Virus record (IMG/VR): IMGVR_UViG_3300028833_000066
Length of the DNA stretch: 64,000 nt
Origin: a virus
Taxonomy: Duplodnaviria; Caudoviricetes
Strand: one strand, 5' to 3'
Shown: piece by piece, positions 1 through 64,000 of the stretch
How the letters are laid out: each line of letters opens with the position of its first letter
Numbering within the stretch: position 1 is the stretch's first letter
The notes under the pieces: generated by a model
Told to the model about the DNA's origin: nothing
Databases searched by the model: none
Seen by the model: only the letters and a program-made list of their open reading frames with translations
Position numbers and translations under genes: made by a program

Positions 1-3000
1 CGCAAGCTCATGCTCATGAGAATAGAACGAAACTGATTCCATTTCCCAATGACTAATATTGCCTTGTGCATACTTGTCTTCTACTTCTTTATACAAAGAA
101 TCATTAAGAGCCTTTAACATTTCATCTTTATGCTCTTTCAAATATGCTCTCATTGGCTCCATCCCACGACTATACAGATTATCCCAAGTCTTTACTCCAA
201 TACTCACACCATTATCAATGTAATCTGCGGAGAAATGATTAGAGATAAAATTAATTGCACTTTCATTTAATTGATATTCAACTTTTGCTTTTTGAGACTT
301 TAAGAACTTATTAAATAAGAATAATTTCGCATAATAACTCATTTCATCTGGAATAAGTTCTTTTGTAATCAACATCTGCATATTTTGAAGCGTTAGCCGC
401 TGCTTCTTGTCAGCAATGTTTATAAGATACTTTTTCATAATTTCTTCTCTTGGAAGATTCTCCAATGTATCAAATGCTCCACACTTAATAAGGTTTATCA
501 TTTGTACCTTATTAATTTTTACCCTTGAAAGAAAATCTTCCATTGAACTATATGGACGGCCAGCCATTATATCCTTAATTGTTGATGCGGATAATCTTGT
601 AATGCCGCGTAATCCATAAAGAATAGTGTTATCCTTTACAACTGGTGTAAAAGTAAATGAAGAAGAATTGATATTTGGCGCGGCTACTTTAATACCATAG
701 TTTCCAAATTTACCAATAGCTGCCGCGACCTTACCATAATCAACTGTTTTTGTTTTTTCTTTTTTCTTTTCTTCTTTTACATCTTCATCAATATCGTTTT
801 CTTCTTCCCATTCTTCAAGATCTTCTTCATCTTCATCTTCATCTTTTTCATTTTCAACAATTAATGAAGCTTCTCCATCTTCATCATATTCAATTTCTGC
901 AGTTCCGCCGCTATCAACAATTAAATTTGCGGTATTCCAGAAAATTATTGGATATTCATATGCTAGATTCATTTCTTGTAAGGCAACCATTGAATATGAA
1001 AATGTATGCGCCGCATTGAACCCATATCCGCGGCTCAACGCGATTTCTACCTTCCATACGTAATTACAAAACTTTTCACTTAAATGCTGCTCTTTAACTC
1101 GTTCAAAAAACTTTACTTCAAGTTCTTCATATTCTTTTGGATTCTTTTTGGCAATTGATTTTCTCAATTTATCAGCGAACTGTAAGTCCCAGCCGCCGCA
1201 TTCTGGCAATTGGACCAGTTGCATAAACTGTTCCTGTGTAATAGATAAACCATTTGAAATGTCTAGTTCTCTATGAAGAATTGCTCGTTCTTCATCAGTT
1301 AAACCATACATCTTCATTTCTCTATCCCATGCATCAGGAATATTCCTGAAACGAGTATATTTATCTAGCGGGGACTCAGCTCCTTTTTCAGTTGCCATTA
1401 GACGAATAACTGAATTTAAGATAGCTAATTCATCAACTGTTCTTGGATGAGTAAGAGCAATACCACGAACACCGCTTTGCTGTTCCATCTGGAACAATGA
1501 TACAATTTCGTGATTCTGAACCATGTCCCACATCTTATTATCAGTTCGTTCAATTTTATACACATTAAGTGCATTCATGTATGTTTCGCGCAAGTTCCTA
1601 CCGGCTGGTATATATCCTTGTTCTACTAGCAAATCCAAACAAGTATGAATTTTATCCGCTGCTTCAACTGAAAGCAAGTCCATTTTAATCTCACTAACTG
1701 CTTCCAAATTATGAAGCTCAAACTGTGTAATAACAGTTCCGTCAGGCGCTCTCATTAATGCACTAGCTTCTGTAAAGTCTTTATCTTTAAATACTACTCC
1801 ACCAGCGTGAATGCCGACACCACAAATTAATCCTTCAATTTTACTAGCAACTTCCCACCATCTATCATACTTATTAATTTCATTAATAAATGTCTGATTT
1901 GGTTCAATTCCATTTTCTGGATCTCCATAATACATTTGAGATAATGTATAAGTTGCTCCACGTTCTGCACTAATAAGATTTGATACATATTGTGCTTCAT
2001 CGACATCAATACCTAAGCCACGTGCCGCAGTTTGAACAGCCGACTTAGATTTTTCAACTCTAAATGTCGCTACATTTGATACACGATTGGCACCATATAC
2101 TTTTCTTAAATGTGCTAATACCTGCCCACGTTTTGAACCCTCAATGTCTACATCAATATCAAGGACAGATACACGAGCTGGATTCAAGAACCTCCAAGGA
2201 TAAGTTTTCGTATTCTCTCTTAAACAATTAATTTGAATAATGTCTAATGCATATAGAAGAACAAATCCCATACCTGAGCCTCGGGCTGGAAGAACAATAC
2301 TTCCTGCATTCCAGCATTCATCTATAATCTTTTGAAGGTTCAAAAAGTATGCTGACCATCTAGCATTATTTACTTCACTAGATTCCCAAGTCATTTCAAG
2401 GCATTCATTTAAAGCATTATAAGCTTGTTCATTTTGTAAATCTTCATGCTTATGAATGCCTTCAATTAGAGCAATCACTAATTGATTATCAGCATAATGC
2501 GGAGATTTGACGAACTTTTCCAATGCTGGCATTAATCTCGTAAATGCAAATACTTCATCAGGTTGCCGCTGTGCAAATTTTCTCCAAGGAAGTTGAGGAA
2601 TCTCTAGCGGCCGCAAGATACTAAAATCTTCACATTCATCTTTAATATGACGAATCCAATAATATGCCGTTTCAATTTCTTCTGCACTTAAATATGGGAA
2701 GAAACTTCTAATTTCTTCATCCTTCATCATATAAGTGGTCGCATAGAAACTTCTTACCTCACGTTCGCCTTCCTGCGCATTAAGAAAAGCTTCGTGGATT
2801 GGAGCATCCTCTGGCCTACCATAATGACTATCTGTTGTAATAATATATGGAAGATTTAATTCTTCAGCAATTTTGAGAAGATGTTTATTAACAAAGATTT
2901 GTTCTTTGTTATTGGAAGGTTGCATTTCAAGATAGAAATTACCATGCCCAAAAATATCTTCAATATATAAACACCAACGTTTAGCTGTATTATAAAACTC

Positions 3001-3522
3001 TTCATCGCCAGTATCCATATATTGAAGTAGAAATCTATCAAGTTGAGAACCAAGACAGGCACTTGATGCAATTAAATGCCCTTGATTCGGCTTTACGATT
3101 TCTTTTAAATCTTGATAATAAGTTGGCCGTCTGCGAAGTCTGCGGCTCATATATGAACGCATCCATGCACGAGTTGATAGTTCGCAGATTTGATGATAAC
3201 CAACTAAATCTTTACAAAGAAGAATAAAGTGAAAATATCTATCTTTTGTTCTATCAAAATTCTTCGCATTTAAACCATTTCGTGTAAGATAAATCTCATT
3301 GCCGCGAATAAGTTTAAAATCTGGATGCTTTTCTTTAATTTTCTTATAATATTGTTCAGCTTTAATATAACTAGAAATAGTTTCATGGTCTGTAATTGCC
3401 ACACCTTCATGACCTAATTCTACCGCTAAGTCCATAAGACTTTGAACAGTATTAATACAATCACGTAAAGTTTCATTACTATAATCAGTATGATTATGCA
3501 AGCTCATAGGATATAAACTCAC
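1..3522 (-). CDS. dnaE: DNA polymerase III alpha subunit, 3' end runs off the window
   Basis: Manual translation from GTG at 3522 after AGGAGG: MSLYPMSLHNHTDYS (PHP domain), ARGSG, VLDIDVD, GIHAGGV, KMDLL, GYGFNAAH, SFYSHEHELA. Absent from the ORF track because it has no stop in the window. Confidence 0.95.
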   Translation of the reverse strand, partial: MSLYPMSLHNHTDYSNETLRDCINTVQSLMDLAVELGHEGVAITDHETISSYIKAEQYYKKIKEKHPDFKLIRGNEIYLTRNGLNAKNFDRTKDRYFHFILLCKDLVGYHQICELSTRAWMRSYMSRRLRRRPTYYQDLKEIVKPNQGHLIASSACLGSQLDRFLLQYMDTGDEEFYNTAKRWCLYIEDIFGHGNFYLEMQPSNNKEQIFVNKHLLKIAEELNLPYIITTDSHYGRPEDAPIHEAFLNAQEGEREVRSFYATTYMMKDEEIRSFFPYLSAEEIETAYYWIRHIKDECEDFSILRPLEIPQLPWRKFAQRQPDEVFAFTRLMPALEKFVKSPHYADNQLVIALIEGIHKHEDLQNEQAYNALNECLEMTWESSEVNNARWSAYFLNLQKIIDECWNAGSIVLPARGSGMGFVLLYALDIIQINCLRENTKTYPWRFLNPARVSVLDIDVDIEGSKRGQVLAHLRKVYGANRVSNVATFRVEKSKSAVQTAARGLGIDVDEAQYVSNLISAERGATYTLSQMYYGDPENGIEPNQTFINEINKYDRWWEVASKIEGLICGVGIHAGGVVFKDKDFTEASALMRAPDGTVITQFELHNLEAVSEIKMDLLSVEAADKIHTCLDLLVEQGYIPAGRNLRETYMNALNVYKIERTDNKMWDMVQNHEIVSLFQMEQQSGVRGIALTHPRTVDELAILNSVIRLMATEKGAESPLDKYTRFRNIPDAWDREMKMYGLTDEERAILHRELDISNGLSITQEQFMQLVQLPECGGWDLQFADKLRKSIAKKNPKEYEELEVKFFERVKEQHLSEKFCNYVWKVEIALSRGYGFNAAHTFSYSMVALQEMNLAYEYPIIFWNTANLIVDSGGTAEIEYDEDGEASLIVENEKDEDEDEEDLEEWEEENDIDEDVKEEKKKEKTKTVDYGKVAAAIGKFGNYGIKVAAPNINSSSFTFTPVVKDNTILYGLRGITRLSASTIKDIMAGRPYSSMEDFLSRVKINKVQMINLIKCGAFDTLENLPREEIMKKYLINIADKKQRLTLQNMQMLITKELIPDEMSYYAKLFLFNKFLKSQKAKVEYQLNESAINFISNHFSADYIDNGVSIGVKTWDNLYSRGMEPMRAYLKEHKDEMLKALNDSLYKEVEDKYAQGNISHWEMESVSFYSHEHELA

Positions 3523-3546
3523 TTTACCACTCCTCCTTCTAATTAT

Positions 3547-3575
3547 ATTATAATATAATTTTTATTTTTTGTCAA
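3547..3575 (-). promoter_or_regulatory. Sigma-A-type promoter, representative of more than 20 similar ones
   Basis: TTGACA-17 nt-TATAAT. Similar near 8720, 10745, 12215, 15120, 19350, 22760, 27090, 35515, 38430, 44230, 45770, 49375, 50520, 54770 and 55675. Confidence 0.8.
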
Positions 3576-3652
3576 TATTATTTGCCTCGATGTATAAATA
3601 CAGCTTTAGTATGATGAAAAATAAACTTAAATCTAATATTAATATAACATCA

Positions 3653-5437
3653 TCAAAAGTCATATTTATGCTCATCATCCTTTAATTCATAATCATCAAT
3701 GAATAATTGAACTGTAGTGCGGCCGCCCCAACTATTAAGATTAGCACGGCCATATGCTGTAAGTAGTTTAGTTTTATCTTCTAATACTTCCATAGCAAAG
3801 TCCGGATCTTTAAAACGCACATAATCAATTCCATTGTATGAAATCTTTACGCTATCTTTATTAGCACCCATTAGGAATACTGATGAAATCGGAATATTTT
3901 CTACCACAAACTTAATCTCATCAATATGGTTTCCAAAGAACTCAGGGTGCGAGGCTAATGTAGCCATTAAATCAACATTATTATCATTAGCATTTAAAAT
4001 ATAATCAACTACATAGCAATTTTCAAAGTCCTCAGCTTTTAATGTAGAATTAGCATATTGAACTAATTGATCAATTTTATTACCGCTAATGCCAAAGCCA
4101 CAAGCATTATCATGGCCGGCCGCGTAATCAATTAGGCTGCTCTGTTCTAGGAATGCCTTAAAACTTGGTAAACCATTAAAATTGCTATCGCTTCTAATGC
4201 TTCCCTGGACTTTATTTAATTCATTGCGACGACCAATCATACAAGGTTTGTGATACTTAGATACAATTGCCATCGCAATTAAACCAGTTAGTTCTTGCGG
4301 AATGTTATCTTCTTCATCAACTTCCACGATAATAATGTTATTAGAAAGTAAATCATTCTTTTGAATCTTAAAATCAATTAACTCAATTGCTTTCTCCTTT
4401 AACTTATCTTGCCGTGACTTAGCGTTTTTTCCAACGCGGGCGGTCTGTTCTGCGGCTGTCTCAATTTCACCAGCCTTCGCACCACGTTTTGTACTCTGGC
4501 AGGGCCTATCTGGCTCAATAAAACAATAGAACATTGTTTCTTTTTCTGTCATACTGCCTACGCGAGTAATAGCGTTAATTAGTGGAGCAATATAGAAAGC
4601 AATATCAATAGGAGTTAAGCCTACATATGGATATACTGCTTTATCTTTTAATGAGAACGACTGTGATTCTACTAATGTGCTAATACCCTTGTTTTTAATA
4701 TTAGCTAAACCAGTAAGCATTAGATAATTAGTTTCTACATTAGTTCTATCCATTACATCCGCAATTTCGCCAAGTGCTACTAAATCCAAATAATTAGTAG
4801 CTAGCGGTTCTACCAATTCTAATGTATCATCTAATACTTCACAGAATTTATATACAACACCAGCTCCGCATAATGATTTATTCTTATACCTAGGAGATAA
4901 CTGATTATTAATTATAATTGTATTCGGCTCATTGCTGATAATAGGTTCGCCGTTATCATTATAAAGTTGTTCGTGATGGTCTAACACAAGACAATCCATA
5001 TTTAGTTCTTTTAAACGACGATGTTCTTCCACATCATAGCTCGCTGAATCAGGGCAAATAACTAAATCATAAATAGGATTAATTTCAATCTTATCAATTA
5101 CATCACTTAAACCGTGTTGTTTATGTTCATGAATCATAAAGCTAAGTTTAGCATCTGGAAAAACTTTCTTAATATAGAGCCATAAAATGCTAGAACTCGT
5201 AAAACCATCAGCGTCTTGATCTACAATGAAGAGAATATTATGATATGCTAGCAGATGCTTTAATAACATATCGGCACCTGCTTCAATATTTTCTAAATCA
5301 TATGGGTTTAATTCACAGGAAAAAGTTGGTGCCACAAAGTTATCAATATCCTCTACTCCTCTATTACGAAGAATTTCTTCTAGGGCATGATTTGGGTCTG
5401 TTGTAAAATGATTTCTTAACTTATATCTCATACGCAT
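3653..5437 (-). CDS. recJ: RecJ-like DHH ssDNA exonuclease
   Basis: DQDADG, LDHH, LCGAGV, GSIRS and AGHDNACG motifs. Confidence 0.9.
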   Translation of the reverse strand: MRMRYKLRNHFTTDPNHALEEILRNRGVEDIDNFVAPTFSCELNPYDLENIEAGADMLLKHLLAYHNILFIVDQDADGFTSSSILWLYIKKVFPDAKLSFMIHEHKQHGLSDVIDKIEINPIYDLVICPDSASYDVEEHRRLKELNMDCLVLDHHEQLYNDNGEPIISNEPNTIIINNQLSPRYKNKSLCGAGVVYKFCEVLDDTLELVEPLATNYLDLVALGEIADVMDRTNVETNYLMLTGLANIKNKGISTLVESQSFSLKDKAVYPYVGLTPIDIAFYIAPLINAITRVGSMTEKETMFYCFIEPDRPCQSTKRGAKAGEIETAAEQTARVGKNAKSRQDKLKEKAIELIDFKIQKNDLLSNNIIIVEVDEEDNIPQELTGLIAMAIVSKYHKPCMIGRRNELNKVQGSIRSDSNFNGLPSFKAFLEQSSLIDYAAGHDNACGFGISGNKIDQLVQYANSTLKAEDFENCYVVDYILNANDNNVDLMATLASHPEFFGNHIDEIKFVVENIPISSVFLMGANKDSVKISYNGIDYVRFKDPDFAMEVLEDKTKLLTAYGRANLNSWGGRTTVQLFIDDYELKDDEHKYDF

Positions 5438-6564
5438 TACCTTACCTTTACTCTATTCTTTAATAAATATTCATATATATCTCGGCCCTTATCAAACGGA
5501 GAATCTTTCTCCTCTAATAAATTTTCATAATCCCATATATATGAAAATGATGCTTGCGTGTTATATTTCTTACAAATTTCTTCTAACTTGCGGCGATAAG
5601 CCTTACCTTTTTCATCATAGCTTTCTGTATATTCTTTATCAAGAGCGATAATAATTTCATTTACTCCTAATTGATTTGTTAATAAACTAATATGATATTT
5701 ATTTATATTGGAGCCACAACACGCAACACAATTGCTCCATTCACCATAATAACCATCATCTAATAATACAGATTTTTCTGCTTCCGCAATGACGGCTACT
5801 CGCCGCTTCTTTATCGCTTCTTTATGTTCATAAATACCATATAAGTTAAATTGAAGCTGATGAGAGTACATTGTTTTACCAATTTGAACTGGACGATATT
5901 TACCATAATTATCTATTTCAGCTTGTTCTAGAGCTCGGCCGCGAATACCAATTAATCGTCCATTTATATCATAATGGGGGATAATAATTTTATTTTGTCC
6001 AATTGAGAAACGAATATTGAACTTATCCATAGCTTGCGGCAAAATACCATCTGCCAGCCAGCTGGGATGATAATACTTTGTAAAATAATTAATTGTTTCC
6101 GCTGGATACTCTGGCAGCTCTGGAATATTATTTGTATATTTATATTTATCTAAATCTAATGTATATTCGCTTTCATCATAATCAATATGGACTATATCAT
6201 GTTTAATACACGATAATACATATTCTTTTGCCTCTATATCATTTACTTCTCTATTAAAGTTCAACGCACAGAACTTTTGATAGAGCCTAAAGATGGACAT
6301 TGCTTCATTACACTCAGTATAACATCTAAAAATCTTATGATCGTGATACCAATACAACTTCATACTTGCGGTTTCGTGTAATGGATTATGACAAATAGTT
6401 GGACAAATAATATATTCACGTTCTTGATTAACAACAATTTGATCTACACCTAGACTTGTTAAAAAATACTCTACATCTTTTAATGTAAGAGAATTAATAA
6501 TATCATATGTAGTTAGATTTATTTTATCTAATTCTGTATCCAAATTGCGTAATGTTGTAATCAT
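5437..6564 (-). CDS. DNA primase (Zn finger plus TOPRIM)
   Basis: CPTICHN...CYTEC zinc finger, IIIPHYD..GRLIGIRGR, EAEKSV, IALDKE; adjacent to helicase. Confidence 0.85.
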   Translation of the reverse strand: MITTLRNLDTELDKINLTTYDIINSLTLKDVEYFLTSLGVDQIVVNQEREYIICPTICHNPLHETASMKLYWYHDHKIFRCYTECNEAMSIFRLYQKFCALNFNREVNDIEAKEYVLSCIKHDIVHIDYDESEYTLDLDKYKYTNNIPELPEYPAETINYFTKYYHPSWLADGILPQAMDKFNIRFSIGQNKIIIPHYDINGRLIGIRGRALEQAEIDNYGKYRPVQIGKTMYSHQLQFNLYGIYEHKEAIKKRRVAVIAEAEKSVLLDDGYYGEWSNCVACCGSNINKYHISLLTNQLGVNEIIIALDKEYTESYDEKGKAYRRKLEEICKKYNTQASFSYIWDYENLLEEKDSPFDKGRDIYEYLLKNRVKVR

Positions 6565-8163
6565 TTATTTTCCCCGCCAATCTTCTACTTTAATAAATTT
6601 ACAATCTTCAAATATATCAATTACGTTCATTAACGGCTGATTATCTGCGGTTGTAATAAATAAATCTTTTCTTTGTCCAGTTCCCAAATTAAGATTAATC
6701 CAAATACGAACATTCTTATAACGGCCACGTCGCATTTTATAAATATCAAGAATATGAGTTGGCTGTTGAGTTTCATCATCTATATATTCTGCTGGAATAA
6801 GTCCTTGACGTGCAGCAACTTTTAAAGTTGGAACTAAACTATTCCAAGTTTTTGGGCCGATTTTAGTCATTACATATCCCATATCTGCCTTATCAACAAT
6901 AGCTTTGGATGCACGAATACTCATTTCGTTTTTAAAACTACCATCATCATCCATCGCATTCATGTTTACCTGAGTTGCAGAAAAAATAAAAAGATGATAA
7001 TCCTTTGCAAGTTGTTTTAATTCATTTGCTAATAGCATTAGTACCACGTCTTCTCTTAAATTATTATGTGCGAATTGACTAATCATACTTGCAGTAGAAT
7101 GAATATAATCAAAGAATACATATTTTACATGTTCCAGCGTTGCATATTTTTTAATTGTTGCTTGCACATTAACCAAGTTTGGTTCACTTATCTCTTCAAT
7201 GATAAAATATTCACGATACTTATTAATAATTTTTGCCGCGTATCGTACTCTTCTTTCTTCATCCCATTCATATCTACCAGTGAGAATATGATCTTCATTT
7301 ACGCCAGATAAATATGCCAACATAATTGTTTGAAGTTCTTCCTTATCCATCTCGGTTACGATGAATAATGTCTTTCGCGGCTGTCTAAACTCGCCATTAT
7401 AATCTACTTCTTCAACAAAACATTCATCTTCAACAGACCATCGTTCTGGAAATGCGATATGACATGCATCAAATACTGATGTTCTCGTTTTACCAGAACC
7501 ACTTGAACTTGACTTCAAATAAAAGCATCCTTCACGAGCTCCGCGGCAAACAGTACTAAAAATTGAACCCTCCAAACTGGGTCCAATACTGGGACTTGTT
7601 TTTAATTCATCAATTAATTCTGCCAATCCTTCTGCTGGGTCTCCTTTTAAATGCCCGCCATTAAGATAATCATTCCTAATGACATTATATTTACTTTCAA
7701 TTGTGTTTAAAATATCTTCCAAACTTGATTCATCAAAATGCTGCTGAACTTCAATTTCTTGAATAGGATTTTGTATATCCTTATCCTCTAAATAATACTC
7801 ACTAATATCATATTTTTCTTCACGAAGCCGCCGCAATAATGAATATTTTTTTAGATTATTATATGATGATTGAAAATTACCAGGCTGAGCATTTTCATAA
7901 CTCTCTTTAAGGAACTCTAATCCATGCTCTTTCTGATATGTAATATAACTTGCGCTATGCTTCTCCATTTCCATATCTACATCCATTGGAGTAAGCACTT
8001 GTGCGCCAGACTCATACAATAACTTAATAATCGCAAAACTGTATCTTGCGCATTTCACATCAAAATCTCGTGCATTAATATCAGTATATTCTAATAGTAG
8101 AGATGGATTTAGCATCAAACAGCCTATTACATTTTGATATGCTCTTTTATCTGATAAAACCAA
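6565..8163 (-). CDS. DnaB-like replicative helicase
   Basis: SGSGKT Walker A, VTEM, FFDYI, SATQVN, YKMRRG. Confidence 0.88.
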   Translation of the reverse strand: MVLSDKRAYQNVIGCLMLNPSLLLEYTDINARDFDVKCARYSFAIIKLLYESGAQVLTPMDVDMEMEKHSASYITYQKEHGLEFLKESYENAQPGNFQSSYNNLKKYSLLRRLREEKYDISEYYLEDKDIQNPIQEIEVQQHFDESSLEDILNTIESKYNVIRNDYLNGGHLKGDPAEGLAELIDELKTSPSIGPSLEGSIFSTVCRGAREGCFYLKSSSSGSGKTRTSVFDACHIAFPERWSVEDECFVEEVDYNGEFRQPRKTLFIVTEMDKEELQTIMLAYLSGVNEDHILTGRYEWDEERRVRYAAKIINKYREYFIIEEISEPNLVNVQATIKKYATLEHVKYVFFDYIHSTASMISQFAHNNLREDVVLMLLANELKQLAKDYHLFIFSATQVNMNAMDDDGSFKNEMSIRASKAIVDKADMGYVMTKIGPKTWNSLVPTLKVAARQGLIPAEYIDDETQQPTHILDIYKMRRGRYKNVRIWINLNLGTGQRKDLFITTADNQPLMNVIDIFEDCKFIKVEDWRGK

Positions 8164-8176
8164 TTATACCACCGCC

Positions 8177-8665
8177 TTAATCTTCTAGCCATTCATCAAG
8201 ATTAATAGCGTTTTTATTTTCTTTTTTATTTTCTTTTATCGGCACTACATATTTTTGAATTTTTTGGCTCATAGCATCAATAATCTTTTGTGCATTATAT
8301 TCTTCCGCTGATTTATATCTTTTCATTTTTTCTACTGTCATTGGATTTACTAAACAAAGAGATTCTGCTATTTTCTTTTTATGCTCTACATTATAAATAT
8401 AATCTAAACAATCTACAATTATATCATCTGTGTATCCATATTTTTCTTGTAGCCGCTTACGTTCAGTCCAAATGCGCGGTCCTGGTGCTTTTAATCCAAA
8501 AATATTACATACTTTATAACTAAAACGTTCTCGTGCTTGCTTTTCAGCTAAACATTTTGGACAATAATTATAGCCAGTATTTGCAGTTGGAGAGGCATAA
8601 TACACCAACTCTTCGTTTCTAAACTCTTGCTTACACCCGAAGCATTTCTTTGTAAGTTTTGCCAT
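8177..8665 (-). CDS. Zn-finger replication-associated hypothetical protein
   Basis: CxxC...CxxC N-terminus; directly upstream of helicase. Confidence 0.6.
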   Translation of the reverse strand: MAKLTKKCFGCKQEFRNEELVYYASPTANTGYNYCPKCLAEKQARERFSYKVCNIFGLKAPGPRIWTERKRLQEKYGYTDDIIVDCLDYIYNVEHKKKIAESLCLVNPMTVEKMKRYKSAEEYNAQKIIDAMSQKIQKYVVPIKENKKENKNAINLDEWLED

Positions 8666-8724
8666 ATAAACATCTCCTTCTAATAGTCTATAATTATTAT
8701 ATCATAATTTTGAAAAATTGTCAA

Positions 8725-8747
8725 ATAAAAAGGCCCTTACGGGCCTA
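8725..8747 (-). terminator. Intrinsic terminator after AAA gene
   Basis: AGGCCC-GTAA-GGGCCT then TTTT. Confidence 0.7.
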
Positions 8748-8751
8748 GTTT

Positions 8752-9747
8752 TTATAACAAGTCTTTCATTTCTGAGATGAAGAGTTCTAACAAGTCTGCT
8801 TGTGAAGGCACTGCCTGACTTAACTTGAAGTCTTCTGTACCGAACACTTTGCGAATAATATCACGCATAATATTAAGATGCTGATCTTTTTCTTCATCAG
8901 TAGTAGTATTATTAAGATATGTCATCCAAATATTTTTAGCTTCATCCATAATTTCTGGGAAGGGACGGTCTTTAATCTGAGCAATTTCTGTATGGTCTGT
9001 TACCTGTGCTCCATCACGCTCAACTGCCATATCAATGGCATTGCCAATTGCATCTACGAGTTCTTGATAACCAAACTTTATTTTTGGTGCAAGATACTGA
9101 TAACGGCTACCAGCAAATACTGTAGGAGTTGAACGTGTATATAGGAATCGTTCAGAAGTACCATCGTTATTCATTTGAACCTGAAGATAACCAATAATAT
9201 CAACGATAGAGTTGATAATTGTATAACACTGATTGGGAAGATCAGGTGCGACCGCGGTAATGGTATTACCATCTTCATCTTGCATTTCTGTAGGCTTTTC
9301 TTTACTATGAGCGATAAAGAGGATACCAAATCCAAGAAGAGTAATTTCACGCCAACACTCAGCAAACTCATTACGAAGCATACCCCAACCTTGTCCCCAA
9401 GGTATTTCACGGATACTTTCGACGCCCTCTCGCTGGCAAACATACTTTTCACATAGCTGCCAAGCAATAGAGGCAGTATCAACTACAATTGTATCATACA
9501 TTTCACGAGCCTGCGGCTTACGTAACTGGGAAAGAACCTTCTTAAAATCTGACCACCGCAAGATCGGCACACTACGGATACCAGCTAATGCATTAGTGCC
9601 TTGTTCAAAATTTAGGAACAGCCCACGCGGCAATTGACTACCAAATGTAGACTTACCAGTTTTAGGCTGGCCATAAATGAGAATATATTTACCCTTTAAG
9701 TCACGAGAAATCTTAGATGGTTCAAGAGAAAAAATATCTAAATCCAT
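8752..9747 (-). CDS. AAA NTPase (AAA_24/Sak4-like recombination protein)
   Basis: YGQPKTGKST, IVVDT, FIAHS; next to SSB-like gene. Confidence 0.8.
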   Translation of the reverse strand: MDLDIFSLEPSKISRDLKGKYILIYGQPKTGKSTFGSQLPRGLFLNFEQGTNALAGIRSVPILRWSDFKKVLSQLRKPQAREMYDTIVVDTASIAWQLCEKYVCQREGVESIREIPWGQGWGMLRNEFAECWREITLLGFGILFIAHSKEKPTEMQDEDGNTITAVAPDLPNQCYTIINSIVDIIGYLQVQMNNDGTSERFLYTRSTPTVFAGSRYQYLAPKIKFGYQELVDAIGNAIDMAVERDGAQVTDHTEIAQIKDRPFPEIMDEAKNIWMTYLNNTTTDEEKDQHLNIMRDIIRKVFGTEDFKLSQAVPSQADLLELFISEMKDLL

Positions 9748-9781
9748 AAATCATCACACTCCTCTTAAAGTATAGTTAGGA

Positions 9782-10672
9782 TTACTCCCAACTATACTTA
9801 GAAGCGGATGCTGTGGTTGCCGCAGGCTTAGTCTGAGTTGCCTCAGTCTGCATCTGCTCAATTAGAGCCTTACGCACATTGAATGCCTTCTTAATATCAG
9901 TAGGATCATATGCGAACTCTTCCTCATGTCCCTCATCGTCACCCTTGGTGATAATAAGCTCACGGACAAAACGAGTAGTAGTCTCGGGAATATCCTCACC
10001 CCAAGAACTAGTCTTACCGCTGGACTTCTCTTCCTGAGAAGTTACACGAATGCGACCAACGGTGCCAATCGTATCATTGACGTTCCAATTACGGCTAATA
10101 AATTCAACCGCTTCGGGCTGCTCTACAATAAATTCAAGGACATCAAGCTTGCCGCCATACTGAACAATGCCACCCTTAATTACAAGACGACCGGTAGGAT
10201 CGCCTTCACGATCAACCTCATCGTGCATATCCATAATGAAAAGTTCTTCCTGGAAAGTTGCAACATCACTTGCATTAGTAGTTCCAATGAAAGAAGTATT
10301 AATCTGCCAACCATTAATTAGCTGGCCGCTCTTAGATACGAAGTTGTTCTCACGAAGGGTTGCGCCACTTACACGGACTGTATCAGCCTCATCAATGCCT
10401 ACATTCTGCGCGGTCTTCATCTTCTTAAGATTCTGAATCTGCTCATACGCAGGATTTACCTTATTAGTCTTTGTATACTGAGTCGCAAACATACTTAGCG
10501 GAATTTCGCTAATCTCTTCACGTCCACCAAAAGTCTGATTTACACGAACAGTTAGAGATGCACGCTCATACTTGCGACCATCACTAAGAGTTCCGCTACC
10601 TAGCGTAACGTCCATTAGCTTACCGACGATATTTACCTTGTTATTAGCTTCTGTCATAATATTTTTACTCAT
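9782..10672 (-). CDS. Single-stranded DNA-binding protein, putative tandem OB-fold
   Basis: NKVNIVGKL N-terminus, acidic C-terminal region, position in replication operon. Confidence 0.65.
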   Translation of the reverse strand: MSKNIMTEANNKVNIVGKLMDVTLGSGTLSDGRKYERASLTVRVNQTFGGREEISEIPLSMFATQYTKTNKVNPAYEQIQNLKKMKTAQNVGIDEADTVRVSGATLRENNFVSKSGQLINGWQINTSFIGTTNASDVATFQEELFIMDMHDEVDREGDPTGRLVIKGGIVQYGGKLDVLEFIVEQPEAVEFISRNWNVNDTIGTVGRIRVTSQEEKSSGKTSSWGEDIPETTTRFVRELIITKGDDEGHEEEFAYDPTDIKKAFNVRKALIEQMQTEATQTKPAATTASASKYSWE

Positions 10673-10798
10673 AAACTTTTACCTCTTTCTTTTTAATGTG
10701 TATTTTTTCTTTACAATTTTATTATATTATAAATTTGACAAAAAGTCAAGATATAAAAACGACGGTTCCAATTTAGGAACCGCCGCTTTATTTCAAAA

Positions 10799-11173
10799 TT
10801 ACTCGCCAGCGGCTTCCTTTGCGGCCGTAGCAGCAGCACGAGCAGCAGCACGTTCAGCCTTTGCGGCTTCCTTAGCGGCTAGCTTTTCAGCCTCAGCAGC
10901 AACAGGATCATAAGCTAGACCAGCTTCAGTTAGCGTATGATACTTTACAACCTTGGTTACGGCCTTACGAGTCTCAGTAGCAGGGGTTACCTCAACGGTT
11001 TCCTCACGGGTATTCTCAGCTAGCTTATTCTTAACTAGAGCATTCATAGTGCCGGTTACGGCGGGGATAGAAATGCCTAGAGCCTCAGCAATTTCAGCCT
11101 TGCTAAATTCCTTACCATAATTCTTCTTCAAAAAATTCAATACTAACTCACTATTTGCGGTCATAATTATCAA
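10799..11173 (-). CDS. Winged-helix DNA-binding protein with Ala/Lys-rich tail
   Basis: SKAEIAEALGISIPAVTGTMNALVK helix-turn-helix; LTEAG wing. Confidence 0.7.
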   Translation of the reverse strand: MIIMTANSELVLNFLKKNYGKEFSKAEIAEALGISIPAVTGTMNALVKNKLAENTREETVEVTPATETRKAVTKVVKYHTLTEAGLAYDPVAAEAEKLAAKEAAKAERAAARAAATAAKEAAGE

Positions 11174-11270
11174 TCTCCTTTTATTTATATATATTATATA
11201 ATTTATAAGCGGTAAGGTTTTTCTCCTTTTCCTCTTTATATATTTATTATATCAAAATTTTTTATTTTTG

Positions 11271-12092
11271 TCAAATGCTTGACCAATGAAATTTATAGGC
11301 GGTCCGATTTGGTATATCACATACTTTACTAATATTAGCATTATATGCTTTTGCCGCTCGACCGGTCTCTTTTAGCCATTTTACTGCCGCTGATATTGTT
11401 GGAAAAGTTTTATTTTCTTCAATACAACGAATAGCTAAATTTTTATTATCAATATAATTATCTATATTGAAATTATCATAATCCTAAATCTTACACCAGA
11501 TATACCCGCCAGCCGTCTTTGCTTCGCCATTAACAGCACTCCATAGTTGGGTTCTACCAATATGTACTGCTTCTTGAGCTTCCTTTAATGAAGAAAATTC
11601 TTCAATAATTTCACCTGTATTTCTATCAATTTGATAGACTGGTTGATATTGTCCTTGGCCAGATAAATCATTAGCTTCTAAAATTTTCAATACTGTCTAA
11701 ATTGAGCACCCAAATTGTCGTGCCGTTTCAGAAGCATTCTTCTTACCAGTAGAATTAAAGAATGCTAAGATTTCATTTGAATTAAATTTTTCTACTCCAT
11801 CTCCGCCAAAAGAACAATTATATCCTTTTGGAGTAACACAATCAAAATACTGTATCCAATATTTTTCTCGCTCATTTAAATTATCATTTTCAATCTTTTC
11901 TATTACTTCTATATGGAAATGTTCAAATCCATATTTTCGCATCGAACGATAGAGCGGATAATCGGTATCTAATTTTTCTGGATGATGACCTTTCCATAAA
12001 TGATGTTGCCATCTATACTTTATTTCATTTCGGGTCTATCCAATGTAAATTTTATCATTTACATCATTTACAATTTTATAAATATATCCCAT
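11271..12092 (-). CDS. GIY-YIG homing endonuclease with NUMOD1-like repeats (3 in-frame TAG)
   Basis: MGYIYKIVNDVNDKIYIG*TRN; TAGs at 12036, 11697 and 11484 join the track fragments into one 273-aa frame ending at TGA. Confidence 0.88.
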
Positions 12093-12304
12093 ACTAATCC
12101 CTCCGTGGATTGTAATTATAGGATAGCTTGCCTTCGGAGCGACATTATCTCAAAGAGTAGCTAATTCTTTGTTCCCTATCTTATATATATATTATATCAA
12201 ACTTTATTTTATTTGTCAAATATTTATCTTCATCAAATGCTCAATAATTTTTTAGAGCCTCTTTTCCTTTTGACAATTATATTATAACATAATTTTAAGA
12301 AAAG

Positions 12305-12679
12305 TCAAATATTAAACAGTTCGTTTGCTAAAATATTTGCCTCTTCATTTGTTTTGGTTTCATTCATAATGCGTTGTAATTTCGCATTAACATTTGTCTT
12401 ATAACCATTAATAGTATTTCTAATATTAGTGATTTTATCTTCTAGATTATTAATGATAATATAAGTGCCTGTAAGCAATTTAATATAATCATTACGTTCT
12501 AGTACAAATTCTTCGGCACTTAATTTATCAGTGAGGGCGGCAAAATCATCTCGCATAATCTGTGCGGTCTTTTCGCCCTTATCATCATTGTGATTATGGT
12601 CATATTCCATAACCTGCTCAGCGAGTAATTCAACTGCGTGAGCAAGCTCTTTAAATAGGTTCTAATATTCCTTATTCAT
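12305..12679 (-). CDS. Hypothetical protein (TAG at codon 6)
   Basis: RBS and ATG at 12679, in frame with track ORF 12305..12610. Confidence 0.65.
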
Positions 12680-12688
12680 AACTATTCC

Positions 12689-15064
12689 TCACATAATTTC
12701 AATTGTTGTATTAGAATTGCGAGCATCAATAATTAGTGAGCCGCTAGTCATTCTATTTTGAGTTGGAATTGAGCTAACTTCAATCATTACTGCTTTGTTG
12801 TTTGCGGAAATGAAGAGTCGTTCTTGCGCATCGGGAACAGCATATACTAGCGCAATTACTTCATTTTTGAGAGACATAACTTGATTACCTTTGATGCCTT
12901 TCGAGGTCATTGGGAAGTCTTCTATTGAAGTAATTTTGCCTTTACCATTAGTAGTAATGGAAAGAATACCTTTATAAGTAATACCATTTCTAATAATAGT
13001 TGCTGTTTGAATACTTTCATTTTTATCCAACTTGATGGCGCGGACACCCTTGGTTGTGCGGCCAGTAGCACTAATTTCAGTTAGACCATAGAAGTTATAA
13101 TTACCGCTACTAGACACAATAAACATTCTGTCGCTGTCGTCCATAGATAAATAAGCGCCAATTAGTTTATCACCGTCTTCAAGTTTGACTGCGGAAGTGC
13201 CTTTCTTTGCGCGAACACGATATTCTTCTGTATGGCTTTTCTTAATATATCCATTCTTGCTTACTGTCACTAGATGATGATAAGCATAGAATGAAGTGCC
13301 ATCAATTAGAAGAATAACTTTTTCATTGTCTTGCGGCGTAATCATTTCGTAAATAGAATAATCTTTATTTAGATTTAAATCACTAATTGAGAAATTATAC
13401 ATTCGGCCGCTAGTTGTAAATGCTAATACATTACCAAGATTGGTGGTGTAAAGTGTATTCATAAGATTAGCGTTTTTAGGCGGTTTGATATTTACGCCTT
13501 TACGTCCACGTTTACCACCCTGAAGCTCGTCTTTTTCTACAATTCTAATAATATCATTATCAAACAGCATAATGCCTACTTCTTTTTCTTCTGGAAGTTC
13601 TACTTCCTCATCAGTGGCAATAGTATTTGATAATTGAGTACGTCTAGCATCACCATATTTATTGACGACTTCTTCTAGTGCTTTAATTAGTTCTTCATCC
13701 AGCGCAGATGGGGTATTTAATAAGTGCTGATACTTCTCAATATCTTGTATAAGTTGTGCCTGCTCATTAGTTAATTTTACAATATCTAGCTTTGTTAAAG
13801 ATGAAAGCTTCATTGCTAGAATTGCTTTTGCTTGCTCTTCATTAAATTCATATATAGAAATAAGTTTTTCTGAAGCCTCAGCTGGATTAGAAGAAGCTCT
13901 AATGAGTGCTACAATCTCATCAATAATTGAGTATGCCTTAATTAGACCATCTACAATATTTTTCCGTGCGAGAGCTTTATCCAAATCATATTGAATAATA
14001 TTGCGCTTACACTGTCTAATATGAGCAATATACGCTTCACACGCTGCTCTCCATCCAAATACCTTTGGAAAACGGCCTTGGTCTAGTAGAACCATATTAA
14101 TCGAAAACCAATTTTCAAGAGAAGTGTCTTTATATAACTTCTCCATCATACGATTAGGATTTACTCCTTTCGTAAGATAAATCCTAATGTCTGCTTCCTT
14201 TTTGGTGTGGTCTACTACACGTTCAATTCCATAGTCTGGATGTTCAGAAGTAATTTCAGCGAGTTGATCAATTACTGTATTTGTGAAGACACTGTATGGC
14301 AGTTCGGTTGCTCTAATCATATTCTGGTCTGGAATATATTCGAGATGAGCACGAATACGAGCTGACTCACCTTTTCCAACCCTTAATGATTCCTTAACTG
14401 CGGCCGCATTTGTAATGGTTCCGCCGCATGGGAAGTCCGGAGCACAATAAATTTCATCAAATGTTGCGTCTGGATTCCTAATAAGAGTAACAAGAGCATT
14501 ATTAACTTCTTTTAGATTGAATGTTGGTACGCTTGTTGCTAACGCAACTGCGATACCAGAGCATCCATTTACAATATTCCAAAAGCCAATAGATGGGAAT
14601 ACAGAAGGAATTAATTCGGTATCATCGTAGTTATTATAATACTGGTCTCCAATTGCGTTCTTCTTTAATCCATCAAATAGCACATTACTAATTTCAGCCG
14701 CCTTCATTTCTACATAACGTGCGGCCGCATGACTATCTGGAGATGTAGGATTGCCAAAGTTACCTTGAACTGCCTCAAGAGGATAACGATAAGACCAAGG
14801 ACGTGCAGCACGGATAAAAGTATCATACATTGCGGCATCACCGTGAACGTATGACTGGCTCATTGCGGCGGCTACAGACTTTTGTGCCTTCTGGTATTTA
14901 TCCTTATAAGTTAGCTTATTGCTGTACTGCGCATACAATCCCTGCCGCAAGCCAATTTTTATCATATCGCGCACATCGGGAATAGCTCTTTCCTGCGCTA
15001 CGGATGCGCCATAAGCAAGAAAAGCATCCTCAATTGATTTTTGAAAATCGGTTTCATAAATCAA
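12689..15064 (-). CDS. gyrA: Type IIA topoisomerase subunit A (GyrA/ParC family)
   Basis: ERAIPDVRD, YVHGD, AARY catalytic Tyr, GIAVALAT, C-terminal pinwheel repeats. Confidence 0.9.
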   Translation of the reverse strand: MIYETDFQKSIEDAFLAYGASVAQERAIPDVRDMIKIGLRQGLYAQYSNKLTYKDKYQKAQKSVAAAMSQSYVHGDAAMYDTFIRAARPWSYRYPLEAVQGNFGNPTSPDSHAAARYVEMKAAEISNVLFDGLKKNAIGDQYYNNYDDTELIPSVFPSIGFWNIVNGCSGIAVALATSVPTFNLKEVNNALVTLIRNPDATFDEIYCAPDFPCGGTITNAAAVKESLRVGKGESARIRAHLEYIPDQNMIRATELPYSVFTNTVIDQLAEITSEHPDYGIERVVDHTKKEADIRIYLTKGVNPNRMMEKLYKDTSLENWFSINMVLLDQGRFPKVFGWRAACEAYIAHIRQCKRNIIQYDLDKALARKNIVDGLIKAYSIIDEIVALIRASSNPAEASEKLISIYEFNEEQAKAILAMKLSSLTKLDIVKLTNEQAQLIQDIEKYQHLLNTPSALDEELIKALEEVVNKYGDARRTQLSNTIATDEEVELPEEKEVGIMLFDNDIIRIVEKDELQGGKRGRKGVNIKPPKNANLMNTLYTTNLGNVLAFTTSGRMYNFSISDLNLNKDYSIYEMITPQDNEKVILLIDGTSFYAYHHLVTVSKNGYIKKSHTEEYRVRAKKGTSAVKLEDGDKLIGAYLSMDDSDRMFIVSSSGNYNFYGLTEISATGRTTKGVRAIKLDKNESIQTATIIRNGITYKGILSITTNGKGKITSIEDFPMTSKGIKGNQVMSLKNEVIALVYAVPDAQERLFISANNKAVMIEVSSIPTQNRMTSGSLIIDARNSNTTIEIM

Positions 15065-15121
15065 GGCTTATCATCCTCCTTTTTATATATTTATTATATC
15101 ATAAAATTTAATTATTGTCAA

Positions 15122-15961
15122 TTATTCGTTTAGCCATTGAATATAATATGAGACGAAATCCGCTTTTCCAAAACCAGGTGTAGAAGTATTTCTTGCTGCC
15201 AATCCTTCAAAATCAGCTTCAAGCATAAATCTATCTGCTTGTTCACATAAAGGTTCAACAAAGAAAAATTGTATATTATTTTTCATTTGTTCTTTTACTA
15301 TACTATATTCTTTATCTTTTAAAAATAAATGATGATAATCTTTATATCCTTGTCGATATAAAGCATATTTCCAATTTTCATCTACATATTTCATGGCTTC
15401 AGGCGTAGCATTATACTACCAAATATTAAAATCTTTATGTTTAATGGGTGGTGCTTTTAAAATACGTAAATTATTTGAAATATTTTCTCTTGTCCAAATT
15501 TGAAATACACATCGTACAGAAAAATCTTTACCATTATCTGTAAAACTATTTTCGGGTAAATACATATATGCTTGTAAATTAAAGTTAGAATCTAATTCTT
15601 TATGTACACCCCATTTCATAAATGATACTGGGACTATAAAAGCAATAATTTTACTATATTTTGCTGCATGATTAAAAAATTCAATAGCTAATTTTGATCG
15701 TTTCCCAAAAGGTGGATTGCCAATAGTAATATAATCATTACGAGGTAATTCTAATGTTAAAAAGTCTGCCTACTTAATATTGTCTCCTTCTGGTTTAATA
15801 TCAAAAGCATCATATTTTATCAAAAAGGGCAAAAAATTTCCAGAACCAGCGGAAGGCTCCAAAAAATATTCTTTATCTATTTCTGGATAATATTGTTTGA
15901 GAAAATTATAACATTGATATGCGATAGTTGGCTTTGTGTAAAATTTGTCTAAATTCACCAT
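15122..15961 (-). CDS. Amino (N6A/N4C) DNA methyltransferase (2 in-frame TAG)
   Basis: FYT, LEPSAGSG SAM motif, GNPPFG catalytic motif; TAGs at 15770 and 15416 join three fragments into 279 aa. Confidence 0.85.
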
Positions 15962-15973
15962 ATAAAATCACCT

Positions 15974-16807
15974 TTATTTTATAAAACCACGAATAGTAGG
16001 ATTGTTTAATCCGCCACAATTCTGCCATCCAATAGAAATTCTAATCTTTCCTGCGTACATACCTAATTTTTGTCTCTTAGTCATTGATACTTTTCCGTCA
16101 CCATAAAGATTCATTAAATCTTGTTTTGTATAAACATCCTGAATTGTACTTTTGCCATAACAAAAAACAATTAATTTATCAGGAATTTGTTTATTACAAA
16201 TACCTTTAGTAACAGTATCCATAACAAATTGTTTTTCAATTTGAGGATTATTTTTTAAATATTCAAAAAAATCTTTAGTGAATTTCATTCGTACTTTTGC
16301 TTCAAGCTTACTATAATCTTTATACCATTTGGCATCATTACTGTTAATAGATTTAGCTATTTTTTGACTGACTGGCGATTCATTTTCATAACTAACTTTA
16401 TCTCCTAAATGTTCTACTAAAATGTCATATAAATGATATTCAATCATATACTCTTTATGTGTTTTAGCAAATCCATACCTATCTCTAGTATTAAATAAAG
16501 TTGTATTGAACCAAGTCCCTTTTCCGCTACTTTCTATATATTTTACTTCAATAATTTCATTATTAATAATAAGGTCGCCATCAGCGTTATTAGTTTTATT
16601 ACCAATCCAAGTAATAGTAATAATTTCACCATAACGCTTTTCATATTGTTCAATAAAGATAGCCGCATTTGTTAAAATTTGACGCCAATCCAGATCGGTA
16701 ATATGTTCTGGATAAGGATTATCCTTTGGTAAATGTTTTTTAACCATTACGATCGCCTGTTCAAATCCCTTACCATACCACTGATTATCTGTTTTTTTAT
16801 TAGCCAT
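15974..16807 (-). CDS. Putative PD-(D/E)xK restriction-type endonuclease
   Basis: GFE helix then GDLIINNEIIEVK; immediately upstream of the methyltransferase. Confidence 0.55.
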   Translation of the reverse strand: MANKKTDNQWYGKGFEQAIVMVKKHLPKDNPYPEHITDLDWRQILTNAAIFIEQYEKRYGEIITITWIGNKTNNADGDLIINNEIIEVKYIESSGKGTWFNTTLFNTRDRYGFAKTHKEYMIEYHLYDILVEHLGDKVSYENESPVSQKIAKSINSNDAKWYKDYSKLEAKVRMKFTKDFFEYLKNNPQIEKQFVMDTVTKGICNKQIPDKLIVFCYGKSTIQDVYTKQDLMNLYGDGKVSMTKRQKLGMYAGKIRISIGWQNCGGLNNPTIRGFIK

Positions 16808-16862
16808 AAATTTTATCCTTTCATATCACCTATTTATAATACTAAAATCAATATAATTATTG

Positions 16863-17042
16863 TCAATATTTATGTATAAACCAAATAATTATACCAATAC
16901 TAATTACAAGAGAAATCCATATAGGTGAAAGCACCCAAAGCCATGACCATTCTATAACATGGCAGAGCTTCAATACAATAAAAACTATTGTAAGTAGGCC
17001 AGTAAAACCAATGCCGCCACTAGTAGAATTATTTTTATTCAT
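16863..17042 (-). CDS. Small membrane protein (59 aa)
   Basis: MNKNNSTSGGIGFTGLLTIVFIVLKLCHVIEWSWLWVLSPIWI; RBS present; below the track length cut-off. Confidence 0.7.
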   Translation of the reverse strand: MNKNNSTSGGIGFTGLLTIVFIVLKLCHVIEWSWLWVLSPIWISLVISIGIIIWFIHKY

Positions 17043-17092
17043 CTTATTTCTCTCCTTTTATAAAAATATTATATTATAAATTTTGAAATAAG

Positions 17093-17431
17093 TCAATTGT
17101 TATTAAAAATTTTTTTCATAAAATCATTACAAATTAATATACAATAATTATCTAAATTAATATTATCTAACATTTCAATTAACTTAGTATTCTCTTCTTC
17201 TGTTTTATTAGTTAATATTAATAAATGTTTATTTTCTTTAAATCTTATAGTAAACCAATATTCTATGGCCCGACTTAGCTCTTCTAATGAAGTGGTTTGT
17301 GGAATCATTAATGAATTAATAAATATTTCATCACTATAATTGACTTTTATAAATGAAGGATATTTTTCACAAATAGTGTTAGCTATTACCCAGCCATGTG
17401 GTTCTGTAATTTTTAAAATTATAAGTTTCAT
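17093..17431 (-). CDS. Hypothetical protein
   Basis: ORF packed directly after gyrB. Confidence 0.55.
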   Translation of the reverse strand: MKLIILKITEPHGWVIANTICEKYPSFIKVNYSDEIFINSLMIPQTTSLEELSRAIEYWFTIRFKENKHLLILTNKTEEENTKLIEMLDNINLDNYCILICNDFMKKIFNNN

Positions 17432-17435
17432 AATT

Positions 17436-19295
17436 TTACCTATTTATAACACTAAAGTCCACATTATCAAACAAGAACTGTCTTCTTCCTTCAACTTCTG
17501 GGCCCATAAGCATTTGAATACTTTTAGCCGCGAGTTCAACATCGTAAATTGAAAGAATTTCAAGACGCCGTTCAGTTGGATGAAGCATTGAATGTTCCAT
17601 ATCATCCGCGGAGAGTTCTCCCAAGCCCTTTGCGCGCGTGATCTCCCAACTCTCTCGTCCCTGCCTTATTTTCGCAAGCTCTTCATCATTATAAGCAAAT
17701 AGTTTATTATTACCCTTCTCAATCTTATAAAGAGGAGCTCGAAGCCAACAAAGTCTATTTTCAAGAATAAATTTTGGCATAAGGACATAGAACATTGTAG
17801 AGATCAGGCACATAATAGAATAGCCATCAACATCACCATCAGTTGCGATAGCTACTTTTCCATAATTAAGCTTTCGGCTATTGTACTTATCTTGAATACC
17901 ACAGCCAAGCGCCATAATGATGTCACTGATTTCTTGGTTCTCAAGACATTCATCAAGTGGATGTTTTAGAAGATTCTTTACTTTACCGCGCACGGCATAG
18001 AGTGCTTCCTTATTAACATCGCGCGCGGGCATTAAGCCGCCAAGTGCTGAATTACCCTCGCAGATAATTAGCATTGAGTCTTGGCCGTGCTTTTCGCAAT
18101 CTTTAAACTTATCAGAAGAAGTAATCTTTTGTTTCTTCTGCTCAGTTTCTTTCTTCTCAAGATTAAGAACCGCATTACGTGCGCGTTCTGCTGCGGCTTC
18201 TGCTTTCTCTACCTTTTTCAGCATTTCTACAATAGTAGTAAATTCTGAAGGATATTTTACATACATATCCTTTAGAGCGTTAGTGAAAGCAGTAGTTGCA
18301 AGAGTACGAAGTGATGAGTTGTTAATTTTAGTCTTGGTTTGGTTAGCAAATGAAGGATTTTCTACTTTACAATTAATTACGTAAAATAAATTATTACGAA
18401 TATATTCACCATCAAAATCTTGACCAGATAGTGAATTAAATGTCTTTGTAATAGCACTACGTGCGCCGGTTACTGGAGTTCCAAGTTCTGGACAACGAAG
18501 ACCATTTACAAAAACATATGGCATTTCACGACGGCTGCCCCATTGAAAAGCAATTTCTACTTGGTCAGTACCATCGGTTGCTGAACTGGTGATAATATGC
18601 TTTTGAAGAGGCTTCGTTACTTGTTCAGCTACGAAGTCTACAATACCATTTTTAGCACAATATGTCTTTGTATCATTTCCATTAGAAACTACAAATTCAA
18701 TTCCTGGATATAGATAAGAAATATCCTGAATATCACGGCAAATACGACTATAAGAATAACCAATAGGTCCGTTAGAAAATACTTCCGGGTCTGGAATAAA
18801 TTCAATAAAAGTTCCGGTAGTTTTTACCGTAGTGCGAACTTCTTTATAATCTTTAAGGTCTCCCTTTTGAAAATAGGCAATCGCGCACTTTCCGTCACGA
18901 TAGCTTTTTACAGTAAATTCTGCGGCTGAAAGGCATACGCAGCTACCTCCGATGCCATTAAGACCCGAAGCATTTTTGTAAGCATCGTGAGAAAACTTGC
19001 CGCCAGTATGAGATTGAGTATAAATAGAAACAAGTACATTCTCACCATTTTCACGGATACCAAACGGGCAGCCGCGGCCATAGTCACGAACTGCTACTCT
19101 ATTCATGCTCTCATCAAGAGTAATTTCAATTTTCTTACCGTATCCGGCGAGAGCTTCATCAGTACTATTGTTGATGATTTCTTTAAGGGCCTGATACGTG
19201 CCTTCAATATCATCTGATCCCAAATACATCTGAATACGCTGTCTTACCCCTTCTTTAAAAGTAAGACTTTCAATTGAATTAATATCATAAGCCAC
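17436..19295 (-). CDS. gyrB: Type IIA topoisomerase subunit B (GyrB/ParE family)
   Basis: EIINNSTDE, DYGRG, HTGGKF, GLNGIG, EGNSA, RGK, TDGDVDG, KGLGE. Confidence 0.92.
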   Translation of the reverse strand: MAYDINSIESLTFKEGVRQRIQMYLGSDDIEGTYQALKEIINNSTDEALAGYGKKIEITLDESMNRVAVRDYGRGCPFGIRENGENVLVSIYTQSHTGGKFSHDAYKNASGLNGIGGSCVCLSAAEFTVKSYRDGKCAIAYFQKGDLKDYKEVRTTVKTTGTFIEFIPDPEVFSNGPIGYSYSRICRDIQDISYLYPGIEFVVSNGNDTKTYCAKNGIVDFVAEQVTKPLQKHIITSSATDGTDQVEIAFQWGSRREMPYVFVNGLRCPELGTPVTGARSAITKTFNSLSGQDFDGEYIRNNLFYVINCKVENPSFANQTKTKINNSSLRTLATTAFTNALKDMYVKYPSEFTTIVEMLKKVEKAEAAAERARNAVLNLEKKETEQKKQKITSSDKFKDCEKHGQDSMLIICEGNSALGGLMPARDVNKEALYAVRGKVKNLLKHPLDECLENQEISDIIMALGCGIQDKYNSRKLNYGKVAIATDGDVDGYSIMCLISTMFYVLMPKFILENRLCWLRAPLYKIEKGNNKLFAYNDEELAKIRQGRESWEITRAKGLGELSADDMEHSMLHPTERRLEILSIYDVELAAKSIQMLMGPEVEGRRQFLFDNVDFSVINR

Positions 19296-19355
19296 TTTAT
19301 CAGCCTCCTTTTCCTTATAATTATATTATACCATAAGTTAGAAAAAAGTCAAGTT

Positions 19356-19541
19356 TTAATTACTTGACTTTTTACTTTCATCAATTCTATAAACTTCATT
19401 ACCAATAATAAGAATAATTTCTTGATTCATAGCAGCAGAGAAGCGTTCTAAAATATTGTTTAGTTCATCAACATCTTTCTCAATTGCTTCTACATCTGTT
19501 TCGAGTGTATAATTAATTTTTATATATGGATATTTATTCAT
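19356..19541 (-). CDS. Hypothetical protein
   Basis: Overlapping start/stop with upstream gene. Confidence 0.5.
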   Translation of the reverse strand: MNKYPYIKINYTLETDVEAIEKDVDELNNILERFSAAMNQEIILIIGNEVYRIDESKKSSN

Positions 19542-19912
19542 TCCTCATTCCTCCAATTATCTTTTACATAAGTATATAATACGCTATTTAGTATATAGCA
19601 GCGGATTAAGCTATCTAATGTTTTAGGTAGATTTTCTTTGTCTAAATGATGATAATTAGTATCAAAATCAAAGTCATAAATTGCTTCAAATAATATATCT
19701 AAATTATGACACAAATATTCTTCACAATTAGAATTAGTATCATAACCGAAACCGCCATTGCCGGTTATAGAATCTTCGCTCCATAATTCTTCTTCTAATT
19801 TTTCTGTAATATCCTCAATATCATCACCATATTCAGACAAATCAATATTATTATCTTTTACATAATCAGCAATATCATCATACATGGCAGTATAATAATC
19901 ATATTTTCCCAT
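19538..19912 (-). CDS. Acidic hypothetical protein
   Basis: D/E-rich ORF in a tightly packed operon. Confidence 0.6.
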   Translation of the reverse strand: MGKYDYYTAMYDDIADYVKDNNIDLSEYGDDIEDITEKLEEELWSEDSITGNGGFGYDTNSNCEEYLCHNLDILFEAIYDFDFDTNYHHLDKENLPKTLDSLIRCYILNSVLYTYVKDNWRNEE

Positions 19913-19915
19913 AAA

Positions 19916-20308
19916 TTACCATCCTTCACTATACGTAATATTTTCTTTTTCGCCGCAAGCTTGACATACAGCAGTATAACAACAACCAATGCCTGTACCA
20001 TAAGGAATTATATATGGCATTTTTCCGCCGTCTACGTTTGCTAATAAGCGACATTTTTCATGTTTCTTGCAAAATGCTAGCCATCGTTCTTTTTCTTGTG
20101 GAAAATCAAACATGCCATAAACTAGTGAAAAATTATTCTTTAATCGTTTAATTTCTTCCTGATTTTTTTGTTCTGCGGCGGCATCAATTTCTGCTCGCGT
20201 TTTGGCCGCGAATTTTTCAGCTTGTTCTGCACGAGCCTGATAGTGCTCCATAATTTCCTGAACTTGTTGAGCAAATGTTTGAGGTGTATATTGAGTAGGA
20301 ATAATCAT
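19916..20308 (-). CDS. Hypothetical protein
   Basis: Packed ORF with C-terminal CxxC. Confidence 0.6.
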   Translation of the reverse strand: MIIPTQYTPQTFAQQVQEIMEHYQARAEQAEKFAAKTRAEIDAAAEQKNQEEIKRLKNNFSLVYGMFDFPQEKERWLAFCKKHEKCRLLANVDGGKMPYIIPYGTGIGCCYTAVCQACGEKENITYSEGW

Positions 20309-20309
20309 A

Positions 20310-20594
20310 TTAATCCTCCGTAAATGTTATACCTTGTAAATCTAAACCTTGTCTTTTGGAAAAAGTTTCAAGAAACAGCTCAGCTTTTTGAATATAAAAT
20401 GGCTGCCCAAAATAATAATTGCCATCAATTAGGTCTTGATAATCAATAATATTAACATCATAGAAGCCATAAGCATTTGCCTTCACTTTAAGTGCTTCTT
20501 TATTTTCCGCAAGAACAGTTCCTTGAACTTTATTTGCGGCTTCAAGTAATAGTTTTGTTTTGCCTGTATTGCGGGCGCCAATAATTTTAATCAT
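20310..20594 (-). CDS. Small P-loop-like hypothetical protein
   Basis: GARNTGKT. Confidence 0.6.
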   Translation of the reverse strand: MIKIIGARNTGKTKLLLEAANKVQGTVLAENKEALKVKANAYGFYDVNIIDYQDLIDGNYYFGQPFYIQKAELFLETFSKRQGLDLQGITFTED

Positions 20595-20932
20595 TTTGTT
20601 TCAATCTCCTTTATAATATAAACTTCACTATATGGTAAATGTTCTTCAATTTGATAACCAGCATCATATAATTCAGTTGCTGTATATGATTTATCAAATT
20701 GAACTGTGTATTTATTGTGGCCAGTTGGTATATCTAAAAATGTAAATATTCCAACAATTGCAACTATAAATGCTATACATCCAATAATTAATATATAACA
20801 GCCTATAGTATAATCATTTGCAATAGTAATTCCTATAACAACACATATTATAGCAAATAAAACAATAATTAAACCCCAAATACTCGTCTCTGTTATAGGC
20901 TAAGTTTCAAGTATCGTAATTCCTTCTAACAT
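20591..20932 (-). CDS. Membrane protein (TAG at codon 11)
   Basis: RBS, ATG, hydrophobic segments, TGA overlapping next start; visible only with TAG read-through. Confidence 0.65.
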
Positions 20933-21012
20933 ACATAGACTCCTTTTTCTTTTATTATATCATAATTCTATTATATTGTCAAGTTTTTATCTATGTTGGC
21001 GGCCGCCAACCA

Positions 21013-21200
21013 TATTTTTATTTAATATTTATATTTTATATTATTATTTATATTTATATTATATTTATATTACTTACACGATTTTCGTGGAGTATCTCAC
21101 GATTTTCGTGGCATATCCACGATTTTTGTCTATACGAATGGCACGATTTTCGTGGCATGCTACCACGATTTTCGTGTCTATCAATGCCACTTTTTTCGTG
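21013..21200. repeat. Iteron-like array (6 x CACGATTTTCGTG) plus AT-rich tract; putative replication origin
   Basis: Copies start at 21077, 21098, 21118 (variant), 21142, 21164 and 21188 (variant); almost pure A/T at 21013-21072. Confidence 0.75.
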
Positions 21201-21203
21201 GCA

Positions 21204-21605
21204 TCATTCATCCTCACCTTCGTCCCAATCGTTCTTATTTTTTAATGTTTCATAATCAATAGGAAGAACCGGAGTAAAGGTATATACATTAGGTTTACCT
21301 TCTACTGGCTGAATATATCCTTTTGATTCTAATTCTTTTCGTGCGGAAGTAGCACCATTTTCTCCCAAGCCTAACTCTTTACGAATTGCCGCAGGAGAAT
21401 AATAGAACTGAGCGGGTTTACCATACCAACGAAGCAAATATCTCCATACTTTAAAAGTATTACCATTAAGATTACGCATTGCTGCGGCTTCATATTTAAA
21501 ATCAATAGGCTGAATAAATCTATTTTTACTTCCCGCCTTATGAAGTATTTGTTCTAAATTGGTTAAAACCAATTTTAATTGATTGGCATAATTCATATTA
21601 TACAC
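21204..21605 (-). CDS. Winged-HTH protein, putative replication initiator
   Basis: YSPAAIRKELGLGENGATSARKELESKGYI; ends 3 nt from the repeat array. Confidence 0.6.
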   Translation of the reverse strand: MYNMNYANQLKLVLTNLEQILHKAGSKNRFIQPIDFKYEAAAMRNLNGNTFKVWRYLLRWYGKPAQFYYSPAAIRKELGLGENGATSARKELESKGYIQPVEGKPNVYTFTPVLPIDYETLKNKNDWDEGEDE

Positions 21606-21631
21606 CTCGTTTATTTGTTTATATGTTTAGA

Positions 21632-21805
21632 TTATTTCTTTTTTGTAATTAATGGGTGTAATGCTTCTCTAAATTCTACGCTATCTTCAAAGTAATATAC
21701 CATGTATCGTGGGTCTTTATGGTTTTTATCCATTTTCACAACTTTAAATCCTTGCTTTTCTAATTCGTTTGCTACTTTCATATTAAATACAGCATAAAGC
21801 GCCAT
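21632..21805 (-). CDS. Small hypothetical protein (DUF5659-like)
   Basis: MALYAVFNMKVANELEKQGFKVVKMDKNHKDPRYMVYYFEDS. Confidence 0.55.
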   Translation of the reverse strand: MALYAVFNMKVANELEKQGFKVVKMDKNHKDPRYMVYYFEDSVEFREALHPLITKKK

Positions 21806-21807
21806 AA

Positions 21808-22002
21808 TTACTCCTCCATTAGTTTTTCTATTTTTTCCAATAAATAAATAGATGGATTGGTTTTTCCATTAATAACTTTATTAAGATGCGAACGAGAAAT
21901 ATTTAATATCTCTGCGACTTCTTGCTGCGTATATCCTTTAATTCGCATCCAATTAATAAAATTATCACATATTTCTTTTATATTGTTATATGTTTGTGTC
22001 AT
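21808..22002 (-). CDS. XRE-family HTH regulator
   Basis: TQQEVAEILNISRSHLNKVINGKTNPS. Confidence 0.85.
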   Translation of the reverse strand: MTQTYNNIKEICDNFINWMRIKGYTQQEVAEILNISRSHLNKVINGKTNPSIYLLEKIEKLMEE

Positions 22003-22073
22003 TCAATCACACATCTCCTGTATAAAGAAATTACTTATCTTCAACAGATAGGTAATTTCATTAGCGTCAAACT

Positions 22074-22448
22074 TTAATAATCTCCACCAAACAAGAAGAC
22101 CATTCCTGCTTCGGTTGCTCGATCATAGTTATACAAAATTTCGCACAAATCTGCAACAGTATCAAAAGAGTAGAAATAATCCTTTTCGTGAGTGGCAATA
22201 TAAATCATTTCTTCAATATCATCCTTAGTTAGCGGGGCACTCCAATCACCATTTTCAAGGTTAAACCGCCGACACATTGGGGTATAAAGACTCCAGAATT
22301 TACGTGCGTAGTACACTTCACTTGGCACAGTAAAATCAATATAACCGTCTTCATCCTTTACCCAACCAGTATGGCACTCATTCCAAAAGTTTTCATCCTG
22401 AACCTGCTGTCGATTTTTAGCCATTACGATATGTACATCCAAACCCAT
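22074..22448 (-). CDS. Hypothetical phage protein
   Basis: MGLD start, RBS. Confidence 0.6.
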   Translation of the reverse strand: MGLDVHIVMAKNRQQVQDENFWNECHTGWVKDEDGYIDFTVPSEVYYARKFWSLYTPMCRRFNLENGDWSAPLTKDDIEEMIYIATHEKDYFYSFDTVADLCEILYNYDRATEAGMVFLFGGDY

Positions 22449-22464
22449 AATTTATTTCTCCTTT

Positions 22465-22707
22465 TTATATAGCATAGTAACAATTTCCATGGTCTTTAAA
22501 CCAGTAATGTTTTACGAGTCCAAGCTTTTCCATTTCGGACATTTCTCTTTTAGTAGTATGAATATTTCCAAATAGTTCTATCTGTTTACAATTATAATGT
22601 GGAAATACACCATTTTCTAATCTGTCCATACCAATTGGGCAAAAGTTGGGTTCTTTTAGATGATGATATTTAAGAAAATTATAAATTAATGTTTGGTGTT
22701 CTGTCAT
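22465..22707 (-). CDS. Hypothetical protein
   Basis: RBS and upstream sigma-A-like promoter. Confidence 0.55.
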   Translation of the reverse strand: MTEHQTLIYNFLKYHHLKEPNFCPIGMDRLENGVFPHYNCKQIELFGNIHTTKREMSEMEKLGLVKHYWFKDHGNCYYAI

Positions 22708-22767
22708 AATAAGCTCCTTTCTTTTCTTTCTATATATATTATACTTGAAATTTAAAAAAAGTCAAAT

Positions 22768-22794
22768 AAGAGGAGTTGAAATTTCAACTCCTCA
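22768..22794 (-). terminator. Intrinsic terminator-like hairpin after permeases
   Basis: GAGGAGTTGAAA/TTTCAACTCCTC followed by a T-rich tract on the minus strand. Confidence 0.6.
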
Positions 22795-22797
22795 ATT

Positions 22798-24108
22798 TTA
22801 AGCCACAATATACATTACTACAAATAATGCCGCCAAGAAATACATTAGAACTGGAATTTCCTTAAACTTGCCGCGAACAGCTTTTAAGAGAACATAAGAA
22901 ATTAGTCCAAATCCAATACCATCACTAATTGAATAAGAGAACGGCATCATTGCGATTGTTAAGAATGCTGGAATAGCAATTTCCATATCGTTCCAATCAA
23001 TATACTTGACATTCTTCATCATAAAGATACCAACAATAATTAGAGCAGGAGCAGTTGCTGCGGATGGAACAATACCAGCAATAGGAGCAAATAAACAAGC
23101 TAGTGCAAATAGTAATCCAGTTACTACAGAAGCAAGACCAGTACGAGCACCAGCGGCAACACCAGTAGAACTTTCAACAAATGTAGTAACGGTACTTGTA
23201 CCAAGTAGTGATCCACCAACGGTAGCCAGAGCATCAGCAGTAAGAGCACGAGACATATCCTTGCTCTTCATATTACCGTTTTCATCTAACATATCACAGC
23301 CGGCCGCACATCCAGTAAGAGTGCCAACAGTATCAAAGCAATCACACATACATAGGGTTAAAATAGATGTAATTAGCGGGAAAATACCGAGGGCGGTTAG
23401 TCCAGTAAATGAAAGCTGGAAGAATGTTGGTGCAAGTGAGAGATTTTCAAAATTTAAAGATACAGCTGTATTAGTTACACCAAGAGGAATACCAATTAGG
23501 GTAGTGGCAATGATAGAATAGAGAATTGCACCCCGCACTTTAAATACAAGTAGGATAGCAGTAATAGCTAGGCCAATTAGGGTGAGTAATGGTGCTCCCG
23601 ATGTAATTGAGCCAAGGTCAAGTAGATTGTTGTTTGCGGTAACAATGCCAGCATTGATAAGACCAATTAAGGCAATAAAGAGACCAATGCCTACACTAAT
23701 AGCACGCTTTAACTGGGCTGGAATAGCTTCAATAATCTTATGACGAAGTGGTGAAAGAGTAATAAGAAGGAAAACGCAGCCGCTGATAAATGTAATAGCT
23801 AGACACTGCTGCCATGTATAGCCAATCTTCATACATAGAGTATAAGTGAATAAAGCATTAATACCAAGGCCAGGAGCCTGTGCGAATGGTACATTAGCCA
23901 TAAAGGCAGTTAGCAATGTACCTACTGCCGCACTAATACAAGTAGCTAGAGTTAGAGCAGTATAATCCATTCCGGTTACGCCTAGAATGGATGGATTAAC
24001 AAAGATAATATAGGCCATTGCCATAAAGGTTACTAGGCCGCCAATAACCTCGCGGCCAAATGTAGAACCACGTTCAGTGATATGAAAATGCTTATCTAAA
24101 AATTTCAT
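22798..24108 (-). CDS. NCS2 permease, AzgA/PbuG-like purine transporter
   Basis: TFMAMAYIIFVNP, APGLG, FDTVGTL, FVESSTGVAAGARTGL, MPFSYSI. Confidence 0.92.
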   Translation of the reverse strand: MKFLDKHFHITERGSTFGREVIGGLVTFMAMAYIIFVNPSILGVTGMDYTALTLATCISAAVGTLLTAFMANVPFAQAPGLGINALFTYTLCMKIGYTWQQCLAITFISGCVFLLITLSPLRHKIIEAIPAQLKRAISVGIGLFIALIGLINAGIVTANNNLLDLGSITSGAPLLTLIGLAITAILLVFKVRGAILYSIIATTLIGIPLGVTNTAVSLNFENLSLAPTFFQLSFTGLTALGIFPLITSILTLCMCDCFDTVGTLTGCAAGCDMLDENGNMKSKDMSRALTADALATVGGSLLGTSTVTTFVESSTGVAAGARTGLASVVTGLLFALACLFAPIAGIVPSAATAPALIIVGIFMMKNVKYIDWNDMEIAIPAFLTIAMMPFSYSISDGIGFGLISYVLLKAVRGKFKEIPVLMYFLAALFVVMYIVA

Positions 24109-25382
24109 AGATTAGTCTCCTTTTTATTCTTTAGAATTAGATTTAGAATAATACCTACAAACATAGCGAGAGCAGTAGTACCGATACTGATAATCCCAAA
24201 ATTACATACAACACCAGAAACACCAATGGTTAAAATTGAGGCGATAATAGTTACAACCTTATTATCGTTAAGATCAAGATTACTATCTTTAATAGTCCTT
24301 ATACCAGAAAGAGTGATGTATCCATAAAGAATAGCCGCACAGCCGCCAAAAATAGCTGAAGGTAATGATACAAGCAAAGCCTGTAGCGGGCCGAAGAAAG
24401 CTGCTACACCCATAATAATTGCCGCTAGTGTAATTACATACTTAGAGCAAATTTTACTGAAGCCAGTTGTGCCTACACTTTCGCCATAAGAAGTATTAGG
24501 AATAGAGCCAATTAGAGTGCCGAAAGCAGTAGCAATACCGTCACCAATTAGAGTATGACCTACGCCTGGATTTTGAGTTAGATCAGTACCAATAACTGCG
24601 CTTAAAGCCTTATGGTCTGAAATATGCTCACATAGGCATACGAGAGATAGAGGCGCAAATAGTAGTAGAATCTGTGGCATTAATCCCCAATCAAAGTTCG
24701 CAAAGTCAAGATGGAAGAATGCGAAGTCTGGCATCTGGAAAATCTGGAGATTACGGAAAGGTTCAAAATTAACAATTGGAATACCGCAGAGTGTAAGAAT
24801 TACGGATAGCCCATATACAATGAAAATTGAAAATAGGAATGGTAGATTTTTAACAAATCCTTTTCCATAGTGAGAAATTAGTGCAGTGATAATTAGAGTT
24901 AGCATACCAAGCCCAAATCCAATTAGACTGTATTCGCCATTTACTTGGAAATAGGTTGGTAGGAAAGTGGCTAGGTTTAGACCAATTACCATAACAACTG
25001 GACCAATAACATATGGCGGCAGAAGCTTATTAATCCAAGCTGTTCCACACTTGTTAATTACTAGACCAACGATACAATAGATAAGGCATACAATAACGCC
25101 ACCGATTAGAACCGCTGTAAAGTTAGGTGCTGTTCCAAGTGTCAAGGCGCCAATTACTGCGGCAACAAATCCACCTGAAGAACTGATAAACATAGGGCTT
25201 TGGCCGCGAGTACATAGCTGATAAATCAAAGTACCAATTGCTGCGCCCACCATTGCCGGGGCAATAGGAACGCCGCAAATTGAAGGGATAAGAACAGTAG
25301 CAACGAAACAAGCAATAACCTGCTGGAATGCGGCAACAATTAGCCGCTTAAATGGAAGTCTATCATTAATATTATAAAGCAT
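24105..25382 (-). CDS. NCS2 permease, UraA/PyrP-like uracil-xanthine transporter
   Basis: FVATVLIP, GPVVMVIGL, EHISD, GDG, PNTSYGE. Confidence 0.9.
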   Translation of the reverse strand: MLYNINDRLPFKRLIVAAFQQVIACFVATVLIPSICGVPIAPAMVGAAIGTLIYQLCTRGQSPMFISSSGGFVAAVIGALTLGTAPNFTAVLIGGVIVCLIYCIVGLVINKCGTAWINKLLPPYVIGPVVMVIGLNLATFLPTYFQVNGEYSLIGFGLGMLTLIITALISHYGKGFVKNLPFLFSIFIVYGLSVILTLCGIPIVNFEPFRNLQIFQMPDFAFFHLDFANFDWGLMPQILLLFAPLSLVCLCEHISDHKALSAVIGTDLTQNPGVGHTLIGDGIATAFGTLIGSIPNTSYGESVGTTGFSKICSKYVITLAAIIMGVAAFFGPLQALLVSLPSAIFGGCAAILYGYITLSGIRTIKDSNLDLNDNKVVTIIASILTIGVSGVVCNFGIISIGTTALAMFVGIILNLILKNKKETNL

Positions 25383-25387
25383 ATTAT

Positions 25388-25924
25388 TTATTCTCCTTTA
25401 TCTTCATAATAATCATCCCAATCAACTTCTTGAAATGTTATATTATTTAAATCTATATTATGTATTAACATTATTTCCATTGGACCATATGGCACTTGAC
25501 CAACGATTGTTAAAGTATTATCAAAGTCACGCCATTCATATTCTTTTGGACAAAATCCTCTATAATGAATTAATTCTTCGTCTCGTGGATATACATATTC
25601 TTTAAATTCATTTCGTGTTAAATTATAAATTGATATACATTGATAATCGCCAGAAGAAATAATAAATTCTTCATTATATTGTTTTACATATAATAATGGA
25701 GGGGTATCTGGACAATTGCGGGCGAAAGTAAAATATTCTTTTCTTTCTGAAAGAATTTGAATTTCAATTTTATCGTAATGCTGAGTCTAATCTTTTGTCC
25801 AATATCTCCATGTTAATTGACGGATATGATATGGCGATGGTTTATTATATTGATCTAATATTGGTTCTATTTTTGTAGCAATTAATATATGAGTGTTGTG
25901 ATTAATTAGAACTGGATGATTCAT
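25388..25924 (-). CDS. Hypothetical protein (1 in-frame TAG)
   Basis: 178-aa frame filling the gap exactly; TAG at 25787. Confidence 0.65.
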
Positions 25925-26552
25925 TCGCCTCACTTCCATATTGTTCTTTTAAGAGAGGAATAATTTCATCAAATGAATTGTGAAGTTCATGATCTGCTGT
26001 TGCATACAAGCACATTCCATATAACATCTGATTAATTGAGAAACTTCGCCGCCAGTCTTTCTCATTAAGATGATTTGTGCGGATGTCGAAGTAATGAGCA
26101 TAGTTCTTTTTATGATAGATTTCTGTAATTTTATCATATAATTTATGTGCTAATACTTCATAATCCATAGGAATTATTTTATTATTTTTATCTACAAATT
26201 CTTCTCTAAAAGCTTTATCCCAAATTTCCATTAATTTGGTTGCCATATACTTCCATCCATACAAAACACCCATTTCGCACATAGTACCAATGGCACTTTG
26301 TTCTGGACAGAGCACGGTATAATCGCTATTCCAAAGTCGCTCAATATCGGCTTCACAAATTTTTTCTGCTAGATGATTATTTTCTTCTTCTGTCATATTA
26401 GATTTGTCATTAATAGACTTGTTCATTACGGGACTATATACAGAACCGGGAATACCCGCTTCTTTAAATTTATCATACTCATACTGGCGCGCTAAATTAG
26501 AACCAAAAGTCATAATGTCGCCGCCTAAGTATCCAAGCGGTTCTTTATTCAT
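25902..26552 (-). CDS. Nucleoside 2-deoxyribosyltransferase-like protein
   Basis: YLGG, YSP, ADIERL..SD, GTMCEMG, SINQMLYG. Confidence 0.7.
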   Translation of the reverse strand: MNKEPLGYLGGDIMTFGSNLARQYEYDKFKEAGIPGSVYSPVMNKSINDKSNMTEEENNHLAEKICEADIERLWNSDYTVLCPEQSAIGTMCEMGVLYGWKYMATKLMEIWDKAFREEFVDKNNKIIPMDYEVLAHKLYDKITEIYHKKNYAHYFDIRTNHLNEKDWRRSFSINQMLYGMCLYATADHELHNSFDEIIPLLKEQYGSEANESSSSN

Positions 26553-26867
26553 TTATTTTCCTCCAAATTTATTTTGTTCATAATAATGCCAGGCATCATT
26601 ATTCCATAATTTTTTAACGTTTAAATTTTTACTACAAAAATTTTGAATAATGTCATTAATAATTGTATACATATCAGATGCTCTAGTAATCCAATTCTCT
26701 TTAGTTATTTTACCACCAGCGGCTTCAAAAGCATCTATATAATACTATTCACCCCAAATTAATTTATCAGCCATATAAGTCATTCCTTCGACGATTCCCT
26801 ATTCATATTTTCCGCAGGCTGTTTCTGGATTGTGATATAATCGTTCAAATATATCAAAGTAACTCAT
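26553..26867 (-). CDS. Hypothetical protein (in-frame TAG)
   Basis: RBS, ATG at 26867, TAA abutting next start. Confidence 0.55.
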
Positions 26868-27042
26868 TCTTATTCTCCTTATGTGTCAAATCCCACAGAA
26901 TATCATACATTTCTAGTTTAAATCCTTCTGGCTGTTGCTCAACTGGAAGCATCCACCAAGCTAATCCAGCATCTGGATGACGATTAAAATATTCTTCTAT
27001 CATAGTATCATATATTGGTGAAAAAATCTTATTTTGTTCCAT
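26854..27042 (-). CDS. Hypothetical protein
   Basis: RBS and upstream promoter. Confidence 0.5.
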   Translation of the reverse strand: MEQNKIFSPIYDTMIEEYFNRHPDAGLAWWMLPVEQQPEGFKLEMYDILWDLTHKENKNELL

Positions 27043-27149
27043 ATAAAAATACCTCTTTTTTCTTTTATTATATCATAATTTTATATTTATGTCAAATATT
27101 ATTATAAACAAAAATATGTGGGGTAAGTCATTAGACTTACCCCATGTAA

Positions 27150-28391
27150 TTATCTTGGAGGAATTATTTTATCACAGAGTTGTGGAATTGGTCCACGTTC
27201 TGACTTTAGTAATTTAACAGTGCCAAATAATGGATCACCTACTAAATTATCAAGCATAGCTTTAATGCCATTATTTTTTTCAAATTTAGGGTTATCAATC
27301 TATGCTACATCCCCACAAAATATAATTTCGCCGCCATCTTCTACGCGGCTAAGTAATAATGTAACTAATTTATCATTTAAGTTTTCACATTCATCACAAA
27401 AGATAATACCTTTTATAGAACGTCCTCTGATATGAGAAATAGGGAATATTTCAATAACACCTTCATCAATAAGCTGGTCAAGCATCATTTGACCGCCTAA
27501 ATGATCGGCAATTACTCCTCCCCACAAACTCATTTTTTGCCGCACATCACCTGGCACAAAACCAATATCTTTAGTGTCTGCAACTATAATATTATTACGA
27601 ATAAAAGTAATTTTAGGCTGGCGGCCGCGAGCTACTTGTTCTAGTGCATAATTTAGAGCTAATAATGTTTTTCCACTGCCCCAGGCAGAAGTTAATAATT
27701 TAACCTTGATATCCTAGTCTTGAAGTAAGTGCATAGCCATTTTTTGCTCTAAATTACGAGGTTTAATTACTTCACCAGTATATATATTTTTAATATCTTT
27801 ATAATTTAAAGGTTTATATTCATGTCCATCCCAGAATAATACATCTTTTAATTCATCACCTGTAAATATTTCAGCGAATGAATTAGTGGGACATTTTAAT
27901 GTATTCATTGTTGGGCACTGATATAATTGGGCCATCTGTGAATTATTAGGATAATATTTACCCCAGCCGCAATACTCTATCTATTCAATACGGCTTTCTT
28001 CTTTGTCATCTAAATATATTGCCTATAATTCCTTAATCTATTTAGCAATTAAAAACTAAGCGCCATCAGCAGTTATAAAAAATACATCATTTGAATGATT
28101 TTTTAATGCGGCAGCTTCAGCAATTAGCCAGTGGTCATGAATATCCTATAGTATTGGATATTTTCTAAATTTTTTTCTAGTATGATTATTAGCGGTAATA
28201 AAATGTATATCTCTAGATGTAATAATATCTCGCACAGCCTATCGTGCGAGATATTTTGTTTTATCATCTTTTTGCTATGAAGTTTTTATATTTTCAAGTT
28301 CCATTAATACAATAGGACTAATATATATATTCTGGAATCTTTTATAAGCCCCATTGAGTACTGCAGAAGTATCTAAAAAATTAATATTCAT
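27150..28391 (-). CDS. phoH: PIN-PhoH fusion protein (about 9 in-frame TAG)
   Basis: FLDTSAVL PIN start, AWGSGKT, IGFVPG, IRGRS, DECEN, SRV, GDVA*ID; 413-aa frame under TAG=sense. Confidence 0.88.
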
Positions 28392-29020
28392 TAAGCATCA
28401 ACACCATAAATTTTGTCTACAAGATTATATTTCTTCATTTCATCCGCGGATAAAAACCATTGATGTCTAGCTTGAGCGTCATATTCTTCTGCAGTAATAT
28501 TCGTATTATCAATAATGAATTGTCGGATACTTTCATCTACCTTATTGTTAAAAGCCATAATATCATTTGCTGTCTTAGCTTCACTGGCGCTTAAAGCTAC
28601 ATATCCGTCATGAATAAGGGCATATGTGCTAGGAAAACAAAAACGAGTTACATTTTCATTCTTGCCGCTGCCAGCTAAAATTACAGCTGCCATAGAAGCT
28701 GCATATCCAGGAACAATGATATGCAATGGCTTTTTATATTGGCTAATATAGTGAGCAAGAAAGAATCCATCTGATACGCACCCACCCTGTGAATTAAGTA
28801 TGAGTGTTACGGGGCGTGTATCGCTATCATTCTCCCAATCTCTCATAGGTAAATAAATCATTTCTACAATACGCTCATCAATATCAGTATTTAAAATAAG
28901 CGTTCTATTATCATTCATTTGATGATAATACTGATACATTACAGGGTCTAATCCAGGCGTATCGTCTGAGATTAGGAAACCAAAATCTGGGTCCATAATT
29001 ACCCTCCTTCTATCTCTCAA
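28391..29020 (-). CDS. clpP: ClpP-like protease
   Basis: NSQGG, AASMAA, LIH, WFLSADE..Y.LVD. Confidence 0.85.
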   Translation of the reverse strand: MRDRRRVIMDPDFGFLISDDTPGLDPVMYQYYHQMNDNRTLILNTDIDERIVEMIYLPMRDWENDSDTRPVTLILNSQGGCVSDGFFLAHYISQYKKPLHIIVPGYAASMAAVILAGSGKNENVTRFCFPSTYALIHDGYVALSASEAKTANDIMAFNNKVDESIRQFIIDNTNITAEEYDAQARHQWFLSADEMKKYNLVDKIYGVDA

Positions 29021-29041
29021 TGAGACAGTTACTTATAATAT

Positions 29042-30166
29042 TTATGAGATAATTTTTTCTAGTGTACAATCCTCTGGATTAATATCGTCTTTACGAATAC
29101 GTTTAATATAAGGATGCCGAATTGAAATACCTGTACCATCTTTGGCTGCATTTGCGGTAGAAACCATCATGCCACCAATAGTTAGCGGGCACAGATACCA
29201 TTCTTCAAAATTATCTCTTAGTTCTGTTTTAAGTTCGTCAGTTAAACCAGCTACTTTACAAAGCTGTACTGGTTCACCTTTACGATTAAATACACTTACA
29301 TAAATTGCACCCGGATAATTATAATAATAATTTTTAGTGACTGGTGTGTAAGCACCACCAGTTTGATATTCACCAAAATATTCACCATATACAAGCTTGC
29401 CAGTTCTAGCTTCTTCCCAAAAGGGCCAAGAAGCTAATTCTTTGCCAGTATAAAGCTTTGTTGGATTTTCAACGCCAGTGATAAAGCAGTCAATATCAGA
29501 GGAAATTTCTTGCTTTACTTTACAAGTTGTCCAAGCGCTTGAACGTTTATCGGGAGTATAAAGAATGCCTTTTTTATAGCAGACTGCTCCTTCACCATTA
29601 CGCTCAAAGATTTTTAGAATTTCATCAAAGAAAGTTTCATCCATTTGATGAAATGGAATACCTTTTACTAATGGAGAATTAATACGTTTAACAACCTTTG
29701 GAATAAATTGTACTCTATACTCAATTGGTTTATCAAGAAATTCTTCACCATCAAGTGCTAGAATATCAAAAATACGCCATTCAAGTTTAACATCTTTTTG
29801 ACGAGCACGTGCCTTATCAACTAGGCATCTTGCTATACTGCCTACATCTTTGTCTATGCCGCCAGGCAAATATAATTCTCCTAAAATTACTGTAGTCTTT
29901 TGAAAAGCTTTAAGTACATCATCCCAGAAAAATACTTTATCTTGTAATTCAGAATAAGTACCAGTTACTTTACTGATGCCACGAGTTTGTAGTGCATTTC
30001 TATCTGGAGTAATAACTGCACGGCTAAAATTGCCATCGAACTTTTCACTCCAAATATACTGGCCGCTGGCCGCCATATCTTCTAAATGCTGGCGCCGGGT
30101 TTCTGTTGACATAGCACTAGTTGGACTCCAATATTTCATCACACCTAGAGAGAAAAAATCTGTCAT
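29042..30166 (-). CDS. ATP-dependent DNA ligase
   Basis: EKFDG, GELY, FDIL, EGAV, KVK, IRHP. Confidence 0.85.
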   Translation of the reverse strand: MTDFFSLGVMKYWSPTSAMSTETRRQHLEDMAASGQYIWSEKFDGNFSRAVITPDRNALQTRGISKVTGTYSELQDKVFFWDDVLKAFQKTTVILGELYLPGGIDKDVGSIARCLVDKARARQKDVKLEWRIFDILALDGEEFLDKPIEYRVQFIPKVVKRINSPLVKGIPFHQMDETFFDEILKIFERNGEGAVCYKKGILYTPDKRSSAWTTCKVKQEISSDIDCFITGVENPTKLYTGKELASWPFWEEARTGKLVYGEYFGEYQTGGAYTPVTKNYYYNYPGAIYVSVFNRKGEPVQLCKVAGLTDELKTELRDNFEEWYLCPLTIGGMMVSTANAAKDGTGISIRHPYIKRIRKDDINPEDCTLEKIIS

Positions 30167-30167
30167 A

Positions 30168-30722
30168 TTATTCTCCTATTTTTTCTAAAAACTCAATTGC
30201 AGAAGTCTTCATACCTTCAAAAGCTCCTACATTATCAACATACCAGTCAAGACAATAATCATCTAAATCAACTTCCGATGGATGATTACGTTGTTCTTCA
30301 GTTAAAAGAGGATTTTCCCATATATCGCCTTCATCAGTATAGCGACGAATACCTACGGATACGCATTTATTTTTATTAAACTTCTTAACTCTTTTTAATT
30401 CATTTAAGAAGCGAAGGTCAGGAATAAGCGCATAATCCCAATCATTCTCTGTGGCTTTAATGAACTGTGCCACCAAATCAGCCCAATAATTTTTAAACAC
30501 AGAGCGCACTTCATTTGTACCCATTTGTTGAAGTAGCTGGCGGCCGCTAATATCCTTTTCGCCATTCCATTTATAATATAACTTGGCATATTCTTTAACC
30601 ATATCTGCAAAATGAATTACTAATACTCGTTCATTACGATTTTCTAATTCATCTTTTAAAAATTTAGCAAAAGTATCTTTGCCAGAGCCACTTTTACCGC
30701 TAATTAGAATTATCTTCTTCAT
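30168..30722 (-). CDS. Deoxynucleoside monophosphate kinase-like protein
   Basis: GKSGSGKDT, RQLLQQMGT, DLRFLNE, HPSE. Confidence 0.8.
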   Translation of the reverse strand: MKKIILISGKSGSGKDTFAKFLKDELENRNERVLVIHFADMVKEYAKLYYKWNGEKDISGRQLLQQMGTNEVRSVFKNYWADLVAQFIKATENDWDYALIPDLRFLNELKRVKKFNKNKCVSVGIRRYTDEGDIWENPLLTEEQRNHPSEVDLDDYCLDWYVDNVGAFEGMKTSAIEFLEKIGE

Positions 30723-30912
30723 TCTTCATTTCCTCCAATTTAAGCTGTACATAAAAATCTACAAACTCCTATACAGCAGGAGTACAATTTGCTCTATATT
30801 CCTCAATGAATTTAATTGTTTTTGGTACATCGTGGAAATTAAAAGCTCTATTCACCGCAAGTTTTGTTATTTCTTTTTCTGATTCTGTTAAATTAGTGAA
30901 TAATTCAGTCAT
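30694..30912 (-). CDS. Hypothetical protein (in-frame TAG)
   Basis: ATG overlaps upstream stop; fills the gap only with TAG read-through. Confidence 0.5.
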
Positions 30913-31229
30913 TTTTTTTTACCTATTACCTTTTGTAAAATATCAAAAAATGCTTGAACTTCTTCTTTAGTTTCAAGAACAATTTTTTGAACCGGTTTTG
31001 CCGCACATCTATCTTCATTCGCTGGCATATTATAGACATAATATTCATAAATACCATCTGAATTTAAATATTGTTCAGCAAGTAACGTATCATCACGATT
31101 AGCATAAATTTTGAGACTTGCGGTTTCATCGTCATTTTCAATATGCTCTGTGTGCATATTTTGCGGGATAAGCTATTTGACAAAGCCTACATACTCATCC
31201 CGGGTTACACTATATAATTCTTCTCTCAT
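30909..31229 (-). CDS. Hypothetical protein (1 in-frame TAG)
   Basis: RBS and ATG at 31229, in frame with track ORF. Confidence 0.6.
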
Positions 31230-31232
31230 ATC

Positions 31233-31730
31233 TTATCCTCGCCAATTTATTTTTAATTCTTGTGCCTCATTTTGAGCCAGTTCATCACATTTCTCATTCC
31301 AGAATACACCATTATGTCCTTCTACTTTTTTAAAATAGAACCATACATTTTCAAAATATGGAATAATATCAATCCATAAATCTTGATTAGCGACTTCTTT
31401 TTTAGCGGCATTTGTCCATCCATTTCGTCGCCAGTTTTCATACCAACGTTGAGAATAGCAATTAATGGCGTATGCAGAATCGCTATAAATAATTACAGCT
31501 TGACTTTCCTTACGGCATTCTTTTGCATACATGAGGGCCTGGCGGATAGCTTGAAGTTCCATTCGTTGATTGGTCGTATCAAGTTCTCCGCCAGTTTTAT
31601 AATAGACTTGTTGGCTATCTTCTACTGCGATGTAAGCCCATCCACCAAAATTCTTTTTTCCAAGTTTCTTACAAGAACCGTCAGTATAAATTTCTAATGG
31701 AATTACTCGCTCTTTACTTCGTCTATCCAT
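31233..31730 (-). CDS. rnhA: Ribonuclease HI
   Basis: YTDGSC, TTNQRMEL, SDSAY, NQDLW, VEGH, NEKCDELA. Confidence 0.92.
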   Translation of the reverse strand: MDRRSKERVIPLEIYTDGSCKKLGKKNFGGWAYIAVEDSQQVYYKTGGELDTTNQRMELQAIRQALMYAKECRKESQAVIIYSDSAYAINCYSQRWYENWRRNGWTNAAKKEVANQDLWIDIIPYFENVWFYFKKVEGHNGVFWNEKCDELAQNEAQELKINWRG

Positions 31731-31794
31731 AATTTTCTCCTTTTCTTTTATACTTTATTATATCATAAAATAGTAGAAAAGGCAAATATTTAGG

Positions 31795-32025
31795 TCACTC
31801 TTTTTCTTCAGTTACTTCTTCAAGCTGCTTTTGTAATTTTACTTCTGGTAGTCCAGCAACACTTGTTAGAATACTGAGAATGCCAGCTAGGGCAGAAGCA
31901 GAAGCAACAATACCCCAATTTACATCAGCTATAATAGCGCTAGAACCAATAGTGGCGATAGCGGTTTGAGCAATAGTTTTAATCGCACGAATACCTGCGG
32001 CGGCTAACCATTTTTTAAATTCCAT
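31795..32025 (-). CDS. Holin (r1t-like family)
   Basis: [22 protein letters not shown]...[10 protein letters not shown]; start reassigned to the ATG after GGAG. Confidence 0.8.
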
Positions 32026-32041
32026 ATAAATCACTCCTTTG

Positions 32042-32479
32042 TTATTCTTCGTGGATTTTATTAGCTGCTTTATATTTGGCAAATAGTTCTTTAATATAAG
32101 TAAATTCATTATCAAACACGCCATTTTTATCTGCGGTTTTAGCTAATAAATCCTGATATTTATCATTTAATTTAATTATATGTTTATATTCATCATAAGT
32201 ATGATCCTATCCATTACGACAAGAGCGTGCAAAGTCTAAGACTTCCCAACGAATGCGATCTTTTTCGTTTGTATAGATTTGTTTTTGAATGTTATCAATT
32301 GTTTTATTCATTTCTTCAACTTGCTTTGAAACCCCTTCAGTAATAGTCCTTCCTAGCCAGTTGAAGAGAGAAGTAATTGGATTCCATTTTATCGGGGATA
32401 TTTGGATGAAAATGGATAGAATAATAATTATTTGTACTATGTTGGAAGATAGCCAATTGAGAATTTCATTCTCGTTCAT
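32042..32479 (-). CDS. Membrane-anchored protein next to holin (1 in-frame TAG)
   Basis: N-terminal TM segment, [10 protein letters not shown]; reads through TAG at 32207 to TAA. Confidence 0.7.
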
Positions 32480-32545
32480 TGAATTTCACCTCCGTGGGGC
32501 ATATCCCCGATATATATGTAATATAATAATTATAAATATATTATT

Positions 32546-34513
32546 TTATACATTATATAAAGATTTTATTAAAGTAGCAAAACTAGTTACAAATTCAATA
32601 TGTAATTTCATTTTTCTTGCGATAGTGGTTGGGTAGCCTTTTCTACGAAACTATTTAGGATCATTTGGTATGTTAGCATTTTTTTCTAAACGTACTGAAG
32701 CGGCACTGCTAGCAATTCCACTTTCTTTTTCTACATGATTTTGTAATGCTTGTGTTATATGTTCTTTAGTCATCTATAATATAAATGATAAAGGATAATA
32801 TTCTTGATTTAGAGCAAATAAATGAAGACGGTGTGTATCATTTGTTCTACTTGTCATTCGATTAATTTTCATTTTAATTGCACTTTCCCAAATTAAGACC
32901 TAATCATCAAATAAAAAAATTGATAAAAATGCACTTAAATAAATTAATAAATTATCTTCTAAACCTTGTGCTATTAACGTATCAAGTGTATTTGCCAAGA
33001 ACCAAGCTAAATCATTCATATTACTTGTCATACTAGTAGAATTAGGTGTTAATGTATTAGTATCTAAAGCCGTAACAATAGTACTAATTTTCTTTAACTA
33101 GTCTATTAAATTAGGGCCTAAAGATCCACCACCAAATGCAGATGAACTGCCACTCTATACCCTTTCATATGCTTTTGTAGATTCTTCAATAACAAACCAT
33201 TGTTTAACATCCTATTGGTGATTATTGAAATATTGAGATATTTTTTTTTCTAAGCCACGTAATTCACTCGCTCTATTTTTATAGTAGTCATATGTATTAG
33301 TTTTATCTAATGTATTACTATATTCTTCTAAAAATTCTTTCATTTTATTTTGGTATCTTTTAGGAATCTATGTTTGTAACCGCTAAACTGTTTTTTGTGC
33401 TTTTAAAAAGACATGCCCAATTAAAACGTCTGGTTTTCCACCTTTAGAACCAAGAACTTTTGCCGCGGCCGCACTAGCTAATTTACTATGCATTAATGCG
33501 CCCTATATTTCAGAAAATACATCTTGTCTAGAAAAATCTGCTTCTGCTTTTATTAATGCAACACTAGTTGTAATAATATTAGTAATTTGATCGTCGCTAC
33601 TTAAAGAATACTACTCAATTTTTTCTTTTGCGTGCGATAATTTATTTTTTAAATTCTATTCTTGTTCTTTTAATACTTCAATATCATGTGCTTTCCAAGG
33701 AAATCTTAGCTAAGTAATATTTAACTATTCTACTACATCCTATAATTCTTTTTCTAGCTAAGCTAAAGTATTAATTGAATGAAAAGAATTTACATCTTCT
33801 ATATAATTTGATAAATTGGCTATAAGATTTTTAGAATTACGTTCTGTAACATCAGTATGCAGTATCCATTCTTGTATCGCATTAAATATTATAGACTAAA
33901 TATACTCTGTTAATTCTAAATTATTATTTCTTAAATCTTCTATCTTCTATTTAATTGTTTCATTAACTTCTGGTCCATTTAAAGCGTCTATAATTTTCTA
34001 CTCCAATTCGTTAAAATCCACCTATTCTAGTGTATCTTTCATTATTCGTGACGATAATTGTTGTTGTTTATCACGCTAAACATGTAATGCTTGGCTTACG
34101 TCTTCTATAGAACCTACTATATTTTGCATATTTTGTAATTGATCTTTTCGCTCTCCTATAACTAGTTGAAATTGCTGCATAAAAATTTTCCAATTTTCTT
34201 CTTGTATATATGTTTTAAGTCGTGCTTGTTCATTTTTTGTTAAATCTTTATTTAATTGTTCTTGTAACATAACCATAAAACGAGCCTCTTTTCCTCGTTC
34301 AATAGTAATTGCTGCTTCTAAAAAAGCTAGAGCATTTGTTAAACGCTATGATTCCTATTCATTTGAAATATCAGTAAATTGAGTGCTAATGCTTTGAACA
34401 GATGCATTCGCATTTTTCCACATATTACTCCATAAATCATCTGCATATAAAGAAGATGTGCTATCTTTTAAATAAATATAATCTTTAAAATTATTTGGAT
34501 TGGGTTTAGCCAT
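32546..34513 (-). CDS. Large hypothetical protein, 655 aa, about 22 in-frame TAG
   Basis: Single frame from MAKPNPNNF to TAA, interrupted only by TAG in my reading. Confidence 0.75.
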
Positions 34514-34687
34514 TCTCTCACCCCCAAAACAAAAAGAAACCCGCTTTTCAGCGGGCTTCAAGATTTCTCAATTTTCTCTTCAACTTATTGATAATTCCTA
34601 TATTACCAATTTCATCGCGAGCCATTAGTAATTTAATTCTATATTCATACTTTAATTGTAGTAATTTTGTATTCATATTTTAATACC

Positions 34688-35323
34688 TCATTTCTTAATT
34701 AGTTCCCATTTATAGCCACCATATTCTTGCCCATTGATACAAGCATTAATAACTTTTTCTAGAAAAACATTTTTTCTTGGCTTATTACCAGGAAACTTAA
34801 TATCAAATAGCTGTAAATATTCTACGATTGCTCGTCCATTATATTTTAAATAAAGACGCTTATCTTTATACAGTTGTTCAAATATCTTTAGCTTATCATT
34901 AATATCTACTTCTTTTGAATAAAGAATCGCAAACTCATCTTCAATTTTTTCAATAGGTGTTTCTTCTACTACTTCAGTCGCCGCTGGCACAATATTAGTT
35001 TGTGTATATTGTGCATATTGATTATTTACTTCAATAGTGACCCAGCGTAGATTTTTAATTGAATTATCACGCTTATTACTATTAATATGGTCAACATTAT
35101 ACATAGCATTACGTTTGCCGCCCAGCCATGTATATGCGACGAGTCTATGTACCATCACAGCGCCTTTGTCTGTAAAGACAGTACAATAACCTCGTTCATT
35201 AATACGCGGATTAAGTATTTCTTTATTTTTAATTAATTTAACTCGCCCGCAAGTTGACACGTATACACCATATTCTTTATTTTTTCGCCAGCGTTCAATT
35301 GTTAGATGAATTTTTGGTAACAT
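34688..35323 (-). CDS. HNH endonuclease
   Basis: VHRLVA, VDHINSNKRDNSIKNLRWVT. Confidence 0.85.
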   Translation of the reverse strand: MLPKIHLTIERWRKNKEYGVYVSTCGRVKLIKNKEILNPRINERGYCTVFTDKGAVMVHRLVAYTWLGGKRNAMYNVDHINSNKRDNSIKNLRWVTIEVNNQYAQYTQTNIVPAATEVVEETPIEKIEDEFAILYSKEVDINDKLKIFEQLYKDKRLYLKYNGRAIVEYLQLFDIKFPGNKPRKNVFLEKVINACINGQEYGGYKWELIKK

Positions 35324-35468
35324 CTTGAAGCTCCTTTAAATAATTGTAATAGTCGTCTGCCCAATATTCTATATCTTCTTCTCCATAATCAATTCCATAA
35401 GTACCTTCTTCATGGCCTCGTTGAATTGCTAATTCATAAGCTTCATCCCATAATGCTTCGTCAAACAT
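35295..35468 (-). CDS. Small acidic protein
   Basis: GGAGG RBS and own promoter; MFDEALWDEAYE...EEDIEYWADDY. Confidence 0.55.
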   Translation of the reverse strand: MFDEALWDEAYELAIQRGHEEGTYGIDYGEEDIEYWADDYYNYLKELQDVTKNSSNN

Positions 35469-35541
35469 ATTTCCTCCTTTATTCTATAATTATTATATCA
35501 TAAATTAGAAAAAAGTCAAGGTTTTATCCTTGACTTACAAA

Positions 35542-36780
35542 TTAAACGTGATACTTTAGAAGAAAACTATTGCTTACAGCTTTAAAAGACTTAGAACCAT
35601 CAATAGAGCGGAATACAATACCTTCACGAGGCAAATTATCCAAACAAGATTTGCCTTCTGCATAAGCAAGAATAGCATCTACATTTTCAAATTGATTAAT
35701 TTTCATTTTACGATTAAGTACAGGTACGCATTCAATTCCATATGGATCTAGAATATCAATCATTTCAAGAGTTCCTACACGACCGCGAGATGAGAAAATT
35801 AGGTTAAATGCTAGAAAATCATGCTCACCGCAGAGAGAGTAATCTCGCTGCTGAATGCCGTCGCCAAAAGTTTCGCCTTGAATAGTAATCCATTCTTCAT
35901 TAGGATAAGCCGCCATCAAATTAGATAGCACTTTGAACATGTCATATTGCTTAGCCATTTCCCAATATACATTGGTATCATAATAGCATTCTTTGCTTTC
36001 TTCTCCAAAGCATACATTACGGGAACAAACATAGAAAGATTTGCGCCCAAATTTGCCACGCTTCATAGAGAAAGTAGTGCTAGTTCCATCAATCTTCTCG
36101 GTGGCAATCCAGTCACCATCATCATTTAGAATCCAAGGCATATTTTGCACTCGTTCCTCATCAGTCTTTTTTACCCAAGCCGGCCAGCCATTTTTCTTAT
36201 CCTTCTTTTTACCGAAGAAGAAGAACATTACTTTGCGGCCAAAATTACGTTTCATTATCCACTTAGCCCAAGATTTCTTGAAGATTTCAGGATGACGAGC
36301 GGCCATTTTTTTATACTTATCTACAGTAGGAGCTTTACGCTGGTTATCCTCTTCATCAGCGTAAGTAATACCAAGCTGCTTGGTTAGAAAACGAGATTCA
36401 TTTTCTATATTATGATTGTGCCCTTCATTATCTACGATATAAGGAGTATTATATCCTTCAATATGAAGTGCAGGAGCAATGTGCCAACCAAAATCTTCAG
36501 CGTGCATAAGCAAACCCTGTGAAATCGTTTTGCACATCTTCAAGGTTTTAACCTTGTAATTACGCTTTTCAAGAAATGCAAAGCACTCCTTATCAGAGGG
36601 TACGCGAGAGTCAATTTCAAAATAAATCGCGGGATCGCCAACTTTAAATTGGCCTTTCTGTACAATAACTCGCCATCCACCAACAATAGCATGCTCAACC
36701 CGATCATATCCGGGGATAGGTTCAATACCGTCAATAATTACCACGTAAGCGAGCTGCCGAATACCATCTTTATCAAGCAT
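35542..36780 (-). CDS. ATP-dependent RNA ligase (Rnl2/DRB0094-like)
   Basis: N-terminal OB-like domain, KTDEERVQN, TEKIDGTS, QGE, AFN, EGIV, FKAVSN. Confidence 0.88.
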   Translation of the reverse strand: MLDKDGIRQLAYVVIIDGIEPIPGYDRVEHAIVGGWRVIVQKGQFKVGDPAIYFEIDSRVPSDKECFAFLEKRNYKVKTLKMCKTISQGLLMHAEDFGWHIAPALHIEGYNTPYIVDNEGHNHNIENESRFLTKQLGITYADEEDNQRKAPTVDKYKKMAARHPEIFKKSWAKWIMKRNFGRKVMFFFFGKKKDKKNGWPAWVKKTDEERVQNMPWILNDDGDWIATEKIDGTSTTFSMKRGKFGRKSFYVCSRNVCFGEESKECYYDTNVYWEMAKQYDMFKVLSNLMAAYPNEEWITIQGETFGDGIQQRDYSLCGEHDFLAFNLIFSSRGRVGTLEMIDILDPYGIECVPVLNRKMKINQFENVDAILAYAEGKSCLDNLPREGIVFRSIDGSKSFKAVSNSFLLKYHV

Positions 36781-36827
36781 TTATATCACCCTTTCTTGTT
36801 ATATTATACTTTAATTTTTATAATAAG

Positions 36828-37037
36828 TCAAACATATATTCTTTTATAACTCCAACCTTCTATATCATCATCCCATACGAAGAAAATATGCCGTTTCCAA
36901 TCTAATCCTTCGCCGATAACGATGTAACCACTCTGCATCGGTTCACAATATTCAATACGTTTAAGTAGATGACAATCTAGTAAATAATCTGCGGCTTTAT
37001 CTCTTAGATAATCCTTATATTCGTTACTCATTACCAC
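36828..37037 (-). CDS. Hypothetical protein
   Basis: Packed ORF. Confidence 0.5.
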   Translation of the reverse strand: MVMSNEYKDYLRDKAADYLLDCHLLKRIEYCEPMQSGYIVIGEGLDWKRHIFFVWDDDIEGWSYKRIYV

Positions 37038-37297
37038 AAATCCTCACTATATAATTCACTAGTTACTAATTTAAAATCTGATACTTGACGGCATCGTTTA
37101 GCTTCTTTCATGGCGTCTAAACGACTCATATATTCATCATGCTCATTTAAGAAACCTTGTCCTAATTCTTTAAAATCTTTGATAGTGTATCCAAAATCAT
37201 GTAAAATTTGAAAAGCATCACAATGTCGATGGCATGGGATAATAATTTCTTTTTGCTGTTTATTATCAAAGATTTTAACCGCTGCTTTTGTTACCAT
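37031..37297 (-). CDS. Hypothetical phage protein
   Basis: RH..., QGFL, LYSEDLW. Confidence 0.6.
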   Translation of the reverse strand: MVTKAAVKIFDNKQQKEIIIPCHRHCDAFQILHDFGYTIKDFKELGQGFLNEHDEYMSRLDAMKEAKRCRQVSDFKLVTSELYSEDLW

Positions 37298-37526
37298 CTG
37301 GAATCTTAGCCTCCGAACTCATTTGATAATGAAAGAACTCAGTATGACTTCCAACATCATAATGCCGCCAACCATCACTATCCCAAGTGCGAGTATAATA
37401 ACTCTTGTAATTATGTTCATCAAGAAACTTCTTGATAACAATAGCAACATCAATCTTGTTGGCACAATCAGCGATAGGACGCCATATACCACGACTATTC
37501 TCAAAATACAGAGTCATATTCATCAT
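37275..37526 (-). CDS. Hypothetical phage protein
   Basis: YYTRTW, DVGSHTEFF. Confidence 0.6.
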   Translation of the reverse strand: MMNMTLYFENSRGIWRPIADCANKIDVAIVIKKFLDEHNYKSYYTRTWDSDGWRHYDVGSHTEFFHYQMSSEAKIPDGNKSSG

Positions 37527-38374
37527 CCTTTCATCTTACAGTAATAAACAACAGTCTGTTTTACATCGTTGTATTCTTTGTGTTCTTTGACTTTCATACG
37601 CATTACACACTTAAAGCCAACTTCAAGATTCTTGGAAGCAGTAATCCAAACATATTCATTACCATCGCTGTCCTCCATAATATGGACGCGACTTTCGCCG
37701 AAGCGACCATCAACAGGAACGTTCTTTTTAATGGTTACTTCACGTTCAAGCCAATCACCTACTTCGCCCTGATATTCACTCTTACTCAGATCATCAAGCA
37801 GTTCATGAACGATTTTGCGAACCTCAGCTTCATCCCGCATAGTAAGGTCTTCTGGGTCGTCGGAATTGTGAATATCTTCCCACTTGAGGACAATAGGAGT
37901 AATTTCAGCGGGAAGATTAACAATTTCAAGCTTAGAAGGGCAGAACCAGCCGAACAGAAGGTTGAACCGAGCACGGCAGGGATTGGTTTCGTGAGCCCAA
38001 TCATTAAGAATGGTGCTATCACCCTTGAAAAGAGTGATGAAACCAGCCTCACCAAAACCAAAGGCGTTGCGAGCGGCAAACTTTACACGCCGTTCTTCAA
38101 CTTTTACTGCTTTGGCCGCAGCACGTTTTTCAGCCGCACGATCAAGAGCTTCACGCTGCTTGTCGGTATACCAACGGACTTCCTTGATTTCATAGCCGCG
38201 GCCGCCGCAAGCAAAGCAACGAGTACCGTCCATTGGGTTATAGGAGTAATGACCGGAGCCGCCGCATCGAGGACACAGACCTTTAACCCGCACATAAAGC
38301 TTTTTAGCATCGCCCTCGTGAGTGTAAGGCTCACCCATAATTTCCATATTCTCATAAGATTTAGCGACCGCCAT
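37523..38374 (-). CDS. Zn-finger plus OB-fold-like hypothetical protein
   Basis: CPRCGGSG..CFACGG; C-terminal KVKEHKEYNDVKQT. Confidence 0.65.
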   Translation of the reverse strand: MAVAKSYENMEIMGEPYTHEGDAKKLYVRVKGLCPRCGGSGHYSYNPMDGTRCFACGGRGYEIKEVRWYTDKQREALDRAAEKRAAAKAVKVEERRVKFAARNAFGFGEAGFITLFKGDSTILNDWAHETNPCRARFNLLFGWFCPSKLEIVNLPAEITPIVLKWEDIHNSDDPEDLTMRDEAEVRKIVHELLDDLSKSEYQGEVGDWLEREVTIKKNVPVDGRFGESRVHIMEDSDGNEYVWITASKNLEVGFKCVMRMKVKEHKEYNDVKQTVVYYCKMKG

Positions 38375-38452
38375 TTTATAATCTCCCCTTTCCTCTTTAC
38401 ATATATATTATACTATAAATTTAAAAAAAGTCAAGAATTTCTTCTTGACTTT

Positions 38453-39049
38453 TTAGGAGGTGAAATTTTTATGATGGTCATTATTTAACATAACCGGTAA
38501 TTGACCTAATTGGTTCCAACGATTATGAATATCTACAATAATTGTATCTATATTTACAGGATAACAATTATGTGAATCTAAACCAACATGATAAATAAAG
38601 GGATTGTCTGGAAATAACCAATTGGAGGTTTGATGAGTGTGCCCATGTAATGAAATGATATGTTGAGAAAAATGTTTATCATCAAAATTAGCAGTAAGAA
38701 CTGGGTAGTGGCAACAAAAAAATTTTAGTTTGCCGAACTTTATAAGTTCGCTGGTTTGTTTAATATTAGTTACCTTCCCAGTTGCGTAGATGTCGCTAAG
38801 TTTGTTATCTGTATCGTGATTGCCTTGAATTAAATGGATAGTCCCATTAAGTCGTTTGAGAATATTAACATCATAATTTCCCATTAATACGTCGCCCAGA
38901 TGATAAACAATGTCATTTTCTTTAACCACTTCATTCCATCGTTCTACTAGCGCTTCATTCATTTCGTCTGCGGAAGTAAAACTGCGAGGTTCGTAAAGGA
39001 ATGATTGTTCATGAAAGAAATGTGTATCACTAGTGAAGAAAATATTCAT
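38453..39049 (-). CDS. Calcineurin-like metallophosphoesterase
   Basis: SDTHF, HLGD, GNHD, HYP, HGHTH. Confidence 0.9.
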   Translation of the reverse strand: MNIFFTSDTHFFHEQSFLYEPRSFTSADEMNEALVERWNEVVKENDIVYHLGDVLMGNYDVNILKRLNGTIHLIQGNHDTDNKLSDIYATGKVTNIKQTSELIKFGKLKFFCCHYPVLTANFDDKHFSQHIISLHGHTHQTSNWLFPDNPFIYHVGLDSHNCYPVNIDTIIVDIHNRWNQLGQLPVMLNNDHHKNFTS

Positions 39050-39531
39050 TTTGGTTCACCATTAATCCACCAAACACCAACGGCTCGGGGATCTTCCAGT
39101 TTATACGCATCATTTACTGGCGGACAAAATTTATCATACATTTCTTTCACAATTTTTTCTGGCACACGAGCGCGGCCAGTGCGTTTATTATTACGATAGA
39201 GGCACGTCTGAAGAGAAGGAGAACATACTACATAAACAATGCGATAATCAGTAATATACTTATCAATAGCATTTGTAAGCTTCTTACGTGACCATGTATT
39301 AAGATGAGTAGCATCTGCTACTACCGTATCAAAATAACGTAAATGATGCACCAAAGTATTTACAAATTCTTTAAATACCTCCGGTTCATGGTCAAAATAA
39401 TTATCATCATCATCAAGCATCATAAAGCGAATATTATCACGGGATACAGTGACATCGGCATGAAGAAAATTATGAGCAAAATAAGTTTTTCCAGAGCCAG
39501 GAATACCGCACATGATATATAGAGTAGACAT
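39046..39531 (-). CDS. Polynucleotide kinase-like P-loop protein (AAA_33)
   Basis: MCGIPGSGKT, SRDNIR, DATHL, RNNKR..RARVP; start reassigned to 39531. Confidence 0.85.
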   Translation of the reverse strand: MSTLYIMCGIPGSGKTYFAHNFLHADVTVSRDNIRFMMLDDDDNYFDHEPEVFKEFVNTLVHHLRYFDTVVADATHLNTWSRKKLTNAIDKYITDYRIVYVVCSPSLQTCLYRNNKRTGRARVPEKIVKEMYDKFCPPVNDAYKLEDPRAVGVWWINGEPK

Positions 39532-40346
39532 TATATTCTCCTTAAAATAAATTGAGCATGGGTATGGTCTGTGGTAGGTAAGATAATATCTTTCCACTTT
39601 TCCGCGTAATATGGTAATAGATAATGAGTTTCAAATAAAATTTGATAATAAGGACCAGTTAATTGGAACAAATCAAACAAAGTCCATGAGAAATAATCTT
39701 CTTTCAACTCTCGCTCCCAATCATTATCTTTCCATTGATATTTCATTAAAAAATGAAGAAATCCTTTTTTCGTGAGAATTGAAGTATCATTGGCTGTTTC
39801 AAATTCTTCAATATATTGTTCATCAATATTGAATTTTTTAATAATGTCAGTCATACTTTTATAAGTAAACTTACAGTCTGGGCCATCAAAATACATATCA
39901 CGAATGGTAATGTATTTAGGTTTAAGCTCAGTAATGAGTTGCTTAATTGTTTCCTTTCCTTCAGGTGAAGAAGAAAATACTTCATGCAGTACGCAAGAAA
40001 AATTAATACAAATCTCATAATTACAAAATGTATACTTAGCCATACGAAGCATATCAGTGAATGAATCTTCAGTAAATTCAGAGGTACGATGTGTGCGGAA
40101 AAATTTAATATTGTTATGTTTAAGCAAATTTTCATTATGAGCTTTCCACGCCATATCAATTAATTCATCGTTAATATCAAAACCCCAAAATTCAATTTCA
40201 GGAAACATAACAGAGAGTGTTCGGATCATTGCTCCATCTGCGCAGCCAAAATCAATTACACATTTCGCGCCAATAATCTTATCCATGAAAAACGCTTTGT
40301 CTCACATTGATTTTGCCATTTCTTGAGTATATTTATTCAGATCCAT
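39531..40346 (-). CDS. Class I SAM-dependent methyltransferase, in-frame TGA at codon 15
   Basis: VIDFGCADG, GFDIN, SCVLHEV; RBS AAGGAG at the 40346 start; TGA at 40302. Confidence 0.7.
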
Positions 40347-40376
40347 TTTTGCTCTCCTTTCTTTTCTACAATTATA

Positions 40377-40655
40377 TTATACATCAATTTCGTCAGAAGT
40401 CAAATCTTCAAGTTCATAATCCATTTCTTCTTGTCGCCGTCTATCGGCGATAGATAAATTCTGTGCCCCATTATAAAAAGCGTAAGCACCTTTATTATTA
40501 CGCTTGCGGGCGCACATAGGGCAAGAACAGTGAATTTTATTCTTGCTATACTGATGTAAATTATCATAATAATCTGGATATAAGTTACGCTTACGAATAG
40601 CTTTTACCCAATCATTATGACGCTTTTCGGCAGTTTCACGCATAGTTATCACCAC
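40377..40655 (-). CDS. Hypothetical protein
   Basis: KIHCSCPMC. Confidence 0.55.
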   Translation of the reverse strand: MVITMRETAEKRHNDWVKAIRKRNLYPDYYDNLHQYSKNKIHCSCPMCARKRNNKGAYAFYNGAQNLSIADRRRQEEMDYELEDLTSDEIDV

Positions 40656-40667
40656 CTTATAAAAATA

Positions 40668-40753
40668 CGGACATGGTAGGATTTGAACCCACGGATGCTC
40701 ATCACATCAACGGTTTTCAGGACCGCCGCCTTAAGCCACTCGGCCACATGTCC
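40668..40753 (-). tRNA. tRNA-Ser(UGA), C at position 33
   Basis: Cloverleaf with long variable arm; anticodon loop CCTGAAA. Confidence 0.85.
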
Positions 40754-40757
40754 ATTT

Positions 40758-40832
40758 TGGCTGGGGATGATGGAATCGAACCATCACATTTGGAGTCAAA
40801 GTCCAATGCGCTTGCCGTTACGCTAATCCCCA
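40758..40832 (-). tRNA. tRNA-Gln(UUG)
   Basis: Loop CTTTGAC, U1-A72, encoded CCA. Confidence 0.93.
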
Positions 40833-40845
40833 TTAATACACTTTC

Positions 40846-41082
40846 TTAAAACTGAAAGCGTTTAGCTCCATCTGGATAGTATCCGCCGCTAGTTAGATTC
40901 ACAAGATATGTATCAAGTGGGTGTTCAGTAGTAAAATAAAATACTCCAAGTACACTTTTAGCATTAACTCTATACATACCATCTTCACTCTCAAGAATAA
41001 ACTTATCAGTCCAAGTATTGAGAGCATTTACAAGCTGTACAACGTCATTCTGATTTAAAATACGAATGCGCATTCTATTCAT
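40846..41082 (-). CDS. HPr-like protein lacking His15
   Basis: RVNAKSVLGV (Ser46 motif); no GLHARP. Confidence 0.7.
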   Translation of the reverse strand: MNRMRIRILNQNDVVQLVNALNTWTDKFILESEDGMYRVNAKSVLGVFYFTTEHPLDTYLVNLTSGGYYPDGAKRFQF

Positions 41083-41094
41083 CGTAATTCTCCT

Positions 41095-41370
41095 TTATAG
41101 CCAACATTTATACGGCTTTGTCTCGCAAGTAATAGTAATCGGTCTATTGTATTCTACCCACCACGGTACTTCTTCGTGTATAGGTGTAGTAGTTGGCGGA
41201 TATGGTACTGTTAGTGGAGTTGGTGCAGTAGTATCTGGTGATACAATAACTGGCACCGTTTTACCAGTACAATTTACACAGCTACGCACAAACGGAGCCA
41301 TTACAGCCCCACACTATGGGCAACGCCAGCCTTCAAGCATGTTTACAATTTCTTTCTTTTCGTTATCCAA
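41095..41370 (-). CDS. Zn-ribbon hypothetical protein (1 in-frame TAG)
   Basis: EGWRCP*CGAVMAP...CVNC. Confidence 0.6.
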
Positions 41371-41389
41371 ATTAATCGTCTCCTTAAAG

Positions 41390-41477
41390 CGCAGATGGAA
41401 GGATTTGAACCTTCGGTACGCTCATCACGTACAACTTCTTAGCAGGAAGCCGCTTTAAACCACTCAGCCACATCTGC
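41390..41477 (-). tRNA. tRNA-Ser(GCU)
   Basis: Loop CTGCTAA, long variable arm. Confidence 0.92.
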
Positions 41478-42113
41478 ATACTCAGGCCACACTCGGGTGG
41501 TCTGTACTTAGACTATTTACCTTCGGCCTTGCCGCTCAAACATTCCCACCGCTCGCGTCCTCAATAGTCCTAGGTAGATAAACATCTACTCATTATAATA
41601 TCAATAGGATTTGTTTTGCCGCGTACGATCGGCTGGCCGAGTATTAAGTCTAATAGCCGCTCAAGACTCCTATTGATTTTTAATAAAGGCTCAAAGTACT
41701 TACTTCTTCGTTCGTGAAGAGGCCATTAGGCGAGCCTTTGTATGCCCCGAAGGTACGCTTGCTCGTCAGCAGAGGCGTCGGCAGCTCATATATTGTGGCG
41801 TAAAACCCCTAACTAGCCATCATCGCGTCCAGCTGGACCACATGTTTTCTGCCTTGAACCCGTGCTTTCAGGTAGGCAAGGATTATAATCTTGTTTAGGG
41901 AACATCCCATGGTCAAGAGAAACCATAGATGGAGAATCATAATCTAGAAGACAGTACCCTTACGGCGTGCTGTTGATTCTCCTTCTGGTGGACCCGGGGC
42001 ATTTCACCCAGCCCATAGACGGTTTTTAGACTCGCTGGTCATGGCTTACCGAGGTACTGACGGCCGATCGCCCTCTGTCGCGCCAAGACTGTGCTCATTA
42101 AACACAACCCTAA

Positions 42114-42187
42114 TGGAGCGCCATAACAGACTTGAACTGTCACCGACTGCTTGGAAGGCAGCCGTGCTACCATTACACCAATGGCGC
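42114..42187 (-). tRNA. tRNA-Gly(UCC)
   Basis: Loop CTTCCAA, CCA. Confidence 0.93.
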
Positions 42188-42260
42188 CGGCGTGGCTTCA
42201 CGTCACCACAACGACACATGGGTTCTTGCGCTGGCTAACCTCTTTTGTTCTAAAAGCCAC

Positions 42261-42347
42261 TGGTGCCCTCGGTGAGATTTGCACTCACGTTGTATCATTG
42301 TAGTAGTTTTTGAGACTACCCCGTCTCACTAGCTGCGGCACAAGGGC
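42261..42347 (-). tRNA. tRNA-Leu(CAA)
   Basis: Loop CTCAAAA, long variable arm, CCA. Confidence 0.88.
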
Positions 42348-42392
42348 ATAATGCGGCGGAAAGGAGACGCCGCGTAGAAAAAAGAAAAATAG

Positions 42393-42803
42393 TGGTGCGG
42401 GTAGCCGGACTTGAACCGGCACGCCCAGAGGGCAACAGATTTTCTTACTACTCTATGTTACCATAGCCGCTTTCGCGTTGTAGTCTGGGCTATGTCTTCA
42501 CCTTATCTTACGACTTAGGTGGCTGGTATATAGTCTCTACACATTTATAAATATGCGACGTGCCGAGGTACTGCCCCTCTATTTTTGTATTACTTACTTA
42601 CATATACCTATCTGCAGTTTATATGTTTTCAGAGATAAGTTATTATCTGCTATCTTATACTAGACACGCCATATTTAATTTAGCTCGGCGTTATCCCATA
42701 AGGACTTTCACCGAATTAGCCAGCATTCACTCAGAAAGTTTCCTATTCTGGTGCTCTTTGTTTTACAAAAGTCTGTGGCGTCTGCCTATTCCGCCATACC
42801 CGC
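42393..42803 (-). tRNA. tRNA-Leu(UAA) split by a group I intron (exons 42769-42803 and 42393-42443)
   Basis: Joined exons give ACAGA-CTT^AAAA-TCTGT, Leu-type D arm, long variable arm, CCA. Confidence 0.9.
42444..42768 (-). mobile_element. Group I intron in tRNA-Leu(UAA)
   Basis: P AATTCGGTGAAA, Q AACGCCGAGC, R GTAGAGACTA, S AAGACATAGCCC; exon ends in U, intron ends in G. Confidence 0.9.
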
Positions 42804-42823
42804 ATATACGGCTTTCGCCGCAA

Positions 42824-43030
42824 TTACTCTTCAGTCAGTCCTTCAATAGCTGCCTCAGCCCATACAACATCTTCCCACTTTTCAATGGTGACTTCATATA
42901 CGTTCTTTGCGCCGTAATAATCGCGTACTTTATTTACTGCTTTACCCCAAGACTTTGCGGCAACAAGACCAGTTTCATCTAGCACTTTATCTTCAACATC
43001 ATCCCAATAATGAACCTTATACTTAAACAT
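42824..43030 (-). CDS. Hypothetical protein
   Basis: Packed ORF with RBS. Confidence 0.55.
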   Translation of the reverse strand: MFKYKVHYWDDVEDKVLDETGLVAAKSWGKAVNKVRDYYGAKNVYEVTIEKWEDVVWAEAAIEGLTEE

Positions 43031-43208
43031 AATAATCCTCCAAATTAAATCCCTCTTGAACTGCCCATTCTATGATACGATCATAATTTTCTTGCTCCCA
43101 GGCTTGTTCTACGTCAGCCATAGCGGCAATAATGAAGCCAAACGGAGCAGTACCACAGTAATTTACTAGGTCTTTAAATAATCGTTCTACATCAATAGCA
43201 GTCGTCAT
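43023..43208 (-). CDS. Hypothetical protein
   Basis: Start reassigned to MTTAIDVE after GAGG. Confidence 0.5.
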   Translation of the reverse strand: MTTAIDVERLFKDLVNYCGTAPFGFIIAAMADVEQAWEQENYDRIIEWAVQEGFNLEDYYV

Positions 43209-43407
43209 AATTATCCTCGCCAAATACTTTATCAACGCTACTTTCAGTGTAACCAAGGCAAAGCGCAAAAGCTCGGCACATTCGCTGAAGAGCCTCAAGG
43301 CTCATATCTTGGTCTGCCTCAAAACTTAGGCTAATAGCGTTACGATAGCTCCTCTCATCAGGATACAGATTAAATTCAATACGATTCTTAATAGCTTGCG
43401 GTGCCAT
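43192..43407 (-). CDS. Hypothetical protein
   Basis: RBS and upstream promoter. Confidence 0.55.
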   Translation of the reverse strand: MAPQAIKNRIEFNLYPDERSYRNAISLSFEADQDMSLEALQRMCRAFALCLGYTESSVDKVFGEDNYDDCY

Positions 43408-43438
43408 ATTGAAGCTCCTTTCCTTTTCTATATTTATA

Positions 43439-43843
43439 TTATACTACAGTTTTAGCAAAAGTCAAATCTTTAATTTTAAAAAAATCATCACCGAGGTAGA
43501 TTCGTTTAATGCCGTCCATAGCCACATAATGACTGAAACACTCTCCATAATCTACAAGAGCCGCCGGCACGATGATGATACATGGTACTTTTCGTGCCTT
43601 CATATCATCCTTGCTATATTCGCTATTTCCATAATTATGCCAGTCATCTTGCGGTTCAAGTACGAGTGAGTCAAATGAAATAGCTACATCCCAAATATCA
43701 GTAATATATTCGGCGTATACAGTACCCGCATTATGCTCATAAGGGCAATCATTCCAATCATCGCCACACCAATCTTTAAGATTATCATCACCAAGATAGA
43801 AACGGATGACATTACCTTTGCGTGCGAAGTCAATAATTTTCAT
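43439..43843 (-). CDS. Hypothetical phage protein
   Basis: GDDWNDCPYEHNAG. Confidence 0.65.
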   Translation of the reverse strand: MKIIDFARKGNVIRFYLGDDNLKDWCGDDWNDCPYEHNAGTVYAEYITDIWDVAISFDSLVLEPQDDWHNYGNSEYSKDDMKARKVPCIIIVPAALVDYGECFSHYVAMDGIKRIYLGDDFFKIKDLTFAKTVV

Positions 43844-43846
43844 AAA

Positions 43847-44182
43847 TTAAATCTCCTTTACTCCATAATGTGTCAGCAGTTGCCGCATATTTGCGGCTCC
43901 TACAGGGTTCATAGAATGAATATGAAAGGCGATAACATGAATATTATTCTCAATCACATAGCGGCAAATATCATAGCCGGTACGCTCAATGTCACTTTCC
44001 TCATCAAAGCCGAGGTCGTGGTCAAGGTCAAGAATAAATATGCTGTCTGGATGGTTTTGAAAGAAATCAATTGCTTCCGCATAACTGCGGACAATATGAG
44101 GCTCATATTGACTTTGGACAGTTAAGCTACGGTAAAATTTATCGTCAGTACGAATATCATCCACATACAGGAAGTAATCCAT
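43847..44182 (-). CDS. Cyclic-phosphate-processing receiver-domain protein
   Basis: LYVDDIR, LDHDLG, TGYD, HSMNPVGAANM. Confidence 0.75.
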   Translation of the reverse strand: MDYFLYVDDIRTDDKFYRSLTVQSQYEPHIVRSYAEAIDFFQNHPDSIFILDLDHDLGFDEESDIERTGYDICRYVIENNIHVIAFHIHSMNPVGAANMRQLLTHYGVKEI

Positions 44183-44230
44183 CTCTTCCTCTCTCCTTTC
44201 ATATATATTATACTATAATTTTTGAAAAAG

Positions 44231-44680
44231 TCAAATATGCCATTCTTCAATTTTTACATCATGACTTCTTAACCATTCTTGTACCGCCCATCGTTCGCTA
44301 CAAGGATTGTCATATTTTTCAAAGAAAATAAAAGCAAAATCAAAATCTTTTCTGTCAGGGAAATCTTCAAGTAAACGTGCCCGCAAATCAAGTAAATGTT
44401 CTAAAAATGAAGAAAAATCTATTTGATCTAATTGTTTTCGATATTCTTGTAAAAATAAACAATTATGTGGATGCTTCGGATTACATTTTCCGTTACATAG
44501 TCCATCGCAAGATTTTCCTGGCCGTAGAGGCGGGCAACGTAAACTAATTACGCCATTTTTATCTACACCGCCGACAGAGTACCATTTCGGTTCCCAAACT
44601 ACTGTTGAAAGTGCTACAAGATTATTAGGAAAGTTCTTAACCATGGCCCAATATGATGTATATAATTTCATATATTCCAA
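44231..44680 (-). CDS. DUF488-like protein
   Basis: LYTSY, YRKQL, FE...CSER pattern. Confidence 0.55.
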   Translation of the reverse strand: MEYMKLYTSYWAMVKNFPNNLVALSTVVWEPKWYSVGGVDKNGVISLRCPPLRPGKSCDGLCNGKCNPKHPHNCLFLQEYRKQLDQIDFSSFLEHLLDLRARLLEDFPDRKDFDFAFIFFEKYDNPCSERWAVQEWLRSHDVKIEEWHI

Positions 44681-44967
44681 AGCTCCAATGATTTAGGTTC
44701 TTCCTTTTCAACATAGCCACCAGTTTTCCAATCGCCTTCCCATTCAAAATACCACCTATTTGGACAATAAGGAAATGTGCCAAATGAAGTTTCAATTACC
44801 ATAGCGGCTGGATAACTACCTTCATAAATATCACACCAGTTTTCTTTCACGCACTTAATAGCGTCATCCTTATTTTCATAGTAGGCTGGTGTGTCATGAT
44901 TTGGCGGAAAACTGTCATCTTCTTTTGGTAAATTACAGAATGTGATTACTCGATAAAATTTATTCAT
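44668..44967 (-). CDS. Hypothetical protein
   Basis: GGAGG RBS; NWCDIYE. Confidence 0.6.
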   Translation of the reverse strand: MNKFYRVITFCNLPKEDDSFPPNHDTPAYYENKDDAIKCVKENWCDIYEGSYPAAMVIETSFGTFPYCPNRWYFEWEGDWKTGGYVEKEEPKSLELWNI

Positions 44968-45066
44968 ATAGCCTCCAATGAAAAAATGCGCCGGAAGAGT
45001 TGCGGATATTACTCGGCCTCTTTCTGAAAGGGCTCTTCCACCTAAAAGGTTCCCAACGGCGCTAAA

Positions 45067-45142
45067 TGGTCTGGGTGGTCAGACTCGAACTGACGACCTG
45101 ATGCTCCCAAGGCACCCGCGCTGCCAACTGCGCTACACCCAG
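45067..45142 (-). tRNA. tRNA-Pro(UGG)
   Basis: Loop CTTGGGA, CCA. Confidence 0.93.
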
Positions 45143-45324
45143 ATACAAGAAGCGTATTTACGCTTCTAAATACGACTGTGTTATTACACCAAATTACTCT
45201 TACCTTTTATCCACCGCACATCATACTTATAGGACAATTCCTGTAGCCCATAATACATTTCGCACGAATGGAGGCATGTAAACTCTTTAGCTTATGGCTA
45301 CTTTCAAGCCTACAGTGTCGCGAG

Positions 45325-45711
45325 CTAGGGCGCTGGGACTCGAACCCAGACTACCTCCTTCAGAGGGATATAACGGTTTTCTTACTACTCCATATTACTA
45401 TGGCCGCCATAATGCGTTGTAGTCTGGACTATGTTTTTACCTTGCCATAATGGTTTAGGTATGTCCTATATAGTCTCTACACGTTTATAAATAATTGGCT
45501 GTTTATCAAACTCCACTTAGCTACAGCGTTATACGAACTCGCCACTATCAAATTGGCTTCCACAGTCTGTCGTAGCACCAATTATTTAATTTAGCTCGGC
45601 GTTGTCCTAGTAGGATATTCGCCGAATTAGGGACAATTCACACTAGAACTTTCGTATCTAGGTGTCCAATTATTTTAAGAGACCGGTGTTCTGCCATTGA
45701 ACTACGCCCCA
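45325..45711 (-). tRNA. Amber suppressor tRNA(CUA), Gln-like acceptor, split by a group I intron (exons 45678-45711 and 45325-45380)
   Basis: Joined exons give CCGGT-CTCT^AAA-ACCGT; acceptor TGGGGCG/CGCCCTA with G73; 23-nt variable region. Confidence 0.82.
45381..45677 (-). mobile_element. Group I intron in suppressor tRNA anticodon
   Basis: P AATTCGGCGAA, Q AACGCCGAGC, R GTAGAGACTA, S AAACATAGTCC; 3' end GAGTAGTAAG shared with the Leu intron. Confidence 0.9.
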
Positions 45712-45768
45712 TTAAAGTGAGGTTTCCCTCACTTTCTATATATATTATATCAAATTTTTTATAGAAAG

Positions 45769-46269
45769 TCAAATAAAAGCCTTATCTAAATTCATATATT
45801 CTTCTGGATTACCATTGCCGCATTCATCACACCAAGGAGCAATCCATCCACGACTTAATTTAGTAGCGGGTTTGCCACATTTAATACAAGTACGAGAACT
45901 TATAACTTCATACTTATCTACAATAGCACGAGTTCTTTCAGTACTGAAATTATCATACCATCTTAGATAGCCATACTTTTCCTTAATTTGATCAACACGA
46001 TATTCATCAAGTAATTTTTCGCCGCCTTCATCAAGTAAAGCTTGCTTAATTTCAGCGCACATTTGTTCGCCAAACGCAATACGCCATCCATCTGGCATAT
46101 CATCAAGTTCAGTATATTCATAATCCCATTCTGGCGGCATTTCATCTGGGCTATCGGGCCAAAAGCCTTTTTCACCGCAATTGATGCGTTTGCCGCTGAA
46201 GCGATTAAATGGAATTAGAAATGGATAAGTATCGCATAAACGCTTGTTTTCTTCACGATTAATTTCCAT
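45769..46269 (-). CDS. Conserved-looking phage hypothetical protein
   Basis: MPDGW, QIKEKYGYLRWY, C-terminal CxxC pairs; true start after GGAGG at 46269. Confidence 0.7.
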   Translation of the reverse strand: MEINREENKRLCDTYPFLIPFNRFSGKRINCGEKGFWPDSPDEMPPEWDYEYTELDDMPDGWRIAFGEQMCAEIKQALLDEGGEKLLDEYRVDQIKEKYGYLRWYDNFSTERTRAIVDKYEVISSRTCIKCGKPATKLSRGWIAPWCDECGNGNPEEYMNLDKAFI

Positions 46270-46289
46270 TAGTATATCCTCCTTAAAAG

Positions 46290-46478
46290 AGCCGCCGATA
46301 GGACTTGAACCTACAACCTGCGCATTACTGGAGCTGAGTGTGAGTAACGAACTCACATATCTTCGCCTAATTAATTCGTCAATTAATTAGTTCTCATGCG
46401 GTCTTTTCCCTGTGATTCGGGTGTTTTACCTTAAACTAACTCAGCAAGTGCGCTGCTCTACCATTGAGCCACGACGGC
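46290..46478 (-). tRNA. tRNA-Thr(UGU) interrupted at 34/35 by a tRNA-shaped insert (exons 46446-46478 and 46290-46328)
   Basis: Joined halves give a canonical cloverleaf with GCGCA-CTT^GTAA-TGCGC. Confidence 0.85.
46329..46445 (-). ncRNA. Nested tRNA-like element (G1 to CCA)
   Basis: Acceptor GCTGAGT/ACTCAGC-T-CCA, D arm, T arm GTGAG-TTCGTTA-CTCAC; expanded middle. Confidence 0.8.
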
Positions 46479-46483
46479 GTAAA

Positions 46484-46554
46484 AGCCTCCTATTGGAATC
46501 GAACCAATCTTCACGCCTTACGAAAGCGTTGTTCTGCCTATAAACTAAAGAGGC
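46484..46554 (-). tRNA. tRNA-Thr(CGU)
   Basis: Loop TTCGTAA. Confidence 0.88.
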
Positions 46555-46718
46555 AATGCGGATGAGGATTTGCACCTCATATGACATACGTCTTTTCGCT
46601 CTTCACTTTACTAATATTCCTACCTATTAGTGGCTGTCAGCGATTTTTAATCTCGGCCATGAATTAAGTTTTTAGCGTAGTCTCACGACGCAGCGTTTAC
46701 CTATTCCGCCACCGCATT
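46555..46718 (-). ncRNA. tRNA-like RNA with about 85 nt in place of the anticodon loop
   Basis: AATGCGG/CCGCATT, Leu-type D arm, T arm TGAGG-TGCAAAT-CCTCA. Confidence 0.7.
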
Positions 46719-46725
46719 TAATTAA

Positions 46726-47265
46726 TTACGGCCACTCTCCAAGCGGCATACCAAGGCCAGCACGTTCAACATTAGTGTTGAAGAATACGCCAGCAGTAGC
46801 AGGACCAGTTAAAAGCTCATCAGCAATAGTCTCATATAAAGTGCTGATAATGCCGTGGCAATCGTTTAGGTTGTCAGCCGCGAACTGTACTACGCAGTTG
46901 TTGAATACTACATAAGTAGTGTCGAACCATTGATAACCTTCTTCAACAGGGCATACAGAATAAGCATAAGCGGGATTGCCCTTGAAAGCTACATCAAATA
47001 GCTCGACCTTGCTGGTGAAAGCACGATTGCTTGGCGTGCCATCAACAACAACCTTTAGGCCAACATTGCCAAAGTTAATTTCTTCTGGAAGAATCTGAAG
47101 TAGTGCTGCTACCTTATCGCCATTATTACAGGATAGAACAACAGTAGGATGAGAACCAGAGAAATCACAATTAAAAGCGATCTGGGGGTCTCCATCAAAT
47201 AGGGCTTCTAGCTTTCTAATAGCAATAGTCCAAGGCGGTAGAATCTTTAGTCTAGCATTGCTCAT
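46726..47265 (-). CDS. Hypothetical phage protein
   Basis: Long ORF with RBS; PPW, VVQFAADNLND. Confidence 0.7.
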   Translation of the reverse strand: MSNARLKILPPWTIAIRKLEALFDGDPQIAFNCDFSGSHPTVVLSCNNGDKVAALLQILPEEINFGNVGLKVVVDGTPSNRAFTSKVELFDVAFKGNPAYAYSVCPVEEGYQWFDTTYVVFNNCVVQFAADNLNDCHGIISTLYETIADELLTGPATAGVFFNTNVERAGLGMPLGEWP

Positions 47266-47285
47266 AATTTTATACCTCTTTTATT

Positions 47286-47837
47286 TTATTTTTCTAAATA
47301 ATTAGAAATGTCAATCATACCATTTTCAATTTCCCAATGATGATTTGGGCATAAACCAATTAAATTGTTATCATTATTAATTTCATCAATAGTTGCGCTG
47401 TCAGGAAAAGTAGAAATTCCTTTTATATGATGAACTTCTATATGTTTATTGTATCCACAGACTGCACAAGCTGCATTTGGATGATTCTTTAAATATTGTA
47501 ATCTAGATAATTCTCGTATTCGACTATTAACCTGATAAGAACGCAATTCTTTTAGTTCACCATATGTTTTATTTTTCCAATCAACATTGGTTGGATTACA
47601 TTCTTCGCAGTATTTTCTTCTATAAAATAGAGCATATCCTTCACCAATTAGTTTCCCGCATTTCTGACAGAATACCTATTTTTTAGGACGCTGACGATTA
47701 TTGTATGTAGCAGCGCAGCTATGATTACAAAATTTTTTCCTTTTAACACTGCTAACTGATTCATTCGCTTGACAGAAAATTGGTTGTTTGCAGTTTAAAC
47801 ATAAATTGGGATTTTGATTATATTCTTCGCGTGTCAT
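47286..47837 (-). CDS. HNH endonuclease with Zn-finger N-terminus (1 in-frame TAG)
   Basis: KKFCNHSCAATYNN; CAVCGY..IEVHHI...NLIGLCPNHH; TAG at 47676. Confidence 0.82.
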
Positions 47838-47920
47838 CCTATCACTCCTATGATAAAATAATAAGAGCCGATGTAGGAGCATCTTTATCTCACTGGTTAA
47901 TTACTCCAGTGCTACCTCAG

Positions 47921-47998
47921 TGGCACCCCATACAAGATTCTAACTTGTGACCTACCGCTTAGAAGGCGGTTGCTTCTATACTGCTGAGCTAATGGGGC
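47921..47998 (-). tRNA. tRNA-Arg(UCU)
   Basis: Loop CTTCTAA, CCA. Confidence 0.9.
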
Positions 47999-48148
47999 GA
48001 ATAAGCTTGCCGCCGAACATCCTATTGGAACGCTTGCACCACGCGGGACTTCTATTGTCAGCTATTACCGGCAGAATTTGAACCATTAACCGTGGCGACA
48101 GGCTTTCCATAACGACTCCTGTTGGAAAACTTTTTGAAATGACAGGAA

Positions 48149-48220
48149 AGCATACGGTAGGAGTTGAACCTACTAACAGCGGCTTTGCAGGCTGCCGCCC
48201 GGCCGACGAGCATCGTACGC
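48149..48220 (-). tRNA. tRNA-Cys(GCA), atypical D arm
   Basis: Loop CTGCAAA, U73. Confidence 0.75.
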
Positions 48221-48325
48221 ATATAATAGCATAGTCAAGCCTTCTCCCAACAACTATGCTATGCTTCACACCATTCGTTACTTTAGCCACGTATTACGGC
48301 TTTGACAAGATGAAGCGTCCCTAAG

Positions 48326-48396
48326 TGCCCCATACAGGAATTGAACCTGTCTCCCGACATTAAAAGTGTCGTGCCCCACCGATAGGCCAATGGAGC
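48326..48396 (-). tRNA. tRNA-Lys(UUU)
   Basis: Loop CTTTTAA. Confidence 0.88.
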
Positions 48397-48400
48397 CTAA

Positions 48401-48473
48401 TGCGCCATGCAGGACTCGGACCCGCAACACTAAGTCCGTAGCCTAGCGTTTTATCCAGTTAGACTAATGGCGC
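48401..48473 (-). tRNA. tRNA-Arg(ACG)
   Basis: Loop CTACGGA. Confidence 0.88.
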
Positions 48474-48642
48474 ATTCCCACGGCTATTTTACTTCGCCGT
48501 GGCGAAGGTTTCCCAAACTACCGAGGGAACTTTAACTCTGCGTCCAATTTTCCCGCGTAGCAACGGTTATTGTGGCTGCAGGTTTGATTTCTGGAGCTCA
48601 ACCTACTGAACATCTCCGGAGCCTTTTTGTGCTACTATGGCC

Positions 48643-48719
48643 TGGTACTCCCCACGGGATTTGAACCCGCAAATACTTGATCCTAAATCAAGCGCGTCTG
48701 CCAATTGCGCCAAGGGAGC
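48643..48719 (-). tRNA. tRNA-Leu(UAG) with short variable loop
   Basis: Loop TTTAGGA, Leu-type D arm, A73, CCA. Confidence 0.88.
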
Positions 48720-48725
48720 ATATAG

Positions 48726-48798
48726 TGCGAAGTGACGGGCTTGAACCGCCGGCCCTTACGGTGTAAACGTAATGCTCTCCCAACTGAGCTAACCTCGC
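48726..48798 (-). tRNA. tRNA-Val(UAC)
   Basis: Loop TTTACAC. Confidence 0.92.
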
Positions 48799-48804
48799 AT
48801 AAAG

Positions 48805-48878
48805 TCGGGATGGATGGACTTGAACCATCGGTCTTCGCCTTATCAGAGCGCTGCACTAACCAACTGTGCTACATCCCG
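48805..48878 (-). tRNA. tRNA-Ile(GAU)
   Basis: Loop CTGATAA. Confidence 0.9.
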
Positions 48879-48920
48879 TAACGTGCGGCTCTGATTAACG
48901 TCGGTCCGCACCCAGACGAA

Positions 48921-48993
48921 TGGAGCCACCGAGAATCGAACTCGGACTCACTGCTTGCAAGGCAGTAGTGCTAACCATTATCACTATGGCCCC
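48921..48993 (-). tRNA. tRNA-Ala(UGC)
   Basis: Loop CTTGCAA, G3.U70. Confidence 0.93.
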
Positions 48994-49144
48994 GTACAAA
49001 GAAGAGAACCACACGCATCCCACCGTCTTGTTAAGATTGATTTAGTAGTAATAACGCTTATGCTCCTACCAATGGTGGCCCAAAGGAACTTTTGCACCAT
49101 ATGCATCAATCTTTCATGCGCCCAAGCCTTGTCCGTTCTCTACA

Positions 49145-49217
49145 AGCCGATACCCAGATTTGAACTGGGGACCCCGAACTTACCAAGTTCGTGCTCTACC
49201 TGCTGAGCTATATCGGC
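49145..49217 (-). tRNA. tRNA-Thr(GGU)
   Basis: Loop TTGGTAA. Confidence 0.92.
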
Positions 49218-49399
49218 ATGATGCGCTTTTTATTTTAGAAGAGTGCGCTAACTCTACCTGGTCTTACAACAGTTCAGTTTAACGTCCTAACTGGGATGGC
49301 AGCAAACTGTAAAGGACGATTGCGAGTCTTTTTCCTTACCTTACATATATATTATACTACAATTTTTAAAAAAGTCAAATATAAAAGAAAAAGTGGCTC

Positions 49400-49855
49400 T
49401 TATGGAGCCACATAAATAACCATGAAGTATTTTCCAGGAGTAATATCGCTATAATTTACTAGCAAAGAACCATGTTTATCATAATTACCATTCATTACAT
49501 AGCCTTGCCATAGGTCAGTAGAAATCATGAACACGCAACTATCAACTTTATAAAAATTATAAGGCGTATACCATGCTACTTGATTATATGGTTTATCTAG
49601 TTCTACTAAAATCATATCTAGCAACTCATAATCATCAGTTCCAAGTACCATTTCAGTAAAACTTTCTAAATCATAATATTCTGAAATTAAAGCGAGATAC
49701 TCATTAAATTCATCGGTATCCATAAACCAAAATTTTAAATTAGGTGTTGAATACCATACTTCAGTTGGTGAATCTGGCTCCGTATATTCCGCAAAAGCAG
49801 AAAATGGGATAAAAATATACATTAATACGAAAATAGTCGCCCAAATTTTCTTCAT
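49400..49855 (-). CDS. Secreted hypothetical protein
   Basis: MKK, hydrophobic core and AFA signal peptide; GGAGG RBS. Confidence 0.7.
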   Translation of the reverse strand: MKKIWATIFVLMYIFIPFSAFAEYTEPDSPTEVWYSTPNLKFWFMDTDEFNEYLALISEYYDLESFTEMVLGTDDYELLDMILVELDKPYNQVAWYTPYNFYKVDSCVFMISTDLWQGYVMNGNYDKHGSLLVNYSDITPGKYFMVIYVAP

Positions 49856-49876
49856 ACTTTCCTCCTAAAAAAGAAT

Positions 49877-50474
49877 AAGGAGATATTAGGTTAGTAAACT
49901 CTTGCGACCTTCGCCGTACTCAAGTAATTCTTCAATCATATTCAGCCACTACAGAACTAAAGGCTGAGCCATAGGTAGCGACCCTATAACTTCTTTAGTC
50001 CGCTTTCGCCATGTGTAGGAAGGATTGACTACCTTCAAGTTTCAGCCAAACCATTCAGCAATAATATATAAGAATGAACTAATTCTTTTAACATATTACT
50101 TGCCCGTCGAATTGGCCTACTCCCACCTTAAACCTCTCTTATATGCCATTTCTGGCTTTCATCAACGTCGATAGCTACTTATGGTATTTCCAGAGTTTGT
50201 ATTGGCTACCACCCCAATACCTTATCTGGATTCGGCTCGTCTATTCAACAAGCTTTCTATTATGTAGCCGAGAGGAAGAGTGCTTTTAATTGCGAACACC
50301 CAAGCGCCTATCCTTAGTATTTGGAGTTTCTCCTTTATCACCTAACATTACTGTTTCGGCGGCTGTTTAACCAAAAGTATCCTTCGGGCAGTGACAGCTA
50401 CTATACGGATAGCCCAAGCTGTGTGGTTAGCACATCTTCACTTGGTTCAAAATTTACTAACCTAATATCTCCTT
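49877..50474 (-). ncRNA. Large structured ncRNA (about 600 nt; ROOL/GOLLD class candidate)
   Basis: Ends form a 22-bp perfect stem (AAGGAGATATTAGGTTAGTAAA); own TTGACT-17-TATAAT promoter; no credible ORF. Confidence 0.7.
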
Positions 50475-50520
50475 TCCTTGTTTACATATATATTATAGCA
50501 GATTTTTGAGAAAAAGTCAA

Positions 50521-50636
50521 ATATTTAGGTCTGGATTTTCACCAAACATGAGCTAAAGGCACCTTACGTCCTTCACAAGTATCGGATCAAGTGGCTCTTA
50601 CCTTATAAGCGTCTACATATTCCGCCACTAAATATT
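50521..50636 (-). ncRNA. tRNA-like RNA with non-canonical anticodon region
   Basis: TATTTAG/CTAAATA, Leu-type D arm, T arm TTTGG-TGAAAAT-CCAGA. Confidence 0.65.
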
Positions 50637-50643
50637 TGATAAG

Positions 50644-50716
50644 TAGGCCCTCTGGGAGTCGAACCCAGCACCTGCAGTTTATAAGACTGCTGCTCTAACC
50701 TGATGAGCTAAGGCCA
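50644..50716 (-). tRNA. tRNA-Ile(UAU), imperfect acceptor stem
   Basis: Loop CTTATAA; 5' acceptor strand appears 1 nt short. Confidence 0.75.
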
Positions 50717-51158
50717 TCAAAGTGCGGCCGAAACCGCAATAATCACTTACTTTCGTTGTCTTTTTATTATAGCGTGCTGCTAAATGACTAAGCCACATAT
50801 CACGTCCTCAATAATGATTCATCGTGCCGGTGGTAGTTTAGTGAGAATCCATCCTTACCGCACACTAAGTGTTTTTATCGCCAGTTTGTGGTTCCCACAT
50901 AACCCCCCAAGACTCGACTTTACACTTCATTCTGGCAAAGCATAAGCGTCATCATCTATCACATACTCTAGTTATGTGATGCTATTTTAGTATCACTTTT
51001 TTGGCATAGCTGCCTCACCACAGCTGTCGTCGCTCACGAGACGTATAAGGATTATGGAGTATAGTCTGAGAAGTTCATCTACAGACACTCCTCCCCTTAT
51101 ACCGCCGGACTTCAACCGGCCAGTCATATCCTGTCAATTCAGGCTTTATGTGGTTGAA

Positions 51159-51232
51159 TGGCGGGGGATAGAGGAGTTGAACCTCTCTAGCGCGGTTAAC
51201 AGCCGCGTGCTAATCCGATTAGCGAATCCCCC
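51159..51232 (-). tRNA. tRNA-Asn(GUU)
   Basis: Loop CTGTTAA, CCA. Confidence 0.9.
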
Positions 51233-51363
51233 AAATATGATGTTTGCCTTTACTTACGCATAAGTGTTTGCTGCTACCAACATCTTGGCGAGAGTGGTTT
51301 TCATCCTCTGTAAGCTCCGCAAAGCTTACCCTCTTTTCATATATATTATATCATAAATTTGAT

Positions 51364-53064
51364 TTAAGTCAAATATCGAAGTGGTGTATAATATTCAGTT
51401 TCTAATTCTTTAATAAACCTATCTATATTAAATGTAATTTTTTTCTGCCAACTATTCACTCTACCATAAATTTTTGGTAAAGAAGTAGATTTAAAGTAAA
51501 TTTTTAATGTATTATATGAAAATTTACTATATGTTCTATAATAGTTAAAATAGAAGTTACGAATTAATTCCCAAACTTCATCGGCTAATTCTGGCCTTTC
51601 TTGGACAATACTTAAAAAGAAAAAATATTCTTGAGCCATTATATGGCATAATTCTTTAATAATATATTGTACAGAAACATTAGCTTTTTCGGCTATATTA
51701 ATTGCGTGAACGCCATTAATAATAATACCAGCAGGTAATTTTTTATAAAAAAATTCATTATTATTACTTTTAGTAAGAGAATTTTTATCTATATGCTCAT
51801 AAAAAGTTGGCATATAAATATGTTTTATCATAGGATGAAAATGCCATTCTTCTTCTAAAAAATCAATAATTATTTTACATGCACGGCTAAAACCATAATC
51901 TTCATTAGCATATGAACCTTCTTTACTAAAATGAATATCATACATTTCGATAAAAGAGCGTTTATATACAGAGCCAATTGTTTTATCGTCTGTTCTATCC
52001 ATTAAAATATTTTTATCATCATAAATATATGAAAAAGTATATAATTTAATATAAGTGTTTTCCTATATTGCTGTTAATATTGTATTTATACCATCATTAT
52101 AGAAATAGTCGCCGCTGTCTAAAAAACAAATATATGTACCATTGCTATGTTCTATACCATATTGACGGGCTACACCAGGCCCGCTATTTTCTAGTAATGT
52201 ATAAAAATGAATGTATGGATATTCATTTAAAATATCACTATAATCCATATTAGAACAATCATCAACTACAATAACATTGACTAAATTATTTGGCTAAAAT
52301 GAATTTAATGTACGCCGTAAAGCATTTTTATTTTTATAAGTTGGAATAATAATATCTAATGTAATATTATCTGGCTAATTATACTGAACGTCATTCCAAG
52401 AAAGATTCTTATAATGATTAAAATGAGGAAAAAGATCCATTTTATAAATGCCAGCAAAGTGAGTAATTTTTTCGTGCTTTGGTTCATTTGCCTAAATACA
52501 TACATTATAATCGCTAGGCAAAATTAAACTATGTCCTCTAAAAAATTCATTGAAGCAATCTTGTTCTTTATATCTATACCAATAGGTATTTAAAGCTTCA
52601 ATCAAAGCATCATCTATATGGTCTTCGCGTATTTTTTTAAGATTTAACATTGCTACGCCCATATTAAAATATGAACCTTCGGCTTTTGTCAACTAAGCTT
52701 CTTCAACAGCAGCAATATAATATTCAGTTAAATCTAATTCCCATAAATTAGATATATTTTCATTAATAATTGTATCCATATCAATTGATAATATACGATC
52801 TAACTGCGGGAAAATTTTAGTATAAGCGGCTCGTAAAAGAACCATATATGTACAAACGTTTTTATAATTAGGCCCATTTTTAGGAAAATAAGTCTAATTA
52901 CTAACATTAATACATTCAATTTCTGGCGGCAATTCATATGGAAAAATATCATCTTCAATTAGAAAATATATTTTTTCAACATTAGAATGTTCTAATAATG
53001 ATTTCGCCGCCGTCATCATATCCTAATATATATTACGAGTTCCACTATAAGCTGCTGCTCTCAT
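51364..53064 (-). CDS. GT8-GT2 fusion glycosyltransferase (7 in-frame TAG)
   Basis: ILSIDMDT, YFNMGV, EQD, HFAG (GT8); IIIPTY, VVDDCS, GPGVARQYG, FLDSGD (GT2); 566-aa frame. Confidence 0.85.
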
Positions 53065-53090
53065 TTAATCACCTAAATAATAAAAATAAG

Positions 53091-53162
53091 TACCTCATTC
53101 CGGGGATGCTCCGGACCCTCGTGCTTGAAGGGCACGCGACTTAACTGACCGTCCCATGAGGC
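53091..53162 (-). tRNA. Atypical tRNA-Glu(UUC)-like
   Basis: GCCTCAT/ATGAGGT; loop CCTTCAA (C33); T loop AGCATCC. Confidence 0.6.
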
Positions 53163-53904
53163 ATAACTAGCGGTTTGATAACTCAGCCGCAACTGAGTAG
53201 GCTACACTGTGTGACGAGAGCGGTAGATGAAGCCGCTTCCTTTGCCAGTTTAGGGAGCTACCCTAAGAGCTGCCCGGGACTACCAATCCATTTTCCCTGC
53301 CTTCTCGTTTTTCACCTATTTATGGGTGCAGTTACTACTTCTGCTTCTCCCGCCCTTTTCGTGTAACTACTACTCGGGGCCGGTAAGGACGTGGCTCGTT
53401 TCCTTCCATCCCATGTGCTTACTTTGCTCTTCTTTTATTACACGCCGAGCAATCTGGTATATGCACTCGAAACCATATAGTTTGCGTATTGGCTGTTCTT
53501 CAAACTCCATTTAACCCATTCTTCCTAGCATGCGACCTAGAGCTCTTTGGCCTTAGCTTTTCAAAGCTTACACGCTAATTACGGCATTTGGGCACCTTGT
53601 AGACCATTATTGAGCGTCTTACTTTCTCTTTTTGTTACGCAGTTTTCCTCAGCGTATGTGTTCCATCCCATTTTTTGGATTTCTCCCCTCAATTTGGTGA
53701 GGATGCCGAAGAGCTTAGTTTCACACATAAAGTCCTGTCATTGCTCTATCACTCTGCCTGCCTACCAGAGTTGCAGCAGTTTGCCCCTGCTTGCCGAGAC
53801 CGCATATTTATATACCGCGAACGATGTGCGGTTACGCTCTCCGGTGGCCGCCTTTGAGCGAGGCTAGACTCTAAGTGCATCAGGGTTTATGATACCCAAG
53901 TGCC

Positions 53905-53978
53905 CGCACCGTATTCGGGAGTCGAACCCGATAAGTATCATATACCTTTTCGCCCTAGCACCAATTACGATTCGGTGC
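53905..53978 (-). ncRNA. tRNA-like RNA (acceptor and T arm only)
   Basis: GCACCG/CGGTGC; TCGGG-TTCGACT-CCCGA; no canonical D or anticodon arm. Confidence 0.55.
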
Positions 53979-54020
53979 TTATCCACGACCAACCTATTCT
54001 CAGCCGGTTGGTTAAGGCTT

Positions 54021-54095
54021 TGGTAGCGGCGATGGGAGTTGAACCCACTATTTTCTGGTTATGAGCCAGACGACTTTCCGTTTGTCCTCACCGCA
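54021..54095 (-). tRNA. tRNA-Met(CAU), 1-72 mismatch (initiator-like)
   Basis: Loop CTCATAA, U1xU72, CCA. Confidence 0.87.
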
Positions 54096-54380
54096 TCATA
54101 GAAGGTTTTCCTCCGCAGAGAGGGATACCTACAACCCCAATGCATTGTGAGCTTTTTTGTTGTACTCGGCCCAGAATTTCACTGGGTCGCCGGCTGTAGG
54201 AACTCAACTACATCGGCAATGTGAGACTTCTTTATTTAGCTTCCGGGCAAGGAGTGAGGAACACATCAAGCAATCTCTCCTACGCGGTGAACCTAATTTT
54301 TATACCGGCGGTCACTGCTCTCGGTTGTACCATTTAACTATTTATTAATCGCTCTGAAATGCGTACCAAAGGAGCGATGA

Positions 54381-54453
54381 CGACTTCGACGGGAATTGAA
54401 CCCACGATTTCCAGTGTGACAGACTGGTGCGATAACCACTACGCTACGAAGCC
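54381..54453 (-). tRNA. tRNA-Asp(GUC)
   Basis: Loop CTGTCAC, G73. Confidence 0.92.
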
Positions 54454-54559
54454 ATATTCGGCTTAAACTATTTTTTATACTCATTGCCGTAGTTTGAGTT
54501 CAAGGCTTTTCCCTTACCTTGTATATATATTATACAATAATTTCGAGAAAAGTCAATTG

Positions 54560-54715
54560 TTAATCTTCATAAACTTCCGGTTCAATTTCCATCTGTTCGC
54601 AGAAAGCAGATTCCACATCATACCAAGTCTCATGAAAATCGTAATCATAACGATAGTCATCATAAAATTCCTCTGCGGTGTAATCACGTACAAAGTCATC
54701 AAGTTCATTAGGCAT
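54560..54715 (-). CDS. Small highly acidic protein (51 aa)
   Basis: GGAGGAG RBS and own promoter; 19 of 51 residues D/E. Confidence 0.6.
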   Translation of the reverse strand: MPNELDDFVRDYTAEEFYDDYRYDYDFHETWYDVESAFCEQMEIEPEVYED

Positions 54716-55111
54716 AATGTCTATCTCCTCCCTTTCTACAATTATATTATATCATAATTTTGAAAATTGTCAAGAAAGAAATACCTGTAATTTTTACTAG
54801 TATAATTTATATTGGGGTATAAAATATAGGTTCAAAATTACAGGTAAGTGCCTTCGCCATTCGCGTAATGACGCTGGCGGCCGCCACTTTGAATCACGCC
54901 GCGGCAGGCGTTACATCTATGTCGAAGATGAGCCGAGCGGTTTTGTCATGCCGTGTTCTCCATGGTGTCATTTTATCTAGGCTGGCTAACATCACCTGAC
55001 GCTTTGGTAATCCGGAATCCCTTTTCAGCACAAACGCCATCACTGGCACTGATCTCGACAGTTACATACACGCTAGTCTTTTTGCCGCGGGCAGGTCAGG
55101 ACTAGAAACCT

Positions 55112-55187
55112 TGGAGTGGTAAATGAGACTTGAACTCACGGCATTCACGTTGGCAACGTGACGCTCTACCAACTGAGCTATTACCAC
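55112..55187 (-). tRNA. tRNA-Gly(GCC)
   Basis: Loop TTGCCAA, CCA. Confidence 0.93.
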
Positions 55188-55229
55188 AAATAGGTTGATT
55201 ACGGCTCAACCTTAAGCCGCCAACCTACA

Positions 55230-55568
55230 TTATAGAAGATTAAAAAGATTTAGGGATTCAAAGAGGGTTGGAATATCGGCAATTGAATTAGTTGTATAGT
55301 GGTAAGACTTATACTTCTTAATAAAATTGTCAAGTAGTTCCGCATAATGCTTCTGGGCTGCGACCATTTCCTTGCGGGCTTCATCAAGTTCAGCAGCTGC
55401 GGCCTTACGCTCTGCGGCTTCCTTCTCTTTCTTTGCTTTAGCTTCTGTCTCGGCACGTTCCTTACGGATCTTTTCACGATTCTCTGCCTCTTTGGCTTCA
55501 AATTCGGCCTTTTCGCAGGCTTCTACAGTGTCAAAAAGTTTGTTAAGCTTTTCAGAATAAATCTTCAT
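55230..55568 (-). CDS. Coiled-coil hypothetical protein
   Basis: RBS; E/K/A-rich helix. Confidence 0.7.
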   Translation of the reverse strand: MKIYSEKLNKLFDTVEACEKAEFEAKEAENREKIRKERAETEAKAKKEKEAAERKAAAAELDEARKEMVAAQKHYAELLDNFIKKYKSYHYTTNSIADIPTLFESLNLFNLL

Positions 55569-55682
55569 ACAAGTTCCTCTCCTTATATTAGTGGTTCCTA
55601 TCCCACATTTTTATATAGTAGTGAGGGATCTCTCCCTCATCTACTATATATATTATACACTATTTTTTAAAAAAGTCAAATA

Positions 55683-56090
55683 TTAAGGTACTTCTTTCCA
55701 TCCAGCTGGATAATCTGCTGGCGACCAAACATTGCCATTAATAAGGCTTTCATATACCTTACCGTCAAAGCGTACTTTATCACCAATAGAATAAGCATTC
55801 GTGCTATCGGGTTGTTCCCAATCAGGAATAACATCGGGGTCGGGTATTAGAACTTTCGCAAATAGACTTGGAGCAGCGATTGGCGTCCAAGCTGACTATG
55901 AAGTGTGAGTTTGTAATACTTTATAAAGTACTCCATCATAACGTACTCTCATATCTGGTACATACTATACTCCCTCTCCAGACCATAGCGGATAAAGCTC
56001 CTTAGCTTCAAGAGCATCTTCATCACTTAAAGATACAGCGGCTTTTTCAATGTATGGGCGTAATTTCATTGCTAATTCATATAGTTTCAT
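55683..56090 (-). CDS. Carbohydrate-binding (CBM5/12-like) tail-associated protein (2 in-frame TAG)
   Basis: VRYDGVLYKVLQTHTS*SAWTP; YSIGDKVRFDGKVYESL..NVWSP. Confidence 0.8.
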
Positions 56091-56091
56091 A

Positions 56092-56349
56092 TCAATCAAC
56101 TCCCAATAGTATCTTTGTGGCCGCAAGTTCATCATTAAGTTCATCAATAGCACGAGCATTTTCAGCTGTAATGGTAGATATATATTCATCTTTAGTATAG
56201 CTTACATAATCATAAGTATAAATAGTTTCTGTTACTCCATCTACTTCTTCTTCTAAAGTCTATACATTTAAAGCAACATATACATAATCTGGAGTAATTT
56301 CAATATTAGGGGGTGATTTCTTACTTTTAACACGACCATAATTAATCAT
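56092..56349 (-). CDS. Tail-region hypothetical protein (1 in-frame TAG)
   Basis: MINYGRVKS...YTKDEYI; abuts neighbours. Confidence 0.65.
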
Positions 56350-56354
56350 AAGTA

Positions 56355-58301
56355 TCAGCCTCCCATTTTTGCTGTCCAAGCAGCAATATTATTATTATAT
56401 ACAGCATTCTTTTTAGGAATGAACATTAATTTTGCACCATAAGCACGGTCATATTGTGTTGGATTTGCGTCACCAGCATAGCAGAATAGACCATCTTTTT
56501 CTTTAAAGGCATAGTGGCCGCCATTTAGTATCATATGTGTGCCATTAAGATTATTTATTGTCCATAAACAATCTCCAATTGGTAGAATATTATTAGCTGT
56601 ATCGGAGCATTCAATAGGCATGTATACCCAATCGTATTTTGGATTGCCATATCCAAAGGCTGAAATAAATGACTCAGAAACTGGTAGCATAAAACCAATG
56701 CTTTCATAATTATCAGTTAAAGAGACACTATAATTATAATCTGTACAAACATATGGGATACCACCTTGAGAACTTCTATTACCTACTAGTAATGCCCCAC
56801 CGACCATATGCCATATGTTGCCCCAAGGATTTTCTACTCCACGATAGCTAATAGCACGCTTACCGGCTTCAGAATAAGTAGTATAAACTCCATTAATTTC
56901 ATTAACGGTCTCAGCCGCGGCACCTGATGCGTTGCCTAATGATGCTGTTGAACCAGTAATGCTGCTACAATTGGTATTAGTAGAATTAATTTCACAAACA
57001 CCTAATTCTAATGATAACTGACCATTTGGAGAGCCATATTCAGTCATAAATAGCATTTGGTTAGCACTGTCAGCCCGCATATTAGTGATATGCCAACCTT
57101 CACCACGATTTTGAGCTAGCTACTCAGCATTAGTAATGGTAAACATATTATTTTGGCCGCTAGCTGGTTTTACACTACCAACAGAACTTAATTTATCTGC
57201 TTCAAAAGCAACACCATTTTTGTCAGTAGTTAAATATGTGCTTTCAGAAGTATCATAAATAGAGCCATCGTATGCGGGAAGTAATACATAATCTACTTCT
57301 TCTCCATCGGCATTAATGAATAATGGATGGATTTTAAAACCAGTAATTGGAGTATCGCTTAAAATTAATGATTCTTTTTTAACTATCTTTCCTAATACAG
57401 GACTATTTTGGCTATTAATTACTACTCTTTGATAATAGAACTTGGGTTGGTATACCATAACTTGTCCATTACTACCATCATCAGCATAATTAGCATCGCC
57501 ATACCAAGCAGTAATTGTGCCATTATCGGCTACATTACAACGCTTGCGGCCGCCAAACATAGCGTATTTATTATAGTCGGCACCCGGTTGTAAAATTTTA
57601 CCATCTTGTGTGCGAGTATAAACTTTATTTTCATAGTCTAATTCCATACCAACAACACCAGATAATGAATAAGCACCGGCTTTAATTAGAGCTTCAATTA
57701 CATCTGCCTCAGTAGCATTGCCAGCGGTGATATTGCCATCTGGTCCAACTACAACAATAGTTCCAGCATTGTCTATGCCTAAATTAGTGCTGCCGCCGCC
57801 ACCAGATATAGTAATATTATTAATGGCTGTTTGTAATTCTTGCTTTACGCTATTTACATAATTAGTAATAGCTTTTTGAGTCATTGTACCATTAATATTA
57901 TTGCCTGATTGCTGATACATTATTAATAAATTTTTAATAGTTGATGTATCACCTGCGGGATATGCTGTTACCAAGTTTTTAGAAATTGCTTCATTGGTCA
58001 TTGAAGTTGTTAAACTTAATGCTAATTTATCAATTTCATTATCAACTGCGGTAATATCAACGCCTGAAGAAGCTTCTTCAATATTTTCAAGAGCTTCATT
58101 GACTGCGGCTAATGCGGCATTAGCATTATCTAACGCTTCTGCCGCGGCCTCATTATTAGCATTAGTTTGCTCAGTTATTGTATCTATATTATTAATTGCA
58201 GTATTCGCATCTGCTACGGCTTTTTGTGCGAGAGCAGCATAAGTGGAAATACGCCCTTTTGGTGAAAAACCGCCACCTAAAACAACATCAATTATATCCA
58301 T
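56355..58301 (-). CDS. Tail-associated structural protein (TAG at 57120 joins two track ORFs)
   Basis: GTMTQKAIT, GQVMVYQPKFYY, YRGVENPWGN; 648 aa. Confidence 0.75.
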
Positions 58302-58306
58302 TTATC

Positions 58307-58540
58307 TCACTCTCCTTCGTCCTCTTCGCTAGAACTTGCACCGCCATAGATACGGACCCAAGTTTTATCACTTTTAGCCATATATACTTCAAGGCCGGTC
58401 GTGCCTTCTACTACTAAGGCGATCGTGCCAAGATTAATTTCAGATGGATCAATATTATCTAAATCTGCGACTGTATCGCAATAATGTTCAAATGTAATTA
58501 CATTGTCTAATGAACCGCGACGTGTCATTTTATGTGCCAT
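58307..58540 (-). CDS. Hypothetical protein
   Basis: Packed ORF upstream of tail gene. Confidence 0.6.
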   Translation of the reverse strand: MAHKMTRRGSLDNVITFEHYCDTVADLDNIDPSEINLGTIALVVEGTTGLEVYMAKSDKTWVRIYGGASSSEEDEGE

Positions 58541-58583
58541 TATTCATCACTTCCTTATAAAGTGTTTCGTGTCCTTCCATAAA

Positions 58584-58617
58584 AAATAAATGGGAAGGAC
58601 TTCTATATCCTTCCCAT
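58584..58617 (-). terminator. Terminator-like hairpin in tail region
   Basis: ATGGGAAGGA/TCCTTCCCAT followed by a T-rich tract. Confidence 0.6.
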
Positions 58618-58711
58618 AAATGTAAGTAACTTAAACTTGTTCTGTGCTATTTTCATTTACACGTTCTAAAACTACTTGGCTATTTTCAATTAGTATTATA
58701 TATTCTCAAAA

Positions 58712-59434
58712 TTACCCATTCGCATGCACAGTACGAATTAAGTATTTATCTGTCATTTGAGTTATAATTTCTTGTAAATCAGATAACATTGGTTTTGTGG
58801 CATCCATATTAACAACTGTGGCACTTGTATTGTCATTAAATGTTGTTTTCATTTCTGATAATTGATCGCTAATAGTTTGCCATGAATTTCTAGAAATAAG
58901 ATTTCCTTGAGTGGCTGTATTATCAGTAAGCTAAAAAAATGTTGAAAATTCATTTACCTTATTCGCAGTAATTAATTCTTCTGCTTCAGGAATAACTGCT
59001 CCAAATTGGACTCGTAAATTGGATACTCCATATGAACCAGTATATGTACCAGCAGACTATCTAATAGCACCTTTTATAGTTGTAGTAATTTTTAATGTTA
59101 AATGGTCACCGGGATTTACTGCTACATTTGAATCTATGTTTGCTGTAGTGTTTCCTAAATTAATGCTCACAGAATATAAACTCGTATTACCTCTTAGTAA
59201 TTGAACACTAAAAGTATGAGTCCAGGTACATCCAGTTGAAAAACTTCCCCAAGGATTCCCTAAAATTTTAATATCTGAAGCAGTAGGACTTGCAACTAGA
59301 GTTGTTGGAATATCAAATTCATATGTGCCAACAGCTGTTGTCCATGAGTTTGATGCTGAACCGCTCGAATAAACTGTACAAGTATCCATATGTCCAAAAG
59401 TAGCACAAGTATAACATATATAACATACTGCCAT
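58712..59434 (-). CDS. Tail-region hypothetical protein (2 in-frame TAG)
   Basis: 240-aa frame to TAA under read-through. Confidence 0.65.
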
Positions 59435-59435
59435 A

Positions 59436-62400
59436 TTACTTCACCCTTACCCAAATGCGGCCATCTACTTTTACGTTACTACTACCCCAAGTCTCATAAT
59501 TGGGTATTTCGCTGACATATCCTATGATACAATCTGGATATTCTCTTATTTCATCTCTTGTCATAATATCCACTGTACCATTTGGAGCTGAGCATACTGC
59601 CATACCAGCGTGATAATTTGTGCGGTCTTGATAAGTATAAACTAATACTCTTCCTGCGACGGCTACTGGCGTTTTAGCCTCATTAGTTTTGCCTTCAATA
59701 AAGCCAAAAGTATCAGAAACAATCTAGGCACCGGGGAGAAGACGCTTTGTTGCCAATGATACTGTGCCGTCATCGTTATCTATGATGACGTTGCCAGGTT
59801 TAAGGGGTTCAGCCGCACGACGATATTCAGCATAGTCATTCCAAGCAGCACCGTACAGGACTTTGTTAGTTAAATCTACATATACAGCCGCCGCACCATC
59901 TGGACGCAAACGCAATTTATCTACACCATCTTCATAAATTATATCTATAATTCCTGATGTTGAGCCGTTTGTAGCTTTAGATAATTCTATTTCTCCACCT
60001 TCGGTATTACTAATATAACTGCTTCCACGTAAATAAACACTTCCGCTATAAATTCCTCCTGTGGCAGATAGTGAGCCCTCACTAGGATTAGCATATATTT
60101 TATTATTTAAAATAGAAGTAGTATCGCCGCGAGAGGTAGTAGCTGTAACACCAGCAGTAGCACTCATAAGTAATGGATATGAATTATTAGTGGTGCTATA
60201 AGCCTGAGTAACTTTAGTATCAGAAGTTGATACAGTAGACCAACCGCCTTTTTGATTTAAGAATTTAGTTGTATCACCGGAGGAAGTATTCATTCCGCTA
60301 ATACTAATTGTGCGAGTGCCGCTTCCAGTAATTGCTCCGGTAGCATCTAGTGCGATACCGGCACCTGCGGATAATGTAATAGAAGTTACTGTTCCTGCAT
60401 TATTAGTAAATGATGCCCAAGTGCCTTTTTCAGTCAGACATTTTGACGCACTTCCGCTTGGTGACGAACCGTTAGGAGAAAATGGTTTAACTCCTCCATC
60501 TTTATACCAATAAATTGGATGTTCTGGCGTTAAAATAATTGCAGCTGTGCTATAAGCATTACCTAATTTAATATAAATAAATCCATCATCTGATGTTGGC
60601 AATGTTTGTGTAATAGGTCCTGCGTTTGCTCCTGTGGCGGTTGCCGCAGCATTAGTACCAGTCGCTCCTGGGTTACGTAATTTTGCAGTTAAGCCGCCAG
60701 CCTATAATGTAGCGACTAGATATACATCTTTACCAGCGGTTAAAGTAGTGCCAGTGTTAAATGAATAACGTAAATCTACGTCACTTCGCATTTGCCAATG
60801 ATAACGTCCATCAATATTTCCAGCAGCACTAACAGTGCCAGTAGTACTATAATATTCTATAGGTCTAGTAATATCAAATTCTTCAGTTGTAATAGTAGTC
60901 ATAGCCGTAGAAAATGGATGACTAGTATTATTTTGAATATCACTAGTATTAGCAGGAATAACTTGAATACCATCTTTATGCGGCAATAAAAGTTTATATC
61001 TGTATAATGCTGCAGTAGTTTTACGATAAGCCGCATTCTGCATTTGTCGCATATAACCTGCTGTATCATTGCTATTGCCGCTATCATAATAATTAACTAC
61101 ACGCCAACAACCTACGCCAGGAATATTAGTTGTGTTACTACTGGCACGAGAAGTAGCGGGGGTTACTGGCGGAAATAGACTGGTAATTGTGCCATCTGCA
61201 TCATATACTAAAGTAACTATTGAATCGACAGGATATTGTCCAGTTAATCTTGTCGTACTGCCATTAATACCAACTGCTCTATATGTTGTCCCGTTATCTA
61301 ATGAAATATATGTTCCGTAGTCATGACTGGCTACAGGAACTCTAATTGTAATTTTGTCTCCATCATTTGGTGTCGCGATGCCAAGATTAAATTTCCAAAG
61401 GGCTCCAGTATAGCCATTTGTGCCATTACCTGCAGCCGCGGTCCCAGTTCCTTTTAAAATTGTGCCACGATAGAAGAGACCAGAATTGATATATTGAATA
61501 GAGGCGTTTTCTGGAATAGTATTTGCGGGCGTACCTATAAATGCAAGTTTTCCATTAAATGCACTATCTCCATTAACTAGTAATTTATAAGTATTCTATG
61601 TTACGGGTGAATTTAACTAAAACATACCATTAATATTAAATCTGCCCTTTTCATGTGAAGTATCAGCTCCACCACTAGTAAAAATGATACTCGCTGATGT
61701 TGGTTTATTTATATACAGAGTATTTCCTGATGTTAAATATAAAACACCGGAACCACTATTCGTTGCTGTACTAATATTAATATCTGCTGCTCCACCAGGA
61801 GACGTAATATATAAATGTTTTCCGCTAGTATTTGATTGCACAGTAACATTAGCATCTGTGGCTCCAACTACTTTAAGTCCAGTAGAAGTTAGTGTTTGTG
61901 TTGTGCCAGTTGAGACTATTACACAATTATTAGTAAATGAAGTAACACCAGTGCCGCCATGTGCAACTGCTACTGTACCAGTGACATTAGTGGCATTACC
62001 GCTTAATGTACCAGTAATTGTATAACCACCAGTAATTGTTTTAGCATAAGGGTCAATTACTAATGGTGTTCCACTTCCAGTTTTTGTAGTACCATCAGCT
62101 GATGCAATACCAAAAATTCTTAACTAGCTATTTAACTAATCAAGAACAATACCCGCCTATGTTGTATTAGCTGTTGAAGCACAAAGCTATAATTGGCCGC
62201 CTTCTCCAGATTCTGGTTTAAGTGACAACGTATTCGTTAATGTTCCAACAGATGTAATACTTGATAAATTTTTCGTGGTTATAATAGTATATCCTACATT
62301 AGCAGTACGTCCTACAGTAGCCGCTGGTAAACTAAACGTTTCATGAAAACCAGAAGTTCCTGTATCAGCAGTTGATTTAGGACACCACTAACGAAAATTA

Positions 62401-62903
62401 TACTAACCAGTAGTAACATTATCAGCATTTCCACTATTATAATAAATTTCTCCAACTTGCGTTTTTGACTTATTATAAATATATACGTCTAGACACCATT
62501 GGTTATTACCATATATATATGTATATCCAGCAGTATAAAGTGATTTCCATCTATTTGACGCACTACCTAGTGTTAATGTATTGTCTTTAGGATTTAATGC
62601 CCCTGTTGACAAAACCATACCTTCAGTAGAGTTGCCAGTTGCTCCACCGGGACGCATTATAATGTTTCCTGTAGTGTACAATCCTAAAGAAGTAGAAGTG
62701 CCTATATGTGCATTAATTGTATCATCATTTGTTAAATTAATGCCAACGGTAGTTGATGAAGCATCTGTTCCAGAAGTATTAATTTTTAATAAATTAGTTT
62801 CTAGATTACTGGCATTTAATACACTAGTATCTACTTCATTCGCATAGAGGGTATCAGTAACCCTAGCACTTCCCTAAATAAGTGTATCTTTTAAAGTAGC
62901 GAT
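59436..62903 (-). CDS. Tail fibre protein (about 1155 aa, multiple in-frame TAG)
   Basis: G/S/T-rich beta repeats, VAHGGTG, C-terminal WNDYAEY...PVAVAGRV; track fragments share one frame. Confidence 0.78.
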
Positions 62904-62918
62904 AAGTCATCACCCTCC

Positions 62919-64000
62919 TTAACGTTCTATAAATTGCGTTGCATTAACGCTAAACATTTTTTTATTTAATTGCGCAGGTTTATTTAAATCTTCTTCTACT
63001 TCTGTAAAATGAGAAGATTTAAATACTCCTGTCTTTTTTAATTGCGGCTTAAAGTTAGTATCAACTAAATACCACTATAAATGTCGCACCTTCCATGTAA
63101 CTGGACTAGACTATCCATTAGTTACTAATCCTAAACTTGAATAATCTCTAATTGGCAAATGATTTGTATTACCATTATTTGTATTTGAAGCGCCACGATA
63201 GATGCGCGTCCATGTATTTGCGGGAATACTAATTACGGAAGCTAAGCGCGTACCTGTTGCATCGTTATCATTACCTGCCCAGTTCGTATCAGAATTTCCT
63301 GTCGTGTTATTATAATCTGTATTTACACTTAATGCAACTGGCGTCCATACTTCCGCTGTCCAACGATACGTTGCACCATAAGGCACCCAAAGTGGCGGGT
63401 CGTCAGCGAGACGAACACCATATCCCCAAGAAGAAGTATCCGCTTTAGAAACTATCGTATAAGTATCAGTCGCAGTATCATATGTAACAGAATTCGCGCT
63501 ATTATTTATGAATTTCGCGTTCGGCACCACGTTAGCCGTTTCTTCTAATTCAAATGGATGCATATTTGCTTTTTTATCCACCTTCATACCTACATTATAC
63601 AACTATTTTATGTCTGTGTCAAGTAATGGAGTGCAATAGATTCTAAAATCACTCATTAGTCCCGTATAAGAAGTGGCATCTCCACGTGTATCTCTAGCAA
63701 TACGTAAATTACCGCTAAAAGTTTTATCATTAAAGGTATTAGTAAATGTATCTTTTAACTCGCCATTATAATAGCAATACACTTTAGTTTTATCTTCACT
63801 TTTTACAACAGCAATATGTTGCCAAACTCCATCAGTAATGGTTAAAGAAGAAGTTGTTAAATCTGGAGAGCCATTCCAATAGAAACGCAGTTTATTTCCT
63901 GCAGTCTTTTCTATACTACAACTTGTACCATTATAACTCGCGGCATAAATACTACGGCCGCCGTTTTCGCCGGAGGGCTTAATCCAAAAACTATATGTAA
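62919..64000 (-). CDS. LamG/lectin-like tail protein, 5' end outside window (in-frame TAG)
   Basis: FWIKP, WQHIAVV, YYNGEL, GLMSDFRIYCTPL. Confidence 0.72.

Follow-up and report, generated by a model that had tools for sequence, protein, structure and literature searches.

The 64,000-nt stretch of phage DNA analyzed here (the window) includes, on its minus strand, a tRNA gene with a CUA anticodon that is interrupted inside the anticodon itself. This arrangement raises the question of whether removal of the intron acts as a timed switch of the genetic code or whether the intron is a passenger in a gene that the phage uses to read TAG codons, and also of how such a tRNA could be charged. The window covers a portion of the genome of a large rumen phage, nearly all genes of which are on the minus strand, and its sequence is present in sheep and cattle gut runs. 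The genomes of relatives are 160-190 kb in size, from which we estimate that about 110 kb of this genome lies outside the window. Besides the ROOL and drum RNAs there are 22 plain tRNAs in the window. The tRNA region includes, all on the minus strand, the ROOL RNA (49885-50469), the drum RNA (50864-50957), and a cow-rumen-3-like RNA (41987-42110) that scores 72 bits, below the cut-off.

Structure of the split gene and decoding of TAG

Exon 1 (45711-45678, 34 nt, ending CCGGTCTCT) contributes tRNA positions 1-35, which comprise the 5′ strand of the acceptor, a 4-bp D arm, and the 5′ half of the CUA anticodon arm, and is identical in the intronless locus L168. It is followed by a 297-nt IC3-like group I intron without an ORF (45677-45381, terminal G at 45381), the boundaries of which were defined from empty alleles, and by exon 2 (45380-45325, 56 nt, beginning AAAACCGT), which runs from A36 to G73 at 45325 and does not encode CCA. 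When joined at 35/36 the exons give a 90-nt tRNA with a cloverleaf in which CUA is found in the 7-nt anticodon loop CU-CUA-AA. The proposal of the first-pass annotation that a group I intron splits a tRNA(CUA) at 35/36 is confirmed by the core elements, the empty alleles, and covariation. tRNA scans of the window found no other CUA tRNA, as had been stated, and the suspicion that standard scans could miss the gene was correct: plain ARAGORN misses it, and with introns allowed the program miscalls it as Leu(aag). Relaxed ARAGORN searches gave many false intron calls, which were left out of the counts, and three loose DNA search patterns returned mostly chance matches.

A putative promoter of the extended -10 sigma70/sigmaA type (TTGACT-17-TATAAT with TG, 11 of 12 consensus matches) is located 33 nt 5′ of the tRNA, at 45744..45772 on the minus strand. 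The window has 26 promoter sites of the extended -10 class, many of which precede TAG-free replication genes. These promoters, together with a contig of one Bacillota MAG that carries the same tRNA, indicate that the host of the phage is likely a member of the Bacillota.

Reading TAG as sense increased the coding fraction of the minus strand from 0.58 to 0.78. The residues found in relatives opposite masked TAG codons were glutamine in 54 of 112 cases, serine in three, and tyrosine in one; glutamine was the commonest in seven sequences and there was a tie in the complete genome G008. Judged from these alignments, TAG is a glutamine codon in this phage, with in-frame TAG read as in genetic code 15. 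The primase-, helicase-, and gyrase-like genes, which were named by eye from their translations, are TAG-free, and TAG is found in genes for PhoH, endonucleases, a glycosyltransferase, and tail proteins. An example of a client gene is PIN-PhoH (27150..28391, minus strand), which has nine in-frame TAG codons. A tail protein gene and more putative virion genes (56355..63782, minus strand) contain 1, 2, 10, and 3; within this segment a PHROG tail match was obtained for 56355-58301 only. A Gln-rich ORF of 671 amino acids (32546-34561, minus strand) includes 22 TAG, 29 CAA, and 1 CAG codons; it had no Pfam or PHROG match, and no homolog was found in the relatives G001 or G002 at E 1e-20.

The acceptor had been described as resembling that of the window tRNA-Gln. 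This likeness holds for U1-A72, G3-C70, and G73, but the pair 2:71 is G-U, and the mature tRNA does not have a plain tRNA-Gln body: 23 nt lie between the anticodon stem and the T stem, where tRNA-Gln has a short variable loop. The pair U1-A72 is not kept among relatives, which have mostly A1-C72 or A1-U72. The label tRNA-Pyl given by ARAGORN was rejected on the basis of the long extra arm, the 4-5 bp anticodon stem, and the reading of TAG as Gln; tRNA-Pyl is characterized by a very short variable loop, a 6-bp anticodon stem, and a PylRS system. A supD-like suppressor of the tRNA-Ser type was also rejected, since the first pair is U1-A72 and not G1-C72 and serine is opposite TAG three times compared to 54 for glutamine. 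The serine or tyrosine identity that a long arm would in general suggest is contradicted by the TAG alignment and the acceptor features.

The group I intron and its splice site

The elements P, Q, R, and S and the terminal G ascribed to the 297-nt intron in the first-pass annotation are all present. The internal guide GGA (45665..45667) forms U35·G, C34-G, and U33-A, with the U·G pair of P1 at the 5′ splice site. Also on the minus strand are P2, the 5′ strand of P3, and elements P and Q (P4/P5) at 45594..45664, a P6 extension at 45489..45587 that holds a 79-nt cargo (45577-45499), and elements R and S with P7, the 3′ strand of P3, and P8 at 45426..45482; helix P2 and the catalytic core P3-P4-P6-P7-P8 are both in place. 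Across ten suppressor introns P3 forms 5-6 of its 6 pairs with differing sequences and P7 covaries, that of G008 being complete as read by eye. A cmscan search with the group I model RF00028, a check suggested with the first-pass annotation, gave a match of 46 bits (E 1.1e-10). This is slightly short of the gathering score of 50, a cut-off that shorter sister introns in the suppressor site exceed (67.2, 56, and 50.5 bits for L409, L436, and L117, respectively). The alignment carries an 81-nt insert in P6, to which we attribute the sub-threshold score since the structural features of the intron are in place.

The P6 cargo is related to the P6 insert of the Leu intron of G006 (score of 56.5, the best of 1000 shuffles being 43) and had no match in GenBank phages. 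A 26-nt motif with three differences is common to 45494-45519, in the cargo, and to 53488-53513 of the window, which is located in a long non-coding stretch retained in G001 and G002; the cargo may derive from RNA of that stretch. The summed RNA contig depth in run X5 was very high at 45531, a hint only.

A related group I intron of 325 nt interrupts the tRNA-Leu(UAA) gene of the window (42393..42803, minus strand) at 34/35. It has a different, 140-nt P6 insert, and its P7 includes an A·C mismatch (position 42489) that is absent from many contigs of relatives. The pairings of guide and exon reported earlier, GGA with UCU in the suppressor and GAG with CUU in the Leu intron, were both found. 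The idea that the suppressor intron was retargeted from its sister Leu intron was not borne out: its core is 74-77% identical to Leu introns, which are of the Leu.3Ug type, the corresponding range for suppressor introns that other phages carry in this lineage being 70-78%, and the intron tree is compatible with a direction from Leu to suppressor and with the reverse. Introns at 35/36 have reportedly been observed in tRNA-Asn and tRNA-Asp of Patescibacteria. The bacterial tRNA group I introns described in the available part of Williams (2020), where the window Leu intron corresponds to the Leu.3Ug case, share with the suppressor intron a U at -1, a terminal G, a short P1, a P/Q/R/S core, and an ORF-less form of 170-330 nt; they differ in that here the intron is in a phage stop-codon suppressor and at 35/36, which is site 4 there. 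The same part lists Leu.3Ug as IC3, and our designation IC3-like denotes this resemblance only. By itself, the intron can be considered a known kind of element in a new kind of site.

The first-pass annotation had warned that the guide could also pair for cleavage after U33, which would give a non-functional 5-nt loop. In 13 intronless viral loci and in the phAss-1 Sup2 gene CCGGTCTCT runs straight into AAAACCGT across the joint, and the intronless L168 differs from the spliced product at only 1 of 90 nt. In ten introns the three bases of the P1 extension pair in 22 of 30 instances if cleavage follows U35, as compared to 3 of 30 if it follows U33. The window copy is the weakest case, with 1 of 3 paired, and its P1 taken alone is more stable in the U33 register (-1.4 as opposed to +0.9 kcal/mol); with the anticodon stem formed (+3.1 kcal/mol) the order of the registers reverses to U35. 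The Anabaena intron requires the anticodon stem, according to the part of PMC3895272 available, which cites Zaug 1993. The empty-site alleles, the covariation of the P1 extension, and the anticodon-stem requirement make 35/36 a well-supported prediction of the splice site, and the first two largely answer the caveat about U33.

That the window copy is mis-spliced after U33 or dead, with another suppressor of the genome or of the host working in its place, seems to us very improbable. A 4-bp P1 can form after U33 in this copy, but such a cut would use U31 and G30, which belong to the anticodon stem that these introns need (available part of PMC3895272, citing Zaug 1993). The base at +1 forms U·U in the 35/36 register; however, both exons are at most 1 nt away from an intronless gene and the core helices are intact. 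Most of the genome, the estimated 110 kb, is outside the window, and phAss-1 is described as having three suppressors in the part of PMC10607447 available, but each complete relative has one CUA tRNA. Sheep-rumen metatranscriptome contigs match the locus, some of them at 100%. The exon-exon joint is absent among the RNA-contig joints listed, and it is a joint that intronless relatives would yield in identical form. The summed RNA contig depth is far higher in the intron than in the flanking ORFs, a sum in which contigs of related introns are pooled and which reflects neither level nor strand.

A second anticodon arm and the charging of the suppressor

In place of a variable loop the tRNA has a second anticodon arm (45354..45370, minus strand), which cmscan aligns to the anticodon arm of the model. 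Its 7-nt loop, CU-CUG-AA (45365-45359), includes the Gln anticodon CUG at 45363-45361. A plain type II variable arm, our first reading of this region, was set aside after the arms of related genes were compared. Sixteen of 23 distinct arms, a set drawn by a pattern blind to the extra-arm region, have a stem-closed loop of 7 nt with CUG or UUG at its center and A37, while shuffles gave an expectation of 0.38, and all eight distinct arms of intron-split genes have a Gln-type second loop. Watson-Crick pairs close the loop at both of the first two positions in 22 of 22 arms, the second position showing four pair types, and CUG and UUG swap among arms; the phages concerned are related, and their arms do not count as independent cases. 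The strict rule for a Gln loop excludes seven of the 23 long arms; L467, L478, L484, and L486 do not pass it, yet on inspection by eye CUG is present in their loop region. The long arm is absent in 21 of 47 CUA tRNAs. A nearest-neighbor model favors a 5-nt loop for the extra arm (-28.7 versus -25.1), contrary to the covariation. Since only 4 nt separate the second arm from the T stem, the 3′ part of the molecule looks like half of an ordinary tRNA-Gln(CUG) with the CUA arm placed in front. At the level of sequence comparison, covariation shows the second arm to be an anticodon-arm structure with a Gln loop, and both arms of the spliced window tRNA recur in phAss-1 Sup2 (88 nt). One long-arm CUA tRNA (L498) has an extra hairpin in which the 7-nt loop has a central CCA and not CUG.

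A chance find, a single case, serves as control. In the phage G016 the coding density increases from 0.55 to 0.80 with TGA as sense, and tryptophan is opposite TGA in 39 of 73 cases. Its opal suppressor tRNA(UCA) (L508, 1213-1515) is split at 34/35 by a 207-nt intron that has group I motifs and the guide GAG and gave no match to RF00028. The extra-arm loop of this tRNA is CU-CCA-AC, a Trp loop in the same place as the Gln loop.

The window tRNA combines U1-A72, G73, and U35, and G73 with a weak 1:72 pair is in line with known Gln determinants (PMC9976931). It could be argued that the intron is a passenger but that the extra arm is an ordinary one, Gln identity being due to U35, G73, and the weak 1:72 pair only. 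Amber suppressors of E. coli that derive from tRNA-Ser, -Trp, -Asn, or -fMet and combine U35 and G73 with a weakened 1:72 pair indeed insert glutamine, and they have one anticodon arm (PMC9976931), whereas the window tRNA presents the cognate anticodon in a second. Long-arm genes have G73 in 26 of 26 cases and lack G1-C72 in 25 of 26, and short-arm CUA tRNAs are common. An ordinary arm, however, leaves unexplained the conserved 7-nt loop with CUG or UUG and A37, the compensatory changes in the stem, and the switch to CCA in the TGA-to-Trp phage, and for this reading we hold out little hope.

We favor instead a second arm that may act as a synthetase-docking decoy, presenting to the host enzyme the Gln anticodon that the CUA arm does not offer. 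In five near-complete relatives a search that covered two synthetase families detected neither GlnRS/GluRS nor a class IIa synthetase, and a release factor was not found either; in the one Bacillota MAG that has such a tRNA on a phage-like contig, which may be incomplete, no glnS was found above the cut-off. Candidates for the host machinery would be GlnRS, or a non-discriminating GluRS plus GatCAB. A broader proposal, toward which we lean slightly, is that a two-anticodon tRNA solves the charging problem, one arm reading the stop codon and the other showing the cognate anticodon, and that introns hide some of these genes. It would cover CUG/UUG for Gln, CCA for Trp, and perhaps docking in the anticodon position, as well as an intron endonuclease translatable only after splicing and suppressor build-up.

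Mobility of the intron and the question of timing

In G001, a relative with 87% identity across 46 kb, no intron interrupts the suppressor gene found at the corresponding place, and in G002, which is 85% identical, the suppressor site holds a different intron, one of 173 nt. The number of TAG codons in PhoH is 9, 9, and 6 in the window, G001, and G002, respectively, the glycosyltransferase gene has seven in both the window and G001, and TAG accounts for 0.17-0.25 of the Gln codons with the intron and 0.19-0.29 without. We found 10 distinct intron-bearing and 28 intronless long-arm genes (10 of about 38), a ratio that is rough since the two counts were obtained with differing search patterns. 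The introns at the suppressor site belong to two lineages with 53-61% identity to each other. The intron of L098 has an intact 163-amino acid HNH ORF (PF01844) with one in-frame TAG at codon 14, in that of L003 the HNH ORF is frameshifted, the window copy has no endonuclease ORF and so lacks this feature of a homing intron, and L168 is empty, a series of invasion, decay, and loss at one site that is shared with mobile group I introns (PMC3984707). HNH genes of this family are also found free-standing beside tRNA genes (L098, 4381-4869; L508-L513), in L510 and L511 directly after a CUA tRNA. A tRNA-fMet intron endonuclease was described by Bonocora and Shub (2001), as cited in the available part of PMC3984707, and the accessible text of Borges et al. 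(10.1101/2021.08.26.457843) mentions an intron endonuclease gene of Agate phages that contains TGA. The L098 endonuclease would differ from those of other mobile introns in needing the tRNA that its own intron interrupts.

Other tRNA genes of these phages (Leu, Thr, and Pro) also have interruptions. The tRNA-Thr(UGU) gene of the window (46289-46478, minus strand) is interrupted after G35 by a 117-nt insert (46444-46328) that is itself tRNA-like, with acceptor stem, D arm, and T arm, and resembles the nested-tRNA Thr(TGT) intron of Lak phages (PMC6784885, in the part available). The joint 46328-46445 is in RNA contigs of runs X3 and X5 and absent from the DNA run X1, weak evidence given that one side spans only 28 nt and that the corresponding Thr gene of G001 lacks an intron. 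A tRNA-Thr(GGU)-like gene of G002 (35024-35582) carries an insert of about 490 nt with an endonuclease-like ORF, and tRNA-Pro genes of G002 (39616-39749) and G001 (37289-37422) have their anticodon loop interrupted by about 55 nt of tRNA-like sequence; the window copies lack both inserts. G008 has four more group I intron matches, outside scan-called tRNA genes (80154-85221 and 155365-155667). The window also includes, on the minus strand, a 77-nt tRNA with a UAG (Leu) anticodon yet a short variable loop (48643-48719) and a tRNA-like stretch with a T arm, an anticodon arm that is not clear, and a weak tRNA-Sec match only (53906-53978). Lak phages likewise have patchy introns in phage tRNA genes (Devoto 2019, PMC6784885); the accessible part of that report considers them enigmatic and unclassified, and names Tyr and Thr tRNAs but not a suppressor.

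The first-pass annotation took self-splicing to time the decoding of TAG as Gln and hence late gene expression. This was not supported: TAG is recoded alike in close and distant relatives whose copy of this tRNA has no intron, and the intron family is patchy, occurs with HNH genes, and is also in tRNA-Leu, where gating would be needless. An evolved gate, in which slow or regulated folding of the intron delays the supply of suppressor and with it late-gene expression, is in our opinion quite unlikely. The suppressor promoter is of the same class as those preceding TAG-free replication genes, as a consequence of which any delay would be post-transcriptional, but intronless relatives share the promoter class, the site, and the TAG pattern. 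Over 10 bp the 3′ strand of P6 (45498-45489) is complementary to the guide region (45675-45666), and in RNAfold calculations on the window copy the guide pairs with it at 0.73, and natively at 0.10. This competing helix, however, needs the P6 extension, which seven other measured suppressor introns lack (14-31 nt, compared to 111 nt), the ensemble difference is about 1 kcal/mol, and the model omits the P3/P7 pseudoknot and tertiary contacts. Ligand-controlled group I splicing does exist in C. difficile (PMC3984707), where a c-di-GMP-type aptamer controls the choice of splice site, but no aptamer or riboswitch Rfam match was obtained in 45300-45730. Two lineages have colonized the site, which would suit a gate, as would the dependence of G008 on the split gene: G008 is recoded, with five TAG codons in its terminase gene, and ARAGORN, RF00005, and a motif scan detected no CUA tRNA besides the split gene. 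Splicing would thus be obligatory for decoding, a required step and not a dedicated timer.

We consider it likely that the locus is a phage gene for a TAG-decoding tRNA that tolerates a mobile group I intron, with charging assisted by the second arm. The pre-tRNA would be transcribed from its own promoter by the host polymerase of the sigmaA type, as its match to the consensus suggests. It would self-splice after U35, at a site that rests on comparison and by a chemistry that we infer, with the anticodon stem holding the 3-bp P1 in place, as it does in the tRNA-Leu intron of Anabaena. Host enzymes would then trim the RNA and add CCA. The CUA arm of the 90-nt product would read UAG, and acceptance of the tRNA by the host Gln machinery is probably due to the second arm with CU-CUG-AA in combination with G73 and the weak 1:72 pair, so that genes with in-frame TAG would be read through as Gln, as the alignments show. 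Relatives would spread the intron by means of the HNH endonuclease, which the window copy lacks, and the intron would persist because a suppressor remains functional only if the intron is spliced out, or lost, exactly.

Suppressor tRNAs with CUA are known from code-15 phages, namely crAss-like phages, Lak phages, and phAss-1 (10.1101/2021.08.26.457843; PMC7886860; PMC6784885; PMC10607447), which share with this phage the use of TAG as Gln concentrated in virion genes and the lack of a detected phage synthetase. In their available parts these papers report neither a group I intron in a suppressor nor a second anticodon arm, and a literature search that covered few subscription papers found no intron-split and no two-anticodon suppressor. 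According to the accessible text of Borges et al. (10.1101/2021.08.26.457843), suppressors were found in only 40% of TAG-recoded phages, a question on which intron-split genes that are missed or miscalled bear. The intron makes the code change depend on a ribozyme, to which the comparison of relatives gives no role in timing. The second arm bears on the question, left open by the same authors, of how host synthetases charge these suppressors, and a correspondence between the second-arm triplet and the reassigned amino acid would provide a new rule for the design of suppressor tRNAs.

Follow-up and report, generated by a model that had tools for sequence, protein, structure and literature searches.

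A tRNA-shaped insert in the anticodon of a phage tRNA-Thr(UGU) gene: a candidate intron with the ends of a mature tRNA

The tRNA-Thr(UGU) gene of a rumen-type phage is interrupted within its anticodon by an element that is itself shaped like a tRNA, and we propose that this element is an intron that would be removed through its resemblance to a pre-tRNA. The window analysed here, a stretch of 64,000 nucleotides from the virus record IMGVR_UViG_3300028833_000066 (Caudoviricetes), is part of an AT-rich rumen-type phage genome and carries a tRNA island of 15 kb on its minus strand, on which all window features given below also lie. At 46290-46478 two tRNA-Thr halves surround a 117-nt insert whose ends lie flush at tRNA position 1 and CCA, and sequence and coordinates match those of an earlier note that had described a tRNA-shaped element inside this anticodon from the sequence alone. 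The 5' exon (46446-46478) extends from G1 to U34 and has intact alleles in the phage records L318 and L079; the insert (46329-46445) extends from position 1 to U73-CCA at the 34/35 junction; and the 3' exon (46290-46328) extends from G35 to U73, its own CCA not being encoded. Removal of 46329-46445 does restore a canonical tRNA-Thr(UGU), of 73 nt, with stems of 7, 4, 5 and 5 bp and an ARAGORN call. The unspliced gene is missed by ARAGORN and matches the Rfam tRNA family at 50 bits. A G repeated at both junctions of the window copy permits a reading at either 34/35 or 35/36, but the homologous inserts of L138 and L287 begin with C, which fixes the insertion site at 34/35. A tRNA search found no second Thr(UGU) in the window, where Thr(CGU) and Thr(GGU) are also present and where ACA accounts for 298 of the 877 Thr codons (about a third) of the long ORFs.

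Independent assemblies, covarying pairs and empty-site alleles establish the insert as a real insertion and no artefact of assembly. L003, a phage assembled separately and differing in its tRNA set, carries an insert identical to that of the window, and diverged copies with the same two junctions and compensatory changes are found in L011, L017, L133, L138 and L287. Three syntenic relatives (L079-L081) have an intact Thr(UGU) at the same locus, and the intact allele of L318 differs from the predicted spliced product by 3 bases; these intact alleles indicate that insertion was not accompanied by target duplication. In phage contigs from gut metagenomes and in a contig of a MAG (L091, L114, L128 and L306), the same site of tRNA-Thr(UGU) is taken by a second, unrelated insert of 129 nt. 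The 190-bp interrupted gene is 87-93% identical between phages with unrelated neighbourhoods that do not align, and as such travels as a unit. The element and the four relatives tried had no match in cultured phage or plasmid records.

The presence in the insert of its own 7-bp acceptor stem, D arm, T arm and CCA, as the note had read it, is confirmed by the fold and by covariation in the RNA family described below. Folded alone, the insert has a z-score of -4.4, with 0 of 200 shuffles equally stable, and its only Rfam matches are to the generic tRNA family (35.8 bits), with the anticodon arm replaced. The 5' strand of the inner acceptor stem (46439-46445) pairs with 46333-46339 in 100% of 16 family members, with compensatory changes at 7 of 7 pairs, and the inner D arm (46423-46436) has invariant U8, A14 and G19-equivalent residues. 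The anticodon arm is replaced by a non-decoding 3-bp stem with a conserved GAAUC-N-N-A loop (46408-46421), in which the outer pair covaries between C-G, A-U and U-A and the loop motif is invariant; the 16-member alignment places after it (46357-46407) a conserved AAGAC linker, a variable hairpin (46364-46400) and a conserved AAGAU linker. Instead of the 5-bp anticodon stem and 7-nt loop of a decoding tRNA, the inner element thus has a 3-bp stem, an 8-nt loop and an extra hairpin. The inner T arm (46340-46356) has a covarying stem, and the inner acceptor 3' strand (46329-46339) ends in the discriminator U73 (46332) and an encoded CCA (46329-46331). At the elbow the G19- and C56-equivalents are invariant, A58 is absent from the window copy and U54 is lost in L017 and L133; the inner T loop is decayed in the clade of the window insert, where the CCA is nonetheless retained. 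ViennaRNA prefers a shifted pairing for the full window precursor, giving the inner acceptor a probability of 0.04, and gives it 0.66-0.95 in the precursors of five homologues. The conserved loop could form a 3-bp pseudoknot with the last linker, for which the three pairs are invariant and show no covariation. Complementarity across both window junctions was considered as a guide sequence, a reading we rejected as the complementarity is not conserved in homologues.

The insert belongs to a conserved tRNA-like RNA family, defined by its free-standing relatives, for which Rfam has no entry of its own, the insert and these relatives alike matching only generic tRNA. A search with the insert's internal motif as query, independent of CCA and exons, found the same RNA free-standing in the tRNA arrays of other phages, and the family now comprises 16 distinct members, 6 nested and 10 free (at least 10 distinct free copies). 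Their acceptor stem is 7 bp long and variable in sequence, and it is accompanied by a D arm, a 3-bp stem whose loop carries the invariant GAAUC motif, two invariant linkers with a hairpin of variable sequence between them, and a T arm; position 73 is nearly always U. Across the alignment 98.6% of cells pair, compared with about 40% in slid controls, and two-sided changes occur in 17 of 23 pairs; a covariance model scores the members, from which it was built, at 88-111 bits and other tRNA-like sequences at 56 bits or less. CCA is encoded in 6/6 nested and 4/10 free copies (one-sided p 0.026, for sequences that are related and not independent). This bias fits both a need for CCA in excision and a mature CCA-bearing RNA as the source of the insert, and the two readings are not exclusive. 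A topology test on the tree of the 16 members does not discriminate between a single nesting event and repeated nesting (p-AU 0.30). As the same RNA family is free-standing in other phages, the RNA released from the tRNA-Thr precursor would probably have a job of its own.

The note had suggested searching related phages for tRNA halves around tRNA-like inserts, and such a survey, using architecture-only patterns followed by in-silico splicing, recovered at least 43 distinct inserts, 44-135 nt long and spread over ten kinds of phage tRNA; the figure is a lower bound and includes some near-copies. The interrupted tRNAs among those listed are Thr, Ile (two anticodons), Leu, Glu, Gln, Asn, Asp, Lys and Pro. 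The searches required CCA, T loops or intact exons, and counts of these features are inflated thereby. Among the 43 listed, the insert starts at tRNA position 1 in all 43 and lies at 34/35 in 23, at 35/36 in 15, at 36/37 in 5 and at 33/34 in none; the base 5' of the insert is U in 39 and G in none, and the G34 tRNAs listed are split at 35/36 in 7 of 7. An acceptor stem and T arm are common to all inserts listed, the D arm and anticodon region being variable or missing, and minimal inserts of 44-45 nt consist of acceptor stem, T arm and CCA only. The 3' end is N73-CCA in 39 of the 43, a form that the search favoured, N73 in 3 and N73-C in 1. In the three CCA-less inserts the 3' end coincides exactly with the usual cleavage site of tRNase Z, and two of them (in Asn and Gln tRNAs, both at 35/36; L307:5462-5602 and 11353-11480) lie beside a CCA-ended insert in the genome G002. 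Imprecise ends in homologues or decaying outer halves, either of which the note would have taken as evidence against an intron, were not seen: the ends are flush, and the exons of ten interrupted Thr(UGU) genes retain 20-21 of 21 stem pairs. Of 19 arrays, 1 also has an uninterrupted gene for the same anticodon, compared with 9.3 expected, and none was found in the complete genomes G002, G003 and G004. L079 also has a tRNA-Pro(UGG) (L079:10929-11062) with a 57-nt tRNA-shaped insert ending in N73-C, and its Thr(UGU) is intact; the Pro(UGG) of the window, unlike that of L079, is uninterrupted.

Judged from comparative sequence evidence, it is likely that the tRNA-Thr is spliced by some route. In the route that we favour, the acceptor stem of the insert stacks on its T arm, a step which covariation shows, and the insert ends in N73-CCA. 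Host RNase P would then cut before insert base 1, leaving a 5' exon that ends in U34-OH, and an endonuclease would cut right after the CCA, leaving a 5'-phosphate on G35. With the exon halves held together by pairing, the anticodon would be resealed by an ATP-dependent 3'-OH/5'-phosphate RNA ligase, most probably one of the phage's own, yielding tRNA-Thr(UGU) together with the excised tRNA-like RNA. The features recognised by bacterial RNase P are the 12-bp stack of acceptor and T stems and, through RCCA pairing, the 3' NCCA; hairpins of this stack and NCCA alone are cleaved, leaving 3'-OH and 5'-phosphate ends (PMC11143913). The corresponding feature of the insert, 7+5 bp of acceptor and T stem, is 100% paired in the 16 family members, with CCA encoded in the window copy, and the acceptor stem, T arm and CCA that make up the 44-45-nt forms match RNase P model substrates (PMC11143913), which we count in favour of the route. 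Only 3 unpaired bases lie upstream of the predicted RNase P site. The second cut is the weakest step of the scheme. Precedents for a precise cut directly after CCA are the tRNase Z of T. maritima (PMC1540738) and RNase E acting on E. coli tRNA-Pro (PMC5291269). Most tRNase Z enzymes cleave after base 73, and neither a tRNase Z-like gene nor an RNase P RNA was found in the phage records searched, many of them fragments; the cut after CCA would thus need a host enzyme. With host RNase P at the 5' end, an after-CCA endonuclease at the 3' end and an ATP-dependent ligase to seal, this particular route is somewhat favoured over its being wrong. A literature search with little coverage of subscription journals found no published demonstration of such splicing.

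The exon ends produced by cuts of the RNase P and after-CCA type would suit ATP-dependent ligases but not RtcB, which was found in 0 of 28 records, many of the records searched being fragments. The candidate sealing enzyme of the window (35542-36780) had been taken for an Rnl2-type ligase; it is instead of the Rnl5 family, having an N-terminal OB-type domain and a nucleotidyltransferase domain without a C-terminal appendage, the arrangement by which that family is defined (PMC4408790), with matches to PF21189 and PF09414, motifs I, IV and V, and NgrRnl as its closest solved relative (E 7e-31). Characterised Rnl5 ligases prefer duplex nicks, and the substrates of phage Rnl5 ligases are uncharted (PMC4408790). 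NgrRnl ligates single-stranded RNA feebly, which makes the role of the window ligase uncertain. An ATP-dependent ligase is present in 14/14 near-complete intron-bearing records (13 checked, G021 inferred), being Rnl5-like in 11 (one inferred) and T4 Rnl1-like in 3. Two relatives with an intact Thr(UGU), G032 and G033, also have the ligase, and as such its co-occurrence with the insert is weak evidence. A divergent clade of Rnl5-like ligases of 430-490 aa (L255, L256, L257, L258, L259, L261, L262, L263 and L264), mostly near or under Pfam cut-offs, is common in tRNA-rich gut and rumen phages. The RNA repair cluster of the window also includes metallophosphoesterase and polynucleotide-kinase-like genes for RNA end healing (38453-39597), which would not be needed if the exon ends already carry 3'-OH and 5'-phosphate, an unannotated 283-aa protein and a weakly matched, possibly Hen1-like methyltransferase (37523-38374 and 39531-40286).

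These healing genes would have a part if a dedicated phage endonuclease specific for the tRNA shape made the cuts instead, with kinase and phosphoesterase healing and ligation to follow. Such an enzyme would account for the precise cut after CCA and for the tolerance of a decayed T loop, and the kinase and phosphoesterase adjoin the ligase here and lie near it in several other carriers. No shared candidate for it was found, however; the 283-aa protein occurs in 6/16 near-complete records and is absent from G002 and G004. Moreover, G002 has inserts that end in CCA alongside others that end at N73, either of which is an end left by normal processing. We consider a dedicated endonuclease unlikely. 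A scheme without rejoining, in which normal processing releases the inner RNA as the selected product and leaves the outer halves behind as a shell, seems to us no less unlikely. The inner RNA family functions shell-free in at least 10 distinct free-standing copies, and the phage copy of Thr(UGU) could be dispensable, as the host presumably supplies one itself. The outer halves nevertheless show no decay across 10 genes with very different inserts, the 44-nt inserts have no cargo to deliver, and many unrelated cargos have the same ends, all of which counts against a discarded shell.

It is highly improbable that the gene is an inert fossil, or the scar of a split-and-replace event, inactivated when a tRNA-like RNA or a cassette entered its anticodon. 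A mature RNA ligated into a break would be expected to have flush 1-to-CCA ends, nested CCA would be explained in the same way, and the 190-bp gene is mobile between unrelated neighbourhoods. The inner RNA has no anticodon loop, though, and cannot replace Thr(UGU), no replacement Thr(UGU) copy was found, and the inner and outer stems are both maintained. The fossil alternative offered by the note is thus largely refuted as the present state of the gene, and stands as a plausible account of its origin: the insert probably arose when a mature tRNA-like RNA, or a DNA copy of one, was joined into an anticodon break. A free-standing HNH endonuclease gene with one in-frame TAG lies nearby (47286-47882), directly downstream of tRNA-Arg(UCU); we considered and rejected a link between it and the insert, as it is absent at the L003 locus despite the same insert there, which also counts against a scar, and lies about 13 kb off in G003. 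A small self-splicing ribozyme with GAAUC, AAGAC and AAGAU as its catalytic core is more doubtful again. These single-stranded motifs are invariant in 16 sequences, but they are also present in the free-standing copies, which have nothing to splice, and are missing from most nested inserts. The note had found no group I or group II core in the insert, and Rfam agrees: there is no match to a group I core (P3-P7), whereas a nearby group I intron is detected, and none to group II (domain V), the ends also being unlike GUGYG...AY. Neither register combines a 5' exon ending in U with an intron ending in G, since at 34/35, the site fixed by L138 and L287, the insert ends in A and at 35/36 the exon ends in G. 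An assembly artefact, refuted by independent assemblies and the compensatory divergence of homologues, can be dismissed.

Several other features of the window were observed. TAG is apparently a sense codon, as minus-strand ORFs of at least 100 aa span 46.4 kb with TAG readthrough, compared with 33.5 kb under table 11 and 36.3 kb with TGA readthrough. A tRNA with a long variable arm and a group I-like intron (45322-45711) would give a CUA-anticodon, amber-reading tRNA on U|...G splicing, and in L079 and L081 the CUA tRNA at roughly this position has no intron. A group I intron (44 bits in Rfam, under the gathering score) splits a tRNA-Leu(UAA) at 34/35 (42394-42804). Two Leu-type tRNA scaffolds (46555-46718 and 50521-50636) carry unrelated cargo in place of the anticodon arm; this cargo differs among L079, L080 and the window, and its loop in L080 resembles the conserved loop of the insert. 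The tRNA island also holds a ROOL RNA (49885-50469), a drum RNA (50864-50957) and a cow-rumen-3-like RNA (41987-42110), and no Rfam family reaches its gathering score in two long stretches poor in ORFs, at about 53160-53900 and 41500-41980. The two xanthine/uracil permease genes that stand in tandem at 22798-25382 are unusual phage cargo.

If the proposed splicing takes place, infected bacteria would splice tRNAs with housekeeping parts, and an RNA framed as a tRNA could be removed scarlessly from another RNA. It would provide a mechanism for the phage tRNA introns that were reported without explanation in 2019, offer a plausible natural substrate for phage Rnl5 ligases (PMC4408790), explain why tRNA finders miss genes in large phages, and point to a novel, precise after-CCA nuclease in gut and rumen bacteria. 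Whether such inserts form a separate class of tRNA intron, outside the self-splicing and EndA types, defined solely by tRNA mimicry, excised by maturation nucleases and sealed by a 3'-OH/5'-phosphate ligase, with the excised intron in the present case a functional member of a previously undescribed tRNA-like RNA family and one gene thus giving two RNAs, we regard as evenly balanced.

The closest described equivalent is among the 'enigmatic' tRNA introns of Lak megaphages, where a Thr(UGU) intron possibly contains a tRNA (Devoto 2019, PMC6784885, Fig. 4 and Table S6); that report proposed no mechanism and defined no class. The note had known of no described equivalent; the Lak case is a precedent, and the note's claim of a new intron type survives in part, the exact ends, the 44-nt minimal form, the intact exons and the single-copy status favouring a distinct class. 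The Lak introns share with the window insert an anticodon-loop position in a phage tRNA, and the one in Thr(UGU) also shares a possible tRNA-like fold with a similarly odd T loop. By our own reading of Table S6, however, the Lak Thr intron lies after the anticodon, has a leader of about 30 nt before the inner fold and no CCA, in contrast to an insert that runs flush from position 1 to CCA at 34/35. Group I introns of bacterial and phage tRNAs occupy the same location, and two lie in the window, but inserts of the present type lack a catalytic core and a terminal G paired with a 5' exon U, and are as short as 44 nt. Archaeal and eukaryotic tRNA introns (EndA or TSEN with RtcB or Trl1) likewise sit in the anticodon loop and depend on proteins for cutting and rejoining, as we infer here. 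They differ from the present inserts, which lie at 34/35 to 36/37, would yield 3'-OH/5'-phosphate ends, occur in records without RtcB and lack a bulge-helix-bulge, as the note had stated: a 4-bp helix flanked by two 3-nt bulges is absent from both predicted folds. In tRNA punctuation, seen in mitochondrial transcripts and in mascRNA and menRNA, a tRNA-shaped unit directs end cuts by RNase P and RNase Z. There the flanks are released, whereas in our model they would be joined to each other. In phage tRNA repair, as by T4 Pnkp-Rnl1 against PrrC, an ATP-dependent ligase seals a 3'-OH/5'-phosphate break. ATP-dependent sealing would be shared, and one subgroup of carriers encodes Rnl1, but here the break would be programmed by the intron and the window enzyme is of the Rnl5 type. 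Relative to the Lak report, what is new is the flush 1-to-CCA design of the insert, and the mechanism, if shown, would be a new route of splicing.
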